Below are positions 1 through 62,614 of a stretch of 62,614 nucleotides of DNA, one piece after another. Where the stretch lies: assembly GCA_016781485.1 (NCBI GenBank), contig JADDQH010000005.1, positions 1 through 62,614 of the forward strand. The letters run 5' to 3'. How positions within the stretch are numbered: position 1 is the stretch's first letter; each line of letters begins with the position of its first letter. Position numbers and translations under genes: made by a program. The DNA comes from Chloroflexota bacterium (lineage in GTDB: Bacteria > Chloroflexota > Limnocylindria > Limnocylindrales > CSP1-4). Under the pieces are notes generated by a model, which was given only the letters and a program-made list of their open reading frames with translations, did not search any database and was not told the DNA's origin.

Positions 1-158
1 GGGGCCTCGGCCGCAGGCGTGGTGGCGTCGCCGTTCGCTGCCGCGGCGTCGGCGCCGTACGCCGTCCCATCGCGCTCTGGCTTGTCGCCGACACGGTCGA
101 ACGTCACGTCGAGCTCGCCCGGCGTGCGCTCCTCGGGACCCTGTCGGCGCATCGACAT
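1..158 (-). CDS. hypothetical protein, N-terminal part only (runs off left edge)
   Basis: ATG at 158 abuts the stop (159-161) of the upstream ORF. Frame stays open to the window edge. Third codon positions are strongly G/C. Absent from the ORF track because there is no stop in the window. Confidence 0.35.
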   Translation of the reverse strand, partial: MSMRRQGPEERTPGELDVTFDRVGDKPERDGTAYGADAAAANGDATTPAAEA

Positions 159-548
159 CTACCCGAAGAACCTCACCGTCCCGATCACGTCGCGCAGCAG
201 CTGGAGTGTCCGCAACCAGCGGATCGCGTCCAGCGCCGCCAGCCGAAAGCCCCAGATCGACGCCCGCGCGTCGCGCAAGCCACGCTCCGCCCGGTCGAAC
301 AAACGATCCACGGTCACCAGCCCAGCGACCATGGCGCGGACCGTCGTCTGGCCGTCTTCGAGGGATCGCGCCATTCGCTCTACCCGCTCGGCAAGTCCCG
401 GAGCCGCTAGTGCGAGCTGGTAGCTCGCGTGCCGCACCTCCGACCGTCCGCGTTCGACTCGACGGGCGATCCCGATCATGACGGCCGAGAAGAGCACTGC
501 GAGGCCGACCATCACGAGCGCGGCGAAGACGACTAGCTGCTCTTCCAC
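159..548 (-). CDS. small N-terminally membrane-anchored helical protein, function unknown
   Basis: 129-aa ORF with a hydrophobic N-terminus (VVFAALVMVGLAVLFSAVMIGI) followed by charged helical sequence. No family recognised with certainty. Confidence 0.5.
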   Translation of the reverse strand: MEEQLVVFAALVMVGLAVLFSAVMIGIARRVERGRSEVRHASYQLALAAPGLAERVERMARSLEDGQTTVRAMVAGLVTVDRLFDRAERGLRDARASIWGFRLAALDAIRWLRTLQLLRDVIGTVRFFG

Positions 549-605
549 GGCCGCCGCATTATGGCCGAGCGGCAGTGGCGCGCGCAGACTCGGGACACGC
601 CGGCC

Positions 606-2726
606 CTAGGCGTTTCGCACGGAGGGCAGCAGAGCTGCCACCAGCCCGCTCGCAGCCGTGAGCACGCCGAAGCCCGCGATGACGAGCCCCACGGGGACGG
701 CCTCCGCTAGCACCCCCGAGATCGCCATGGCGCCCGTCATCGCGCCGAAGACGAGGCTCGAGCGGAACGAGACGACGCGGCCGATGAGGGGGATCGGGGT
801 CAATTCCGCGAACAGGGTCTGGCTCGGGATGACGTAGACGAGGTTCGCGACACCGACGATCGCCGCGGCGGCGAGCGCGACGAGGACGTTGTCGGTCAGG
901 CCGAGGAAGATCGTCGCGAACCCCATCACCACGAACCCCGCCACGACCAGCCGGCCCTTCCGGAGCTTCGCCCCCACGGCTCCGACCGCCACGCCCCCGA
1001 CCAGGTTCCCGAGCCCGATCGCCGTCTCGATCGCGGCGTAGTTCTGCGGATACGGGATCACGGCCGGGTCGAGCCACTCGCGGGCGTACACGACCGTGAG
1101 CGCGAGCGTGGAGCCGAGCGACATCTGCCCGAACGTGCTTACGAGCGTGTTCTGGAACAGCGGTGGCTGGCTCCGAAGGAACCGCCAGCCGTCGGCGAGC
1201 TCACCGAGGAAGGCGCGGACTGCGCCAGCGACCCTCGGCGCCGTCTCTCGCGCAACCGGGGGGATCGCCAGCCCCGCGATGAGGAGCGCGCTGACCAGGT
1301 AGCTCGCTGCGTCGACCCAGAACGCGATCGGGAGCGCGGCGCCGAGGAAGGCCACGAATAGGCCAGCCAGGGGATAGCCGGCGATGTCCGCCAGCGTCTC
1401 GCTCGTCCAGGTGGCGCTGTTCGCGGCGATCAGGTCTTCGGGCGCCACGATACGCGGCACGACAGCCGCCTTGGCTGGCCGAAAGAAGATGCTGACGGTA
1501 GTGACCGCGAACACGATGAGATAGACGAGGACGATGTTCGTCGCCGCCGCGGCGGGTAGCGCGAGCACCAGCACCGCACGCAGAAGGTCGGCCGCGACCA
1601 TCACGTGCTTCTGATCCCAGCGATCCACGAACGTTCCGGCGATCGGGCCCAGGAGGAGGTTCGGGAGGGTCGCGGCCAGGAACACGAGTCCCGTCAGCAG
1701 TGGCGAGCCTGTGAGGCCGTAGACGAGCACGCCGAGGGCGACCTGATGCAGTCGGTCCCCGAACAGGCTGATCGTCTGACCGAGCCAGAAGCTCGAGAAC
1801 CGCGCGTCGAGCGCCAATCGGACGAAGGGGTGCTGTTTCGCTGTGGCCGATGACGGAGCGACGAGGGTGCGCGCACGATCGGAGGCCGTCGACGTCGGTG
1901 ACGGGACGGTGCCGACGGGAGACGGAGACGCGCTGCGACCGACGGTCGGGACGACGGCGCTCGGGTCTGACGTGCCCGCGGGAAGGGCGATGGGAGCGTC
2001 CCCGGCCGAGACGGTCAGGGCGGTCGATGCCCTCGTCCCGCCCAGCAGGACGGGGCCGTCGAGCCCCACCGTCGGCTCCGGTTCCTCGATGTCGACGCCG
2101 GCCGCATCGGGGGGTACTCGGATCATTCCTTTTCTGCTCGAGCGACCGAACCGCGCCGACAGCGTCCGCGCGGATGGGGCTTCGCCGTACAGAAGCGTGC
2201 CGAATACGAATAGCCCGATGCCGGTGGAGAGGAAGACGTCGCCGACGCTCGCGACGTTCGGGACGAAGGGCAGCGGGACAGGGAGGATGTCGCCGAAGGG
2301 CCCCGCACGCAGGAGGAACTCGAGACCCAGCTGCTGCGGTAGCACGGCGTGGATCGCGGGGTCCAGTTCCGCGTCGTTGAGGTGCGCGAAACCGAGCGCG
2401 GGCTCCCAGACCGGCATCCGGCCACCGTTGACGGTGAACGCGAAGCCGTTCGCAGCCACGCCGAGGGCTGCGACGAGGAGACCGGGCCGGTCGCGATTCA
2501 GCCACAGCGCGAACGCGAGGAGTCCGAATGCAAGCGCAAACAGGGGTACCCGGAGCGCGTCCACGAGAGGGACGCCGGAACGGATCCCGTACTCGGTACC
2601 GAAACGAAGCAGGAGCGCGGCGAAGATCGCCCAGACCCAGCGGAGGCGTGCGTTCGCGAGATGGTCGAGCCGGCCGCCGAGCAGCAGCCCGCCGACGAGC
2701 CCGATGACGAGCCCGATCAGTAGCAC
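606..2726 (-). CDS. DUF5317-like membrane domain fused in frame to an MFS (EntS/MFS_3-like) transporter
   Basis: 706-aa ORF. The N-terminal ~185 aa are multi-TM and DUF5317-like. A ~110-aa Pro/Ser/Thr/Ala linker follows. The rest is a typical MFS_3 sequence (FWLGQTISLFGDRLHQVAL..., 12 TM-like segments). Confidence 0.75.
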   Translation of the reverse strand: MLLIGLVIGLVGGLLLGGRLDHLANARLRWVWAIFAALLLRFGTEYGIRSGVPLVDALRVPLFALAFGLLAFALWLNRDRPGLLVAALGVAANGFAFTVNGGRMPVWEPALGFAHLNDAELDPAIHAVLPQQLGLEFLLRAGPFGDILPVPLPFVPNVASVGDVFLSTGIGLFVFGTLLYGEAPSARTLSARFGRSSRKGMIRVPPDAAGVDIEEPEPTVGLDGPVLLGGTRASTALTVSAGDAPIALPAGTSDPSAVVPTVGRSASPSPVGTVPSPTSTASDRARTLVAPSSATAKQHPFVRLALDARFSSFWLGQTISLFGDRLHQVALGVLVYGLTGSPLLTGLVFLAATLPNLLLGPIAGTFVDRWDQKHVMVAADLLRAVLVLALPAAAATNIVLVYLIVFAVTTVSIFFRPAKAAVVPRIVAPEDLIAANSATWTSETLADIAGYPLAGLFVAFLGAALPIAFWVDAASYLVSALLIAGLAIPPVARETAPRVAGAVRAFLGELADGWRFLRSQPPLFQNTLVSTFGQMSLGSTLALTVVYAREWLDPAVIPYPQNYAAIETAIGLGNLVGGVAVGAVGAKLRKGRLVVAGFVVMGFATIFLGLTDNVLVALAAAAIVGVANLVYVIPSQTLFAELTPIPLIGRVVSFRSSLVFGAMTGAMAISGVLAEAVPVGLVIAGFGVLTAASGLVAALLPSVRNA

Positions 2727-2847
2727 GAGTGCTCACCCAAGTTCAGCATCCCCCCAGCCCGACCGAGTCGCCTTCGCAGCCCCGCGGGCCACGTAGATCG
2801 TGCGAGCTTAAGTCGGCGGCGCCTGTCGCCGCCGCCGGCGACCGGTG

Positions 2848-4206
2848 CTAGTGGCTCTTTGTGCCAAGGCCCGGCTCGCGTCCCGCCTGGCCGGCGCGGC
2901 TGGCCGCGACCTGGCCGAGCATCGGCACGACGCGCTCTTCGGTCGGTCGGCCTGGGTCCTGGATCCCTGCCGCCCATCGCGTCTTGCTGAACGCATCGAC
3001 GGCGACCGGGTCGAACTGGATCCCTGTGTATCGGCGGATCTCTGCCATCGCCTGCGCCGGCGTGAGCGGACTCATCCGATAGGGGCGGGCAGCGGTCATC
3101 GCCTCGAAGGCGTCGGCCACGTGGAGGATCCGTGCGAGCTTTGGGATCTCCTCTCCAACGAGGTGATCCGGGTACCCCGATCCGTTGTACCACTCATGGT
3201 GATGCCGGATGATCGGGAGCTCGGGCGCGAGCTTCTGGACCGGCTTGATGATCTCCTCGCCCTTGACCGGGTGCTGGTTCATCAGGATCCGCTCTTCCTT
3301 GGTCAGCCTGTCCTGCTTCAGGAGGACGGCGTCCGGCACGCCGATCTTTCCGATGTCGTGCAGCAGGCCGCCCCACTCGAGCGCCTCCAGCTCCGACTCG
3401 GAACAGCGCATCTGCCGCCCGATGTCGACGGCGATCCGCTGGACCCGCTCGCTGTGCCCGCTCGTGAACTTGTCCTTCGCGTCAACGGCTGACGCGAGGC
3501 TCCGCACGGTCTGCGTGAACATGTCCCGCAGCTCGACGACGCGCTGGTAAGCGGCGCGCGTCGTCAGAAGCGGCAGCCCAAACAGCAGCGCGGCCCACCA
3601 ATCCACGGTCGCGTACACGTGCGCAACGAGCCACGCAAGGGGAGCAAGAGCGAGCGTCCCTGCGGCCACTCCTGAAGTCGACCAGCTTGCGATGTAGACC
3701 GACCGGAAGGATCTTTCCTGGCGAAGAGCAAGCGCGGCTGCGGCCATTGTGCTGTTAGCGAGGAAGAAGAGCGTGCCCGCCGCCGTGGCGGCGATTAGCG
3801 AGCGCGGCGTCGCCTCGAACGCTCCTGCGCCGGCGAGCTGTTGATATAGCGCGCCGGCGGAGACAGCGGGCAGGATTGCAAGCGCGTGGTTATACGCGGT
3901 GCCGTACCACGGAACGCGTCCGCGTACTTCTCGGATCTCTGTTGTCCCAAGTGCAGCGACGAGCCCGGCGGCTAGCGGGCCGGCCAGGAATGAACACGCG
4001 AGGATTGGACCGGTCGCGACCGCCAAGAGAACGCCGGTCGGCAACCGGACCGGAGCGTGGGAGGCAAGCAGCGCGACGACCGTCCAAAACACAAGGTCGC
4101 GGATCCGGAAATCCGCTGGCGGAGGAAACAGCAACGCCGCCACAGCCAGCGAAATCGCACTGGCTGTGACGGCGAGGCCAATCAGAGTCTTGAGTGCCGG
4201 TTTCAC
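2848..4206 (-). CDS. membrane-bound HD-GYP domain phosphodiesterase
   Basis: Multi-TM N-terminal half. C-terminal half carries the HD-GYP motifs HSERV, GGLLHDIGKIGVPD and HHEWYNGSGYPD. Confidence 0.9.
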   Translation of the reverse strand: MKPALKTLIGLAVTASAISLAVAALLFPPPADFRIRDLVFWTVVALLASHAPVRLPTGVLLAVATGPILACSFLAGPLAAGLVAALGTTEIREVRGRVPWYGTAYNHALAILPAVSAGALYQQLAGAGAFEATPRSLIAATAAGTLFFLANSTMAAAALALRQERSFRSVYIASWSTSGVAAGTLALAPLAWLVAHVYATVDWWAALLFGLPLLTTRAAYQRVVELRDMFTQTVRSLASAVDAKDKFTSGHSERVQRIAVDIGRQMRCSESELEALEWGGLLHDIGKIGVPDAVLLKQDRLTKEERILMNQHPVKGEEIIKPVQKLAPELPIIRHHHEWYNGSGYPDHLVGEEIPKLARILHVADAFEAMTAARPYRMSPLTPAQAMAEIRRYTGIQFDPVAVDAFSKTRWAAGIQDPGRPTEERVVPMLGQVAASRAGQAGREPGLGTKSH

Positions 4207-4652
4207 GGCCGACTACGCGCCGCCATGTCGCATTCAGTCTAGCCCCCTCGGACTAGCCTGCCCCCCCGGCTAAAAGTACCAGCCGGGCGACTAGACGACG
4301 TGAACGGTTGCGCCGCCGGCGAGAGCCAAGCCGACCAGGGTTCCAAGTAGGAGACCGACTCGACCGACCCGCTCAATCACGGTGACTACCAAACCTTGGC
4401 GTTCATGTTCGGCTCCATGACCGATCCTCCTAACTCCCGCTGTGCGCGGGGTCCGTCTGGGTCGCCGGTCGGTTGCACTAGCGGCTTGCCTCCACCCTAA
4501 GTGCCCATTTTCAGGTGGGGCATCTGCGCTACCAGCGTGTTCACGAGTAGTACCGGAGTACTACCACTGGCAGGACTATAGGGGTAGCGGTCGGGAGCGC
4601 CAATACGCCGTGTTGCTTAGTCTCCCGTCCTGAGCTTCGACCACAGGGCGAC

Positions 4653-7600
4653 CTACTCGAACCGGCGCTCAATTGGACGGCGGGTGAGATCCTCAAACGT
4701 TGGAGGCTCGACGCCCAACTGCTCCCGATGCACCATTGCGTAGTGCTCATATTGCTCGGCCGCGGCCGACCTAGCTCCTGCCGTCGAATACAGCCATATC
4801 AAGTCTCGCTCGACGTCAGTTGCGTCGGGATCAATTTGAAGTGTCGTCTGAGCCACTTGTGTCGCTTCCGCCAGCCTCATCGCATCGATGAGATGGAGTT
4901 GCGTGGTATGAACCAGGTGCAAGTACTGTGCATGCAACGTGTCACGCCACCCTAGAGCCCACTCCTCGTACTCGAATTCGGGGGCGAAACGGCCGGAATA
5001 GGACCGGATTACTTCTAAAGCACCATCGACCTCCGACGGCGGCGCGGACGCTGCTCTAGTAGCGGCCGACAAAAAGGAGACGCTTGCTATATCAACGAGT
5101 TCCGGCTCGAGCCAAAGCATCTCTGACTCGAACCTGACATAGTCCACCGAAACGTCGTCGTCGTACCACGGGTCTATCTCGCGCCGCAGGAAGTAGAGGG
5201 TCTGATTCAGGCTGTTGGCGGCAGCACTAGGCTCCAAGTCCGGCCATAATTGGTCCAGAACCTGCTCGCGAGCTGCGTTGGTACTGGGACGGGTAATCAG
5301 ATACATCAGCAGGGAAGCAGCCTTGCGACGCACGCGACTAATTGGTACCGAGCGAGCGCCTACCGACAAGCACGAACGCCCAAGATCATTGATGTGCAGC
5401 CGCGGACTTATGCGGCGGGCAAGGGAACGTGCCAAGCTTCCTGTCTGGCGTCGCTTGAGGAAACGCCGCTCGTAGGCCCGAAGAAGAGGAATATCGTTCT
5501 GTGTGCCGTAGCGCTCGAGTAGTCGCGCCGCTACAGTGCCAGCATCGGATTCGCCCGCCTGAAGCTGCTTCCGCAGAAGAGGCAGCCAGCGCAACGGCCA
5601 CCTTTCGATGGAATCCTCAAGAGGTGCAGGCAACGGGTCGAGTAGTTCGAGCATTGGCACGAGGGCGGGCGCGGCCTCTAGCAGGCCGAGGTGACCGAGC
5701 CCGGCCGCGACCTCCACGCCCCGGCGCAACTCCTCCTGGCAGCCCGTCGAACCCGCTACCACCAAACGGAGCAGCGCTTCCCAACGCCGTGCGTTGTGGA
5801 TGCGAGCAAGCTCTAGGCCGTCGTTCGCGAGAGAGAGTGCCCTTTGCCGGTCTCCCACTGCCAATGCAGCAAGCGCCCGCCAAGTGAAAACAGCGCTCCT
5901 GGAGCCGAGATCCGAATTAGACCAGGATTGAACGCTGCAGAGGGTTGCATCGACTGAGGCTGTATCTCCGGTCGAAAGAGCGATGAGACTACGAGCTAAC
6001 TGAGCAACAGCCGTCGAGCCAATGTCAGATTGTTCGAGCCTCTGCGCAAATTCATAGAGCTCCACGGCACGGTCGATCTCACCGGTAACCAATGCCAAGT
6101 AGGCACATTCAAGCACTGCATCTGCATCCCGGACTCCCGCCGCAGCCGCAGCGTTCGCATTCGCTGTAGCCTCCTCAGCTCTTCCCAGCTCCGTCCAACA
6201 TAAGGCAAGTGTGCTATGAGTGGCGTAGCTTTCTCGGGGCACGTGATTGACAAGGTCGAAGCGTGCTAGTGCCTGGTTGCCCAGGTGTATGGCAACGTTG
6301 TAGTTTGCCTGCGCCCATTCCACAATCATCGCGTTGTGAAGGCTGATGCCCGCAGCGAGGTTCAGTCCTGTCGTCGCCTGACGCACCGCCAGTTGCTGCA
6401 AGCGTTGTGATCGCGTGCGAGACCACGACGTGTCGTCATCAGTCAGCAGGAGATGCGCCTCCGCTAGCTCGCGAAGCACAGGTGCCGTCTCGGCGTCGGA
6501 GACTATCTCTCGCGCGGCGGCTAATAATCCCTCTCGGTGACCGCTCCAGAAGAAGGCGTGCATCCGAGCTGCACGTATCAGCCCCTTCTCCGTCGGCGAC
6601 GGGTAGGCGGAGTCGAGACCGTCCAAGAGAGCTAGGGCGCGTCGCGGATGTCCTTGATCTACCTCTCGCCACGACAGTATTACTGCAGCTGCTGGCTCGA
6701 GGTCTATTCCTCGGAGCCGCTCGAGAACCTCGGCAGCGGCCTTCCAGCGACCGGAACCGATCGCTTGGACGACAGAGTCCGCGAGCACTCGCATGGCTTC
6801 GCGTGGTTCGTCGGCCTCGATGTAGTGGTGGCAGGCGGCCAGCCAGTCGTCTGACTCCGCAGCGCGGGCGACGCGACCGTGGATCGCTCGGAGCTCCTCC
6901 TCGGAGACGGTTTGGTGAAGCTGGCGCTGAAGGAAGTCGCGCAACAGCGGATGGAACCGGAGCGCGGTGCTGCCCTCGCCTCCTCTTGCAAGGAGGCCGA
7001 GTCTTTCCGCCTCCTCCATCAGCCGGACGATCTCGCCGCGCGTCCGCGGTTCGCGTCCGGGCGCGAAGATCGCGATCAGGTGCTCGGGGACGACGTGCTC
7101 GAGAAGCGAGGCGTGGATCAAGGCACGCTGCATCTCGGGACGAAGCTCGGCGACGACCTCCTCGGCGAGGAAGTCGTATAGGACGCCTTGGGCACCGGAA
7201 AGAGACCGAACGAACGCCCGGATCTCGTGCGCGGAGCGCCCACGGATGGAGGAATGAAGGAGCTGCAGGCTCGCTGCCCACCCCTCTGTTCGCGCGTCGA
7301 CCTGCGCGAGCAGGTCCCCGTCGAGTGACTGCCCGTAGATGTCTCCGAACAACCGTTCGATCTCCTGCACCGAGAACCGGAGGTCGCTGGCTGTGAGCTC
7401 GGCGAGTTCGCCCTGTGCGGCGAGACGCCCGAGTGGTAGGGCGGGACGACGACGGGCCATGATGAGGAGCGTCAAGGACTCGGGCGCCTCGCGCACAAGA
7501 CGCCCGACTATCTCCCGTACCTCCGCCGTGTCGTCGACGAGGTGGAAGTCGTCGAGGATCAGAAGCGTGGGCTCGCGACGGAGCGCGTCGAGTTCGGCGA

Positions 7601-8285
7601 CGAGCGAGTCGAGGACCCGTTGACGCGAAGGATTCGCGAGTGCCATGTGGCCGAGCAGTGCGGAGGTGGACTCGCCGAAGTCCGGCTCGACCTCCCGGAC
7701 CGCAGCGAGCAGGTAGTGGACGAACGTCGTCCAGTCCCGGTCGTTCGAGTCGAGCTTGTACCAGAGGCAGCGAACATATCTCCGCCGCGAGAAGTCGGCC
7801 AGGAGCGTCGTCTTCCCATACCCTGCCTCGGCGGTGACGAGTGTGAGTCGACGCCGGACGTTCTCGCGGAGCCAATCGAGGAGCCGCTCGCGCGACAGCG
7901 TCGAGTCCCGGACAGGAGTGGGTGTGACCTTGGCGCGGGATACCGGATGCGGGTCGAGGGAGCGTCCGTGGAGGAGCGGGGCTGACCCAGGCGAGGTCGT
8001 CCCCGGTCCCACGGGCACCGCCACTCGCATGTCGTCCGCCACCTGCCGCTCTCGTCCCTGAGCCGCCGTCGACGGGGCGGGTGGTCTGGACGATACGGTG
8101 GTACGCCTGTCGCTCGACTCGGGACGCTTCACGACCCCATTTTCCCCGTTACCTCTCAGCTGCGACTTATCTAGGACCGCGCGCAGCCGACCGCGAACTC
8201 TGGCCGAGAAGAGCCGCGTCGGCGCCCTGCACCTTCCAACGCCGCCTCGCGGCGCAACGTCGATGCAGAGCGCGGGGTGGGGCAC
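4653..8285 (-). CDS. large STAND-type ATPase / TPR-like repeats / C-terminal SARP winged-helix + BTAD transcriptional regulator
   Basis: Walker A AEAGYGKTTLL and Walker B LLILDDFH. Long helical repeat region. C-terminus has an OmpR/SARP-type wHTH (RKAASLLMYLI...LWPD...LRREI) and a BTAD (EYEEWALGWRDTL...GVEPPTFEDL). The true start may be internal (GTG 8132 or ATG 8030). Confidence 0.85.
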   Translation of the reverse strand: MPHPALCIDVAPRGGVGRCRAPTRLFSARVRGRLRAVLDKSQLRGNGENGVVKRPESSDRRTTVSSRPPAPSTAAQGRERQVADDMRVAVPVGPGTTSPGSAPLLHGRSLDPHPVSRAKVTPTPVRDSTLSRERLLDWLRENVRRRLTLVTAEAGYGKTTLLADFSRRRYVRCLWYKLDSNDRDWTTFVHYLLAAVREVEPDFGESTSALLGHMALANPSRQRVLDSLVAELDALRREPTLLILDDFHLVDDTAEVREIVGRLVREAPESLTLLIMARRRPALPLGRLAAQGELAELTASDLRFSVQEIERLFGDIYGQSLDGDLLAQVDARTEGWAASLQLLHSSIRGRSAHEIRAFVRSLSGAQGVLYDFLAEEVVAELRPEMQRALIHASLLEHVVPEHLIAIFAPGREPRTRGEIVRLMEEAERLGLLARGGEGSTALRFHPLLRDFLQRQLHQTVSEEELRAIHGRVARAAESDDWLAACHHYIEADEPREAMRVLADSVVQAIGSGRWKAAAEVLERLRGIDLEPAAAVILSWREVDQGHPRRALALLDGLDSAYPSPTEKGLIRAARMHAFFWSGHREGLLAAAREIVSDAETAPVLRELAEAHLLLTDDDTSWSRTRSQRLQQLAVRQATTGLNLAAGISLHNAMIVEWAQANYNVAIHLGNQALARFDLVNHVPRESYATHSTLALCWTELGRAEEATANANAAAAAGVRDADAVLECAYLALVTGEIDRAVELYEFAQRLEQSDIGSTAVAQLARSLIALSTGDTASVDATLCSVQSWSNSDLGSRSAVFTWRALAALAVGDRQRALSLANDGLELARIHNARRWEALLRLVVAGSTGCQEELRRGVEVAAGLGHLGLLEAAPALVPMLELLDPLPAPLEDSIERWPLRWLPLLRKQLQAGESDAGTVAARLLERYGTQNDIPLLRAYERRFLKRRQTGSLARSLARRISPRLHINDLGRSCLSVGARSVPISRVRRKAASLLMYLITRPSTNAAREQVLDQLWPDLEPSAAANSLNQTLYFLRREIDPWYDDDVSVDYVRFESEMLWLEPELVDIASVSFLSAATRAASAPPSEVDGALEVIRSYSGRFAPEFEYEEWALGWRDTLHAQYLHLVHTTQLHLIDAMRLAEATQVAQTTLQIDPDATDVERDLIWLYSTAGARSAAAEQYEHYAMVHREQLGVEPPTFEDLTRRPIERRFE

Positions 8286-8306
8286 GGCCCAGGGGGCGCG
8301 GGACGC

Positions 8307-8337
8307 TTGACATTGGAGCCGCTCTAGGGTTTAGCGT
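8307..8337 (+). promoter_or_regulatory. MerR-type promoter: TTGACA, 19-bp spacer with imperfect dyad, TAGCGT
   Basis: TTGACA at 8307-8312 and TAGCGT at 8332-8337. The spacer contains the dyad ACATTGGAGC-C-GCTCTAGGGT (7/10 positions complementary). The -10 ends 7 nt before the merR ATG, which implies a leaderless mRNA. Confidence 0.5.
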
Positions 8338-8344
8338 TGCGGCC

Positions 8345-8746
8345 ATGCGCATCGGGACACTCGCCGAACGACTCCGCACCACCCCTCACGCGATCCGCTT
8401 CTACGAACGCCGAGGTCTTCTCCCTGTGCCCCAGCGCGCTGACAACCGGTACCGCTCGTACACCGAGCAGGACGCCGAGAGGCTACGGCTGCTTGTCGGG
8501 CTTCGGCAGCTCGACCTCCCGCTCGAACAGGCGGCGGCCCTCGCGGGTATGTGCACTGCTGGCCACTGTGAGCAGGTGTCGGAGGAACTCCGGGAAGCCA
8601 TCTCGCAGAAACGGGAGGAGTTGAGGCGTCGGATCGATGAGTTGCAGTTTCTCGACCGGCGGCTCGCGCATCTCGCCGGCCAACTCGGGTCTGGGGAGAC
8701 GCCCCAGGCCGTCATCACGCTGGGAAAGGAGGAACGCGATGTGTGA
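8345..8746 (+). CDS. MerR family transcriptional regulator
   Basis: MRIGTLAERLRTTPHAIRFYERRGLLP...NRYRSYTEQDAERLRLL is a typical MerR HTH, followed by a coiled-coil dimerisation helix. A Cys/His cluster MCTAGHC sits at the start of that helix. I place the start at ATG 8345; the track ORF extends upstream to 8081. Confidence 0.9.
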   Translation: MRIGTLAERLRTTPHAIRFYERRGLLPVPQRADNRYRSYTEQDAERLRLLVGLRQLDLPLEQAAALAGMCTAGHCEQVSEELREAISQKREELRRRIDELQFLDRRLAHLAGQLGSGETPQAVITLGKEERDV

Positions 8747-8819
8747 CTGCTCGTGCGGTCAGTGCTGCGGGTGCGGCGGCTGCCGCTGCGGCTGCGCCTG
8801 CCGCGGTCACGCTAGGTGA
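8739..8819 (+). CDS. 26-aa cysteine-rich peptide (metallothionein-like candidate): MCDCSCGQCCGCGGCRCGCACRGHAR
   Basis: ATG 8739 overlaps the last merR codons. A perfect AGGAGG (8727-8732) lies 6 nt upstream. 21/25 third codon positions are G/C in this frame, against about 52% in the competing 8743 frame over the same stretch. 10 Cys in 26 aa. Confidence 0.55.
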   Translation: MCDCSCGQCCGCGGCRCGCACRGHAR

Positions 8820-8826
8820 CGCTCAC

Positions 8827-9045
8827 TTGACCATCCGGTTCTTGGACGAAGGCGCGCGCAAGGATGACGACGAGCCGCTCGTCGAGTACGTCGCCGGGCC
8901 GCTCGCGGATCGCCGCGAGCGGCTTGCGCGACCACCGCACGAGATCAGCGTGCCTGAGGCCGCGGGCATCTACCGGCGATCCCTGAAGTGTGCCGAAGAC
9001 GGCGCGCTCCGCTATGTGTGGCAGGAGTGGCCACCGGCCGACTGA
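8827..9045 (+). CDS. hypothetical small protein (uncertain; competes with antisense ORF 8812-9078)
   Basis: TTG 8827 is preceded by AGGTGA. Third-position G/C is about 81% downstream of 8830, but the antisense frame scores the same. No family recognised. Confidence 0.25.
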   Translation: MTIRFLDEGARKDDDEPLVEYVAGPLADRRERLARPPHEISVPEAAGIYRRSLKCAEDGALRYVWQEWPPAD

Positions 9046-9212
9046 CGCGCCGGGAAGATGGGTGACCACGAAGATCACGTGCCGGGATCCGACCCGCGTC
9101 GAGGTCTAGGAACATCTCCCGACGCTGGCTGAGCGGAACTGATCGACCCGGATGACGAGCAGACGAACGTTGCGCTCGAATCGTCTGCTCCACTTCAGGC
9201 GGTTTCCCCCGA

Positions 9213-10058
9213 TCAGTGCTGGCCCACGGTCCCCTGCTCGCGTAGCCGTCGGTCGGCCCACGCGAAGACCGCTCTTCCGAGAGGCAGCAGGATCGCCGCG
9301 AGCATGGCCAGAGCGGCGTACTGGAGCACGGGATCCAGCAGCGGGCGCGCGCCGAGTCCGGTGACGCGGAGCAGGTCGATCGCGTAGGTCGTCGGGAGCG
9401 CGAACGAAACGAGCTTGAGGAAGCCTGGCAGGACGGTGATCGGGAACATGACGCCCGACGCCGCGGCGAACAGTGCATCCGACGCATCGACCCAGAAGAC
9501 GGGTTCCTTGATCAGCAGCACGGCCGACGAGATCAGGAAGGCGACGCCCAGGACCGCCAGCGCCGCGAGCAGGAACGCCGGCACCGCGAGGACGATCGCG
9601 GGAGAGAGTCGCACTCCGAAGAGGGCCACGGCGATCGCGAGCATGAGCACGATCCCGATCGCGGACAGCACCAGGGCGCTGAGTCCCCGCCCGAGCACGA
9701 GCGTCTCGCGCGCGACCGGCGTGAGCCACGCGGGCTCGAGTGTGGCCTGGTCCATCTCGCGCTTGAACGAGTAGCCGATCCCCCAGAACGCGGCGCCGAC
9801 GAGGTACGCCACGAGCATCCCGAGGATCAGGAACCCTGCCACGTCGCCCGTGCCGGCGGTCTCCTCCAGGCCCACCGCACGTCCGCCCACCGCGAATGTC
9901 GCGCCAAGCAGCAGGCTCGGGATCACGAATTGGTAGATCGGCTGGCCGATCTGGTTGAACACCTCGAGCGGGTAGCGCGTCAGGATCCGCAGATCCTTGC
10001 GGGTGATCGCGACGATCGCCCGCGCCTCCAGCGCCCATGCACCAGTTCGTCCCGCCAT
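9213..10058 (-). CDS. ABC-2 type transporter permease
   Basis: 281 aa from ATG 10058, six TM-like segments, ABC-2 architecture. The track ORF is over-extended to 10664. Confidence 0.85.
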   Translation of the reverse strand: MAGRTGAWALEARAIVAITRKDLRILTRYPLEVFNQIGQPIYQFVIPSLLLGATFAVGGRAVGLEETAGTGDVAGFLILGMLVAYLVGAAFWGIGYSFKREMDQATLEPAWLTPVARETLVLGRGLSALVLSAIGIVLMLAIAVALFGVRLSPAIVLAVPAFLLAALAVLGVAFLISSAVLLIKEPVFWVDASDALFAAASGVMFPITVLPGFLKLVSFALPTTYAIDLLRVTGLGARPLLDPVLQYAALAMLAAILLPLGRAVFAWADRRLREQGTVGQH

Positions 10059-10069
10059 CTTGTCCGTCG

Positions 10070-10903
10070 TCAGTACTGCGCGAGCCGGCCGCCGCGACGC
10101 GCGTACGCTTCGGCACGGCGGAACGCGACCGCAGCCAGCGCGCACAGGACGACGCCGGCGCCCAGCAGGATCGCGAGATCGGGCACCAGGTCGACCAGGT
10201 CGGCGCCCGTGAGGAGCACCGCGCGGAGGTCCGCGATGATGTAGGTCGGGGGAAGGGCAAGCGCGGCCGATCGCGCCAGATCGGGGAGGATCACGATGGG
10301 GAACGTGATCCCGCACAGGACCGTGAAGACCCCGCGCACGACCTGGATCGGACCGACGACCTCGCCGACGCGAAGCACGAGGGTCGCGAACAGCGCCCCC
10401 ATCCCGTACAGCGCGGGTACCGCGAGAAGGATCACCACGGCCGCCCGCAGGACCGCGGCCGGCTCCACGACGAGCCCGAACCCGAACCGAAGAGCGATCC
10501 CCACGACCACGTACATCCACAGTGCCGGGACGAGATGCGCGACTGCGGGGCCGAACAGGATCCCGATTCGTGATGCAGGCGTGAGGAACAGCGCCTCGAG
10601 GGAGCCACGGACCTGCTCGGTCCGCAGCAGGGTCCCTGGTCCCCAGAGCACGATGCTCAACCACATGTACATCGACCAGCCGATGAACAGGAAGCCGGCG
10701 ATCTCGTTCGTGCCGCTCCGCTCGGCGAACGCGTCGATCGCCCGCTGGTCACCGCCGGAGTAGCCGCGTGCCTGGAGCACGTACATCGCTGGAAGCACGA
10801 TCGGCCAGAACAGCAGCCCGAGCCCGAACGTCGGGTAGCGCCGCAGCTGGCGCCACTCGCGGACAGCCGCGGCGCCGAACGCGCGCAGCTCGAGGAGAAG
10901 CAT
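10070..10903 (-). CDS. ABC-2 type transporter permease
   Basis: 277-aa polytopic protein immediately downstream of the ATPase gene. ABC-2 permease-like. Confidence 0.85.
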   Translation of the reverse strand: MLLLELRAFGAAAVREWRQLRRYPTFGLGLLFWPIVLPAMYVLQARGYSGGDQRAIDAFAERSGTNEIAGFLFIGWSMYMWLSIVLWGPGTLLRTEQVRGSLEALFLTPASRIGILFGPAVAHLVPALWMYVVVGIALRFGFGLVVEPAAVLRAAVVILLAVPALYGMGALFATLVLRVGEVVGPIQVVRGVFTVLCGITFPIVILPDLARSAALALPPTYIIADLRAVLLTGADLVDLVPDLAILLGAGVVLCALAAVAFRRAEAYARRGGRLAQY

Positions 10904-10912
10904 GCTTTCCGC

Positions 10913-11938
10913 CTACTCGCGGAGTGCGCGGCCGGTCAGGGCCAGGAACACGTCCTCGAGCGTCACCGGCACGACTTCGACATGCTTGATGGTCGCCCCA
11001 GCCGCCCTCGCGGCGTCGAACGCCCGCGGCACGAAGTCGCGAGCGGACACAGTGTGCATCGTCAGGTGCAGCAGGCCGTCGGCCCGCTCCTGGCGGGCGA
11101 CCTGCGCGTTCTCGGATAGCCGGCTTACGACGCCGTCGGCCTCCGCCGCGATCTCGAGCCGAACGACCTCCTCGGCCTGGATCGTCCGCTTCAGGGCGGT
11201 GGGGGTATCGAGGGCGACGATCCGGCCATGGTCGATGATCGCGACGCGGTCGCACAGCTGGTCCGCCTCCTCCATGTAGTGTGTCGTGAGGAGCACTGTC
11301 TTGCCCTCCGAGCGAAGCTCCAGCACCCGCTCCCGCATGTCTCTTGCCGCCTGTGGGTCGAGGCCGACCGTCGGCTCGTCGAGGAGGAGGAGCGGCGGAT
11401 CGGGCAGGAGCGCGCGAGCGAGCACGAGCCGCTGGCGCATCCCCATCGAGTAGCGCTCGACGTAATCGTCCGCGCGATCCGTGAGTTTGACGGCGTCGAG
11501 CACCGACTCGATCCGCTCTCTGGTGCGCCGTGGCGGCAGGTGATAGAGGGCGGCGAAGTACTCCAGGTTCTCGCGGGCCGTCAGCTTCCAGTAGAGGCTT
11601 CGCTCGCCGCTGAGCACCGCCCCGAAGCGTCGGCGTACCTCTCGCGGCTGCTCGCGAACGTCGATGCCGAGCACGCGGGCCGCACCCGAGGTGGGGAGGA
11701 GGAGCGTGGCGAGGATCCGCATCGTCGTCGTCTTGCCGGCACCGTTCGGACCGAGCATCCCGAAGATCTCGCCCTGCTCGACGCGCAGCTCGATCCCGTC
11801 CACCGCGACGAACCGCTCGCGGTGGTCCGGCTCGCGCCGGAGCCGCTGGATCCACGTCCGGCGACCGCGCTCGAACACCTTGGTCAGTGCGCGCGCGTCC
11901 ACGGCAGGGACGTCTCGGGGAAGCGTCGTGGTGGCCAT
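10913..11938 (-). CDS. ABC transporter ATP-binding protein (DrrA/ABC-2 exporter type)
   Basis: Walker A GPNGAGKTT, signature YSMGMRQRL, Walker B LLLLDEPTVGLD. C-terminal extension typical of DrrA-like ATPases. Confidence 0.95.
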   Translation of the reverse strand: MATTTLPRDVPAVDARALTKVFERGRRTWIQRLRREPDHRERFVAVDGIELRVEQGEIFGMLGPNGAGKTTTMRILATLLLPTSGAARVLGIDVREQPREVRRRFGAVLSGERSLYWKLTARENLEYFAALYHLPPRRTRERIESVLDAVKLTDRADDYVERYSMGMRQRLVLARALLPDPPLLLLDEPTVGLDPQAARDMRERVLELRSEGKTVLLTTHYMEEADQLCDRVAIIDHGRIVALDTPTALKRTIQAEEVVRLEIAAEADGVVSRLSENAQVARQERADGLLHLTMHTVSARDFVPRAFDAARAAGATIKHVEVVPVTLEDVFLALTGRALRE

Positions 11939-11946
11939 GGCGGCGG

Positions 11947-12022
11947 AGTATACTCAGGAAAGAAATGTTGCGCAAGGTTTCTTTAGGAAGAGTCCGACCG
12001 ACAGGACCGACAGGACCGACAG
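11947..12022. promoter_or_regulatory. divergent control region: palindromic -10 AGTATACT, 26-bp near-palindrome, 3x 9-bp tandem repeat
   Basis: AGTATACT at 11947-11954 reads TATACT on both strands. AAAGAAA-tg-TTGCGCAA-gg-TTTCTTT at 11959-11984 is 22/26 palindromic. GACCGACAG occurs 3 times at 11996-12022. Confidence 0.5.
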
Positions 12023-12026
12023 GACC

Positions 12027-12599
12027 GTGACCGAGCTTCTCGAGCTCCGCGACGCCCGCCAGATGCGTGCACTCGCGCACCCCCTGCGCCTCCGTATCCT
12101 CGCGTTCCTCCAGTCGGAGGGACCCTCCACGGCGACGCGACTGGCGGAGACGTTCGGAGAAAGCGTGGCGTCGCTCAGCTACCACCTCCGGCAACTGGCG
12201 AGGCACGGCTACGTGGAGGAGGCGCTCGACCTCGGGCGCAATCGGAAAGAGCGTCCCTGGCGGGCGCGGGCGGCGGGCGAGCGCATCGACCGTTCGTCGC
12301 TCGACTCCGTCCAGCGAAGGCCGGCGGCAGCAGCGCTCATCGCGCAGCTTGTCGAGGAGTCAGCGCAGCTCTACTTCGAGTTCCTCGACCGGCTGGACGA
12401 GTACCCGTCGGAGTGGCGGCGTGCGGCGATCTACCAGGGAAGGCGGATCCAGGTAACGCCCGGCGAGGTGGACGAGATCCGGGAGCGACTGCAGGAGCTG
12501 TTCGCGCCGTACGAGCGCGAGAGTCGGAGGACCCCTCCCGCCGGCGCCGAACTCGTCCACCTGTCGATCCAGGCGGTCCCGGTCTCGCGAGGCCGTTGA
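12027..12599 (+). CDS. ArsR-family winged-helix transcriptional regulator
   Basis: ALAHPLRLRILAFLQSEGPSTATRLAETFGESVASLSYHLRQLARHGYV is an ArsR-type HTH. Divergent from the ABC-2 exporter operon. GTG 12027 chosen as the start (uncertain). Confidence 0.8.
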   Translation: MTELLELRDARQMRALAHPLRLRILAFLQSEGPSTATRLAETFGESVASLSYHLRQLARHGYVEEALDLGRNRKERPWRARAAGERIDRSSLDSVQRRPAAAALIAQLVEESAQLYFEFLDRLDEYPSEWRRAAIYQGRRIQVTPGEVDEIRERLQELFAPYERESRRTPPAGAELVHLSIQAVPVSRGR

Positions 12600-12647
12600 G
12601 CCAGGTCGACCGGCGCGAGAGCATCACGGGATGATCGGCGTCAAGGC

Positions 12648-12685
12648 ATAAAAAAAGGAATGGAGCGGGCGGACCGCTCCATTCC
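12648..12685 (-). terminator. intrinsic terminator
   Basis: Perfect 12-bp stem GGAATGGAGCGG / CCGCTCCATTCC with a 5-nt loop. On the minus strand it is followed by TTTTTTTAT. Confidence 0.75.
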
Positions 12686-12829
12686 TGTAGATGCTTGACC
12701 AGAAGCCACTTCGTCTCGACGCGCGTCCCGCGGCTCACTGATCGCTGGGGACGCCGCTCCCTGGACCGTAGGTGGACGCCGGCGAACCGTCGCCCACCTA
12801 CCGCCAGACCTCAGCGGCTGGACTGGATG

Positions 12830-14167
12830 TCAGTGGCCCAACTGAGGGAACGCCCGCGTGACCGCGTGCGCGTGTGCCACCACGATCTGGGTCCCGGCCG
12901 GGAGCCCGAACGAGTTCGACGTGGTGACGACCAGGCGGATCATGTTGACGCCGATCGAGTTGTAGGTCGTCCCATTCTTCGGGACCCGCTCGTAGAGGAT
13001 CACGTACCCGACGCCGGGCACATCCACCCTCGTGTTCGGGCTCGGGTTGTCGGAGATGGCCCTACCGAGCACCTTGAGGTCGACGAAGGACGAGCCGAGC
13101 GTAGTCCCTGAGAACCTTCCGGTGCTCGAGTTGTACGTGCTCTTGGCGACGCCCCTGACCAGCGTGGCCGTGATCGTCCCGTTCAGGAGGTTCACGTCCT
13201 CGACGGTCGCCGTCGTCTTGGCGTACCTACCGGTGCTCGTCGCCCCGCCCTCCGCCGTCGTGACAGCGGTACCCGAGAGGAGGAGGTCCGGGGAGCGGAT
13301 GAGCTTGACTTCGTTCTGCAGGACGCGACCGCCGGTCCCGAGGCACGGGACGTAGATGGCGGCGATCCTGCCGATCCTGTTCTCGACCGTCGCCACGCTG
13401 GAGCGCGCCGTCGCTGCCCACGCACCACCGCTGAGCGCGATCACTGGCTGCGTCCGGGTGAAGCCCGCCCGCGCGTGTGATACGACGATATGGGTACCGA
13501 CGGGGATATTCAGCTCGTTCTTCTGAGTGATCACGATGCGGACCATGTTCACCGTGATCTGCTTCGAGTAGTTGTTACCGCTCACGCGGACCTCTCGAAG
13601 CCGCACGTATCCGAAGCCCGGCAGGGTGATCTCGGTGTTCGCGGACACCGTCGTGATGGAGCGCCCGTTGACCTTTAGGTTCAGGAAGCTCGAGCCGGCG
13701 GAGGAGGTCGAGATCGTGGTCGTGCTGGCCTTCGTCGTGGCCGACGCGATGATCGCATCCGCGCTGATCAGCGGCACGTTCGTGTCAGGATCGGCGAGCG
13801 CGCGGACCTTCGAGACCTTTGCGGTGTCCTTGATGACCGCGCTCGTCGTCGTCTTTGTCGCGTACATCGTGGTGTAGATCGCTTCGGCGCGAAACGGCCG
13901 TCCGGCGTCGACGGTCGTCACCGTGTTCGAGAGCGTCTTGCCTCGAGTGCCTTCGCAGGGGCACGGGAGGTACGCGGAGCGTCCGAGTCGGGCGTGGAGC
14001 TGCGGGGCCGTCGCACTGGCGAACGTCCCCCACGCCTCGCCGCCGAAGCTTCCCCGCAGAAGATGCCCTGCGCTTGCCGTGCCGATGCTCCCGAGCATCA
14101 GGGCGAGCACGACGAGCACCATCAGCGGTGCGCGAAGGAAGGAACGAACGCGTCTGTTGCCTGCCAT
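12830..14167 (-). CDS. secreted protein with tandemly duplicated ~200-aa module, function unknown
   Basis: Signal peptide MAGNRRVRSFLRAPLMVLVVLALMLGSIGTASA. Two homologous halves share PC..GT.G, GSSF(L/V)(N/D)LKV.GR, PG.GYV, VNM(V/I)R(I/L)V(I/V)T and GT.IVV(S/A)HA. Confidence 0.8.
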   Translation of the reverse strand: MAGNRRVRSFLRAPLMVLVVLALMLGSIGTASAGHLLRGSFGGEAWGTFASATAPQLHARLGRSAYLPCPCEGTRGKTLSNTVTTVDAGRPFRAEAIYTTMYATKTTTSAVIKDTAKVSKVRALADPDTNVPLISADAIIASATTKASTTTISTSSAGSSFLNLKVNGRSITTVSANTEITLPGFGYVRLREVRVSGNNYSKQITVNMVRIVITQKNELNIPVGTHIVVSHARAGFTRTQPVIALSGGAWAATARSSVATVENRIGRIAAIYVPCLGTGGRVLQNEVKLIRSPDLLLSGTAVTTAEGGATSTGRYAKTTATVEDVNLLNGTITATLVRGVAKSTYNSSTGRFSGTTLGSSFVDLKVLGRAISDNPSPNTRVDVPGVGYVILYERVPKNGTTYNSIGVNMIRLVVTTSNSFGLPAGTQIVVAHAHAVTRAFPQLGH

Positions 14168-14353
14168 CTTTCGATGATCTCCTCACTCGTGTCCCATCAG
14201 GGACACCCAGTTCCCCGGCCTGCACGACACTTTGGGGGTCGCCGGGGACGAAGATCGTGAGGCGCGGATCGCAACAGCACAACTACATCTGCTCCGTTTC
14301 GGTGCACGTCGGCACCAAGGTGCAGGTGCACAGGCGCACCGTCGACGGCCTCG

Positions 14354-14560
14354 TCAACCGTCCTCGTATTCGAACGCGATCTTGAGCTCGACGTGGTACT
14401 CGCTGATCTCGCCGTCGCGCACCTGCGCCGTCGACTTCACGACCTCGATGGACCGGATGTTGCGGACGGTGTTCGACGCGGTGGCAACGGCCTGACGTGC
14501 GGCGTCGCTCCACGACCGGGGACTCGTCCCGACCATCTCTCGAATGATGATCACACCCAT
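14354..14560 (-). CDS. dodecin family flavin-binding protein
   Basis: 68 aa. MGVIIIREMVGTSPRSWSDAARQAVATASNTVRNIRSIEVVKSTAQVRDGEISEYHVELKIAFEYEDG matches the dodecin fold pattern. GGAGGA lies upstream of ATG 14560. Confidence 0.85.
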   Translation of the reverse strand: MGVIIIREMVGTSPRSWSDAARQAVATASNTVRNIRSIEVVKSTAQVRDGEISEYHVELKIAFEYEDG

Positions 14561-14956
14561 TTGCGGTTCCTCCGACTGGGGCTGGTGAGGACGCCCGAGT
14601 CTACCGGCGGTCCTCCGGGGTGCCGGCGCGACTGGGGTCCGCCTAAGGGCTTGATGATCTGCTGAACGATTCGGACAACCCGCAACGCGCGATGTCGCCG
14701 GTGATCGCTCAAGGGCCGGCACCGACCAGGATCGGCATCTGCGTCGGAGGAGGTCCCGTTTGATGACGGCATCCGCCGCTCCGCCTCGGCTCTCTGGTAC
14801 GGTCACTCCCCCGACTCCCGACCCCCGGCCGCTCTCGATCCCGTCCGAACGTTCCTCTCGAGGAGTGATGCGTCTCGATGCTCGACCTCTCCGCCTTGAT
14901 CCGTGCATGACAGCCCGCCACTTCCATTCGAGGACCATCGCGCGAAACCTGTCGCC

Positions 14957-16384
14957 ATGAGTCAGCCCGAGACCTTCCTCCCGTCGACCCGCCGTGAGTT
15001 CCTACAGCGATCGGCGGCGCTCTCCACCGCGGCGTTGGCGGCGGCCTGCGGCGGTCCGACACCGACGGGACCCGCCGAAACGCGTGGGCGCGCGCAGGCG
15101 AGTGGGGCGCCCGTACCGGCGGCGTCGGCGGAAGAGCCGACCGGTACTCCCGCCGGTGCTTCGCGCTCCAACGCCGCCCGGGGTCGGTTGCGCCGCTCCC
15201 GGACGCTGTACAGGGATGCCGCGCTCGCCGACGGGAGGTCGCCGGAGCTGCGTGTGGGGATGAGCGTGCTGGTCGAAGATGGGCGGATCCGATGGATCAG
15301 GCCGTCGGACGCAGAGGAGGATCCCGGGCCGTCGGACGGCTTGGAGGTGGTCGACGCGAGCGGGGCGACGATCGTCCCGGGGATGGTCGACTGCCATAGC
15401 CACCTGACGATGCAGGGTGGGGCGAACTGGATCAAGCGCGGCCTTGACCCGCCCGAAGCGCTCTTGGCCGTGACCGAGCACAACGCGCTCCTCATGACGA
15501 ACGCGGGCATCCGGTGGGCTCGCGACGTGGGGGCGCCGATAGGGGTCGACCCGAACGACGGGAGGCGCCGCGCGTTGAGCCTGGGTGTGCGGGACCGATG
15601 GCGCGGAAGGCCGGGGTACCCGTATGTCCGTGCGGCGGGCACCTGGGTGACGCGGGCAGGGACGTTCGGCGACAAGATCGGCGTCGAGGCGGCGAACGCG
15701 GACGAGCTTCTCTCAGCCGCGATCGGCCAGTTGGACGACGGGGCCGACTTCGTGAAGCTCTACCTGGACGGTCCGGACCCCGGCGTCTCGCCGTGGTCGA
15801 GCAACGAGGTCGGCCGGGTCGTGGAAGCCGTGCACGCACGAGGGGCGAAGGTCACCGCCCACTCCGGGAACCTCGATGGCGCGCGCGTGGGGGCGGAGGC
15901 GGGGGTCGACTCCCTCGAGCACGGGTTCGTGATCGACTCGGACGTCGCGCGGACGATGGCGGAGCGCGGCGTCGCGCTCGTCACGACGTTGACCGTGATG
16001 CACTCCTGGCTCACGTTCGGGCGCACGACGCGCAACGAGCGGTTCACGACCGCCGAGTCGATCAGCCGGATCAGGGCTCGACTCGAGGTCGCCGAGGCGA
16101 GCGTCCGCGCGGCACGCGACGCGGGTGTCAGGATCTGTGCGGGAACGGATTTCGGCGGCGGGTCGGCGCGCGCGAACCAGCTCGCCTGGGAGGTGGAGTC
16201 ACTCGCCAGGGCGGGCGTCGAGCCATGGCAGGCGCTCGCGGCGGCGACATGGCGCGGCGGCGAACTTCTCGGAGAGCCCGACGCGGGCGTGATCCGCGAG
16301 GGCGGACCGGCCGATCTCTTCCTCGTCCACGGCGACCCACTGACCGACCCATCTGCCCTGTGGAGGGTCTGGCGGGTCGACTGA
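14957..16384 (+). CDS. amidohydrolase family protein with Tat/lipoprotein-type signal
   Basis: N-terminus TRREFLQRSAALSTAALAAACGG. Metal-dependent amidohydrolase motifs GMVDCHSHL, KLYLDG, TAHS and GTDFGG. Confidence 0.85.
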   Translation: MSQPETFLPSTRREFLQRSAALSTAALAAACGGPTPTGPAETRGRAQASGAPVPAASAEEPTGTPAGASRSNAARGRLRRSRTLYRDAALADGRSPELRVGMSVLVEDGRIRWIRPSDAEEDPGPSDGLEVVDASGATIVPGMVDCHSHLTMQGGANWIKRGLDPPEALLAVTEHNALLMTNAGIRWARDVGAPIGVDPNDGRRRALSLGVRDRWRGRPGYPYVRAAGTWVTRAGTFGDKIGVEAANADELLSAAIGQLDDGADFVKLYLDGPDPGVSPWSSNEVGRVVEAVHARGAKVTAHSGNLDGARVGAEAGVDSLEHGFVIDSDVARTMAERGVALVTTLTVMHSWLTFGRTTRNERFTTAESISRIRARLEVAEASVRAARDAGVRICAGTDFGGGSARANQLAWEVESLARAGVEPWQALAAATWRGGELLGEPDAGVIREGGPADLFLVHGDPLTDPSALWRVWRVD

Positions 16385-16506
16385 CCGATCTCGATCCATG
16401 AACACGCAACGCTCCCTGCGTCACACGAGTTTCACGCCGGAAGAGCTACAGCCGGAGGCGTGACCTGCCCGAGAAGACCGGGAACCGCGGGCACGCGGGC
16501 TACGTC

Positions 16507-17508
16507 GTGAACGCCATGCAGTACGAACGACAGCCGCCCGCGTCCATGCTTCGACTCGTCTGGTCGGTGCTCGGCCTGACGATCCTCCTCGCCGCCTGTT
16601 CACCCGCCCCCAGCGGGACGTCCGGTAAGGGCACGACTCCTCCGGGAGCGACGGGATCGGTCGAGGCGGGGCCGACCGCCGCGAGCCCGACGCCCGGCGG
16701 CAGTTCGACCACGAGTCCGCGCGCGAGCTCCAGCGCGAGCCCTGGCTCGACGTCGGGAGGCGGCGACGGGCGGGAGGCGTCGAAGCAGATCGTCCTGCGG
16801 ATGGAGCAGGGAGGCGGACTCGTCCCGATGGGATCCGCCGCGACCCAGCTTCCGCAGTTCACGCTCTACCGTGATGGGACGGTCATCTACCGCGGAGGAC
16901 GCGACGATCCGGTCGCCGCGGGCCCGAACGCGCCGCTGGCACCGCTCCGCGTCGCGACGATGAACGAGGAGCAGATCGAGGCGCTCGTCCGGTTCGCGCT
17001 CGGTCCCGGGCGACTGCACGATGCCAGGCCACGCTACGAGAACATGACGGTCGCCGACGCCCCGACCACTGTCTTCTCCATCGACGCCGGTGGCGTCACC
17101 AAGAGTGTCAGCATCTATGGGCTCGGGATAAACGACGAGCGGAGCCCGGAACGCGCCGAGCTAGCCGGGTTCGCCGACCTCGCGAGGATCCTCGGGGATT
17201 TCGAGAAGCAGGTCCAGCAGGGCAACGCCACGGATGCCGGGAGCTATGAGCCCGACAGGTACCGGGCCGTGCTCATGGAGTCCGCACCGGGTGACCGCGA
17301 TGTCGCGGAGTGGCCGTGGGAAGGGATGACGCTCGACGACTTCCGCGACACGGGTGGCGGCGTGAGGACAGCGGTCCTCACGCGTCGACAGGCGGCAGAG
17401 TCGTATCCGGAAGGAGCAGGGGGGCACACCGGGATCGTGGTACGCGGCCCCGACGGGAACCGGTACACCGTCGCCCTGCGACCGCTCCTCCCTGACGAAG
17501 AGAGCTGA
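16507..17508 (+). CDS. lipoprotein, function unknown
   Basis: Signal peptide with lipobox LLAAC, then a Pro/Ser/Gly-rich linker and a globular C-terminal part. The start may be ATG 16546. Confidence 0.7.
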   Translation: MNAMQYERQPPASMLRLVWSVLGLTILLAACSPAPSGTSGKGTTPPGATGSVEAGPTAASPTPGGSSTTSPRASSSASPGSTSGGGDGREASKQIVLRMEQGGGLVPMGSAATQLPQFTLYRDGTVIYRGGRDDPVAAGPNAPLAPLRVATMNEEQIEALVRFALGPGRLHDARPRYENMTVADAPTTVFSIDAGGVTKSVSIYGLGINDERSPERAELAGFADLARILGDFEKQVQQGNATDAGSYEPDRYRAVLMESAPGDRDVAEWPWEGMTLDDFRDTGGGVRTAVLTRRQAAESYPEGAGGHTGIVVRGPDGNRYTVALRPLLPDEES

Positions 17509-17562
17509 CGCCCGGCGCGGGACTCGAGGCCGAGCCGGAGTCGCGGACGGACGCCGGCCGCG

Positions 17563-18927
17563 TCAGTTCAGGTAGGCCGGCTCGGCGTAGCGATCCGAGT
17601 CGACGTAGGAGACGAAGCGCGTCTGGCGCTTCTTGAACCACAGCTTCGTCTCGCCCGTCGGGCCGTTGCGGTGCTTGGCCAGCCTGAGGTTGATCACCTC
17701 CCCGTCGGCGTCGGCGTCCTCGGCACCGCGCTCCTTCTCGCGCCACAGGAACATGACGAGGTCGCTGTCCTGCTCGATGGAGCCCGATTCGCGGAGGTCG
17801 GACAGTCGTGGCTCCTTCGACTCCCGCATCTCGGCCTGCCGCGACAGCTGCGAGAGCGCGATGACAGGCACTTCGAGCTCTCGCGCCAGCGCCTTGAGCC
17901 CCCTGGAGATCTCGGTCACCTCCTGGACGCGGTTCGCGTCCCGCGACGCGAGCGTCGACTGCATCAGCTGCAGGTAGTCGACGATCACGAGGTCGAGACC
18001 GGCCTCTGCCTGGAGTCGGCGTGCCTTCGTCCGGAGCTCCATCGTGCTGATGTTCGGGGTGTCGTCGATGAAGACGGGCGCCTCGGCGAGCGCGTTCATC
18101 GCCGGCGCGAGTCGGGTGAAGTCCATCTCCTCGAGGAACCCGGTCCGGAGCCGCTGCGAGTCGATGTTGGACACCGAACTGAGCAGACGCAGCACGAGCT
18201 GCTCCTTGCTCATCTCGAGGCTGAAGACGCCGACCGTCTTGCCCTCGCGGACGGCCGCATGCTCCGCAAAGTTCAAGGCGAGGCTCGTCTTCCCGATGCT
18301 CGGCCGCGCGGCGACGATGATCAGGTCCGACTTCTGGAGGCCGGTGGTCAGCGCGTCGAGATCGGCGAAACCGGTCCGGATGCCGCTGATCTCGCCCTTG
18401 TGCTGGTGGAGGTAGTCCAGCCGGTCGTAGGCGGCGTGGAGTAGGTGACGAAGGGGGCTGAAACCGGTCTCGACGCGCTTCTGGCTGACCGCGAACAGCT
18501 CCTGCTCCGCCCGATCGATCGCCTCGGAGACCTCGGCGCCCTCGTCGTACCCGATCGCCGCGATCTTTCCCGCTGCCCCGATCAGGTTGCGCAGGAGCGC
18601 CTTGCGCTCGACGATCCTCGCGTAGTGGACGGCATTGACTGCAGTCGGCGTCAGATTGATGAGGCTCGTGAGGTAGGAGGAGCCGCCGACCTGCTCCAGC
18701 TCGTCACGCCTCGCGAGGACCTCGGAGACAGTGACGATGTCGACCGGTTCACGCCGTTCGTACAGGTCCAGGACCGCCCGGTAGATGGTCCCGTGGTGAC
18801 CCCGGTAGAAGTCTTCCGGCCGCAGGAACTCCGCCACCTCGATCACCGCGTCCCGGTCGATGAGCAGGGCACCCAGCACCGACTGCTCGGCCTCGATGGC
18901 CTGGGGCGGCAAACGGTCGATCGACAA
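17563..18927 (-). CDS. dnaB: replicative DNA helicase DnaB
   Basis: PPQAIEAEQSVLGALL N-terminus, Walker A ARPSIGKTS, IVDYLQLM and RELEVPVIALSQLSR motifs. Confidence 0.97.
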   Translation of the reverse strand: MSIDRLPPQAIEAEQSVLGALLIDRDAVIEVAEFLRPEDFYRGHHGTIYRAVLDLYERREPVDIVTVSEVLARRDELEQVGGSSYLTSLINLTPTAVNAVHYARIVERKALLRNLIGAAGKIAAIGYDEGAEVSEAIDRAEQELFAVSQKRVETGFSPLRHLLHAAYDRLDYLHQHKGEISGIRTGFADLDALTTGLQKSDLIIVAARPSIGKTSLALNFAEHAAVREGKTVGVFSLEMSKEQLVLRLLSSVSNIDSQRLRTGFLEEMDFTRLAPAMNALAEAPVFIDDTPNISTMELRTKARRLQAEAGLDLVIVDYLQLMQSTLASRDANRVQEVTEISRGLKALARELEVPVIALSQLSRQAEMRESKEPRLSDLRESGSIEQDSDLVMFLWREKERGAEDADADGEVINLRLAKHRNGPTGETKLWFKKRQTRFVSYVDSDRYAEPAYLN

Positions 18928-19070
18928 CTTCCACTCCTCGCGTGGGTCGGAAACGCGCCGGAATCGTGCGGGCGGAGAGCACGCGGCGGCTAGGTAGTTA
19001 CCGACGGATCTCTTCCACGAAGTGTCGTGCCGGGTGTGGACGCTGTGGAAGGAGCCACGGCATGGCGGCT

Positions 19071-19721
19071 CTAATCGAGGCGGCGGATGACCCCGATCAG
19101 CTTGCCCTGGATGCGCACGTCCTCGTAGTACTGCGGCGGGTACGCGTCATTCGCCGGCTGGAGTCGGACACGCCCCTTCTCCTTGAAGAAGCGCTTGAGC
19201 GTCACCGAGTTGTCCTCCACCTGGGCGACGACGATGTCCCCGTTGTGCGCTGTCTGCTGGGGGCGGATGACGACGTAGTCGCCGTCCGTGATGTGCGCTT
19301 CGATCATCGAGTCGCCTCGGACACGCAGCACGTACGCATCGCCCGTTGGCGCGAGCATCTCCGGCACCGACAACATCTCGCGGACGTCCTGGTATGCCTC
19401 GATCGGACCGCCGGCCGCGATCTCGCCGATGACCGGCAGCAGGCTCGCCTCCTGGCCGGCGACCTGGGGCACCAGCTCGTTGGTGAGACCCGCATGGAGT
19501 GCCGCCGTCGGCGTGAGACGAAGGGCCCTCGACTGGGTCGCTCCCCGTTCGAGGTATCCCTCCTTCTCGAGCGCCGAGAGGTGGTGATGGACGGCCGAGG
19601 TGGAAGCGAGCCCGACCGCGCGTGCGATTTCGCGCACGGACGGCGGATAGCCGCGTGCGCGCAGCGTTGCCGCGATGTAGTCGATGATCCTCTGCTTCCG
19701 CGCCGCGTCGTGCTTGGTCAG
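19071..19721 (-). CDS. lexA: LexA repressor (probable CTG start)
   Basis: HTH REIARAVGLASTSAVHHHLSALEKEGYL. S24 peptidase part has GDSM and VAQV...VTLKRF. The conserved N-terminus LTKHDAARKQRIIDYIAATLRARGYPPS lies upstream of the first GTG. CTG 19721 is preceded by GGAGG at 6-nt spacing. Confidence 0.9.
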   Translation of the reverse strand: MTKHDAARKQRIIDYIAATLRARGYPPSVREIARAVGLASTSAVHHHLSALEKEGYLERGATQSRALRLTPTAALHAGLTNELVPQVAGQEASLLPVIGEIAAGGPIEAYQDVREMLSVPEMLAPTGDAYVLRVRGDSMIEAHITDGDYVVIRPQQTAHNGDIVVAQVEDNSVTLKRFFKEKGRVRLQPANDAYPPQYYEDVRIQGKLIGVIRRLD

Positions 19722-19748
19722 GCCACACCTCCTTCCCGGCGAAGAGTA

Positions 19749-19764
19749 CCGAACGTATGTTCGG
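19749..19764. promoter_or_regulatory. SOS box (LexA operator) CCGAACGTATGTTCGG
   Basis: Perfect GAAC-N4-GTTC palindrome. It lies exactly in the 17-bp spacer between the minus-strand TTGACA (19766-19771) and TACTCT (19743-19748) of the lexA promoter. Confidence 0.8.
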
Positions 19765-19795
19765 TTGTCAACGGCAGGATATACTCCGTGCGCCC

Positions 19796-20365
19796 ATGTT
19801 CCGTTCCGCGCGTTCCGGAGGCCGTCTGGGCTTCGTGCGCACCCTCAACTACCTCGCCTTCGCGCCCCTCGCAGCGCGTGCGCCGATGTACGCACGATTG
19901 CTGTGGGCACTCCTCCGCGACGACCGGATCCCGAGCTCGCAGAAGGCCGTCGTCGGCCTCGCGGCCGGGTATCTCGTGCTGCCGTTCGACCTCATCCCCG
20001 AGGTCGTCCCGGTAGTCGGCAGGCTGGACGACGTGGCGGTGATCGTGCTCGCGCTCGACATCTTCCTCGAGAACGTCTCGCCGGAGCTGTTGGACGAGAA
20101 GCTCGCGGAGCTCGAGATCGACCGCGCGGAGCTCGAGCGCGATCTGCGGCAGGTGCGCCGGTACGTCCCGCGACCACTGCGGCGCGCCTTCCTGCGCCTG
20201 CCCGACGCGATCGAGGGCGTCGCGTCGCTCATGCGCGATGCCGGAGTCGATCGCCGCCTCCGCGCGTTCCTGGAGAGCGCGGGCGACTCGGTCCGGGCGG
20301 AGCGCGCGAGGCGGGTCGGGGGGCCGGATGATCCGCCCCTCCCCGCACGCCCGATGACAAGCTGA
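19796..20365 (+). CDS. DUF1232 (YkvA-like) membrane protein
   Basis: YLVLPFDLIPEVVPVVGRLDDVAVIVLALDIF is the DUF1232 signature. TATACT at 19780-19785 lies 10 nt upstream of the ATG. Divergent from lexA and shares the SOS-box region. Confidence 0.7.
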   Translation: MFRSARSGGRLGFVRTLNYLAFAPLAARAPMYARLLWALLRDDRIPSSQKAVVGLAAGYLVLPFDLIPEVVPVVGRLDDVAVIVLALDIFLENVSPELLDEKLAELEIDRAELERDLRQVRRYVPRPLRRAFLRLPDAIEGVASLMRDAGVDRRLRAFLESAGDSVRAERARRVGGPDDPPLPARPMTS

Positions 20366-20421
20366 AGCACGATGGGAACCATGACCACTGCAGGAAGGAC
20401 CCCCAGGAGGAAAGGGCGCGC

Positions 20422-20868
20422 GTGAAAGTCATCCTCACGAACGACGTCGAGAAGCTCGGCAAGAGCGGCGAGCTCCGGGAAGTGGCCGACGGGTATGCCC
20501 GCAACTTCCTCATCCCGCGGAACCTGGCCGTCCCCGCATCCGGCGGCGCCTACCGCGCATGGCAGCACGACATCGCGAGCCGCGAGGAGAAGCGGAAGCG
20601 GGAGCGCGAGGAGGCGGAGATCGCCGCGCAGCGCATCTCGAGCACGACGCTCACGATGGGTGTCAAGGTCGGCGAGGGCGGCAAGCTCTACGGCTCGATC
20701 ACGGCGAAGGACATCGCAGACGCGCTCGGGCGGCGCGGGATCGTCGTCGACCGGCACAAGGTCGACCTGGAGGAGCCGCTCAAGACGCTCGGGACCTACA
20801 AGGTCGCAGTCCGCGTCCTCCCCGGCCTCGCGCCGGAGGTCACGGTCGCAGTCGAGCCGAAGGGCTGA
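20422..20868 (+). CDS. rplI: 50S ribosomal protein L9
   Basis: MKVILTNDVEKLGKSGELREVADGYARNFLIPRNLA is the canonical L9 N-terminus. 148 aa. Confidence 0.95.
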   Translation: MKVILTNDVEKLGKSGELREVADGYARNFLIPRNLAVPASGGAYRAWQHDIASREEKRKREREEAEIAAQRISSTTLTMGVKVGEGGKLYGSITAKDIADALGRRGIVVDRHKVDLEEPLKTLGTYKVAVRVLPGLAPEVTVAVEPKG

Positions 20869-20933
20869 CGCCGGAGGTCACGGTCCCGCGGCGGACGCCA
20901 TAAGCTCGGTCCCCGCTCTGCATCCGGGGCCTG

Positions 20934-21467
20934 ATGTCCGGATCGGGCGACGCGGGCGATCGGCACCGGAAGCCGGACGATGACCGTGAGTTGCGGCGAC
21001 AGCTGCTGGGTCTGCTGCGCGGCGAGGCGCACCTGGGGTTCGAGGAGGCCGTTCGGGACTTTCCGACCGACGCGATCAACCTCCGACCGCCGAACGTGCC
21101 CTACACGCCGTGGGCGATCCTGGAGCACACGCGGATCACGCAGTGGGACATCCTCGAGTACATCCGTTACCCCGAGCACGTCTCGCCCGAGTGGCCGGAC
21201 GGTTACTGGCCCGATCCTGACAGGCAGGTCACGCGCGAGGAGTACGAGGAGACGCTGCGCGGCTTTCGATCGGACCTGCATGCGATCGAGGAGCTGGTAC
21301 GGGACCCCGCCATCGACCTCCTGGCGCCGCTCGGTCACACTCCCGGCCACTCCATCCTCCGTGAGGTGCGCCTAATCGGCGACCACAACGCCTATCACAT
21401 CGGCGAGTTCGCGATCCTCCGACAGGTCATGGGCACATGGCCGAAACGTGTCAGCGCGACCGGATGA
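20934..21467 (+). CDS. DinB-family (DinB_2/YfiT-like) four-helix-bundle protein
   Basis: WAILEHTRITQWDILEYI ... GDHNAYHIGEFAILRQVMG has a His-containing pattern typical of the DinB superfamily. This is unrelated to polymerase DinB. Confidence 0.75.
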   Translation: MSGSGDAGDRHRKPDDDRELRRQLLGLLRGEAHLGFEEAVRDFPTDAINLRPPNVPYTPWAILEHTRITQWDILEYIRYPEHVSPEWPDGYWPDPDRQVTREEYEETLRGFRSDLHAIEELVRDPAIDLLAPLGHTPGHSILREVRLIGDHNAYHIGEFAILRQVMGTWPKRVSATG

Positions 21468-21497
21468 CGCGGCGTGAGCGGCCTCGCCGTCCAGCCG

Positions 21498-23019
21498 CTA
21501 GTGGGCCTCGACCTCCCTGTGCTCGAGGTCGCGTACCGCAGGCCCCTCGATCACCCGTCCGTCGAGATCGAAGCGCGACCCGTGGCAAGGGCAGTCCCAG
21601 CTGCTCTCGGCGGGGGTTGAAGGAGACGATGCAGCCCATGTGCGTGCAGCGCGCCGAGAGGGCGTGGACGTTGCCATCCGAGGCGCGGTAGACCGCCAGC
21701 CTTTCTCCGTCGTGATCGATCACGGCCCCTTCGCCGTTCCCGAGCTCTGGTAGCGACGGCGTTCGGGCGACGCGGTCGCCGATGGATCGCCGCGCGACGT
21801 TGACGTTCTCCTTGACGAGCGATGGCGCGGACTGCCGCGGCCGCAGTCGCGTTGCGTCGAACAGAGAGAGCCAGGGGTTCGGACGGTCGAGGACGACGTC
21901 CCTGAGCATCATCGCCGCGGCCGTCCCGTTCGACATGCCCCACTTCTTGAAGCCGGTCGCGACGAGCACCCGCTCAGCCCCACCCGGCATCCGCCCGACG
22001 TACGGGACACCGTCGGCGGGGATGTAGTCCTGTGCCGACCAGCGGTAGTCGATCGTGTCGACCCCGAAGCGCTCTCGCGCCCACTGTTCGATCGCGTCGT
22101 AGTGCCGTTGCGCCTCGGGGTCCTGCCCGGTCTTGTGCTCCTCACCCTCGACGACGAGGAACGCCTGGCCGTCACCGAGGTGAGGACGGACGGACCTGGT
22201 CGGCGAGTCCGCGCTGAGGAACATGCCGTCGAGCGGGCCGCCGTCGATCCGCCTCGCGAGCGCGTAGGAGCGACTGGGGTGTGTCTTCGCGAAGAAGCCG
22301 CCTGGGTCGTGGAACGGGAGGAGCGTCGCGATGACGACGTGGCCGGCAACGACGGCGCCCCCGTCGGTCGCGACCTCGTAGCGCCCGTCGCGCTGCTCGA
22401 CGTGCTTCGCTCGGGAGCCCTCGAACAGCCGGCTCCCGCCGCCGTCGACCAACGCACCCAACGCGAGGCAGTACTTGCGGGGGTGGAACAGTGCCTGGTG
22501 GTCGAATCGGATGGCGCCGCGGACGTCGTACGGGAGCGGCACATCCCGCGCGTAGGTCGCCGGCAACCCGAGTCGGAGGCTTGCTTCGACCTCGGCCTCG
22601 ATCTGCGGGATCGCCTCCTGGGACTCCGTGTAGGTGTAGGCCGGCATCCGCGTGAAGTCACACTCGATCGAGTTGACCGCGACGACCCTCGCCACCTCGG
22701 CGATCGCGCGCTCGTTCGCCTCCCCGTAGAGACGCGCCCCCTCCTCGCGGAACCGGGAGACCAGGTCTGCATAGATCAGTCCGTGCAGCGATGTGACTTT
22801 CGCCGTCGTGCGACCCGTCGTCCCTGTCGCGATCCGCCTCGCCTCGAGAACGGCGACCGAGACGCCCGCCTCCTTCAGCAGGTACGCCGTCGTCAAACCG
22901 GTGATACCGCCGCCGACGACCGCGACGTCGACCGATATCGTCCCCGACAGTGACGGGTACGAAGTCTCCGGGGTGGTGCCCTCCCAGAGCGAGACATTGC
23001 GCTCGCTGACCATGTCCAT
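21498..23019 (-). pseudogene. FAD-dependent oxidoreductase fused to a Rieske [2Fe-2S] domain, frameshifted in the Rieske domain
   Basis: FAD motif VAVVGGGITGLTTAY. Rieske box I CTHMGC is in the main frame. Box II CPCHGSRF and the natural end ...LEHREVEAH* (stop at 21498) are in another frame. The switch is at a C5 run (plus strand GGGGG, 21612-21616). Confidence 0.8.
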
Positions 23020-23189
23020 CGTCTCCCGGCCGCTTCTATCGCTAGTCGCGATGGAGGATAGAAACCAGGGATCGAGCAGTCAAACGCGCAGATCGAGGCC
23101 GCGGCCGTTTTGCTCCGCTTGGAAGGGTCCTGGCACGGGGCGACGATCGAGGCGCCTGACGTCTGCTGCGCCGAGGGCGACGGCAGCGT

Positions 23190-24140
23190 TCAAGTCGGCA
23201 TGGCTGCGCGGAGCCCCCCACGCTCGACGATCAGGTCGACGAGGTCTACGAACGGGTCGAATCCGACGACATCCGGCGCGTCGGCGACGAAGTTCGAGAG
23301 CGCGTTCAGGTCGTAGAAGTACGCTCGCCCGTCGCGCTCGTTCACGAGGTACTCGACCCCGCCCAGGTCCATGCCGGCTGCTGCCACCCAGCGACGCGCG
23401 TCCTCGATCAGCGATGGAGGGGGATCGTGGGCCTGTACCGGCAGGCCGCGCCCGGAGACGCCGTCGCGAAGTCCCGGCAGTTCGCAGTAGTCGGCAGGGC
23501 AGAGGTTGAACGTGCCGGGCGTGAGCAGCAGGCGTATCGCATACAGGAAGCGACCGTCGAGGATCTCGATCCGGATGATCGCGTCGCCTTCCGCGGGCAG
23601 ATGCTCCTGCACGAGCGCCGTCTGGTCGATCCCGAACTCCAGCATGCCGTTCGCCGCCGCCTCGCCGAGCTCACCCGGGGTGGCGAAGGACCGGACGCCC
23701 GCACCGCTACCGGCGAGGTTGGGTTTGACGAGGACGGGGTATCGGAGATCCTCTGCCGCGGCGACGGCCTGCGAGTGGTGGTTGATGACGCGCGTCCGCG
23801 GGTAGCGGAGGCCGAGCGACGCCGCGAGCGCCGCCTGCCGTGCCTTTGAGAGCTCGGTTCGGAACGCGGGGTGGCCGTTCACGACGCTCGCCCCAATGTC
23901 GTCGAGCCAGGCGAGGTAGTGGAGGCTCTGGAAGATCGCGCGGCCGTGCCCGCGTGTCCAGGCGGAGGGGCTCATGCGGTTGACGACGAGCGAGTAGGGC
24001 ACATCGCGCTCGCCCGGGTCGAACGAGTGCTCCGCGGCATGGACAGGCTGGTAGTGGACCCCACGGCGGTCGAGCTCCGCAAAGAGTGGCTTGAACCACT
24101 CCGGGTGCTCGTAGAGGATGGCGATCGGCTTCGTACTCAT
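23190..24140 (-). CDS. ATP-grasp domain protein (RimK/glutathione-synthetase-like ligase)
   Basis: 316 aa. YPVLVKPNLAGSGAGV and EYLVNERDGRAYFYDLN are ATP-grasp-like segments. Confidence 0.75.
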   Translation of the reverse strand: MSTKPIAILYEHPEWFKPLFAELDRRGVHYQPVHAAEHSFDPGERDVPYSLVVNRMSPSAWTRGHGRAIFQSLHYLAWLDDIGASVVNGHPAFRTELSKARQAALAASLGLRYPRTRVINHHSQAVAAAEDLRYPVLVKPNLAGSGAGVRSFATPGELGEAAANGMLEFGIDQTALVQEHLPAEGDAIIRIEILDGRFLYAIRLLLTPGTFNLCPADYCELPGLRDGVSGRGLPVQAHDPPPSLIEDARRWVAAAGMDLGGVEYLVNERDGRAYFYDLNALSNFVADAPDVVGFDPFVDLVDLIVERGGLRAAMPT

Positions 24141-24204
24141 GGCGTCCTAACGAGGGGGGCGAGCGCCCCGGCCGAGATCGACCGGGGCGCTGAGGGTTGA
24201 TGGA

Positions 24205-24750
24205 TCACGCGATCGGCTCGACGCGCGAGTCGATGGCGGCGCCGTTCCGGATGTTGTCGAAGAGCGGCGACGTCCGCTCCGCCGCGGCCCGGATCTCCTG
24301 GAGGACCTCCGGGGAGGCGTCAGTGTCGACCTTGACGCTGTAGCGGATCCCGGTGTACCCGGGCCGCACCGTCTCGTCGAGCCCCAGGTATCCACGAAGG
24401 TCGTAGTCGCCATCGACCTCGATCCGGAGGTCGCGGAAGTCGACGCCGCGCTTTGCGGCCTGCGTCACCCACCCGATCGTGAGGCAGGTACCGAGCGACG
24501 CGAGGAGGAGCTCCATCGGGTCGACTGCCTGATCGGTGCCGCCGAGCGGCGCCGGTTCGTCGGTCTCGACCGTGAAGGAGCGGGCGGTCGTCCGCGCGCG
24601 CGCTCCATCCTCCCAGGTCGTGATGGTCTTGAACCCGCCCTTTCCGATGTCAGGGTCGACCGCCACAGCCTCGCGCGTACGCTCGAACGCGTGCAGGTCG
24701 ATGTTCGTGCAGCTCTTGGTGATGGTTCCGTCAGTCATGAGATGAGGCAC
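24205..24750 (-). CDS. OsmC family protein
   Basis: PMELLLASLGTCLTIG ... TSPLFDNI are the conserved OsmC/Ohr-type Cys motif and C-terminal motif. The start may be ATG 24738. Confidence 0.85.
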   Translation of the reverse strand: MPHLMTDGTITKSCTNIDLHAFERTREAVAVDPDIGKGGFKTITTWEDGARARTTARSFTVETDEPAPLGGTDQAVDPMELLLASLGTCLTIGWVTQAAKRGVDFRDLRIEVDGDYDLRGYLGLDETVRPGYTGIRYSVKVDTDASPEVLQEIRAAAERTSPLFDNIRNGAAIDSRVEPIA

Positions 24751-24962
24751 TCCAGGGACAACGAAGGTAGGTGGAACGAAGGGGGTGCGGGGAGGAGCGA
24801 GGAGAACGAGCTGGCGGCGCGCGCCTCAGGGCGCGCAGCGGCGTCAGACGGCGCGGCACGTCCGGCGGGAAGGTTCTCCCCGCCAGGGACAGATACAGGG
24901 CCACCAGTGAAGGCCGAGGCTTGGCTCGTTCATGCATTCGGAACCATAACGGAAGGCGGAAG

Positions 24963-26225
24963 ATGCGTCGCATGACCGGCCCGACGATCCTCCATGTCGA
25001 TCTCGACGCGTTCTTCGCGGCCGTCGAGCAGCGCGACCGAGCCGAGCTCCGGGGCAAGCCCGTGATCGTCGGTGGCGGAGGGCCGAACGACCGCGGTGTC
25101 GTCAGCACTGCCTCCTACGAGGCACGCGTCTTCGGCGTCCGCTCCGCGATGCCGCTGCGAACCGCCGGTCGTCTGTGCCCGCACGGGATCTTCGTGCCGG
25201 TGGACGGGGCGAAGTACGCGAGAGTCAGCCGGCAGGTGATGGCGATCTTGCGTCGTTTCACGCCACGCGTGGAGCAGGTTTCCATCGACGAGGCCTTCCT
25301 CGACGTCGCCGGCTCGGCGGCGCTGTTCGGGTCTGCCGAGTCGATCGCCGCGGCGATCAAGTCGGCCATCCGCGACGAGCTCGAGTTGACGGCGTCCGTC
25401 GGCGTCGGCGGCAGCAAGCTCGTTGCGAAAGTGGCGTCCGACCTGCACAAGCCGGACGGGCTGGTCGTCGTCCCCGTCGGCGAGGAGGCTTCGTTCCTCG
25501 CGCCCCTGCCGATCTCCCGCCTGTGGGGCGTGGGGCCGCAGACACGCAAGGTGCTCGGAGAGTACGGCGTGGCGACCATCGGGGACTTGGCGTCACTCCC
25601 GGAAGACCTGCTGCAGCGCCGGTTGGGGAAGCACGGGCGCGAACTGCTGTCGCGGGCGAGGGGGATCGACGCGTCACCCGTTGGTGACGATGCGGAGGCG
25701 AAGTCGGTCAGCCACGAGCACACATTCGACGTGGACACGGGTGACTGGGAGATCCTGGAACGGACATTGCTCGGGCTCGCGGAAGGTGTTGCTGAACGGC
25801 TGCGAAAGGGGGGCGTGAAGGCCGGCACGATCGGGGTCAAGGTCCGGGATCAGGATTTCGTGACCCTGACTCGGCAGCGGACGCTGCCGGAGCCGACGGA
25901 CCTTCCCGAGACGATCTGGCAGACGGCCGTCGACCTCGCTCGACGCGAGGTGCGCGGGGTCCTCGTGCGGCTAATCGGGATCGCCGCATCAAACCTGTCG
26001 GACCGCGAGCAGCTCGGCCTGTTCGCGGAAGCGGAGGGGCGCAAGCGGAAGGCGATCGAGGCGGCCGATGCGATCAGGGGTCGCTTCGGGCCGCGCGCGA
26101 TCACCCGGGCCCGCCTGCTCGAGACCGACGTCGCCGCGCCGTTCGAGCGTGACTTCAGCCACGCGCCGGAAGCGAAGCGCGTCGGGAAGCAGCGACCAGG
26201 AGGCCACGCCGAGGACGACAGCTGA
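24963..26225 (+). CDS. dinB: DNA polymerase IV (Y-family)
   Basis: ILHVDLDAFFAAVEQRD, SIDEAFLDV and KLVAKVASDLHKPDG. Catalytic acidic residues are present. ATG 24963 chosen as the start; the track ORF is over-extended. Confidence 0.93.
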   Translation: MRRMTGPTILHVDLDAFFAAVEQRDRAELRGKPVIVGGGGPNDRGVVSTASYEARVFGVRSAMPLRTAGRLCPHGIFVPVDGAKYARVSRQVMAILRRFTPRVEQVSIDEAFLDVAGSAALFGSAESIAAAIKSAIRDELELTASVGVGGSKLVAKVASDLHKPDGLVVVPVGEEASFLAPLPISRLWGVGPQTRKVLGEYGVATIGDLASLPEDLLQRRLGKHGRELLSRARGIDASPVGDDAEAKSVSHEHTFDVDTGDWEILERTLLGLAEGVAERLRKGGVKAGTIGVKVRDQDFVTLTRQRTLPEPTDLPETIWQTAVDLARREVRGVLVRLIGIAASNLSDREQLGLFAEAEGRKRKAIEAADAIRGRFGPRAITRARLLETDVAAPFERDFSHAPEAKRVGKQRPGGHAEDDS

Positions 26226-26301
26226 GCGAGGCCAGCTCGACCCGAAGGTCGCGTCGACCGCGAACGCCGGCTCGACCGACGTCCCCAACGAAGATCGGGT
26301 C

Positions 26302-26356
26302 TTGACGTAGTACATCCGTTCCATTTATCGTGGCGGCGTAATAGAACACATGTTCT
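26302..26356 (+). promoter_or_regulatory. promoter TTGACG-18-TATCGT followed by SOS box AGAACACATGTTCT
   Basis: TTGACG at 26302-26307 and TATCGT at 26326-26331. A perfect GAAC-N4-GTTC palindrome at 26343-26356 covers the predicted transcription start region. Confidence 0.7.
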
Positions 26357-26421
26357 CTCGCCGCCGTTCGTGCCCGGGACGGAGAGGAACACAGGAAGCC
26401 CCCGGAAAGGAGCTTGTTCCG

Positions 26422-26703
26422 ATGGCCATGGTGCGGATCACGCCCGTGGAGGTTCAGGTCCGCTGCGACTGGTTCGACGGGACGCCGCGAAGCGTCCGGA
26501 TGGCGGACGAGGATGTACCGGTGGTCTCGGTGGCACGGGTGCGTCACGAGGCAGCGGCCTATCCGGCGCTGATCGGCCCGCGAACGCTGTTCGAGGTCGA
26601 GACGCCCCGGTCGCGCTTGTCGCTGACGTTCCAGCACCGCCAGCGGCGGTGGACCGTCGACGGACTCGACGCGGACGGTGGACGGCCGCCAGCGACCGCC
26701 TAG
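26422..26703 (+). CDS. 93-aa hypothetical protein, predicted LexA-regulated
   Basis: ATG 26422 is preceded by GGAAAGGAG. The sequence MAMVRITPVEVQVRCDWFDGTPRSVRMADEDVPVV... matches no family I can name with confidence. An SOS box lies 66 nt upstream. Confidence 0.6.
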   Translation: MAMVRITPVEVQVRCDWFDGTPRSVRMADEDVPVVSVARVRHEAAAYPALIGPRTLFEVETPRSRLSLTFQHRQRRWTVDGLDADGGRPPATA

Positions 26704-26869
26704 CGTCTCGATCGCTTCTCTCCCACCGCCCCGCCCGTCCCCACTCGGGCGGGGCGTCTTCGTGTCCCGCGACGCCCGAACTCCGGGCGGTATTCGTCCA
26801 TCCCGCGCCGTCGGACACTGGCCGAAGGCGGTGGAGTCGAGCCCCCCGCGCGTGCGAGAATCGTCGCGG

Positions 26870-27532
26870 ATGCGCGCCACGCCCGACTCCTTCGCCGATC
26901 TGACGCTCACCGCGTTCTGCGACCGTCTCGCGTCGCCCGACCCGATCCCTGGAGGGGGCAGCGCTTCCGCGGTCGCCGCAGGCATCGGAGCTTCTCTCGT
27001 CGTCATGGTGGCGCGGCTCTCCATGGATCGCCCCAAGTACGCCGCATATGCCGTGACACACGAGCGCGCGGTGGCCGAGGGCGAGAACGCGCGGCGGCGG
27101 TTCCTTCAGCTGGCCGACGAGGACGCGGCGGCGTACGGGCGGTTCGCTGATGCGCTGAAGCGGCCGCGAGAGACGCCCGAGCAGCACACCGAGCGCGCTC
27201 TGTCGCTGCGCGAGGCAGCACGAGAGGCGACGGAGGTGCCGATGGACGTGGTGCGGACGTGCCGGGAGGCGGCGGCGCTCGTGGAGTCGCTCGCAGGCCG
27301 GAGCAACCTCAACGCGTCAAGCGACCTCGATGTGGCCGGACTGCTCCTGCTCGCGGCTGCGCGCGGTGCGGGGGAGAACGTGCTCATCAACCTCCCGCGG
27401 GTGGAAGACGAGAAGCTCGCGGGTAGGCTCACCGCGCAGCTCGATGACCACCTCTACTGGATCGATCACGCGGTCCAGCGGACGCGGGAGATGGTCGGAA
27501 AGCGCGATCTACGAGACCCGGAGGACGCGTGA
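26870..27532 (+). CDS. formimidoyl-THF cyclodeaminase / methenyl-THF cyclohydrolase family protein (FTCD C-terminal domain type)
   Basis: PIPGGGSASAVAAGIGASLVVMVARLS is the cyclodeaminase family signature. All-helical, about 220 aa. Confidence 0.85.
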   Translation: MRATPDSFADLTLTAFCDRLASPDPIPGGGSASAVAAGIGASLVVMVARLSMDRPKYAAYAVTHERAVAEGENARRRFLQLADEDAAAYGRFADALKRPRETPEQHTERALSLREAAREATEVPMDVVRTCREAAALVESLAGRSNLNASSDLDVAGLLLLAAARGAGENVLINLPRVEDEKLAGRLTAQLDDHLYWIDHAVQRTREMVGKRDLRDPEDA

Positions 27533-28449
27533 GCACGACGACCGCCAGGACGGGAGTGCGAGCGGCGGTCGCAGAGCCGACGTCAACGGACTCGACCCAG
27601 ACGGCGCGGATCCTCCAGGGCTCTCCCATCGCCGGCGCGATGCGCGCCCGGGTCACCGAGGACGTTGTCGCGTTCCGCCAGCGCCACGGGTTCGCACCGA
27701 CGCTCGCCGTCGTGATGGTGGGCAGGGACGCGCCTTCGGCTGTGTATCTGCAGCAGATCATCCGGGGATGCGTGAAGGTCGGGGTCGAGGGGCGCGTGGT
27801 CGAGGTCCCGGAAGGCGCCGACGCCCGCGAGATCCAGCGTCAGATCCGCAGCTTGAACGACGATCCCCTCGTGAGCGGGATCATCATCCAGATGCCGCTG
27901 CCGGCTCACATCCCGCTGCGCGTGATCATCGATACGATCGATCCCGGCAAGGACATCGACGGGATCCACCCGATCAATGCCGGACTCCTGAGCCTCGGCT
28001 ATGACGGCTTCCTGCCTGCCACTGCGCACGCCGCCGTCCAGATCCTCCGCGCCTCCGGGTACGACCTGGAGGGGCTAGACGCGGTCGTGATCGGGCGCAG
28101 CAACGTGGTCGGCAAGCCGACCGGACTCCTGCTCCTCCGCGAACACTGCACGGTGACCGTATGTCACCGGAGGACGCGTGATCTCGCTGCCCAGACGCGC
28201 CGCGCGGACCTCGTCGTCGTCGCGGCGGGTTCGCCGGGCCTGGTCCGCGGCGACATGCTCAAGCCCGGCGCACTGGTCGTCGACGTCGGGATCAACGTCG
28301 TCGAGGACGGGATCGTAGGCGACGTCGACTTCGAATCCGCGAAGACCGTCGCTGGCGCGATCACGCCCGTGCCCGGAGGGGTCGGCCCCGTCACGAATGC
28401 CATCCTCATGGAGCATCTGATCCGAGCTGCGCGCGATCAGCACGGATGA
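27529..28449 (+). CDS. folD: bifunctional methylene-THF dehydrogenase / methenyl-THF cyclohydrolase
   Basis: LAVVMVGRDAPSAVYL, GIIIQMPLP, GRSNVVGKP and PVPGGVGPVT motifs. Confidence 0.95.
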   Translation: MSTTTARTGVRAAVAEPTSTDSTQTARILQGSPIAGAMRARVTEDVVAFRQRHGFAPTLAVVMVGRDAPSAVYLQQIIRGCVKVGVEGRVVEVPEGADAREIQRQIRSLNDDPLVSGIIIQMPLPAHIPLRVIIDTIDPGKDIDGIHPINAGLLSLGYDGFLPATAHAAVQILRASGYDLEGLDAVVIGRSNVVGKPTGLLLLREHCTVTVCHRRTRDLAAQTRRADLVVVAAGSPGLVRGDMLKPGALVVDVGINVVEDGIVGDVDFESAKTVAGAITPVPGGVGPVTNAILMEHLIRAARDQHG

Positions 28450-28509
28450 GAGGCCACGCTGGGCGCGGCGCGGGATGACGCGGCCACGCACGGCACAGCA
28501 CCAGAACGG

Positions 28510-30202
28510 ATGACGAGCAGTCTCGCGATCGCCCAGGCCGCTCGACTTCGCCCGATCGCCGACATCGGCTCAGCGCTCGGTCTCCTGCCGGACGAGCTCG
28601 AGCTCTACGGACCACACAAGGCGAAGGTCCGCCTCGAGGTCCTCGACCGCCTCGCCGATCGGCCCGACGGACGCCTGATCGTGGTCACCGCGATCACGCC
28701 GACACCCCTCGGGGAGGGGAAGACGACGACGACCATCGGGCTCGCGCAGGGGCTCAACCGGATCGGCGTGCCGACCGCGGCGAACATTCGCCAGGCATCT
28801 CTCGGCCCGGTGTTCGGCCTCAAGGGAGGCGCCGCGGGCGGCGGGCGGAGCCAGATCGTTCCGATGGAGGACGTCAACCTCCACCTCACCGGCGATAACC
28901 ACGCCGTCACCGCGGCGCACAACCTCGCATCGGCCTTCCTTGACAACCACCTCTACCGGGGCAACGAGTTCGGCATCGACCCCCGCACGATCAGTTGGCC
29001 CCGAGTGGTCGACAGCAATGACCGCGTCCTTCGGCGGGCGCTGATCGGCCTCGGTGAGGGAGGAGGGGCGCTCCCGCGCGAAGCGGAGTGGCATATCACC
29101 GCGGCCTCCGAGGTCATGGCGATCCTGGCGCTCGCCTCCGGCCTGCACGACCTCCGCGCTCGCCTCGGGCGGATCGTCGTCGGCGAACGCTTCGACCGGA
29201 GCCCGGTCTCGCTCGAGGAGCTGAAGGTCGCCGGCGCGATGACGGTCCTGCTCCGCGACGCCATCAAGCCGAACCTGCTCCAGACCCTCGAGGGAGGGCC
29301 CGCCTTCGTCCACGCCGGGCCGTTCGCGAACATCGCACACGGGAACAGCTCGGTACTCGCCGACCGCGTCGGGCTGAAGCTGGCCGACGCCGTGTGCACG
29401 GAGGCCGGATTCGGGGCGGACATGGGGTTCCAGAAGTTCATCGACATCAAGTGTCGACTGAGCGGGCTCCGACCCTCGGCGGCCGTGGTGGTCGCGACGG
29501 TCCGTGCACTCAAGATGCACGGCGGTGTGGGCAGGATCGCCGCGTGGAAGACGCTCGATCCCGCGCTTGCGGAGGAGGATGCTGACGCCGTGCGACGCGG
29601 AGCGGAGAACCTCGCGAAGCAGATCGAGAATGTGCTGGGGTATGGCGTGCCCTGCGTGGTCGCCATCAACGCCTTCCCCGCCGACTGCCCATCCGAAGTG
29701 GCGGCGATCCGCGAGGTCGCGCTCCATGCCGGCGCGCGCGACGCGGTCGTATCGACGCACTTCGCGGACGGCGGCGCGGGTGCCGAGTCGCTGGCGCATG
29801 CAGTGTGGGCCGCGGCCGAAGAGGGGGCGCCTGAGCTCCGGCTGCGCGGACGAGACCGGGTTGAGGGACAAGATCGAGGCGGTCGCGACGCGGATCTACG
29901 GCGCCGACGGGATCGACGTTTCGCCGGAGGCTGCCAGCGAGCTCGAGGAGTTCGAGCGGCTGGGCTACGGCACGCTCCCCGTCTGCATGGCGAAGACCGC
30001 GCTATCCCTCAGCCATGATCCGGAGCTGAAGGGCCGCCCCCGGGGGTTTCGTGTGCCGATCCGGGAAGCCCGGCTGTTCGCCGGGGCCGGCTTCGTGACC
30101 GCCTACTGCGGCGACATGCGGACGATGCCGGGACTGCCGTCGCGACCAGCGGGCGAGTCTGTCGACATCGATGCCGACGGGAGGATAGTCGGGCTGTTCT
30201 AG
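28510..30202 (+). pseudogene. fhs: formate--tetrahydrofolate ligase, interrupted by a frameshift near 29845-29851
   Basis: N-terminal 445 aa (TPTPLGEGKTTTTIGL...) are in one frame. The conserved C-terminus (DETGLRDKIEAVATRIYGADG...LPVCMAKT...MPGLP...IVGLF) continues in the frame of track ORF 29504-30202. Confidence 0.9.
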
Positions 30203-30840
30203 GTCGTCGCGAGGTAGAACAGGAACGCGATCCCGCCGCCGACCAGGACGCCCGCGAGGCTCGCGCCCCACGCGGCGAGATCGATCGGTCCCAGTCGCGG
30301 CTCTCCGTGACCTTCTGCGTGTCCTGCCGGATCGTCCACAGCGTGACCCGGCGCGTGCGCTTCTGCGGCTGCGCCCCGGCCCGTTCCATGCACCGCCGAG
30401 CCGTGCCCGGAGTAGTCCGTGTGCCCGAGTGCGTGCCCCGCCTCCGCCGCGTGGATCGCGTCGTGATCGCGAGTCGCTCCGTACCCCTCGCTCGCGGCGT
30501 GAGCGCTCTCCGTGTCGCCCCCGGGATGCCGGCCGGGGTGGGCGGTCGGCTCCGAGTGGGACTCGGCATAGTCCGGCCCGGGCCCGCCGAGCCGCTGGTG
30601 CCCCGCGTTCACGCCCGGGACCTCCCGGGGCCCCCCACCGTGCTCCTCCGTCGACCGCTGCGTCCGGATATCGCCGCCCTGTGTACGCACGAGATCGCCG
30701 TCGTGAGCGTTCCGCTCCTTCTCGGAGGGATCCGGAAGGTCGGCAGCATCGACGCGGCGGCGTCCCTGGCCCGGCGCCGTCGGATCGATTCCCATCCGCT
30801 CGGGCGTCGTAGACCCCTCGTCCTGGCGTCGATCGCTCAC
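30199..30840 (-). CDS. histidine-rich, low-complexity, C-terminally membrane-anchored protein
   Basis: 213 aa with 17 His, mostly in GH/AH dipeptides. Single C-terminal TM segment (ASLAGVLVGGGIAFLFYLATT). GTG start overlaps the stop of the upstream binding-protein gene (GTGA). Confidence 0.6.
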   Translation of the reverse strand: MSDRRQDEGSTTPERMGIDPTAPGQGRRRVDAADLPDPSEKERNAHDGDLVRTQGGDIRTQRSTEEHGGGPREVPGVNAGHQRLGGPGPDYAESHSEPTAHPGRHPGGDTESAHAASEGYGATRDHDAIHAAEAGHALGHTDYSGHGSAVHGTGRGAAAEAHAPGHAVDDPAGHAEGHGEPRLGPIDLAAWGASLAGVLVGGGIAFLFYLATT

Positions 30841-31883
30841 GGGAGAAGATCCTCGCTCACCAGCCGGTCGACCGTGACCGGTTCACGCACGGGGCTCTCC
30901 GGCAGCGACCGCATGAACTCCACTGACTTCGTCCAGGCGTCCCGGTCGATCGCCCCCAGGCCGTTGGCCGCAGTGTGGGGGCTCCGCCAGGTCTCGATCG
31001 TCGCGCGCAGCACGGCGAGCTGCCCTTCGCGGTCCTGGCCAAGTTCCGGAACCCGCTTGACGGCGGCGTCGAGCCCTACCTTCGGGTCCGCTTCGATCTC
31101 TCGCATCGCTCGAAGTGTCCCATCGACGAACGCCCGCAGCGCCTCCCGCTTCGTCCGCTGGGTCTGTTCGCCCGTGATGAGCCCGGGTCCGGGCAGTGGT
31201 GTGATCTCGTCGACCCGCAGGACCGTCGCGTCCTCCCCGCTCCGCTCCAGCTGCACGGGCTCGTTGTTCACGAACCCCGTCGCGGCGTCGACGGCCCCCT
31301 GTCGGACGCCGACGAGCTGGCCGAAGTCCGGGTAGAGGACGATCTCCAGGTCGGCGGGCGTCAGCCCGGCCGACTTGAGCAGCGCCTGGAGCATCACCCA
31401 GCTGCTCCCGAACTTCCCGGGGATCCCGACCTTGCGCCCCTTGAGGTCCGCGGCCGTTTCGATCCCGCTCGTGGCCTTCGCGAAGACGACGCTCGGGAAC
31501 CGCGAGTAGATGGAGGCCACGTAGCGGACGGGGATCCCCTGGCTGACGGCCGCGATGACGCTCGTCCCGTCAGCGATCCCGACGTCGACCGCGCCCTGGC
31601 CGACGAGCGTTACGAGCTCGGGATCGATCTTGTTCTGGAACTCGACGTCCAGCCCGGCGTCCCGGTAATACCCCCGCTGCTCGGCAAGGTAGAACTGCGC
31701 GAACTGGACGCTGGGGATGTATCCCAGCCCGACGACGAGGCGATCGGGCGTTCCGGCGCCCGAAGCCGCTCCTCCCGCCGTGGGTGCTGGCGCGGTCGCG
31801 GGGGTGGCGGCGCAGGCTGACAACGCGAGCGTCGCGGTGATCAGAGCGGACAGCGGTCGGCGAATGGGCACGGGGACCTCCAA
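30837..31883 (-). CDS. ABC transporter substrate-binding lipoprotein, NMT1/THI5/SsuA-like
   Basis: Lipobox LALSAC. LVVGLGYIPSVQFAQFYLAEQRGYYRDAGLDVEF is typical of NMT1/SsuA-type binding proteins. Confidence 0.85.
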   Translation of the reverse strand: MEVPVPIRRPLSALITATLALSACAATPATAPAPTAGGAASGAGTPDRLVVGLGYIPSVQFAQFYLAEQRGYYRDAGLDVEFQNKIDPELVTLVGQGAVDVGIADGTSVIAAVSQGIPVRYVASIYSRFPSVVFAKATSGIETAADLKGRKVGIPGKFGSSWVMLQALLKSAGLTPADLEIVLYPDFGQLVGVRQGAVDAATGFVNNEPVQLERSGEDATVLRVDEITPLPGPGLITGEQTQRTKREALRAFVDGTLRAMREIEADPKVGLDAAVKRVPELGQDREGQLAVLRATIETWRSPHTAANGLGAIDRDAWTKSVEFMRSLPESPVREPVTVDRLVSEDLLP

Positions 31884-31889
31884 GGGGAA

Positions 31890-32705
31890 CTAGGCTCGGG
31901 CGCCGACGATCCGGCGCTCCACGAGGACGATCAGGGAGTAGAGCGCGACGCCGATCAGCGCGAGCATGGCGAGCGCGGCGAACAGAAGGGGTGTGTCGAA
32001 CAGGGAGCCACGCGCGAGGAGGATCAGAGCGCCCAACCCTCGCTCCGGGCCCGCCCACTCGGCGATGACGGCCCCGATCACTGCGAGGGTGACACCGACG
32101 CGCATGCCGCCGAGGATCGCGGGCAGTGCCGCGGGGACCTCGAGCTTCACGAGGATCTGGCGTCGCGTGGCGCGGAGCGCGCGCCCGAGCTCGAGCAGTC
32201 CGGCGTCGACCGACCTGATGCCGACCATCGTCGCGACCGCGACGGGGAAGAAGACGATCAGCGAGCAGATGATCACCTTGCTCAGAAGGCCGCTCCCGAA
32301 CCACAGCGCGATGAGGGGCGCCAGCGCCAGGATCGGGGTCGCCTGCGCGGCTACCAGGTACGGCGAGAGGAGGCGCTCGACAAGCCGGGACCGGGCCAGG
32401 AGGTACCCGACGACTACGGCAAGAGTCGCGCCGACCGAGAACCCCAGCGCGATCTCGAGCAGCGTCGCGGCGGCGTGGTGGATGAGGATGCCGTCGATGA
32501 GCGCCTCGAGGAACCGCGCCGCCACGACCTCTGGCGCAGGCAGGATGAACGGGGGGTACCCGCCGACGACGACGAGTAGCTTCCAGGCGCCGATGAACAG
32601 TACGGCCGCCACGAGGACGGGGAGGGCATCTTGGAGGGAGCCGTAGGCGGCCCTGTGAGTCGAAGCCCTCATCTGGTTTCCTCGCGCCTGAAGAGCTCGA
32701 ACCAC
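31890..32705 (-). CDS. ABC transporter permease (SsuC/TauC-like)
   Basis: BPD-type permease with an EAA-like loop (ELGRALRATRRQILVKLEVPAALP). Confidence 0.9.
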   Translation of the reverse strand: MVRALQARGNQMRASTHRAAYGSLQDALPVLVAAVLFIGAWKLLVVVGGYPPFILPAPEVVAARFLEALIDGILIHHAAATLLEIALGFSVGATLAVVVGYLLARSRLVERLLSPYLVAAQATPILALAPLIALWFGSGLLSKVIICSLIVFFPVAVATMVGIRSVDAGLLELGRALRATRRQILVKLEVPAALPAILGGMRVGVTLAVIGAVIAEWAGPERGLGALILLARGSLFDTPLLFAALAMLALIGVALYSLIVLVERRIVGARA

Positions 32706-33562
32706 GACCTGCGGGCGACCGATCCGGTGTCTGGCGGACCTGGTGCCGACGGACCGTCCGCGGAGGCGACTCGTTCGGCGCGGAGGGTCGCGTCGGCTCG
32801 ATCACCGTCGTCGACCAGAAGATGCTCGCGGATGATGGCGGCCGTTCGAGAGACCGCCGCGGCGTCCAGCGATGCGAGTGGGCGCGGCCTTGGGAGCTCG
32901 ACGGGCACGTCCGTGACGACCCGTCCCGGCCGGGGTGACAGCACGATCACGCGGTCGGCGAGGTAGATCGCCTCCTGGATGCTGTGAGTGACCACGAGAA
33001 TCGTCGTGCCGGTTCGCTCCCAAAGAGAGAGCAACTCCACGTTGAACCTCTCCCGAGTAAGCGCGTCGAGCGCGCTGAACGGCTCGTCCAACAACAGCAC
33101 CGAGGGCTCCAGCGCGAGCGCTCGTGCGATCGCGACACGCTGGCGTATGCCACCCGACAGCTGATGCGGTCGCAGTCGCGCAACGTCCTCCACGCCGACG
33201 ATGTCGAGGAGTTCCCTCGCCCGGCGTTCGCGCCGGCCGCGTTCCCAGCCCGCGAGCTCGAGCGGGAAGGCGACGTTCGCAAGTGCATCTCGCCAGGGAA
33301 GGAGCCGAGGTTCCTGGAAGACGAGCGCGACACGCGGGTCGGGACCGTGCACCGACCGGCCGTCGAGCGCGACCACGCCGTCGTCGGGCGGCAACAGCCC
33401 GGCCACGAGGCGTAGGAGCGTGCTCTTCCCACACCCGTTCGGGCCGACGATCGCCGCGATGTGTCGCTCAGGGACGTCGAACGAGACGCGGTCGAGAGCG
33501 AGCACGGGTGCTTCCCGCGTGGTGAAGCTGCGGCTGACGTTCGAGATCTCGATGATGGCCAG
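32669..33562 (-). CDS. ABC transporter ATP-binding protein (SsuB/TauB-like), probable CTG start
   Basis: Walker A GPNGCGKST, signature LSGGIRQRV, Walker B LLLDEPFSALD. The conserved first strand LAIIEISNVSRSF lies upstream of the first GTG (33505). CTG 33562 is preceded by GGGAG at 7-nt spacing and by an in-frame TGA at 33566-33568. Confidence 0.88.
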   Translation of the reverse strand: MAIIEISNVSRSFTTREAPVLALDRVSFDVPERHIAAIVGPNGCGKSTLLRLVAGLLPPDDGVVALDGRSVHGPDPRVALVFQEPRLLPWRDALANVAFPLELAGWERGRRERRARELLDIVGVEDVARLRPHQLSGGIRQRVAIARALALEPSVLLLDEPFSALDALTRERFNVELLSLWERTGTTILVVTHSIQEAIYLADRVIVLSPRPGRVVTDVPVELPRPRPLASLDAAAVSRTAAIIREHLLVDDGDRADATLRAERVASADGPSAPGPPDTGSVARRSWFELFRREETR

Positions 33563-33916
33563 CGGTCATCTCCCGGTGCTGACCTCGCCACTCGGATCAG
33601 ACATCGGGTGGCCTGCTCGGCCCGGGAGAATGGGGCTGGACAGCCGCCGCGGGACGCCACGACGCGTGCATGGGCGTCGGACGACCGCGCGGCCGGCGTT
33701 ACCTGCCTTCTCCCATCCGGACTCTGACCGTCGGCTCCCTGCCAGGGGATCCACCGTCACCGCTTTGAACGCGGTGCCGGGTCGTGGGCTGGCGTAGAAC
33801 GGCTGGCGCCGTCTCCGCCGACCACCGGTCGGGACTTCCACCCAACCCCGAAGGCGAGGCGTGTTCGTGATGTGCGGCGAAGGATAGCAGGGGTGCCTGA
33901 CGCACTCCCGGACGCG

Positions 33917-34696
33917 TCAGGTGACAGCCTGCCCTTCACGGCAGAGCGCGACGCAGCACGTGTCCGGCCGTTCGTCAAGCCGCGCGCTGATGCCGGCCGC
34001 GGCCAGCCCGTCGAGGAAGCCCTGCATGAGCCACAGGTTCATCCCGCACACGAGGTCGTGGTGCTCTCTCGCCAGGGCGTCGAACGGGCAGTTACGCAGC
34101 CGGATCGTCTCCTCTTCCGCTGCGTATGGCTCGAAGCCGTAGCGCTCGAGGACCTCGATGCCCTCCTCGAGCAGGGCCTCGACCTCGGGCTCCTCGCTCT
34201 CAGTGGCGGTAGATGCGTCGGGGGGAGCCGCAGGGGCACGGTCGCGAGCGCCGCGTCGGTCGCCCGCCCTCTTGCGCGCTTCCTTGCCGAGATCGCGACC
34301 GAACTCCTGCGCCGCCTCGGCCAGTGCATCCCGGGGCGGCTTCCCGCCGTGCCCATCGAGCGCTCGCGCGAACAGCTGCGCGGCGAGCTCGTAATGCCGA
34401 GGCGGGAACGAGATGTCGAGCTGGCGGGATGCGCGACGGTAGAGCTTGGCGGGCCGTCCTGCTCCGGGCCCCGTCCGCCCCGACGTCCGCCGATACTCCG
34501 CCGTCAACAGTCCTTCGCGGACCATCCTGTCCAGATGGAACGCCGCGAGCGCTCGCGAGATCGCGAGCGCCTCGGCCGCCTCGTCGCGGCCCACCGGCTG
34601 CGGCTGTCTGGCAACGTACTCGTACAGTCGGCGCCGGATGGGCTCCGCGAGGACGCCGACGGCCTCGATGTCGCTTGTTGCTGTGGTCCGCACCAT
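33917..34696 (-). CDS. helix-turn-helix (ArsR-like) transcriptional regulator with Cys-rich C-terminal domain
   Basis: LAEPIRRRLYEYVARQPQPVGRDEAAEALAISRALAAFHLDRMVREGLL is a wHTH. The C-terminal part contains NCPF...VCGMN...CCVALC. Confidence 0.8.
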   Translation of the reverse strand: MVRTTATSDIEAVGVLAEPIRRRLYEYVARQPQPVGRDEAAEALAISRALAAFHLDRMVREGLLTAEYRRTSGRTGPGAGRPAKLYRRASRQLDISFPPRHYELAAQLFARALDGHGGKPPRDALAEAAQEFGRDLGKEARKRAGDRRGARDRAPAAPPDASTATESEEPEVEALLEEGIEVLERYGFEPYAAEEETIRLRNCPFDALAREHHDLVCGMNLWLMQGFLDGLAAAGISARLDERPDTCCVALCREGQAVT

Positions 34697-34733
34697 CCGG
34701 AGATACTAAAACAAGCGGGCACTAGCGCAAACC

Positions 34734-34763
34734 TTGACGCCACAGAGGATCGACCGTTAATAT
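34734..34763 (+). promoter_or_regulatory. candidate promoter TTGACG-18-TAATAT
   Basis: Consensus-like hexamers in the locally AT-richer intergenic region upstream of the DUF2231 gene. Confidence 0.4.
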
Positions 34764-34814
34764 CGCGAGCCGTAGCTAGCGGTAGAGAGTCGTGAAGGAC
34801 GGAGGCTCGTAGAC

Positions 34815-35315
34815 ATGGAAAGCAGGGTGAAGGCGCTGGGGCACCCCATCCATCCCATGCTCATCCCGTTCCCCATCGGCCTCCTCTCCACGGCGGTCGT
34901 GTTCGATGTCATCTCGCTCGTCACGGGCAACGGCGAGTGGGCGAGGGTCGCGTTCTGGATGATCGCCGCCGGCGTCATCGGCGGCCTCGGCGCGATGGTC
35001 TTCGGCTGGCTCGACTTCGCGGCCATCCCGGCGGGCACGCGGGCGAAGAAGATCGGGCTCATGCACGGGACCGGCAATATGCTCGTACTCGTCCTGTTCG
35101 CCGCGAGCTGGTTCCTCCGGACCGGCACGCCGGATCGGACCGGTGGACTCCCCTTCGTGCTGGGGATCGTCGGCGTGGCTCTCGTCACCGCGACCGGGTG
35201 GCTCGGCGGCGAGCTCGTCGAGAGGATGGGCGTCGGCGTCGACGAGGGTGCGAACGTCGACTCGCCGAACTCCCTCAGTGGAAGACCGGCGGCACAAGCG
35301 GATCGGCGCGTCTAG
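34815..35315 (+). CDS. DUF2231 domain membrane protein
   Basis: GHPIHPMLIPFPIGLL...MHGTGNMLVLVLF is the DUF2231 pattern. Four TM segments. Confidence 0.8.
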   Translation: MESRVKALGHPIHPMLIPFPIGLLSTAVVFDVISLVTGNGEWARVAFWMIAAGVIGGLGAMVFGWLDFAAIPAGTRAKKIGLMHGTGNMLVLVLFAASWFLRTGTPDRTGGLPFVLGIVGVALVTATGWLGGELVERMGVGVDEGANVDSPNSLSGRPAAQADRRV

Positions 35316-35371
35316 CGCTTCATGTTCGCTGGCGGCGTTCGCCGTCGTCGCGCGAGACCATCCCCTGTTCG

Positions 35372-35911
35372 ATGACGGACCGGGCTGAGGCGGAGCGGCG
35401 AAGCCTCCTTCTGGAGCTCCCCGCCGACGTCCAGGCGGTCCTTCGCGAGTTCCGGACATGTGAGCTGACGACGCTGTCGAAGGACGGCGGCCCGATCACG
35501 TGGCCAGTGATGGCCGTGTATCAGCCCGAGCAAGGACGTTTCCTGCTCTCCACCGCGATCGGGCTCTCCCAGAAGGTCGCGCATCTGCGCCGCGATCCGC
35601 GGCTCTCGCTCCTGTTCTCGGATCCCACCGGGAGCGGGCTGGCCGATCCCCCGGCGGTCCTCGTGCAGGGCGACGGGCACGTCGGGGACGACATCGGGAC
35701 CTGGAACGAGGATCTGCGCGTCTACCACCGGCAGGCGTGGCTCCGCCAGCCGATGTCCCGCACCTACAGCTTCAGCCCCATCGGGCGGTACCTGATGGGC
35801 TGGTATTTCCGGCGCCTCGTCATCACGCTGCGCCCCGCGCGCGTCTTCTGGTGGCCCGTCGGTGACTTCTCTCGCACCCCGGAAGTGGTGGGTCCGACCG
35901 ATGTGGGATGA
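35372..35911 (+). CDS. pyridoxamine 5'-phosphate oxidase family (PPOX/F420-type split-barrel) protein
   Basis: CELTTLSKDGGPITWPV...KVAHLRRDPRLSLLFSDP is the PNPOx-like barrel pattern. ATG 35372 chosen as the start. Confidence 0.7.
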   Translation: MTDRAEAERRSLLLELPADVQAVLREFRTCELTTLSKDGGPITWPVMAVYQPEQGRFLLSTAIGLSQKVAHLRRDPRLSLLFSDPTGSGLADPPAVLVQGDGHVGDDIGTWNEDLRVYHRQAWLRQPMSRTYSFSPIGRYLMGWYFRRLVITLRPARVFWWPVGDFSRTPEVVGPTDVG

Positions 35912-36341
35912 GCTGCTCAAGCAGTTGCGGAGATACGAGAGCGCCGTCATCACCGGTCTCGGCGACGACGGTTACCCCTTCAGCTGGCGCTGCACGCCGC
36001 ACCCCGACCAGATGCAGAAGGTGCTGCGGATCGACGTCCCGCCCGGAGCGCCGGTGACACCCGGGCCCGCTGGGCTGCTGTGTCACAGACATGACGAGCG
36101 GATGTGGAACCAGCGCAGCTTCCTCGTCCGGGGTCGTCTGTCGTCGGCCGGCGGCTGGGCGTTCGTGCCCGAACGTCTCATCCCCGGCGAAGGAGCTCGG
36201 GGCCTGTTAGGGACGCTGTCCATCCTTCGCAAGGCAAGACGAGCCGCCCGTGAGTACCTCCAGCGGCGCGGCATCCCTCCTCCCCCGATCCCCTGGGCCG
36301 CGATCAACGAGGACAAGGCGCAGCTGCTGCGCGAGAAGTAG
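35901..36341 (+). CDS. hypothetical protein, possibly a second PNPOx-like split-barrel protein
   Basis: ATG 35901 overlaps the end of the previous gene. AVITGLGDDGYPFSWRC resembles a split-barrel N-terminus. Weak call. Confidence 0.55.
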   Translation: MWDELLKQLRRYESAVITGLGDDGYPFSWRCTPHPDQMQKVLRIDVPPGAPVTPGPAGLLCHRHDERMWNQRSFLVRGRLSSAGGWAFVPERLIPGEGARGLLGTLSILRKARRAAREYLQRRGIPPPPIPWAAINEDKAQLLREK

Positions 36342-36419
36342 TCCGCCCCTCGCCTTCCGCCCCCGTCAGAGCCGGTCGGCTGACGGTCCGTGCACCAAGC
36401 GTTTTGGAGCAGAAGTGTC

Positions 36420-36448
36420 TATAGTTAGCGCGTCTTAGCGTTAGACGC
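36420..36448 (+). promoter_or_regulatory. TATAGTTAGC motif followed by hairpin GCGTCT-ttagcgt-AGACGC
   Basis: The same 10-mer plus a hairpin with a TCTTAG-containing loop recurs at 38607-38638, where it is the -10 of a clear promoter. Confidence 0.4.
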
Positions 36449-36571
36449 TCGACCCAGACCCTGCACGCGACTGCGTGCGCGTCAGCGGATCGAGCCGGAA
36501 GCGCACTGCGTCCCGGTCCGGCGGGCAGGCCCGCGAGGACGATAGATCCGGCGTAGTCCGGGAGGACGTAT

Positions 36572-37180
36572 ATGGGTGGAACACGTCAGATGATCGAGGA
36601 GGCTAGGAACCGAATGATGAGAACACCTCTTATCGCTTCCATCGCTGTGGCAAGTCTGCTGCTCGCCGGGTGTGCCGGGGGCGGCGGCACGAGTGGCGGT
36701 GGCGGTGGTGCCGCGGCATCCCCGGGCGGCGGCGGTGGTGCCGCTGCAACAGCAGGTGGTGCCTACGATGCCGGTTCGCCGCCCGCAGCGGGGGGCGGAG
36801 GCGCGGGCGCCGGAGCAACGGGTGGCGGGAACGCGGGCGGCGCGGGAAAGCCCGTCGAGATCGACCTCGCCGCGGAGAACAACAGCGGGGTGTCGGGAAC
36901 CGCGACGCTGACGGACCTCGGGAACGGCAAGCTGAGGGTGGATATCAACGTGGAGGCGGCGGGAAACAACGCCATGCCCGCTCATATCCACCCGGGGACC
37001 TGCGAGGAGCTCGACCCGAAGCCGAAATATCCGCTCAGCGACGTGGAGAACGGCAAGTCGACGACGGAGGTCGACGCCACGCTCGCCGACGTCCAGACCG
37101 GGGCGTTCGCGATCAACCTCCACAAGTCGACGCAAGACCTGAAGACCTACACGGCCTGCGGGGACATCCCGAAGGCATAG
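36572..37180 (+). CDS. lipoprotein with Gly-rich linker and CHRD/SOD-like beta domain
   Basis: Lipobox LLLAGC, a ~70-aa Gly/Ala linker, then VSGTATLTDLGNGKLRVDINV...AHIHPGTCEEL. GGAGG lies 7 nt upstream of the ATG. Confidence 0.65.
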   Translation: MGGTRQMIEEARNRMMRTPLIASIAVASLLLAGCAGGGGTSGGGGGAAASPGGGGGAAATAGGAYDAGSPPAAGGGGAGAGATGGGNAGGAGKPVEIDLAAENNSGVSGTATLTDLGNGKLRVDINVEAAGNNAMPAHIHPGTCEELDPKPKYPLSDVENGKSTTEVDATLADVQTGAFAINLHKSTQDLKTYTACGDIPKA

Positions 37181-37654
37181 GTGCGAAGAGCACGGAAGGT
37201 GAACGGCGATAGGCGGCGCCCCTCCGGGCGCCGCTTCGTCTATCCGGCACCAACGCGTTCTTCCCGGCTGCTCGGCAGGACGGCCGCATCGTTGCTGCTG
37301 TTCGTCGCGGTCGTCGCCACGGCCTGCGCCGGGGGGTCGGGCTCGCCCTCGCCGATGCCCTCGCCGCCCGGTGAGCCAGCCGCCGGACCGGGGATGGTGG
37401 AGGTCGCGGGCTTCAAGTTCGTTCCCGAGGCCCTGACGGTGAAGGCGGGAACGACGGTCCGCTACGTGAACCGGGACCGTGCCGCGCATACCGTGACGCA
37501 CGGACGCGACGGCGAACCGGTGCCGAATGCGGCATTCGACCTCGAACAGGAGAAGGAGGCGACCGTCGAGGTTGACTTCGCGACCACCGGAGTGTTCCCG
37601 GTCACCTGCAGATTCCATCCCACGATGAACCAGACGGTCACCGTCACACCCTGA
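37181..37654 (+). CDS. cupredoxin (plastocyanin/amicyanin-like) copper protein
   Basis: FKFVPEALTVKAGTTVRYVNRD.AAHTV ... CRFHPTM gives the type-1 Cu ligand pattern H...C..H..M. The start is uncertain: a hairpin lies at 37211-37233, and a lipoprotein-like LLGRTAASLLLFVAVVATAC follows. Confidence 0.75.
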   Translation: MRRARKVNGDRRRPSGRRFVYPAPTRSSRLLGRTAASLLLFVAVVATACAGGSGSPSPMPSPPGEPAAGPGMVEVAGFKFVPEALTVKAGTTVRYVNRDRAAHTVTHGRDGEPVPNAAFDLEQEKEATVEVDFATTGVFPVTCRFHPTMNQTVTVTP

Positions 37655-37679
37655 GGAGCGGCGGGACGAGGAAGCGCGG

Positions 37680-38588
37680 ATGCGGATACTCGTGACGGGG
37701 GCGGGCGGGACGCTGGGCAGGGCGCTAGCCCCGGCGCTCGCCCGAGAGGGACACGAGCCGGTCCTGTTCGATGTTCGGCCGTTCGACACGCCGTACCGGT
37801 TGATCGAAGGGGACATCCGACGCCTCGAGGACGTCCGGAGGGCGATGGAGGGCGTCGAGTTCGTCGTCCACGGCGCCGCGATCCACGGGATCCACCTCCG
37901 CGACCACACGCCGCAACAGTTCTACGAGCTGAACCTGACGGGCAGCTTCAATACCTGGGAGGCAGCGGCGGAGGCAGGCGTCACAGGACTCGTCTTCAGC
38001 AGCACGATGGGCGTCTACGGCGACAGCCGCCGTCCGCGCCGCGACGACGCCGTCGTCGCCCTCGACGAGGACGTCCCGCTCCTGCCGGGCGACATCTACG
38101 CCCTGACGAAGGTCGCAGGCGAGGAGCTGTGCCGCTACTACGGGCGTCGACACGCGATCCCGAGCATCGCGCTCCGCTACGGGATGTTCGTGCCGGAGCC
38201 GTTCTTCCGGTACGGGATCCGGCTGCTCTATGGCGGTGTCGACACGGACGACGTCGTTGCGTCCGTGATCGCGGCGGTGCACGCGCTGGCGTCCGGCGGC
38301 GTCCAGTGGGACGCATTCAACGTGGAGTCGGTCGTGCCGTTCACGGTGGAGGACGGGCCTGGGTTGCGCTCCGACCCGCTTGCGGTCGTGGACAGGTACT
38401 GGCCCGGGGCAGCGCAGCTTCTCCGCGACCGAGGGGTAGAGGAGCTCCAGCCGATCCAGGAGTTCTACCCGATGGACGCGGCCGAGCAACGGCTCGGGTT
38501 CCGGCCGAGCTGCAACTTCGACCAGTGGCTGGAGGAGTTGCGGTCGCGCCCCGAAGAGCGGGCGGACAAGCCGACCCCCTGGCCTTGA
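37680..38588 (+). CDS. NAD-dependent epimerase/dehydratase family protein
   Basis: MRILVTGAGGTLGRAL Rossmann motif and YALTK catalytic motif. Confidence 0.9.
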   Translation: MRILVTGAGGTLGRALAPALAREGHEPVLFDVRPFDTPYRLIEGDIRRLEDVRRAMEGVEFVVHGAAIHGIHLRDHTPQQFYELNLTGSFNTWEAAAEAGVTGLVFSSTMGVYGDSRRPRRDDAVVALDEDVPLLPGDIYALTKVAGEELCRYYGRRHAIPSIALRYGMFVPEPFFRYGIRLLYGGVDTDDVVASVIAAVHALASGGVQWDAFNVESVVPFTVEDGPGLRSDPLAVVDRYWPGAAQLLRDRGVEELQPIQEFYPMDAAEQRLGFRPSCNFDQWLEELRSRPEERADKPTPWP

Positions 38589-38638
38589 CTCCGGTTCCGC
38601 AAGCTGTATAGTTAGCACCCGCTTGTCTTAGAAGCGGG
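38585..38638 (+). promoter_or_regulatory. promoter TTGACT-16-TATAGT, then TTAGC and hairpin CCCGCTT-gtcttag-AAGCGGG
   Basis: TTGACT at 38585-38590 and TATAGT at 38607-38612. A 7-bp stem hairpin at 38618-38638 would sit at the 5' end of the transcript. Confidence 0.55.
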
Positions 38639-38678
38639 CTCGGATACACAACTGACCTCAGCAGCCACGAGGCGAACG

Positions 38679-39926
38679 ATGACGAGCGCCAACGCACGCA
38701 CCTTCGTGATCATCGGTGGCGGTCTCGCTGGAGCGACGGCGGCAGCCACCCTCCGGAAGGAGGGCTTCGACGGGCGCGTCGTGCTGTTCGGCGAGGATCC
38801 GGAACGTCCGTACGAGCTCCCGCCGCTCTCGAAGGGATACCTGAGGGGCGAGGATGAGCGCGACAAGGTGTTCGTCCATCGTGAAGGCTTCTACGGGGAG
38901 CGCCACATCGAGCTGCGCGTCGCGACCCGGGTCGTGGCGCTCGAGCCACGGACGCAGGAGGTCGTCACCGACGCCGGCGAGCGGCTCCGGTACGACCGGG
39001 TACTCCTCGCGACAGGCGCCTCGGCACGGCGGCTGGCGGTCCCCGGCGCGGACCTCTCCGGCGTCCACTACCTACGTACGCTCGCGGACGCTGACGCGCT
39101 CCGCGACCGCCTCGGACGCGCGCGCAACGCGGTCGTCATCGGGGGCGGGTGGATCGGGGCGGAGGTCACCGCGTCGGTCCGACAGCTCGGTCTCGACGTA
39201 TCGCTCGTCGCGCCCGCTTCGGTCCCCATCGAGCGCGTTCTCGGACGCGAGGTCGGCCGGATCTACCACGACCTCCACGCGGAACGGGGAGTCGAGTTGC
39301 TCATGGGGGCGAAGGTGGAAGCCCTTGTCGGCACCCACGCCGTCGAGGCGGTACAGCTCGCCGACGGACGGCTCGTCCCCGCGGACCTCGTCGTAGTCGG
39401 TATCGGGACGACTCCACGGACCGAGCTGGCGGTCGGTGCGGGCGTCGCAGTCGATGGTGGGATCGTGGCCGACGAGTACCTACGGACGAACGTTCCCGGC
39501 GTCTTCGCGGCCGGCGACGTCGCGTCGGTCTGGCACCCGCGGCTCGGCGCGCGCATCCGAGTCGAGCACTGGGACAACGCGAAGCGACAGGCCCAGGCGG
39601 CCGCGAAGAACATGCTCGACCGTGAGGCAATCTACGAGCGGATCCCCTACTTCTACTCTGACCAGTACGACCTCGGCATGGAGTACTCCGGCTACGCGCC
39701 GAGCTGGGACGGTGTCGTCTTCCGCGGCGATCCGAACGCGCGCGAGTTCATCGCGTTCTGGCTGAAGGATGGACGCGTCGCGGCGGGCATGAACGCGAAC
39801 GTCTGGGACGTGAACGCCGCGGTCGAAGCGCTTGTGACGGCCCGGACACCGGTCGACCTCGAGCGACTCGTGGACCTCGAGACGCCGCTCGAGGATCTCG
39901 AGCGTATCGTCCTTCAACCTGCCTGA
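38679..39926 (+). CDS. FAD-dependent pyridine nucleotide-disulfide oxidoreductase (ferredoxin reductase type)
   Basis: FVIIGGGLAGATAA and AVVIGGGWIGAEV dinucleotide motifs, plus GDVA...EHWDNA. Confidence 0.9.
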   Translation: MTSANARTFVIIGGGLAGATAAATLRKEGFDGRVVLFGEDPERPYELPPLSKGYLRGEDERDKVFVHREGFYGERHIELRVATRVVALEPRTQEVVTDAGERLRYDRVLLATGASARRLAVPGADLSGVHYLRTLADADALRDRLGRARNAVVIGGGWIGAEVTASVRQLGLDVSLVAPASVPIERVLGREVGRIYHDLHAERGVELLMGAKVEALVGTHAVEAVQLADGRLVPADLVVVGIGTTPRTELAVGAGVAVDGGIVADEYLRTNVPGVFAAGDVASVWHPRLGARIRVEHWDNAKRQAQAAAKNMLDREAIYERIPYFYSDQYDLGMEYSGYAPSWDGVVFRGDPNAREFIAFWLKDGRVAAGMNANVWDVNAAVEALVTARTPVDLERLVDLETPLEDLERIVLQPA

Positions 39927-39957
39927 CGACCCGACCCACCCGCGAGGAGGAATCGAA

Positions 39958-40359
39958 ATGAGCCAGCTGCGTCGAGCCAAGAACCTTGTGAAGTCCAGCT
40001 TCCGACCCCCGTCTCCCGACCGCGCACCCACGGGCACCGCGGCGAACGCCGTTACGCTCGGGACGGCGAGCTCGGTCAACGAAGGGGGAATGGCCGCGTT
40101 CAAGGCGGAAGACAGGGAGATCGCCGTCGCCAAGGTCGGCGGGACCTACTACGCGTTCAACGACATCTGCACGCATCGGCGTTGCTCGCTCTCCGATGGC
40201 GAGCTCGATGACACGACGCTGACGTGCATCTGCCACGGAAGCCGTTTCGACATCAGCACTGGCGACGTTCTCCGCGGCCCCGCACAGCGCCCGCTCGAGG
40301 TCTACCCGGTCCGCGTCGAGGGAGACGAGCTGCGCGTCGACGTACCGCGTCCGAGCTGA
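39958..40359 (+). CDS. Rieske [2Fe-2S] ferredoxin
   Basis: CTHRRCSL and CICHGSRFD Rieske boxes. About 100-aa core with an N-terminal extension. Confidence 0.85.
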   Translation: MSQLRRAKNLVKSSFRPPSPDRAPTGTAANAVTLGTASSVNEGGMAAFKAEDREIAVAKVGGTYYAFNDICTHRRCSLSDGELDDTTLTCICHGSRFDISTGDVLRGPAQRPLEVYPVRVEGDELRVDVPRPS

Positions 40360-40450
40360 CCGAAGCGAGTCGAGCGTAGCTGGATGCGCAGCCGGCGCAG
40401 AGGGACGCCGCCCGCTGAAACGGCCCCGCACGCTGGGCTATCGTTCCGGC

Positions 40451-41104
40451 GTGGTCACGCTCGTCCTCACCCGCCACGGCAGCACGACCCGCTCCGATCC
40501 CGAGCAGTACCTCGGACAGCGGATCGAGGCGCCGCTATCGCAGGGCGGGATCGAGGCCGCGCGCTCGCTGGCGCGGCGGCTGGAGGGCGTCCGATTCGAT
40601 CGAGTCGTCTCGAGCCCGCTGGGTAGGGCGCTCGAGACCGCCCGGATCGTCGCCCCTGACGCCGCGGTCGAGGAGGACCGGCGGCTGATGGAGATGGACT
40701 ACGGTGAGTGGGAGGGGCTCCTCATCGAGCAGATCGAGGCCCGCTACGCCGATGTGAGACGCCGCTGGGAGGACGACCCGGCGGCGACGCGTATCCCGGG
40801 CGGCGAGAACGGAGAGGCGGTGGCCGCACGTGTCCGTTCGTTCCTTCAGGAGCTGATCGAGTCGCGGGAGGGGATGGAGGACGAGGATGCTCCGGTGCTG
40901 GTGGTCGCCCACAGCACGCTCAACCGGGTGCTCCTCGCCGTCGCGCTGCAGGTCCGCCTCGCCGACTACCGGCGCCGGTTCCGCCAGGACTGGGCGAACC
41001 TGACCGTCCTGCGCTTCCGTGGCTCATTCGACGCCGGCGCTCAGCTTCTCGTCGCCAACGACATCTCGCACCTGAAGGGGATACAAGGCGCCACCTGGGG
41101 CTAG
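40451..41104 (+). CDS. histidine phosphatase family protein (phosphoglycerate mutase-like)
   Basis: LVLTRHGST catalytic RHG motif and VVAHSTLNRVLL. Confidence 0.85.
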   Translation: MVTLVLTRHGSTTRSDPEQYLGQRIEAPLSQGGIEAARSLARRLEGVRFDRVVSSPLGRALETARIVAPDAAVEEDRRLMEMDYGEWEGLLIEQIEARYADVRRRWEDDPAATRIPGGENGEAVAARVRSFLQELIESREGMEDEDAPVLVVAHSTLNRVLLAVALQVRLADYRRRFRQDWANLTVLRFRGSFDAGAQLLVANDISHLKGIQGATWG

Positions 41105-41218
41105 CGGACGGCGGCGAGGCCGTCCGCCCCCCGGCAACCGTCAGTCGTTCACGTACCCGTCGCAGCGCGCGAGCGCCTCCCGCGACGGGAGGCCGAGTCG
41201 CGGCAGTATCCTCCGCGC

Positions 41219-42811
41219 GTGCCCGAGCATGTCACGTTGACCGGCCGCGACCTGACGCTCGAGGGGGTCGAGGCGGTGGCGCGACGCGGAGCCGAGGCGC
41301 ACCTCCACGTTCGGGCCCGTCGGAGGGTCGTGGCGAGCCGAGCCGCGATCGATCGGCTGGTCGAAGCCGGCGAGCCGGTGTACGGGGTGACGACGGGGTT
41401 CGGGGACCTCGCCACCGTTCGGATCGATCCGGCGGACGCCCGGCGGCTGCAGGAGAACCTCATCGTCAGCCACGCCGCCGGGGTCGGTCCGCTCCACGAC
41501 CGCGAGACCGTTCGGGCGATGCTGCTGCTGCGCGCGAACACACTCGCCCTTGGGCACAGCGGCTGCCGATCCCAGCTCATCGACCGCCTCCTGGACCTGC
41601 TCCGGCTCGGGATCCATCCCGAGGTCCCGGAGCAGGGCTCGGTCGGCGCTTCGGGCGACCTCGCACCGCTCGCGCATCTCGCGCTGCCTCTACTCGGGCG
41701 GGGGCGAGTCGAGGTCGGGGGTGAGTCACTGCCGGCGCTGGAGGCGCTCGCGCGAGCGGGGCTGAAGCCCGTCCGGCTCGCGGCCAAGGAGGGACTCGCG
41801 CTCCTAAACGGAACGCAGCAGATGACGGCGATCGGGGCGCTCACGGTCCTCGACGCGCAGCGGGTGGCCGCGACCGCGAGCGTGGTCGCCGCGATGACGA
41901 CCGAGGCACTCCTTGGGACTGACGTTGCGTTCGCGTCCTCCTACCAGGAGGCGAGGCCGCATCCGGGTCAGCGCCAGGTGGCCGCTGAGCTGCGGTACCT
42001 TCTCCGCGCCTCGGAGCTCCAGCGGTCGCACCACGGGCAGCCCCACAAGGTCCAGGACCCGTACTCCGTGCGCTGTGTCCCGCAGGTGCATGGCGCGACC
42101 CGAGACGCGCTGGGGTACACGCGGCGCGTGATCGAGACGGAGATCAACAGCGCGACGGACAACCCCCTCGTCTTCCCGGACGGTGCCGACGCTGATCCCG
42201 AGGCGCTTGCGACCGGCGGCGGTACCGTCATCTCGGGTGGGAATTTCCACGGGCAGCCGGTCGCGCTCGCGCTCGATTTCGCGGCCCTCGCGATCGCGGA
42301 GCTCGCTTCCATCAGTGAGCGTCGGACCGCACTCCTGATCGACGGGCGGCTCTCGGGGCTGCCACCGTTCCTCGTGGCCGACCCCGGGCTCAACAGCGGC
42401 ATGATGTTGCTCCAGTACACCGCTGCCTCGCTCGTCTCGGAGAACAAGGTCCTCGTGCATCCGGCATCGGTGGACACGATCCCGACGAGCGCGAACCAGG
42501 AGGACCACGTCTCGATGGGTTCGATCGCGGCGCGAAAGGGACGCCAGGTGCTCCGGAACGTCGAGCACGTCCTGGCGCTCGAGCTCCTGTGCGCGGGCCA
42601 GGGGCTCGACTTTCGAATGGCGGAGGGTGCGCGACCCGGGGCGGGGATCGCCGAGGCACACGGACGGCTCCGCGAGCGCGTCGCGCACCTTGACACCGAT
42701 CGGGACCCTGGACCCGACATCGCCGCGGCGCTCGAGCTCGTTCGTGGTGGCGCATTCCTCGACCTGCTGCCCGGTCGGGAGGAGTCGTCGGGATGGACAG
42801 TGGGATCGTGA
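41219..42811 (+). CDS. hutH: histidine ammonia-lyase
   Basis: GSVGASGDLAPLAHL (MIO-forming ASG), NGTQ and QEDHVSMG motifs. Confidence 0.95.
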   Translation: MPEHVTLTGRDLTLEGVEAVARRGAEAHLHVRARRRVVASRAAIDRLVEAGEPVYGVTTGFGDLATVRIDPADARRLQENLIVSHAAGVGPLHDRETVRAMLLLRANTLALGHSGCRSQLIDRLLDLLRLGIHPEVPEQGSVGASGDLAPLAHLALPLLGRGRVEVGGESLPALEALARAGLKPVRLAAKEGLALLNGTQQMTAIGALTVLDAQRVAATASVVAAMTTEALLGTDVAFASSYQEARPHPGQRQVAAELRYLLRASELQRSHHGQPHKVQDPYSVRCVPQVHGATRDALGYTRRVIETEINSATDNPLVFPDGADADPEALATGGGTVISGGNFHGQPVALALDFAALAIAELASISERRTALLIDGRLSGLPPFLVADPGLNSGMMLLQYTAASLVSENKVLVHPASVDTIPTSANQEDHVSMGSIAARKGRQVLRNVEHVLALELLCAGQGLDFRMAEGARPGAGIAEAHGRLRERVAHLDTDRDPGPDIAAALELVRGGAFLDLLPGREESSGWTVGS

Positions 42812-43200
42812 CCGTGCACCCCGACCTCGAGGAGTACCGCGCCGGCGACTGCAACATCGGGCGGCAGGAGGTCGCAAAGCGGCAGGCGTTCGCGTTCGTC
42901 GGCGCCGCCGCCACCGTCGGGTGGCTCGTCGCGACGACGCTCATCGACGCGCCGCCGCCCGTCCGCGCCCTTGCCGGGTTGCCCGCAGCGGGCGCGTTCC
43001 TGAGCTGGTACGAGGCGAAACGTCGCTTCTGCGTGACGTACGCCACGCTGGGGCTCTACCGTCTCGGGCCCGCAAACCGCTTCCAGCGGATCACCGACCG
43101 CTCCGCCCGGCTCGCCGACCTTCGCGCGCTCGCGTTCCCGCTCCTCGGCTCGGCCATGTTCGGACTGCTGGTCGCCGCCCTCACGTACCTCTTGCCGTAG
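42793..43200 (+). CDS. hypothetical membrane protein
   Basis: High third-position G/C and three hydrophobic segments. Overlaps the hutH stop (alternative GTG 42808 forms GTGA). Confidence 0.55.
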   Translation: MDSGIVTVHPDLEEYRAGDCNIGRQEVAKRQAFAFVGAAATVGWLVATTLIDAPPPVRALAGLPAAGAFLSWYEAKRRFCVTYATLGLYRLGPANRFQRITDRSARLADLRALAFPLLGSAMFGLLVAALTYLLP

Positions 43201-43283
43201 CGGTCACCGCTCGTCGCACCGATCCGCGACGCTCACCCGGCACGGCGGGCGGCACTCTGCCCGTCTCCGTCCTGATCGCAGGG

Positions 43284-44549
43284 TCAGCCGCTGATCTTCG
43301 TACCGAGCCGATCCCCGATCAGACCGCGGATCTCGGACGCGATCGTGTCCCAGGAGTACCGGCCCAGAAGCTGGTTCGCGATCCGGACGCGCTCTTCCCG
43401 CTCCTGCGGGCTCTCCCCGAGCGCGGCCTCCACCTGCGCGACGAACCCCTCTGCGTCGTCCGCGAACCGTACGACCGACCCGTACAGCGAGATGACGTCC
43501 GGGATCGCCGTGGAAACGATCGGCTTGTGAGCCGCCATGTACTCGAGCGTCTTCGTCGGGCTGATGAAGCGCGTCGACTCGTTCACCGCGAACGGCATCA
43601 TCGCGACGTCGAACCCCTTGAGGAATGCCGGGAGGTCGCGGTACTCCTGCTTCCCGAGGTAGTGGAGGTTCGGGCGCCGCGGAAGGGCATCCAACTCGAT
43701 CTTCATGAACGGCCCGATCATCACCCAGCTCCGATCGGGCCGCTGGTCCGCGGCGGCGACCAGCAGTGCGAGGTCGGTCCGCTCGTCGATGACGCCGTAG
43801 AACCCCACGACCGGGCGTGGCAGCCGGGCGAGCTCCTCGGGCACCTGCAGGTCCGGGTCGAGCCCCCGCGCGAAATGCTCCTGGTCGACGCCGCTCGGGA
43901 ACAGGTGCACGTCCGGGTGCCGGTCTCGCTTCGACTCGTACAGGCTCGGGCCGCCGCCGAACACGAGATCCGCCTGCGACAGCAGCTCCGCCTCGCGCTC
44001 CCGGAGCGGCACTGGGGCGTGCCTGAAGGCGGTCAGCTCGTCCATCACGTCGTACACGACGAGATCGGGCTCGAGCAGCTCGACGAACCGGACGACGATC
44101 GGTGTGTAGAGCCAGAGCACGAGCGGGCGCGAGCCCCTGCGGCGTCGGACCTCTTCCACGACCTCCCGCTCGAGTCGGGGCTGGGCGAAGCTCTGGAACA
44201 TCAGGCTCGCCGATCGGATGTCCTTCGAGACCGCGAACGGGTGCCCCCCGCTCGGGTCCCGCGTCTCGTCGATCCAGCGCCAGAACCTATCGTGGTCCCC
44301 GCGGTACGTCAGCTGCGCGACCTCCACGCCGACGCGTGGCGTCACCTCGAACCCCTCGTGGTCAGGCCCGATCTCTATGCGTGGCTCCTCGACGTAGAGC
44401 ACCTCGAAGTGCTCCGCGAGTCGCGACATCAGGTGCTGCGGCCGCTGCCAGACGAAGTCCCACCAGATGTGGCAGACGCAGACGAGGAGCGGCTTCTGGC
44501 CGCCGCCGTGCTCCGCGCCGGGGTAGAGCTCGCGATCGTCCCGCCACAC
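43284..44549 (-). CDS. glycosyltransferase (GT1/GT4-like)
   Basis: CHIWWDFVWQRPQHLMSRLA N-terminal motif of a GT family, and a C-terminal E...STRFISPTKTLEYMA region. GTG 44549 chosen as the start to avoid overlap with the divergent gene. Confidence 0.8.
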   Translation of the reverse strand: MWRDDRELYPGAEHGGGQKPLLVCVCHIWWDFVWQRPQHLMSRLAEHFEVLYVEEPRIEIGPDHEGFEVTPRVGVEVAQLTYRGDHDRFWRWIDETRDPSGGHPFAVSKDIRSASLMFQSFAQPRLEREVVEEVRRRRGSRPLVLWLYTPIVVRFVELLEPDLVVYDVMDELTAFRHAPVPLREREAELLSQADLVFGGGPSLYESKRDRHPDVHLFPSGVDQEHFARGLDPDLQVPEELARLPRPVVGFYGVIDERTDLALLVAAADQRPDRSWVMIGPFMKIELDALPRRPNLHYLGKQEYRDLPAFLKGFDVAMMPFAVNESTRFISPTKTLEYMAAHKPIVSTAIPDVISLYGSVVRFADDAEGFVAQVEAALGESPQEREERVRIANQLLGRYSWDTIASEIRGLIGDRLGTKISG

Positions 44550-44595
44550 GCGGGTGAGTATGGATCGTGGGGAGTGCGAGACTACACTCGGCGTG

Positions 44596-45387
44596 ATGCC
44601 CGAGGTCTTGATCCTGGACGTGTCGGACGAGCGCACCTTCGCGCTGATCCCGCCGTGCGCGGACGCCAGGTTCGATCACCGGACGTGCGACTACTGGGAG
44701 GACGCGGACCGCGGCTCGAAGCTCCACCGACCGGCGTGGCTGGAGGCAAGGCAGACGCCACCGTCTCGGCCCCGGGAGGCGCTCTCCGACAACCCGTTCG
44801 CGCCACCCGAACGGTCCGCCTTGAACCCATTCGCCCCGCCTGTGAGCCGGCCCGCCTTCGACCCCTTCCTCAGCGGAGGCGACTCGGACGACGACGCCCC
44901 CTTCGGCATACCGGCTGACAACCCGTTTGCGCCCCGCCGGACCGTCGAGCGGCCGGCCACGAGCGGCATCCCCCGAAAGCTGGCGCTCCTCGACCGGGGA
45001 CGCGGCGTGTTCGGAAGCTACGCCAAGGTCCTGCTCGTCGACGGGGACCCGACGGCGTACACGCAGTTCGGGCCCCTGTCGGCGTACCCGCGAGCGCTCC
45101 GACTCCGCGAGCTGTACCCGCAGTTACCCGACGCTCCACTTCCCGCCGTCATCAGCTGTATCGCGACGACGGCGGACGGCCGGCGGCAGGGCCACGCCCT
45201 GCGGTTGGTCGAAGCCGTGTGCGACGACCTCGCCGAGCGAGGGTTCGCTGCCGTCGAGGCGTACCCTGACCTCACCCGATCCGAGGACGAGCAGAGCGGC
45301 GGACGGATCGGCCTCTGGGAGTCGGCCGGCTTCGCGACCGCCGTCGCCGACGAGCGCTTCCCGGTGATGCGCCGCGAACTGGGATAG
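44596..45387 (+). CDS. GNAT-family N-acetyltransferase with inserted NPF-repeat low-complexity segment
   Basis: C-terminal [22 protein letters not shown] is acetyl-CoA-binding-like. N-terminal CDYWED motif. Start placed at ATG 44596. Confidence 0.7.
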
Positions 45388-45395
45388 GCGAGGGG

Positions 45396-47069
45396 ATGGC
45401 TGTCGTCGCCGCTCGCACCGTCCGCGCTCCTCGCGGCGCCGATCGGTCGTGCCGGGGTTGGGGCCAGGAGGCCGCGCTCCGGATGCTCATGAACAACCTT
45501 GACCCGGACGTGGCAGAGCGCCCCGAGGACCTCGTCGTCTACGGCGGCACCGGCAAGGCGGCTCGGAGCTGGCAGGCGTTCGACGCGATCGTCCGGGAGC
45601 TGAGGCGCCTGGGTGACGACGAGACGCTGCTCGTCCAGTCGGGCAAGCCGGTCGGCGTCTTCCGGACGCACCCGTGGTCGCCGCGCGTCCTCATCGCGAA
45701 CAGCAACCTCGTAGGCAAGTGGGCGAACTGGGAAACGTTCCGGGAGCTCGAGCGGCAGGGGCTGACGATGTTCGGGCAGATGACGGCGGGGTCGTGGATC
45801 TATATCGGGACCCAGGGGATCCTCCAGGGAACGTACGAGACGTTCGCCGAGCTGGCGCGCCAGCACTTCGGCGGCACGCTGCGCGGACGCGTGGTGCTGA
45901 CGGCGGGCCTCGGCGGGATGGGGGGCGCACAGCCGCTCGCGATCACCATGAACGAAGGCGTCGCGCTCGTGATCGAGGTGGACGAAGAGCGCGCCCGGCG
46001 GAGGCTCGACCTGGGCTATGTCGACCGCGCGACCGAGTCGGTCGATGAGGCGCTCGGGTGGGCCCGGGAGGCCGCGGGCGCTCGTCGGGCTGAGTCGATC
46101 GCGCTGGTCGGGAACGCTGCGGAGGTCGAGCCCGAGCTCGTGTCGCGAGGGGAGCGGTTCGATGCCGTCACCGACCAGACCTCGGCGCACGACGCGCTGA
46201 ACGGGTACGTGCCTGTCGGCCTGTCGGTGGACGAGGCGCGGGAGCTGCGCTCCGTCGACCCGGACGAGTACGTCGGGCGCTCGATGCGCTCGATGGCCGA
46301 CCAGGTCCGGGCGATGCTCGCCTTCCAGCGGCACGGTGCGGTCACGTTCGACTACGGCAACAACATCCGAGCCCAGGCTGAGGCGGCGGGGGTCGAGGAC
46401 GCATTCGCGTTCCCCGGGTTCGTCCCGGCCTTCATCCGCCCGCTGTTCTGTGAGGGCAAGGGCCCGTTCCGGTGGGCCGCCCTGTCAGGGGACCCGCAGG
46501 ACATCCACGTGACGGACCGGGCGATCCTCGAGCTCTTCCCGGAGGAAGAGGCGCTCGGGCGCTGGATCCGGATGGCGGAGGAGAGGGTCCCGTTCCAGGG
46601 GCTCCCGGCGCGGATCTGCTGGCTCGGCTACGGCGACCGTGCGAAGGCCGGGCTTCGCTTCAACGAGCTTGTCGCTTCCGGCGAGCTGACGGCTCCGATC
46701 GTCATCGGCCGCGACCACCTCGATGCGGGCTCGGTCGCCTCCCCCAACCGCGAGACCGAGGGGATGGCTGACCGTTCCGACGCGATCGCTGACTGGCCGC
46801 TCCTCAACGCGCTCGTGAACACCGCGGCCGGGGCGAGCTGGGTCAGCATCCATCACGGAGGCGGCACCGGGATCGGGTACTCGCAGCACGCGGGGATGGT
46901 CGTCGTCGCCGACGGCACGGAACTGGCCGCGGAGAAGCTCGAGCGTGTGCTCACGACGGACCCGGGCACCGGAGTGATGCGTCACGCAGACGCCGGCTAC
47001 GAACGCGCGATCGAGGTCGCCGGGGAGCGTGGCGTCCGCCTTCCGATGCTCGAGCACGGGGTCGAGTAG
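45396..47069 (+). CDS. hutU: urocanate hydratase
   Basis: [44 protein letters not shown]. 557 aa. Confidence 0.95.
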
Positions 47070-47131
47070 GAAGAGAGCGGGGAGGGGATCGGGAGCACCC
47101 TCGGTCGTGTCGATCACGGAGTCGCCGAGGG

Positions 47132-48525
47132 CTAGCGGGACTCGTCGGGCGTCACGAGCGGCGGGCGATGGAGCGCGACGACACCCTCGTCGTCGGCGGC
47201 GAGCGCGTCTTCGAGGGTGTGCGGCTCCCCCACGACCGAGCCGTCTCGCGTCCCCTCTTCGAGGGGCTCCGGCATCCGCTGGAGCGAGCGAACCGGCGAG
47301 AACAGCACGGGCAGGAAGGCCAGGAGCGAGCCGATGGCGCCGATCCAGATCGTCGGGAGCAGCCCCAGTGTCGAACCCAGGATCCCACCGGCGACGGAGC
47401 CGATCGGGATCGTCCCCCAGACGATGAAGCGCATCGTCGCGTTCATCCGCCCCTGCATCCGCTCCGGGGTGATCGCCTGTCGAGGCTCACCTGGTTGATG
47501 TTGTAGACGGCCACGGAAAAGCCGAGGAGAGCACCGGAGGCGACGAGGAACGGGATCGGCGCGTCGCGCGGCGCGAGCGGGATCAGAAGCCCCGCCGGGC
47601 CGGACAGGAAGATCGATCCGATGATCGCCCGTCCGACGCCGACCGCGCCCGCGATCCGGTTCGCGAGGACGGCTCCGGCCAAAAACCCGACGTTGCCGAC
47701 AGCGAACACGATGCCGATCGTCCCCGGGTCGAGCCCGAGCTGTCGGACGAAGTAGACGAGCGCGATCGCGGTGACCATGTTCGAGAAGAAGTTGGAGGTG
47801 CCGGTCGCAGCCGCGATATTGCGCAGGTACGGGTGCCCGAGGACGTAGCGAAGCCCCTCGGCGACCTCCCGGCGCATCCCGCTGCGGGGCTGCCCCGCCT
47901 CGTCGTGTCTCCGGCTCGTGGCCTCCTCCGGGCCCCGGATGAGGAACACGAACAGCGCCGAGCCGATGAAACTGAGTGCGTCGACGAGGATCGCGAGTGG
48001 CGCGGTCACCAGCTCGACGAGCGCACCCGCGATGCCCGGTCCCGCGATCTGGGCGCCCGACCGGCTCACCTCGAGCTTCGAGTTGCCCTCGACGATGTCG
48101 TCACGATCGACGAGCGCCGGCAGGTACGACTGGTAGGCGACATCGAAGAAGACGGTGAGTGTCCCGGTCACGAACCCCACGATGTACAGCTGCCAGATCG
48201 AGAGAACGCCGAGCGCGTACGCGATCGGGATCGAGAGCAGCGCGGCGGCTCGTCCGATATCACCGACGATGAGGATCCGACGCCTCGGGAGTCGGTCGAC
48301 CCATACCCCGGCCGGCAGCGCGAACAACAGGAAGGGCAGGAACTCGATCGTGCCGAGCAGCGCGACCTCGAAGGCGCTCGCCTTCAGCACGAGGATGGCG
48401 GCGAGCGGCAAGCCGAGCGCGGTGACCTGCGACCCGAACTGGCTGATGGTCTCGGCTGTCCAGAGTTTCCGGAACTCCGGGTGGCGCCACAGCCCACCCC
48501 GTCGTGTCATGCCTACGCTGGTCAT
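47132..48525 (-). pseudogene. MFS (MFS_3/EntS-like) transporter with 1-nt frameshift near 47480-47485
   Basis: ORFs 47443-48525 and 47132-47458 are consecutive parts of one MFS protein. Restoring one nucleotide gives ...YNINQVSLRQAITPERMQGRMNATMRF..., a conserved MFS_3 motif. Confidence 0.85.
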
Positions 48526-48562
48526 TCCGAAGGCTGGTCCCGAGAAGAGAAGGACGAGCTAG

Positions 48563-49333
48563 CTAGCCGAGTGGCGCTGGCGCCGGTTCACGTCCCTCGG
48601 GCTTGGCGGCCGTCGGCAGCTTGTGGAACAGCCGTCCGTCGGCGTGGCCTGGGAGGACACGGATCAGGGCGGCGGGGCGCAGTCCCATCGAGCTGCGCCC
48701 TCGGGGGCCGTCGAGCGTGATCGAATCGCGCGCCGCTGACACCTCGATCACCGCAACCACGGTGCCGGGGACAAGACCGGAGCGCTCCAGGTACGCAAGC
48801 AGCTCCGCGTCTTCCTCCGCTTCCTCGGTGATCCGGTAGATCGTCACCTCGCTCCCCGGCTCGGCTTCGCTCAGCGGGAGACCGGCGGGGCGGCGACGGG
48901 CCGCCGCGGTGTCGATCGGATTCCCGTGCGGGCACGTCTCGGGCGTCCCGAGCAGCTCCGCGAGCCGGTCCTCGACGCGGGTCGACAGCGCTCCCTGAAG
49001 CCGCGCCGCCTCTTCATCGGACTCCGCCCACCCGAGGCCGATGACCTTTATGAGGAGCCACTCGAGCAGGGCGTGGCGGCGGAACACGTGGTCGGCCGCC
49101 GCTTGCCCGGCAGGCGTGAGTGAGAGTTCGCGGCCTTCCGAGAGCGTCACCAGCCCTTCCGCCGCGAGACGTCCCACCATCTCTGACGCTGCCTGTGTCG
49201 AAACCCCCAGGCGACGAGCGACGGCGGCGGTCATGGTGGGGACGCCGTCGGACGTCATGGAGCGGAGGGCGAGGAGGTACGCCTGCGCCGCCTCCGACGG
49301 TCCTCCATCCCCCTCGTGCACGCGTCTCGTCAT
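48563..49333 (-). CDS. DtxR/IdeR/MntR-family metal-dependent regulator with FeoA-like C-terminal domain
   Basis: AVARRLGVSTQAASEMVGRLAAEGLV HTH, RRHALLEWLL, CPHGNPI metal site, and an SH3-like tail. Confidence 0.9.
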   Translation of the reverse strand: MTRRVHEGDGGPSEAAQAYLLALRSMTSDGVPTMTAAVARRLGVSTQAASEMVGRLAAEGLVTLSEGRELSLTPAGQAAADHVFRRHALLEWLLIKVIGLGWAESDEEAARLQGALSTRVEDRLAELLGTPETCPHGNPIDTAAARRRPAGLPLSEAEPGSEVTIYRITEEAEEDAELLAYLERSGLVPGTVVAVIEVSAARDSITLDGPRGRSSMGLRPAALIRVLPGHADGRLFHKLPTAAKPEGREPAPAPLG

Positions 49334-49402
49334 CCTCGGATGGTACCGGCGGACCGCGCCTGCCGTTCCGGGTCACGCGTCCAGCAGTCGGCGGCGGCCC
49401 GC

Positions 49403-49416
49403 TCAGGCGAGCCTGA
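49403..49416. promoter_or_regulatory. candidate DtxR-family operator TCAGGC-GA-GCCTGA
   Basis: Perfect 6-bp inverted repeat between the divergent DtxR-family and FTR1 genes. Matches 11/19 positions of the IdeR box consensus TTAGGTTAGGCTAACCTAA. Confidence 0.35.
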
Positions 49417-49435
49417 CCAGCAGCCGTAGGCCTGC

Positions 49436-49465
49436 TTGACCCGTCGTTTCAGGGAGCCTTACAAT
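49436..49465 (+). promoter_or_regulatory. candidate promoter TTGACC-18-TACAAT
   Basis: Consensus-like hexamers about 100 nt upstream of the FTR1 gene. Confidence 0.5.
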
Positions 49466-49565
49466 CCGCGCTGCTCGCGCCGATCGTCCGGCGGCGAGGG
49501 CTGGGGCGAGGCGTCCCGAAGCGACGCCGCCTCGAAGACAAGAAGGACTCGATGAGAGGGACCAG

Positions 49566-50429
49566 ATGGATCTCGGCGCGCTGACAGCCGGTCTACTGAC
49601 CGGGCTGCGCGAGGGTGTCGAAGCGGCGTTGATCGTCAGCATCATCCTCGCTTACCTTGCGAAGACGGGGAACGGGCGCCACTTCCCGAAGATCTGGCTC
49701 GGCTCGGGCGCCGCGATCGTCCTCAGCGTCGTCGTCGGCGTCGTGCTCTTCCTGACCATCGGCGGGCTCGAGAGCCCGTACGAGGAGGCGTTCGAGGGGA
49801 CGGCGATGCTTCTTGCGGCCGGCGTCGTGACGTGGATGCTGTTCTGGATGCGACGGCAGGCCGCCGGGGTCAAGAGCGAGCTGCAGGGTGCCGTCGACCG
49901 CGTGCTGACTGAAGGGAGTCTGTGGGGTCTGGCGATCCTGGCGTTCGTCGCGATCATCCGCGAAGGGATCGAGACGTCCCTGTTCCTTGTCGCCCAGGTG
50001 AACCGCGCGGAGGCGGGCGGGGCCAGCGTGATCCTCGGCGCCGTCGTCGGCCTGCTGCTCGCAGTCGCGATCGGATACGCGTTCTACAGGGGGAGCCGCC
50101 GGCTCAACCTGGGCACCTTCTTCCGCTGGACGGGCGTGGCGCTCATCTTCATCGCCGCGGGCCTCCTGAGCCACGCGATCCACGAGTTCATCGAGATCGG
50201 CGTCATCACCGTCGGGACGCAGACGGCGTTCGACATCAGTGCGGTCCTGCCGCATGAAGAGGGCATCGGGCAGTTCCTCCGCGCGATCTTCGGCTACAGC
50301 TCGAGGCCGGAGATCCTTACGCTCGCGGTCTGGCTGGCGTACGTCGTTGTGGTCCTCGCCCTCTACCTCCGTCCGGTACGCCCCGCCGCACCCGTCCGGC
50401 GCGAGGCAGCGCCCGTTCCCGAGGCATAG
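49566..50429 (+). CDS. FTR1/EfeU-family high-affinity iron permease
   Basis: Two REGxE motifs (LREGVEAAL, IREGIETSL). Seven TM-like segments. Confidence 0.9.
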   Translation: MDLGALTAGLLTGLREGVEAALIVSIILAYLAKTGNGRHFPKIWLGSGAAIVLSVVVGVVLFLTIGGLESPYEEAFEGTAMLLAAGVVTWMLFWMRRQAAGVKSELQGAVDRVLTEGSLWGLAILAFVAIIREGIETSLFLVAQVNRAEAGGASVILGAVVGLLLAVAIGYAFYRGSRRLNLGTFFRWTGVALIFIAAGLLSHAIHEFIEIGVITVGTQTAFDISAVLPHEEGIGQFLRAIFGYSSRPEILTLAVWLAYVVVVLALYLRPVRPAAPVRREAAPVPEA

Positions 50430-50460
50430 CTCGGCGGGTCGACCGTCCGTCCGCAGACTC

Positions 50461-50490
50461 GAGGCCCGGCGATCATCGCCGGGCCTCGTT
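50461..50490 (+). terminator. terminator-like hairpin
   Basis: Perfect 12-bp stem GAGGCCCGGCGA / TCGCCGGGCCTC with a 3-nt loop, followed by GTT (weak U tract). Confidence 0.6.
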
Positions 50491-50567
50491 CATCCCGACC
50501 GCGGCGCGCCGATCCCGGCGCGGCTCCGCTCCGTACACTTCAGCGTCGAGCGGACGAGGAGGGACTC

Positions 50568-51557
50568 GTGGCGAGGCTGGTCGAGTGCGTGCCGAACTTC
50601 AGCGAGGGCAGGCGACCCGAGGTGGTCGACGCGCTCGCATCTGCCGTCAGTGAGACCCCTGATGCCGTCCTCCTCGACCGCACCTCCGATCCCGACCACA
50701 ACCGGAGCGTGCTGACGTTCGCCGGCCCGCCCGCTGCGGTCGCTGCAGCGATGGAGTCTGCATTCGCCGTCGCCGTCGGCCAGATCGACATGCAGCAGCA
50801 CGAGGGTCAGCACCCCCGGGTCGGTGCCGTCGATGTCGTGCCGTTCGTCCCGATCGGGGAGACGTCGATGGAGGAGTGCATCCGGCTCGCTCGCGAGTTC
50901 GGCGCGCGCGTCGCGGAGCGTTTCGACCTGCCCGTCTACCTGTACGCGCGCGCAGCGCTCCGGTCGGACCGCACCGTCCTCGCCGACATACGGCGGCCGC
51001 AGTACGAGGGCCTGACGCGCGAGATCTCCAAGTCCGGCAACGAGCCCGACTACGGCCCGCCCCGGGTACACCCACGTGCGGGTGCCGTCGCAGTCGGCGC
51101 CCGTCCCTTCCTGATCGCGTACAACATCAACCTCGAGAGCGAGGACCTCGACCTCGCGAAGCGCATCGCACACCGAGTCAGGGAGCGCTCCGGGGGGCTG
51201 CCACGCGTCCAGGCACTCGGGCTCTACCTGGAGGATCTCCGGTGCGCGCAGGTCTCGACGAATCTCCTCGATCACACCGTGACGCCGCTCTCGAGGGTCT
51301 GGGAGGCGGTCCGCGAGCTTGCCCGCGCGGACGGGGTGGAGGTGCGTGAGTCGGAGCTCGTCGGCCTCGCCCCGCTCCAGGCGCTCCTTGACGTCGCGGA
51401 CAGGTACGGGGTCGCGGTGGATGCCCCGGTCGAGGCCCGTTTGACCGCGGCTGCCGAGCTCCTCAGGATCCGGGATTTCGAACCGACGATGGCGCTGGAG
51501 CTTCGCCTCGCGGCGATGTCTTCGGTGCAGCAAGCGCCGAGCGGGGACCCTTCCTGA
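50568..51557 (+). CDS. glutamate formimidoyltransferase (FTCD N-terminal domain type)
   Basis: LVECVPNFSEGRR, HPRVGAVDVVPF and AVGARPFLIAYNINL motifs. Confidence 0.93.
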   Translation: MARLVECVPNFSEGRRPEVVDALASAVSETPDAVLLDRTSDPDHNRSVLTFAGPPAAVAAAMESAFAVAVGQIDMQQHEGQHPRVGAVDVVPFVPIGETSMEECIRLAREFGARVAERFDLPVYLYARAALRSDRTVLADIRRPQYEGLTREISKSGNEPDYGPPRVHPRAGAVAVGARPFLIAYNINLESEDLDLAKRIAHRVRERSGGLPRVQALGLYLEDLRCAQVSTNLLDHTVTPLSRVWEAVRELARADGVEVRESELVGLAPLQALLDVADRYGVAVDAPVEARLTAAAELLRIRDFEPTMALELRLAAMSSVQQAPSGDPS

Positions 51558-52894
51558 CCGCGGACCCCCCCGGCCTGCTCGTCGCGGGTGCTTCAGAGAT
51601 CGTGACGCTGGCGGGCGGAGTCCGTCGCGGGTCGAGCCAGGACGACCCCGCGGTGACGTCGTATCCGGCCGGTGACCCTGGTCGGGAGCTGCACACAGGA
51701 ACGATCGCCGTCTACGGAGGGCGGATCCTCGCGGTGGGTCGGCTCGAGGAGGTGAAGCGCGTCGTCGAGAGCTCCGGACTGGATGGCTCCGCGTTCGCGA
51801 CGGTCGACGCGGGGGGAGGCGTCGTGACGCCCGGACTGCTCGATCCGCACACCCACCTCCTGTTCGCGGGCGCCCGGGTTTCGGAGCTTCGACTCCGGCA
51901 GCGAGGCGCCGGCTACCTCGAGATCCTTGAGGCGGGGGGCGGGATCCTTTCGACGGTCGCGACGACGCGAGAGGCGACGATCGAGTCACTCGCGCAGCAC
52001 GGACGACGCTGGCTCGACGAGATGCTCGGACACGGTGTGACGACGTCCGAGGTGAAGTCCGGCTACGGGCTCGACACCGAGACGGAGCTCCGCCTCCTCG
52101 AGGTCACCGCACGCCTCGCGACCGAGGGACCGACCGAGCTCGTCCCGACCTTCCTCGGCGCGCACGCCGTCCCGCGGGAGTTCCGCGACCAGGTCGGTGG
52201 CACCGCGGCGTACGTCCGCACCGTGATCCGTGAGCAGCTGCCGGCGGTCGCCGCTCAGGGGGTCGCGAAGTTCTGCGACGTGTTCTGCGAGCGCGGCGTC
52301 TTCACGCCCGAGGAGTCACGAGCGATCCTCGAGGCAGGTCGACGGCTCGGGTTGGAACCCCGGCTGCACGCGGACGAGCTGGAGGCGTCAGGAGGAGCGG
52401 AGCTCGCCGCGGAGCTGAGAGCGGCGTCGGCAGACCATCTCGGAGCTGTGACCGACCGTGGCATCAACGCACTCGCCCGCGCCGCGGACGCGGGGGAAGC
52501 GGTGGTCGCGACACTCCTGCCCGCGACCACACTGTTCCTCATGAGCGACCGGTACGCGCCTGCGCGCACCCTCATCGATGCCGGAGTACCCGTAGCCCTC
52601 GGCACGGACTTCAACCCCGGGACATCGCCGGCGCCCAGCCTTCCGCTTGTGATGTCGCTCGGGTGCCTGAAGCTCAAGATGACACCGGCGGAGACGCTCG
52701 CTGCGGTCACCATCAATGCCGCTCGCGCCCTCCGTCTGGAAGAGACGCACGGCTCGCTCGAACCAGGCAAGCAGGCGGACCTCGTCATCTGGAACGTGGC
52801 GAGCCACGAGGAGATCCCCTACTGGCTCGGCGCCCGCCTCGTCAGGACGGTGATCAAGCAGGGACAGGTGGTGCGGGACGGTCGAGGCCTTTGA
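51554..52894 (+). CDS. hutI: imidazolonepropionase (probable CTG start)
   Basis: DPHTHLLFAG, VKSGYGL, HADE and GTDFNPG motifs. The conserved N-terminal strand GLLVAGASEIVTL precedes the first GTG (51602). CTG 51554 overlaps the upstream stop (CTGA), with GGGGA 6 nt upstream. Confidence 0.9.
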   Translation: MTADPPGLLVAGASEIVTLAGGVRRGSSQDDPAVTSYPAGDPGRELHTGTIAVYGGRILAVGRLEEVKRVVESSGLDGSAFATVDAGGGVVTPGLLDPHTHLLFAGARVSELRLRQRGAGYLEILEAGGGILSTVATTREATIESLAQHGRRWLDEMLGHGVTTSEVKSGYGLDTETELRLLEVTARLATEGPTELVPTFLGAHAVPREFRDQVGGTAAYVRTVIREQLPAVAAQGVAKFCDVFCERGVFTPEESRAILEAGRRLGLEPRLHADELEASGGAELAAELRAASADHLGAVTDRGINALARAADAGEAVVATLLPATTLFLMSDRYAPARTLIDAGVPVALGTDFNPGTSPAPSLPLVMSLGCLKLKMTPAETLAAVTINAARALRLEETHGSLEPGKQADLVIWNVASHEEIPYWLGARLVRTVIKQGQVVRDGRGL

Positions 52895-52901
52895 GGCCTG
52901 T

Positions 52902-53585
52902 TCAAGTCCGGCCTTTGGACTCGAGAAGCACCAGGGTCGTCTCGTGCGGCAACGAGCCGTGCGTCACCGCCAGCTTCGGCTGTGGGACGGCGCCCTGAGT
53001 CCCCATCTCGTGGATGAACCGGTCGAGCTCTGCCTTGGCCTCGGCGTTCTCGCCGACGGGCATCGGCACCACGAGTCGGGGATCGAGCTGCGCCACGAGC
53101 TCGGCGGCACGGGCGGCGGTCAGCGCCGATGCGATGGGCACGCAGACGACCTCGACCGTCCCGATCTCCCCGAGCATGTCCTGGGTCAGCAGGTGTCCGA
53201 TGTCTCCGAGGTGCACGGCATGCAGCCCGTCGAGCTCATACACGAACGCGACGTTGGAGCCGCGCTCGGCGCCCTTCACCTCGTCGCGGAACGTACGGAC
53301 ACCGGTCACGAGCACGTCGTGCACCTCATACTCGCCGGGCCCCTCAAGGGCGAACGCCGGCTCGAGGCTCGTCGGGCGCGTTATCCCGGACCCGTTCGTC
53401 GAAGCACCCCTCGCCCTGCCAGCCGCCGACCCCGCTCCAGTCGGCTCGGCATGGCTGTACGTCACGATGTCCGCCGTCAGGCCGCGCCCGGTCGGTCCCA
53501 CGACGGAACGGTAGCCGTCAGCGACCACCGTCCCCTCCCTGCCACGGAGCCGTAGGCATCGATCGCCGAACCAGGTGATCTCCAT
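52902..53585 (-). CDS. MBL-fold metallo-hydrolase
   Basis: MEITWFGDRCLRLRG ... ADIVTYSHAE ... VHLGDIGH. Resembles the beta-lactamase-fold Zn hydrolase family (UPF0173-like). Confidence 0.8.
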   Translation of the reverse strand: MEITWFGDRCLRLRGREGTVVADGYRSVVGPTGRGLTADIVTYSHAEPTGAGSAAGRARGASTNGSGITRPTSLEPAFALEGPGEYEVHDVLVTGVRTFRDEVKGAERGSNVAFVYELDGLHAVHLGDIGHLLTQDMLGEIGTVEVVCVPIASALTAARAAELVAQLDPRLVVPMPVGENAEAKAELDRFIHEMGTQGAVPQPKLAVTHGSLPHETTLVLLESKGRT

Positions 53586-53611
53586 GGTCCGATTGTGACA
53601 GCGGGAAAAGG

Positions 53612-53646
53612 AACGGGGGGCGCCTGCCCAATCGGCGCCCCCCGTT
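53612..53646 (-). terminator. terminator-like hairpin in a divergent intergenic region
   Basis: Perfect 13-bp stem AACGGGGGGCGCC / GGCGCCCCCCGTT with a 9-nt loop. On the minus strand it is followed by CCTTTTCCC, about 25 nt upstream of the MBL gene ATG. Confidence 0.45.
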
Positions 53647-53732
53647 CGAGGGAGGGAGAGGGAACAAGAAGTCGGTTCGTGTTCCCTTGACCCCAGACGC
53701 TACTCGCCGTTGGTTGCGACACCAGCGGCGAG

Positions 53733-55592
53733 TTGATGAAGAAAGGAACATCTGCGGCCGAGGGAGCAGCCGGGGGGACGCGAGCGGGGCCACGGATGCT
53801 CGCCGACGGACTATGGGACGCGCTCTGGCAGAATGGCCGGCCGATGACCCACGCGACGCGGCCCGAACCTGACGCAAGGCGGCCGGAGGCCGACCCGACG
53901 TGGCGAGAGGCCGATCCGACGCGGCGAGAGGCCGACCCGGCGCGGCCCGAGAGCGATGGGAGCGACCGCTCCGACTCCACGACCGACGTCGGCGGCCACG
54001 CGGCCGCTCCATCACCGACCGCCTCATCGCCGTCGGGATCCCCGTCCCCGACCGAGCCTTCGGCTTCGACTGCCCGGCCCTCGCCCTGGCGATCGGTAGG
54101 AGGCGATCCGGAGGGAACGGATGGACGGCGATCGCGGATCCCGGCCGCGGCAGCTCTGCTCACCGTCGTCGCGATCCTCGTCGCGGTCGCGGTCGTTGCG
54201 GTCTCGGCCTTCGGACAGCGTCCGGCGGACCCACCTTCGGCCGCGTCCTTCGCACCCTCGCCGTCGGCGGTCGCGGCAACGTCGGGATGCGGCAGCGGGC
54301 TGGCCGGTGGCGGGACGACCGGCGGCAGCACGGCCGGGTCCGACACTCCCGAGCGAGGACCGGGAGCGGCGGCACGCGCCGAGGATGCGGCGCCGGGGGA
54401 CTCTCCCAGCGTCGCACCCGGCGTCGCCGAGTCGCCGAACGCCGGAGAGTCGCCGTCGATCGCGGCGGAGATCGAGGAGCAGATCGTTGCCGTCGAACAG
54501 ACGGTCCCGGTGATCCGCAGGCTCGAGCCGACCCGTGCGGTTTCCCACCGGATCATCGACCCCTCGGCACTCTCGCGGGAGCTGGCCGCGATGTTCGAGA
54601 TGGACAACCCGCCCGAGCTCGTAGCCGCACAGGAGTCGCTGCTGAAGCGCCTGGGACTGCTGCCAGCCGAGGCGAACCTCGACACGGAGGTGCTCCAGCT
54701 GCTGACCGAACAGGTCGCCGCGTATTACCGGCCGGACACGAACGAGTTCGTGATCGTGAACCGGACGGGCCGGTTCGGCCCCGTCGACCGCGTCACCGTC
54801 GCCCACGAGTACACGCACGCCCTTCAGGACCAGAACTTCGACCTGGAGAAGGTGCAGGCGGCCGACCCCGGGGAGAGCGACCGTGGCCTCGCCCGGACCG
54901 CCCTCATCGAAGGCGACGCGACGTTGCTCATGTCCCTGTGGGCGCAAGCGAACCTGGACTTCGAGGAGCTCGGCGAGATCATGGGCCAGGCCCTCGACCC
55001 CGGCGTGCAGGCGACGCTCGCCGACGTCCCGCCGGTCCTCTGCCGCCAGCTCCTCTTTCCGTACCAGCAGGGCCTCACCTTCGCCCTCGAGCTGTTCAAC
55101 GGAGGTGGTTGGGATGCGATCAACGAGGCATATCGAGACCCGCCGGACACGACCGAGCAGATCCTTCACCCCGACAAGTACGCGAGCCGTGAGGCGGGTG
55201 TGGATGTGGTCCTCCCCGACCTGTCACGGCGGGTCGGCGCAGGGTGGCGACGAGCGCTCGACGACACGATGGGCGAGCTCTTCCTGCAGGTCTGGAGCGA
55301 ACAGGGGCAGGACATGCAGGCGGCGGCGGTGAGTGCGAGCGGGTGGGGAGGGGATCGGATCGCCATGTACGAGGGTCCCGGCGAGGCCTGGGCGATCACC
55401 TGGGACACGCGCTGGGACACGGCGGGGGACGCTTCCGAGTTCGCGGCCGCCGGGACGGCGGTCCTCGGGAAGCTCCCCGCCGGTGGCAGGATCGCCGGCA
55501 CGGGTGCTGGCGACCGCGTGACCATCCTGCTCGCGAACGACGACGTCACGCTGCGCCGGTTCGCCGACCTCTTCCTCGTTCCGCCGGGCTAG
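53733..55592 (+). CDS. membrane-anchored protein with C-terminal HExxH zinc-metallopeptidase-like domain
   Basis: Single TM segment (AAAALLTVVAILVAVAVVAVSAF), a low-complexity linker, then VAHEYTHALQDQ and EGDATLLM motifs. The start is uncertain. Confidence 0.7.
   Translation: MMKKGTSAAEGAAGGTRAGPRMLADGLWDALWQNGRPMTHATRPEPDARRPEADPTWREADPTRREADPARPESDGSDRSDSTTDVGGHAAAPSPTASSPSGSPSPTEPSASTARPSPWRSVGGDPEGTDGRRSRIPAAAALLTVVAILVAVAVVAVSAFGQRPADPPSAASFAPSPSAVAATSGCGSGLAGGGTTGGSTAGSDTPERGPGAAARAEDAAPGDSPSVAPGVAESPNAGESPSIAAEIEEQIVAVEQTVPVIRRLEPTRAVSHRIIDPSALSRELAAMFEMDNPPELVAAQESLLKRLGLLPAEANLDTEVLQLLTEQVAAYYRPDTNEFVIVNRTGRFGPVDRVTVAHEYTHALQDQNFDLEKVQAADPGESDRGLARTALIEGDATLLMSLWAQANLDFEELGEIMGQALDPGVQATLADVPPVLCRQLLFPYQQGLTFALELFNGGGWDAINEAYRDPPDTTEQILHPDKYASREAGVDVVLPDLSRRVGAGWRRALDDTMGELFLQVWSEQGQDMQAAAVSASGWGGDRIAMYEGPGEAWAITWDTRWDTAGDASEFAAAGTAVLGKLPAGGRIAGTGAGDRVTILLANDDVTLRRFADLFLVPPG
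53881..53943 (+). repeat. 3 x 21-bp tandem repeat (GGCGAGAGGCCGAYCCGRCGY)
   Basis: Read directly. Encodes (R)READP(T/A)(R/W) three times in the annotated frame. Confidence 0.8.
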
Positions 55593-55661
55593 CCCGAGTC
55601 GACCTCGCCCACCACTCATCGACGGTCGATCTCGTGGCGGCCCGCGCGATCGTCCGCGGAG

Positions 55662-57428
55662 CTACATGGACTCGGGAGCAGAGATCCCCAGCAGGGCGAG
55701 GGTGTTGGCGAGGGCGAGACGGGCCGCGTCCACGAGGGCGAGGCGGACGCCGGAAGTCCCGGGATCGGCGGGGTCGATCACGCGTCGGTCGCGGTAGAAC
55801 GCATGGAAGGTCGTGGCGAGCTGCGTCGCGTACGCAGTGACTCCCTGCGTTTCGTGTGCCGTCGCCGCGTCCTCGACGAGCTCCGGCAATCGAAGGATCT
55901 CCTTGGCCAGCCCGAGTGCCACGGGGTCGTCGGCCAGGCGACCCGCGACCGAGTCCGCCGGCGAAAGACCCGCCTCCTGCGCCTTTCGCAGGATCGAGCT
56001 GATGCGAGCGTGTGCGTACTGCACGTAGTAGACGGGGTTCTCGTTCGACTGCCGCTTCGCCAGCTCGATGTCGAAGTCGATGCCGCTTGTGTGTGCACGC
56101 GCCGCGAAATACCAACGCGCGGCATCGGCGCCGATCTCGGCCAGCAGCTCGTCGAGCGTGATGAACTCGCCTGACCGCTTGGACATCGAGATCTCCTGTC
56201 CGTCCCGGACGAACCGGACCCACGCGACGAGCAGCACCTCGACGGCGTCCCTGCCGTAGCCCATCGCCTCCGCTGCGTTCCGCAGCCGGGCCACGGTCCC
56301 GTGGTGATCGGCGCCCCAGACGTAGATCAGCCGATCGAAGCCGCGGCTGAACTTCTCCTCCAGGTAGCCGATGTCCTTCCCGAAGTAGGTCAGCTCCCCG
56401 TTCGAGCGGCGAACGACGCGGTCCTTGTCGTCGCCGAACGCGGTCGAGCGGAACCAGAGCGCTCGCTCGGACTCGTAGACGTGTCCGCCCTCACGCAGCC
56501 GCTCGATCGAGCGGTCGATCCAGCCTTCCCGCTCGATCCCTGTCTCGGTGCGCCACACGTCGAAGCGGACCCCTAGCCGGCCCAGGCTCGACTCGATCCC
56601 CGCGCGCACGCGTTCACTCGCCCACACGCCGATGACCCACGCGCCATCCGCCTCGTCGGACACGGCGCGCGCCCAGATCTCCTCCGGTACCTCCCGCGCG
56701 AGGTCGCTGACGTACTCGCCCCGGTAACCGTCCTCCGGAACAGGCTCTCCCAGCCGAACGCGGCGCACCGACTCGCCCAGGTTCCGCACCTGGGTGCCCG
56801 CGTCGTTGAAGTAATACTCGCGGGTGACGTCGTGGCCGGCGGCCTCGAGGACCCGGCAGAGGAGGTCGCCCACGAACGCGCCCCGCGCGTTGCCGATGTG
56901 CAGCGGTCCCGTGGGATTCGCGGACACGAATTCCACGTTGATGCGTTGCGGTCGTTGCGCCTCCACGCGTCCGAAGCTCGAGCCCACCTGTGTCGCCGCG
57001 TCGATCGAGGCCTCCACGTATCCGGGTGCAAGGCGGAGATTGAGGAAACCGGGGGCCGCAACGGTCGGGTCCGCGATGGCAGATCCCGTCTCCTCGCTCA
57101 TGCTTGCGGCGAGGGAGTCGCGGAGCGCCGCGGCGATCTCCAGCGGGGGGCGGCGGAGCGGTCGCGCCAGCTTGAGGGCGAGGTTGGTCGAGAGGTCGCC
57201 ATGGTCCGGGTTCGCGGGACGTACGACCTCGATCGCCGTGGCGGCCGACTCCGGCGGGAGCGCAGGCAGCCGTCCGTCGTCCACCGCCTGCGCCCACGCG
57301 CGCTCGAGTGCGCGGCGCGTCGCTGTCCGTGCAGACTCGACGCCGGGCACGCGTGTCTCAGGTCCCTCGGTCACTGCCACTCCCCGTCTCCTGGAACTCG
57401 CCGAAGTATCCGTGATGTCGTCGCGCAT
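55662..57428 (-). CDS. argS: arginine--tRNA ligase
   Basis: HGDLSTNLAL, ANPTGPLHIGNARG (HIGH) and MSKRSG (KMSKS) motifs. The start may be internal. Confidence 0.95.
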   Translation of the reverse strand: MRDDITDTSASSRRRGVAVTEGPETRVPGVESARTATRRALERAWAQAVDDGRLPALPPESAATAIEVVRPANPDHGDLSTNLALKLARPLRRPPLEIAAALRDSLAASMSEETGSAIADPTVAAPGFLNLRLAPGYVEASIDAATQVGSSFGRVEAQRPQRINVEFVSANPTGPLHIGNARGAFVGDLLCRVLEAAGHDVTREYYFNDAGTQVRNLGESVRRVRLGEPVPEDGYRGEYVSDLAREVPEEIWARAVSDEADGAWVIGVWASERVRAGIESSLGRLGVRFDVWRTETGIEREGWIDRSIERLREGGHVYESERALWFRSTAFGDDKDRVVRRSNGELTYFGKDIGYLEEKFSRGFDRLIYVWGADHHGTVARLRNAAEAMGYGRDAVEVLLVAWVRFVRDGQEISMSKRSGEFITLDELLAEIGADAARWYFAARAHTSGIDFDIELAKRQSNENPVYYVQYAHARISSILRKAQEAGLSPADSVAGRLADDPVALGLAKEILRLPELVEDAATAHETQGVTAYATQLATTFHAFYRDRRVIDPADPGTSGVRLALVDAARLALANTLALLGISAPESM

Positions 57429-57565
57429 CGAGTCTGCTTAGTACCTTCGTGCCCTTGCCCGCCGCCAGTCGCGGCGGCAACGTTCCTCCTCGCCACCGAC
57501 GTGCGCTGCTCGTCGTGGCAGCGGTGTCCGCCGGGGTCCGGCGCGCGTCACCGCGTGGAGGGAGC

Positions 57566-58492
57566 ATGGCGAGCAGGACGGACAAGAAGCAGAGCGACGA
57601 TCGGCGGGCGCGAGGACAGAGCCTCGTCGAGTTCGCGCTGATCCTGCCTGTCTTCATCTTGCTGTTCGCGATCGCCCTGGACCTGGGCCGCCTGTTCTAC
57701 GCGCAGATAACCATCACCAACGCGGCTCGCGAAGGGGCGCTGCAGGCGGGCGAGGATCCTCAGTCATACACGGGCGGTGCGTGCGACCCTGAGACGAACC
57801 TCGTCGTATGCCGCGTGGTGATGGAGTCGCGCGGCTCCTTCCTGACGATCGACCCCGCCGACGTCAGCATGTACTGCAGCCCCTCGTGCGCTCGCAGCCT
57901 CGGCAACCTGGCTGTCGTCTCCGCCCACGGCAGGTTCACGTTCGTCACCCCGATCTTCGAGCCGATCTTCGGGAGTACGACCATCCCTCTGACGGCGACC
58001 GCACGCGCCCAGATCCACACGTATCCACTCCTTGCGGCGCCTTCCGCCGACCTGGCCACCCTGGCTCCGCCGCCACCGACCGCGACGCCGGAGCCGACTC
58101 CAGCCGCGACGCCGGAGCCCACGCCCACGCTGACGCCGGAGCCCACGCCAGACGACGGTAGTGGTGGCGGTTCGGCGTCACCGACGCCCTCGCCGACCGA
58201 CGACGGCAGCGGGGGTGGTTCGACGTCACCCTCCCCCGAGCCGACGGCCTCACCGACGCCGACCCCGTTCCCGTACGACTGCACGCAGGCGGATGGCACG
58301 CCAGGCGTCATCCCGCCCAACGTCATCGGCCTCAGCGTCAATATCGGTGAGGCGGAGATGCGTGCGAAGGAGTTCGTGCCCAACGGATCGGCGGTCTCGA
58401 AGGGGCCATCGGGGGTGATCCAGGCGCAGAGCCCCGATCACACCGTGTGTGCCGCCCGCGGCTCCACGATCGAGTACGTGTACACGCCGTGA
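57566..58492 (+). CDS. TadE-like pseudopilin with Pro/Thr-rich linker and C-terminal PASTA-like domain
   Basis: GQSLVEFALILPVFILLFAIALDLGR is the TadE N-terminal motif. The linker has TPEPTP x3 and DDGSGGGS x2. The C-terminus IPPNVIGLSVNIGEAEMRAKEFVPNGSAV...GVIQAQSPD...GSTIEYVY is PASTA-like. GGAGGGAG lies upstream of ATG 57566. Confidence 0.8.
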   Translation: MASRTDKKQSDDRRARGQSLVEFALILPVFILLFAIALDLGRLFYAQITITNAAREGALQAGEDPQSYTGGACDPETNLVVCRVVMESRGSFLTIDPADVSMYCSPSCARSLGNLAVVSAHGRFTFVTPIFEPIFGSTTIPLTATARAQIHTYPLLAAPSADLATLAPPPPTATPEPTPAATPEPTPTLTPEPTPDDGSGGGSASPTPSPTDDGSGGGSTSPSPEPTASPTPTPFPYDCTQADGTPGVIPPNVIGLSVNIGEAEMRAKEFVPNGSAVSKGPSGVIQAQSPDHTVCAARGSTIEYVYTP

Positions 58493-58953
58493 GCTATCGG
58501 ACGCGGATCGGGGTCGGCCCTGTCCTCCGCCGGCGGTGGGCGCGGTCGCAGCGTGGGCAGGCGCTCGTCGAGTTCACGCTCGTGATCATCCCGTTCCTGC
58601 TGCTGCTGTTCGCGATGCTCGACCTCGGGCGCGGCATCTACACCTACAACGCAGTCTCGCAGGCCGCGCGGGAGATGGCGCGGTCGATGACCTCGCACGA
58701 GAGCTGTTGCGACACAGGGTCGAGCACCGAGGCGCAGGAGATCCGCGAGGCGCAGAAGAGGACCGTGCCCGGCCTCGCCGACTCTGGCATCTCCGTGGCC
58801 TGCGTCGACATCAACGACGCAGCCGTCGCACGGTGCCGGCCGGGCGACTACGCGCGCGTCAGGGTGACCGTCAGCTTCTCGCCGGTGACGCCGCTGCTGG
58901 GTCTCGTCGGCCCGATCGAGCTCAGTTCTACAGCCCGTCAGCAGTACACGTGA
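58489..58953 (+). CDS. TadE-like pseudopilin
   Basis: GQALVEFTLVIIPFLLLLFAMLDLGRGIYTYNAVSQAAREMAR. GTG 58489 overlaps the previous stop (GTGA). Confidence 0.8.
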   Translation: MSYRTRIGVGPVLRRRWARSQRGQALVEFTLVIIPFLLLLFAMLDLGRGIYTYNAVSQAAREMARSMTSHESCCDTGSSTEAQEIREAQKRTVPGLADSGISVACVDINDAAVARCRPGDYARVRVTVSFSPVTPLLGLVGPIELSSTARQQYT

Positions 58954-58988
58954 TCACGCCCACGCGGATCAGGAAGCGAGGACAGTCG

Positions 58989-59951
58989 ATGCACTCAAGG
59001 ACACGGCCGATGCCGATGGGACACCGTCGTGGAGAGCGCAGCGGCGAGTCAGGTCAGGCGCTCGTCATCTTCGTCATCGCCCTCGTCGTCATCATCGGCA
59101 TGACCGGCCTCATCGTTGACGGCGGCAGCGCCTTCGTGCAACGCCGCGCGGAGCAGAACGCCGCCGACGCCGCGGCGATGGCGGGCGCAACCGCCTATCT
59201 CGCCACGCTCGGGACCGTCGGCGCGAAGCAGGCCGCCGCGCAGCAGTTCGCCAGCCGGACCGCCGCGGCCAATGGCTATCCGGACGTCAGTGTCACGTTC
59301 CCCCGGGCGAACGAGATCGCGGTGACCGTCAACGGGACCCACACGAACTATTTCTCGGGGCTCCTGGGCCAGTCCTCGTGGCCCGTCACCGCTTCCGCGT
59401 CGGCGCAAGCAGGTGTTCCCAACGCGGCCATGAACGCGATGCCCATCCTGTTCAACGAGAAGGCGTTCGTCGCCGGGTTGCCGATCGCGAGAGAGGCGCC
59501 GGGGGAGTTCTTCCAGCCGCCCGCGCAACCGAACCCGTGCCCTACCAAGGACGTCCCCTGTGACGCCACGACGTTCAACTGGACCGTCTTCTGCATGGCG
59601 CAGTCTGGGTGCGTCGGCAACACGAGCGACGTCGCCGGATACATCCGGCAGCAGGGATACGACACGACGGTCACGGTCGGCGCCGACATCGGCCCCTTGA
59701 ACGCCGGCAAGCACACCGACCTCTACGAAGAGGTGAAGGTGTGGGAAGGCGAAGAGTTCCCGGTGGGGATCGTGGACGACGAGGGGAACCTGGTCGGCTG
59801 GGCCCTGTTCCATATCTCCTACGCCGACAAGGGCGCGAAGGCGATCCAGGGCTATTTCGTGGGGCCGGTGGAGTCGAATGACCTGATGATCGTGAACAGC
59901 GGGTCAGCCGGCAAGGACTTCGGCGCGTACGCGATCCGGCTTACGGACTGA
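58989..59951 (+). CDS. TadG-like (Tad_N) pilus-associated protein
   Basis: GQALVIFVIALVVIIGMTGLIVDGGSAFVQRRAEQNAADAAAMAGA is the Tad_N motif. Confidence 0.75.
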   Translation: MHSRTRPMPMGHRRGERSGESGQALVIFVIALVVIIGMTGLIVDGGSAFVQRRAEQNAADAAAMAGATAYLATLGTVGAKQAAAQQFASRTAAANGYPDVSVTFPRANEIAVTVNGTHTNYFSGLLGQSSWPVTASASAQAGVPNAAMNAMPILFNEKAFVAGLPIAREAPGEFFQPPAQPNPCPTKDVPCDATTFNWTVFCMAQSGCVGNTSDVAGYIRQQGYDTTVTVGADIGPLNAGKHTDLYEEVKVWEGEEFPVGIVDDEGNLVGWALFHISYADKGAKAIQGYFVGPVESNDLMIVNSGSAGKDFGAYAIRLTD

Positions 59952-59978
59952 CGGGATCGGAGCCGGCTGCAGCCCCGG

Positions 59979-60761
59979 TCAGTCGACCGAGAGCTGAAGC
60001 CCGGGGGCCGCGACACAGATCCTCCCGTCGAACTCGCCTCGGGCCGCCTCGAGTGCCGCCTCGAGGTCGACGGTGTCGAGCATGTGGGTCAGCACCAGCC
60101 GGGACGCGCCGCCCTCGCGAGCCGCCCAGCCGGCCTGTGTCGCGGTCATGTGAGCGGCCTCGGGAACGGGTTCGGCGACGCCCCATGTCGCCTCGCACAG
60201 CAACGTGTCGCCGGGGCGGATCAGCGGCAGAAGGTCGCCGGGCTTTCCGCAGTCGCCCGAGAACACCAGGCCCGGCGTGCCGGGTGATCCACGCGGCTCG
60301 ACACGGAACGCGAAGCTGTTCTCTATATGCGTCACCCGTTGCGCGGTCACGGCGAACCGTCCCACCTCCCGGGTCCCCTCGCCAAGCTCTTCGCCGGGCA
60401 TGCCACCGAGGAAGTCGGCCTCGCCGAGCAACTGGTCGTACCGCCTCCGAAGGTCGGGCGGTGCGTGGAGGGGGACCGCCGCCGGCGGCTGGCAGGCGTA
60501 CCGCAGGTAGTGACGCATGGGCACCAGGTCGATGTGGTGGTCCGGGTGAAGATGGCTGATGAAGACCGCGGCCAGCGATTCGGGTGCGCGTCGTGCGCCG
60601 AGAGCGGCGAACGAGCCGTGGCCGAGGTCGAGGACCAGCGCGTCCGCGCCCAGCTCGACGAGGTAACAGGAAGAGGCGTGGCCCGCGCGACGCGTGTACG
60701 CCGGCGCTGAAGCGACGACCGTCAGGCGTAGCACGTCCCCGGATCGGCCGCCCTCGCCCAC
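59979..60761 (-). CDS. MBL-fold metallo-hydrolase (RNase Z/PhnP-like)
   Basis: SCYLVELG...LVLDLGHG and FISHLHPDHHIDL (HxHxDH). Confidence 0.85.
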   Translation of the reverse strand: MGEGGRSGDVLRLTVVASAPAYTRRAGHASSCYLVELGADALVLDLGHGSFAALGARRAPESLAAVFISHLHPDHHIDLVPMRHYLRYACQPPAAVPLHAPPDLRRRYDQLLGEADFLGGMPGEELGEGTREVGRFAVTAQRVTHIENSFAFRVEPRGSPGTPGLVFSGDCGKPGDLLPLIRPGDTLLCEATWGVAEPVPEAAHMTATQAGWAAREGGASRLVLTHMLDTVDLEAALEAARGEFDGRICVAAPGLQLSVD

Positions 60762-60768
60762 GACCCCC

Positions 60769-61626
60769 CTACGTTCCGTCGACCTGCGTCGCGGACAGGG
60801 ACCGGGCCGGAAGTGGGATCTCGATGCGCCCGGCTCCTCGTCGAAAGCTGAGCGACTGCATCCCCGCGGCCTCGATGTACGCGTACGCCTCGGGAAGTCC
60901 CGACCCGAACGTGTGGGCGCGGTGCGCGTCGGACCCCACCGTCACGCGAGTACCGCCCAGCTGACGGAAGCGTTCGACGACGACGGGTGGTGGATACGAC
61001 TCACGGGGCCCCTGGCGCAGCCCCGAGCTGTTGACCTCGAGTGCCGTCCCGGTCTCGATGAGGGCGACCAAGAGCCGGTCGTAGAGGTCTCCGTGCTCCT
61101 CGTACGGGAACGGCCCCAGGTGATCGAGCAGGTACCGCTTCACGACATCGAGGTGTGCGAACGCGTCGAACAGCTCGCTCCGGATCGCCGCCTCCGCCTC
61201 CTCCCAGTACCACTCACTTGCTTCTCGGTGTGTCTTTCCGGCACACCAGATCCCCGCCTCGTCGTACCGCCCCAGCGGATGCCGTGGCGTGAGGTGGATG
61301 GAGCCGAGCACGAAGTCGTAGGGGTGCGTGGCCAGGTACGCACGGATCGTGGGCTCGAGCCGGCGTTCGTAGGAGAGCTCGACCCCGAACCGAATCAGCG
61401 GACGCCCCTGCCAGCGCTCGGCCGCCTCCCGTACGACCCGCTCGCGCCGCGCGTATTCCTCCACGGAATAGAAGGCGTCCTGCGGGTCGAAGTCGAGGTG
61501 ATCCGTGATCGCCAGCTCTGCCAGACCCTGCTCGCGCGCAAGCGCCGCAAAGACGTCGATGGGAACGTCCGAGTCATGCGAAAGATCGGTGTGGAGATGC
61601 GCATCGAGGGGCAGGTCGAGCGGCAT
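60769..61626 (-). CDS. PHP-domain histidinol-phosphatase family protein (HisJ/HisK type)
   Basis: LDAHLHTDLSHDS, LAITDHLDF, GSIH, FAHLD and GSDAH metal-ligand pattern. Confidence 0.85.
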   Translation of the reverse strand: MPLDLPLDAHLHTDLSHDSDVPIDVFAALAREQGLAELAITDHLDFDPQDAFYSVEEYARRERVVREAAERWQGRPLIRFGVELSYERRLEPTIRAYLATHPYDFVLGSIHLTPRHPLGRYDEAGIWCAGKTHREASEWYWEEAEAAIRSELFDAFAHLDVVKRYLLDHLGPFPYEEHGDLYDRLLVALIETGTALEVNSSGLRQGPRESYPPPVVVERFRQLGGTRVTVGSDAHRAHTFGSGLPEAYAYIEAAGMQSLSFRRGAGRIEIPLPARSLSATQVDGT

Positions 61627-61861
61627 GTAAAAAGGCTAGCGACTCCGCGCCCCCGGCGATGAGTCGCCCGACCCGTCGTATGCACTCCCGTCTTGGTGGA
61701 CCACCGGCGTAGATCCGCTGGGAAGCGACGCCGCCGGTTCGCCGCGTCCGGTGTCTTGTTGACTTCCAGCACCTCCGTTGTCTTTTTGAGCGATCCGTAT
61801 TGACTTTTCGTACGATAGGTAGAAAGTACTACCGCTGTACCGGTACCATCGGTGCAGGCCG

Positions 61862-62041
61862 CGCGTGCCGAGGGCGGGCACGCGTCACGCAGTGGTTCGC
61901 GCCGGGGGGCGCGGCCCCGTCACTGCCTAGTGGGCCGCGCCGAGGGCGGGCGCAACCCAAGACTGCTCACCGGGCGCGCCGAGGGCGGGCGCGTTTCGGG
62001 GCCCAAGTGCCCTGCGGGGCCGCGCCGAGGGCGGGCGCGGC
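61862..62041 (+). repeat. array of 4 hairpins with invariant loop GAGGGCG, plus one degenerate copy
   Basis: Stem-loops at 61862-61884, 61932-61958, 61972-61996 and 62019-62041. Degenerate copy at 61898-61913. Stems differ but stay complementary. Confidence 0.75.
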
Positions 62042-62076
62042 TCGACCCCCAGTCGCCCCGACGGAGTGCAACATCG

Positions 62077-62614
62077 ATGGAAATAGGAGAAGCGACGACT
62101 GCCGGTCGTCGTCGGACGTTGATGCGCGTCCGCGCCGCGGCGCTACTTGCATCAGTCATGCTCGCAACCTGGGCGATCTTCGGCGGCGCCGGATTCGTCT
62201 CCGCCAGCCACGCGACCGACCTCAAGCTGGTGGAAGCGGATCGAGAGTGCCAGGACGCCGGCTTCGACTTCGGCTTCAAGCTCGAGATCAAGGGCGGCCA
62301 AAAAGCCGGGACGTTCACGTTCTCATCGCCCGACCACACGGTCACGGGCACGATCACGTTCACGGTCGAGGAGAAGGAGGTCCGCGGCTTCCAGAACCTC
62401 GCCACGGTCCCCCCGTTCGACGGACTGCTCGTCAAGGTGGGTACCGAGACGATAGTGCGCCCCGCCGGCACTACGAGCGGCCAGTTTGACAAGGGCATAA
62501 GCCACATCACTTTCTGCTTCAACAACGTGGTGCAGGCAACCGCGACGCCCACCGCGACTCCGACGGCGACTCCGACGGCGACCCCGACCGAGGCGCCCAC
62601 CGCGACCCCGACCG
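62077..62614 (+). CDS. secreted protein, N-terminal part (runs off right edge), with (TATP)n linker
   Basis: Frame is open from ATG 62077 to the window end. Signal peptide RRRTLMRVRAAALLASVMLATWAIFGGAGFVSA. Strong third-position G/C. Ends in ATATPTATPTATPTATPTEAPTATPT. Not in the ORF track because there is no stop. Confidence 0.7.
   Translation, partial: MEIGEATTAGRRRTLMRVRAAALLASVMLATWAIFGGAGFVSASHATDLKLVEADRECQDAGFDFGFKLEIKGGQKAGTFTFSSPDHTVTGTITFTVEEKEVRGFQNLATVPPFDGLLVKVGTETIVRPAGTTSGQFDKGISHITFCFNNVVQATATPTATPTATPTATPTEAPTATPT

Follow-up and report, generated by a model that had tools for sequence, protein, structure and literature searches.

We describe a cysteine-rich micro-gene that overlaps the end of a merR gene in a Chloroflexota genome and that gene callers have passed over. 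Judged by its conservation and its pattern of substitution, this short reading frame is a real, selected coding sequence that is tied to one clade of MerR-family regulators. An earlier note on this DNA had proposed a leaderless merR gene translationally coupled to a peptide with 10 cysteines, and we confirm that this arrangement is more than chance. The reading we prefer, to which we give a probability of about 0.55, is an autoregulated sensing and sequestration operon that pairs a CueR-like sensor with a mini-metallothionein. We found no earlier description in the literature of a Cys-rich micro-ORF coupled to a MerR regulator.

Coordinates refer to the window, that is, the whole stretch of 62,614 nucleotides that was analysed. 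The features discussed here are as follows:

8307–8337, + strand: predicted MerR-type promoter/operator (-35 element, 19-nt spacer with dyad, -10 element)
8345–8746, + strand: merR, encoding a 133-aa CueR-like MerR-family regulator (Pfam matches, CueR fold match)
8727–8732, + strand: Shine-Dalgarno sequence AGGAGG, within the conserved G-K-E codons of merR, serving the peptide gene
8739–8819, + strand: unannotated micro-gene for the 26-aa peptide MCDCSCGQCCGCGGCRCGCACRGHAR (invariant Cys/His, coding-frame statistics)
8827–9045, + strand: orfX, 72 aa, with a TTG start 8 nt past the peptide stop; conserved in the relative L117
8890–8932, + strand: GC-rich hairpin of 19 bp with one bulge, 71 nt past the peptide stop and within orfX

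The peptide has 10 Cys (38%), a single His and no aromatic residues. Its ATG at 8739 lies six nt after the AGGAGG, and the micro-ORF shares 8 nt with the merR stop region (ATGTGTGA). No other open stretch of 26 aa in the window reaches 8 Cys, and 20 simulated versions of the window (second-order Markov) contained none. A search for Cys-rich micro-ORFs downstream of merR homologues, as the earlier note had suggested, was positive, at the position of the merR stop codon, for 37 of the 39 loci with a close MerR (53% identity or more) that could be evaluated, all of them from Chloroflexota MAGs or soil metagenomes, and for none of about 65 loci with a distant MerR. Relatives also keep the Shine-Dalgarno sequence within the final codons of merR and a peptide gene that overlaps or abuts the merR stop. 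In most related loci, an AAGGAGG-like sequence lies approximately 5–9 nt ahead of the peptide's start codon; the positions first proposed in the window for the Shine-Dalgarno sequence and the peptide gene are correct.

No change at any of the 10 Cys or at the His is seen among six window-type sequences, nor in the loci L117, L118 and L115. The variable sites in the Cys frame are distributed 7/7/22 over codon positions 1, 2 and 3, which indicates that this frame is under purifying selection. Synonymous changes outnumber nonsynonymous ones in the Cys frame (125:80), whereas the two alternative frames give 27:185 and 25:177. Both kinds of pattern favour the Cys frame for each of the two peptide types described below, and the non-Cys residues (His, Gly, Asp/Glu) and the exact spacing of the Cys are conserved as well.

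Gene callers have instead annotated a 100-aa ORF at 8743–9045 and left the peptide out, an omission the earlier note had foreseen for so short a frame. It could be argued from this annotation that the 8743 frame is the real gene and that the Cys frame is a by-product of GC-rich, GCN-rich sequence. The earlier note had preferred the Cys frame, while accepting that its case would fall if that frame were not conserved or if synonymous patterns in relatives favoured the 8743 frame; it is the Cys frame that is conserved as a coding frame. GC3 is 0.85 in the Cys frame, while the 8743 frame has 0.52 over its first 28 codons, where the two overlap. Moreover, the Ala-rich N-terminal part of the 8743 ORF is not conserved, its last 72 aa alone being conserved (in L117), and the 100-aa product has no homologue in a search of 5.8 billion proteins. 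A tblastn search with this ORF and with an antisense 88-aa ORF against all fetched loci also gave no match. We give the view that the Cys frame is not a gene almost no credence.

The peptides occur in two forms. The shorter form (type A, 17–22 aa, RCDDCCCxxHCCGCG) dominates the family and was absent from the earlier note; the other is the 26-aa window type (type B, MCDCxCGQCCGCxxCxCGCxCxxH). Most loci have the peptide in the +1 frame relative to merR; others have it in +2. This variable offset, together with a separate Shine-Dalgarno sequence and start in each case, points to independent initiation, and on these grounds we rejected programmed frameshifting to a MerR-peptide fusion.

True gene fusions do occur in some lineages, an observation that goes beyond the earlier note. 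In the loci L013, L016, L018 and L021, MerR continues in frame into a C-terminal window-type peptide, and P0121, P0123, P0124 and P0125 are likewise fused proteins. Three of four fused forms keep the Shine-Dalgarno sequence ahead of the internal ATG. A profile led by a 40-aa fused tail had a single fused fragment, P0121, as its sole match among 5.8 billion predicted proteins, and a phmmer search with P0121 against 1.84 billion representatives returned 5 proteins. The locus L038 has the same MerR scaffold with a different Cys tail (CC...CxxC).

The promoter is predicted to be of the MerR type, and the mRNA to be leaderless. Between the -35 element TTGACA (8307–8312) and the -10 element TAGCGT (8332–8337) lies a 19-nt spacer (8313–8331) with the dyad TTGGAGC c GCTCTAG, centred at 8320; an over-long spacer of 19–20 bp holding a dyad operator is what defines the target promoters of the MerR family. 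The leaderless prediction follows from the position of the merR ATG (8345), only 7 nt past the -10 element (6–7 nt in relatives). The layout TTGAC[ACT]-19 nt-TAnnnT is common to 36 related loci, and among the close loci examined there is one exception to a promoter (TTGACA-19 nt-TAnnnT, with a covarying dyad) placed 6–7 nt upstream of the ATG. Dyad positions 10 and 18 are complementary (G-C, C-G or T-A) in 31 of 33 unique promoters. Both the 19-bp-spacer promoter and the leaderless start, as originally proposed, are thus kept across relatives, with compensatory changes in the dyad. The promoter/operator consensus derived from relatives has a single match in the window, at 8307–8337, and no matches in 100 shuffles. 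A scan for consensus promoters and T-run terminators found neither, because its spacer range was 16–18 nt and T-runs are absent.

Beyond the peptide gene lies orfX, which the earlier note had not recorded. Taken on its sequence, orfX is a real gene, and in this lineage alone it probably makes up a third gene of the operon. It shares 60% aa identity with its counterpart in the closest relative, L117, with an in-frame indel, and the differences between the two are distributed 17/15/34 by codon position. It is missing from L118 and every other locus examined, has no Pfam or NCBIfam match, and has no homologue besides L117 in the 5.8-billion-protein search. The hairpin within orfX, a possible terminator of the operon, is very stable (folding energy -39.2 kcal/mol, z = -5.5) and has a perfect 11-nt inverted repeat as its core; it is not conserved in L117. 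Many related loci have clean hairpins after the peptide stop. An Rfam scan of 8000–9400 gave two sub-threshold chance matches only, and no tRNA was found in the window.

The density of Cys codons and the start of orfX just past the micro-ORF could suggest a Cys-responsive attenuator, in which scarce Cys-tRNA would make ribosomes pause on the Cys codons and so control downstream genes. In mycobacteria, polycysteine short ORFs that stand first and leaderless in cysteine-metabolism operons act via ribosome pausing (bioRxiv 10.1101/834739). Like them, our micro-ORFs are unannotated and Cys-dense, come from GC-rich bacteria and lie on transcripts with leaderless starts. Unlike them, the micro-ORF is second rather than first, follows a regulator gene instead of opening a cysteine-metabolism operon, is driven by a Shine-Dalgarno sequence and is usually last in its operon. 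Most loci have no same-strand gene downstream that could be controlled, the micro-ORF being followed by a hairpin or a convergent gene. The conserved non-Cys residues and Cys spacing also argue against attenuation, as do the in-frame fusions to MerR, which imply a functional polypeptide. We regard attenuation as very improbable.

The merR gene itself was placed correctly in the earlier note. Its product has the N-terminal winged HTH (PF13411/PF00376) and the long dimerisation helix of the MerR family, with Pfam matches to MerR_1 (7.9e-18), MerR (1.8e-13) and MerR-DNA-bind (1.1e-05), and we found 425 homologues. E. coli CueR is a Cu(I)/Ag(I)/Au(I)-sensing activator of this family, in which S77 marks sensors of +1 ions. 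CueR is the best PDB match to our regulator by both sequence and fold, followed by CadR and PbrR. In the HMMER alignment, S79 takes the place of S77 at the start of the dimerisation helix, where +1 ion selectivity is set, and it is invariant in the family of the window MerR. The protein scores 64.7 bits against the CueR equivalog TIGR02044, below the cut-off of 147.4, and 71.6 bits against the CadR-PbrR model, for which the cut-off is 151.45. The likeness to CueR extends to the promoter, which has the 31-nt architecture of PcopA (-35, 19-bp spacer with dyad, -10); 8307–8337 is identical to the E. coli PcopA sequence (PMC11298882) at 19 of 31 positions, and relatives reach 23 of 31.

Unlike CueR, the window MerR drives its own leaderless gene and a peptide gene rather than an efflux ATPase, and it lacks the loop cysteines C112 and C120. 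These positions correspond to L114 and A122 in an ungapped extension of the sequence alignment. The earlier note had remarked on the missing C-terminal Cys loop, and indeed neither the window protein nor any of the 22 aligned homologues has a Cys beyond residue 75. Instead, the protein has C70, C75 and H109, all of them invariant, like S79, in the homologue alignment. The AF2 monomer model (mean pLDDT 84.8) has helices at residues 3–9, 14–22, 41–54, 60–71 (helix 4) and 75–115 (helix 5), and from their conservation and their helix positions in this model we infer that C70, C75 and H109 form a candidate sensing site. A CxxxHC motif had been claimed for this region (C70-T-A-G-H-C75). The Cys pair of this motif stands, being invariant as CxxxxC, but its His does not: H74 varies among homologues, and the conserved His is H109. 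In four fused MerRs examined, H109 is replaced by Met or Thr, and a His is read four residues further on in the sequence.

An invariant CxxxxC at the hinge would also be in keeping with an NmlR/AdhR-like sensor of redox state or electrophiles, in which C70 and C75 would do the sensing and the peptide would serve as a sacrificial thiol buffer that binds no metal. The fold matches do include MerR regulators without a sensor domain, such as HiNmlR, and there is a weak NCBIfam match to NmlR (7.5e-11). However, the NCBIfam models for the metal sensors CadR/PbrR, MerR, CueR and ZntR score 58–72 bits against 42 for NmlR, CueR comes top in both sequence and fold searches, the operator resembles PcopA, and copper genes neighbour the loci of relatives. 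We consider a redox sensor improbable.

Copper genes often adjoin window-type and fused loci: an HMA protein in L016, CopC and Caa3_CtaG in L020, and a multicopper oxidase and a TRASH protein in L021 and L013. A 46-aa MymT-like ORF lies 3' of the peptide in L022 and L032. Type-A loci are mostly without copper genes nearby, and none adjoin the operon in the window. Neighbours differ among the six contexts examined, and the merR-peptide pair stands alone.

Genes for an ABC-2 exporter and for a large BTAD-type regulator do lie close by in the window, and with so short and Cys-rich a peptide the earlier note had left room for a secreted or modified product. The peptide would then be the precursor of a modified Cys-rich natural product (RiPP), exported via the adjoining ABC-2 transporter. 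This suggestion did not survive the comparison of loci, since no ABC-2 exporter, AAA/BTAD regulator, modifying enzyme or protease is conserved next to the pair across the six contexts. In the window, the exporter is convergent and comes with an ArsR-type regulator of its own, encoded divergently, and we rejected a link of the operon to it or to the AAA/BTAD regulator. In addition, the peptide has no leader/core architecture and no signal peptide, and it can be fused to a cytoplasmic DNA-binding protein. A RiPP precursor is highly unlikely.

In the sensing and sequestration operon that we favour, a dimer of the CueR-like MerR would occupy the dyad in the over-long spacer of its own promoter. 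An inducer, most likely a soft metal and probably Cu(I), would bind MerR, and the loaded regulator would realign the -35 and -10 elements, giving a leaderless merR-peptide mRNA that in the window would run on into orfX. MerR would be translated from the leaderless start and the peptide from the Shine-Dalgarno sequence in the last merR codons; as this sequence matches the consensus, the peptide would probably be made in excess over the regulator. Acting as a mini-metallothionein, the peptide would hold metal in thiolate clusters, so that free inducer would fall and the response would be damped in a feedback loop. In fused lineages, a long tailed regulator and a free peptide would both be possible. 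The compact sensing and sequestration module first suggested in the earlier note remains the best-supported reading, and it is strengthened by the copper genes near some relatives.

The peptides have the composition of metallothioneins (low mass, high Cys in CxC, CC and CxxC motifs, no aromatic residues) and belong to no described metallothionein family: neither type matched Pfam or NCBIfam, including MymT, at E up to 1. MymT of Mycobacterium is a copper metallothionein of 53 aa, under the control of a CsoR-type repressor and not of a MerR-type activator, and the Cu-metallothionein of Neurospora crassa has 25–26 aa. Both resemble our peptides in being tiny and aromatic-free, Cys making up over 25% of their residues and standing in CxC and CC motifs, but there is no detectable sequence relationship to either. 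In Pseudomonas aeruginosa, CadR activates zrd, which encodes a small Cys-rich protein likened to metallothionein (PMC12301328), so that here too a metal-sensor-type MerR-family regulator is paired with a small Cys-rich product. Unlike our peptide, Zrd belongs to the zinc-ribbon proteins, its sites are predicted to be mononuclear and its gene stands at a separate locus; CadR, for its part, has a normal Cys sensing site.

TipA provides an example of a minimal autoregulated system (PMC7762955). As we propose for the sequestration operon, the TipAL/TipAS pair of Streptomyces uses a single MerR-type promoter for the regulator and a surplus of an inducer-sequestering polypeptide. The fused loci would resemble tipA further, since their internal Shine-Dalgarno sequence and ATG would give long and short products in one frame. 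The resemblance is one of logic only. A Pfam scan found no C-terminal TipAS antibiotic-binding domain in our MerR, the ligand is presumed to be a metal as opposed to a thiopeptide, and in most loci, including the window, the short product comes from a separate ORF in another frame that overlaps or abuts merR.

Counted against the sequestration model are the lack of a match to a known metallothionein family and of copper genes beside the window operon. Translational coupling could equally yield a stoichiometry of about 1:1, as would be expected of a subunit more readily than of a bulk buffer, and MerR-peptide fusions are also predicted if the peptide is a sensor domain.

The peptide might indeed be MerR's own metal-binding module, detached in most lineages and required for activation. 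As MerR has no loop cysteines, a metal-loaded peptide of 17–26 aa would dock on it, perhaps with the metal bridged to C70, C75 and H109, and so switch on transcription. It is consistent with this idea that both canonical loop Cys are gone while the length of the loop is apparently unchanged (alignment extended by hand), that overlapping or abutting genes favour co-production, and that L038 bears another Cys tail on the same scaffold. The in-frame fusions are of the kind classically taken as evidence for physical or functional interaction. For these fused forms, the Cys-cluster copper sensors of eukaryotic transcription factors offer a model: in Drosophila MTF-1, a short CxCxxCxC-type stretch joined to a DNA-binding protein is described as forming a polynuclear Cu(I) cluster that senses copper (PMC2396432). 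MTF-1 has an unrelated DNA-binding scaffold and comes from another kingdom. However, peptide type does not cleanly track MerR phylogeny, a type-B subclade being nested among type-A MerRs, and in L115 a type-B peptide stands behind a non-MerR gene. MerR also retains its own invariant Cys/Cys/His candidate site, and a consensus Shine-Dalgarno sequence after a leaderless regulator suggests that the peptide is in surplus. On balance we hold a detached sensor module to be unlikely; if true, it would represent a two-component form of MerR sensing that has not previously been described.

This work adds a conserved family of Cys-rich peptides of 17–26 aa that gene callers overlook and, in the window, replace with a spurious overlapping frame. 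Should metal binding be confirmed, no shorter gene-encoded molecules of metallothionein type would be known from bacteria. With a combined length of about 520 bp, the promoter, the regulator and the peptide gene could also be used as a small module for metal capture or biosensing. The family does not extend beyond soil Chloroflexota, a largely uncultured group in which metal homeostasis has, to our knowledge, hardly been studied. In this family, a MerR/CueR-type regulator has lost the canonical sensing cysteines and gained a different invariant Cys/Cys/His set, and with MerR physically or translationally tied to a Cys cluster, the family may offer a tractable system for the evolution of new MerR sensing sites.

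We re-read positions 8100-9100 and recovered every coordinate that the earlier note had assigned to the promoter, merR, the AGGAGG and the peptide ATG. The module and its surroundings comprise the following features.

8307-8337, + strand: MerR-type promoter read from the sequence, with TTGACA at 8307-8312, a 19-nt spacer and TAGCGT at 8332-8337, then 7 nt to the merR ATG at 8345
8345-8746, + strand: merR, 133 aa, with Pfam MerR_1, MerR and MerR-DNA-bind
8727-8732, + strand: Shine-Dalgarno sequence AGGAGG for the peptide gene
8739-8819, + strand: peptide gene, ATG at 8739, product MCDCSCGQCCGCGGCRCGCACRGHAR, overlapping the merR stop in ATGTGTGA
8743-9045, + strand: 100-aa ORF called by automatic annotation
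8890-8932, + strand: very stable hairpin inside orfX (a 72-aa ORF from TTG 8827), 71 nt downstream of the peptide stop; 19 bp, -39.2 kcal/mol, z -5.5
9213-11938, - strand: three-gene ABC-2 exporter operon, convergent to the merR module
about 12000-12599, + strand: ArsR-type HTH regulator (HTH_20 1.3e-13, HTH_5), divergent from the exporter operon

Within the window, no open stretch other than the peptide gene reaches 8 Cys per 26 aa, and 20 Markov-simulated windows contained none. Homologues of the window MerR number 425 at E-values up to 1e-10; they are mostly 131-138 aa long and come from soil metagenomes and Chloroflexota MAGs. We compared 25 genome loci, 80 metagenome loci and several contigs obtained by exact protein look-up. 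Close loci were those with a MerR at least 53% identical and with the 3' end and downstream DNA included (n = 39). A search for Cys-rich micro-ORFs downstream of merR homologues, as the earlier note had suggested, found a coding stretch rich in Cys at the merR stop codon in 37 of these 39, and none in about 65 distant MerR loci (identity up to 44%), whose MerR proteins carry the usual C-terminal Cys loops. Two close loci are exceptions: L019, with a rearranged 3' end, and L038 (1869-2336), a same-clade MerR, 53% identical, which lacks the micro-ORF and the conserved promoter and ends in a different, four-Cys tail (PCC...CTVC; CC...CxxC).

The stretch takes three forms. Type A, in about 30 loci, encodes 17-22 aa, e.g. 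MPLRCDDCCCEKHCCGCGTK. Type B, the window type, is free in the window, L020, L117 and L118; the peptide of L117, whose MerR is 80% identical to that of the window, is MCDCSCGQCCGCGACGCGCACRGHAR. In the third form, MerR and type B make up an in-frame fusion with the peptide at the C-terminus (L013, L016, L018, L021 and the database proteins P0121, P0123, P0124 and P0125). We also observed a type-B gene, MCDCPCGQCCGCGACQCGCACSAHRK, in a locus where no merR is present (L115 2609-2689, + strand), following a SnoaL-like ORF in the same frame and preceded by the same gaaaggagg Shine-Dalgarno, so the peptide gene is able to exist apart from the regulator.

Based on sequence comparison, the micro-ORF is conserved and selected. 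Among six type-B sequences (23 codons), variable sites fall 7/7/22 by codon position, and the synonymous:nonsynonymous counts are 125:80 in the Cys frame vs 27:185 and 25:177 in the other two. For type A (22 distinct sequences, 13 codons), the sites fall 5/5/12 and the counts are 406:676 vs 174:930 and 234:803. The ten Cys of type B and its His never vary, while TGC and TGT codons alternate. These codon-level patterns, which the earlier note had named as a possible refutation, favour the Cys frame over the overlapping 8743 frame, as does the contrast in third-position GC on which the earlier note had relied, recomputed as 0.85 vs 0.52 in the overlapping part. Readings of the micro-ORF as an attenuator, a RiPP or non-coding are each contradicted by specific observations.

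The annotated 100-aa ORF is an annotation chimera with no homologue in a search of 5.8 billion proteins. Its codons 1-28 are an Ala-rich, out-of-frame shadow of the peptide gene. Only the last 72 codons are conserved, being kept in L117 with 60% amino acid identity, an in-frame indel and differences of 17/15/34 by codon position, and orfX is therefore a real small gene after the peptide, in this lineage only. L117, the closest relative, does not share the hairpin inside orfX, which may be incidental or may act as a terminator or attenuator lacking a T-run.

An AAGGAGG-like sequence lies about 5-9 nt before the peptide start in most loci, within conserved G-K-E codons of the MerR C-terminus, which thus do double duty. 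The position of the peptide start ranges from 16 nt upstream of the merR stop to directly behind it. Its frame offset is mostly +1, with +2 in six loci (L008, L009, L011, L020, L035 and L036). This variation led us to reject programmed frameshifting; independent initiation or coupling accounts for the arrangement. Three of the four fused genes examined keep the internal Shine-Dalgarno and ATG, so both long and short products could be made.

The over-long promoter spacer and leaderless start that had been proposed from the window recur in 36 related loci, which share TTGAC[ACT]-19 nt-TAnnnT. The gap from the -10 element to the start codon is 6 nt in 24 unique promoters, 7 nt in six and 9 nt in one, and a leaderless mRNA is therefore predicted. 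The dyad AC.TTnGAGC n GCTCnAA.GT is centred on spacer position 8. Its positions 10 and 18 complement each other in 31 of the 33 unique promoters (G-C in 22, C-G in seven, T-A in two), and A-T, C-G and G-C are all used at 9/19. A scan of the whole 62.6 kb gave a single match to the consensus operator. In E. coli, CueR binds the copA promoter TTGACC-TTCCCCTTGCTGGAAGGTT-TAACCT (PMC11298882), to which L016 is identical at 23/31 positions and the window at 19/31.

The closest PDB sequence matches of the window MerR are CueR (7e-14), then Bacillus MerR, CadR and PbrR, and its AF2 model (mean pLDDT 84.8) best matches the folds of Ag(I)- and Cu(I)-CueR. No NCBIfam equivalog reaches its cut-off (CadR-PbrR 71.6, MerR 66.2 and CueR 64.7 bits; cut-offs near 150), which indicates a distinct subfamily. 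The C-terminal Cys loop is indeed missing, as first noticed, with no Cys beyond residue 75. CueR S77, which faces the loop of the partner monomer, aligns with the invariant S79 here. C70, C75 and H109 are invariant in 23 sequences; in the model, they lie at the end of helix 4, in the first turn of the dimerisation helix and about 1.5 turns short of its end. By analogy, they could form a candidate inter-subunit site. Four fused MerRs examined have Met or Thr at H109 and a His four residues further on.

The main rival explanation, that the peptide is a detached sensing module of the regulator, draws support from the fused genes and the missing loop cysteines. We consider this unlikely, given that type B is scattered over the MerR tree, that L115 holds an orphan peptide behind a non-MerR gene and that MerR itself still keeps a candidate site.

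The merR-peptide pair has no conserved neighbours, its upstream genes vary, the next downstream gene is often convergent and in many type-A loci the peptide stop is followed within 10 nt by a clean GC-rich hairpin, all of which points to a self-contained operon. The suggested link to the ABC-2 exporter and a SARP-type regulator did not hold up: the convergent exporter has its own divergent ArsR-type regulator, which makes its membership in the module unlikely, and the divergent AAA/BTAD regulator is restricted to the window's lineage. HD-domain and DUF5317-MFS genes lie upstream of the merR region (window 606-4206, - strand); a Chloroflexota MAG has both of them upstream of its merR as well (L112 1-2392), and a JGI metagenome contig has the DUF5317-MFS gene (L113 1-986), a loose synteny that suggests a related Chloroflexota genome as the origin of the window.

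Metal-related neighbours are present in type-B and fused loci: an HMA protein (L016), CopC and Caa3_CtaG (L020), multicopper oxidase and TRASH proteins (L021 and L013) and a cation-efflux protein (L021). The conserved next gene of this clade, absent from the window, encodes a thioredoxin-like DF-family (seleno)protein (NF049942, 7e-27; CPNH motif), directly after the peptide or tail in L013, L016, L018, L020 and L021. Separately, a 46-aa Cys-rich ORF lies about 50 nt after the type-A gene in L022 (3509-3649) and L032 (1499-1639), whose match to MymT, a copper metallothionein, stays below threshold (NF052418; E 1.6e-4, 21.5 bits vs a cut-off of 80).

Read most economically, the module is an autoregulated switch of the MerR type that chiefly yields a putative mini-metallothionein. 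A soft metal, probably Cu(I), would act as the inducer, given the CueR-like scaffold, the conserved Ser, and the operator and copper neighbours in relatives. A leaderless regulator would be paired with a peptide translated from a consensus Shine-Dalgarno, a design parallel to TipAL/TipAS (PMC7762955). Pfam and NCBIfam scans placed the peptides in no described family, and full-text literature searches found no earlier account of them or of a MerR regulator linked to a micro-ORF of this type. The parts belong to known kinds, a MerR activator and a peptide resembling metallothioneins; what is new is the peptide family, the CueR-like clade without the Cys loop, and the coupling or fusion of the two.
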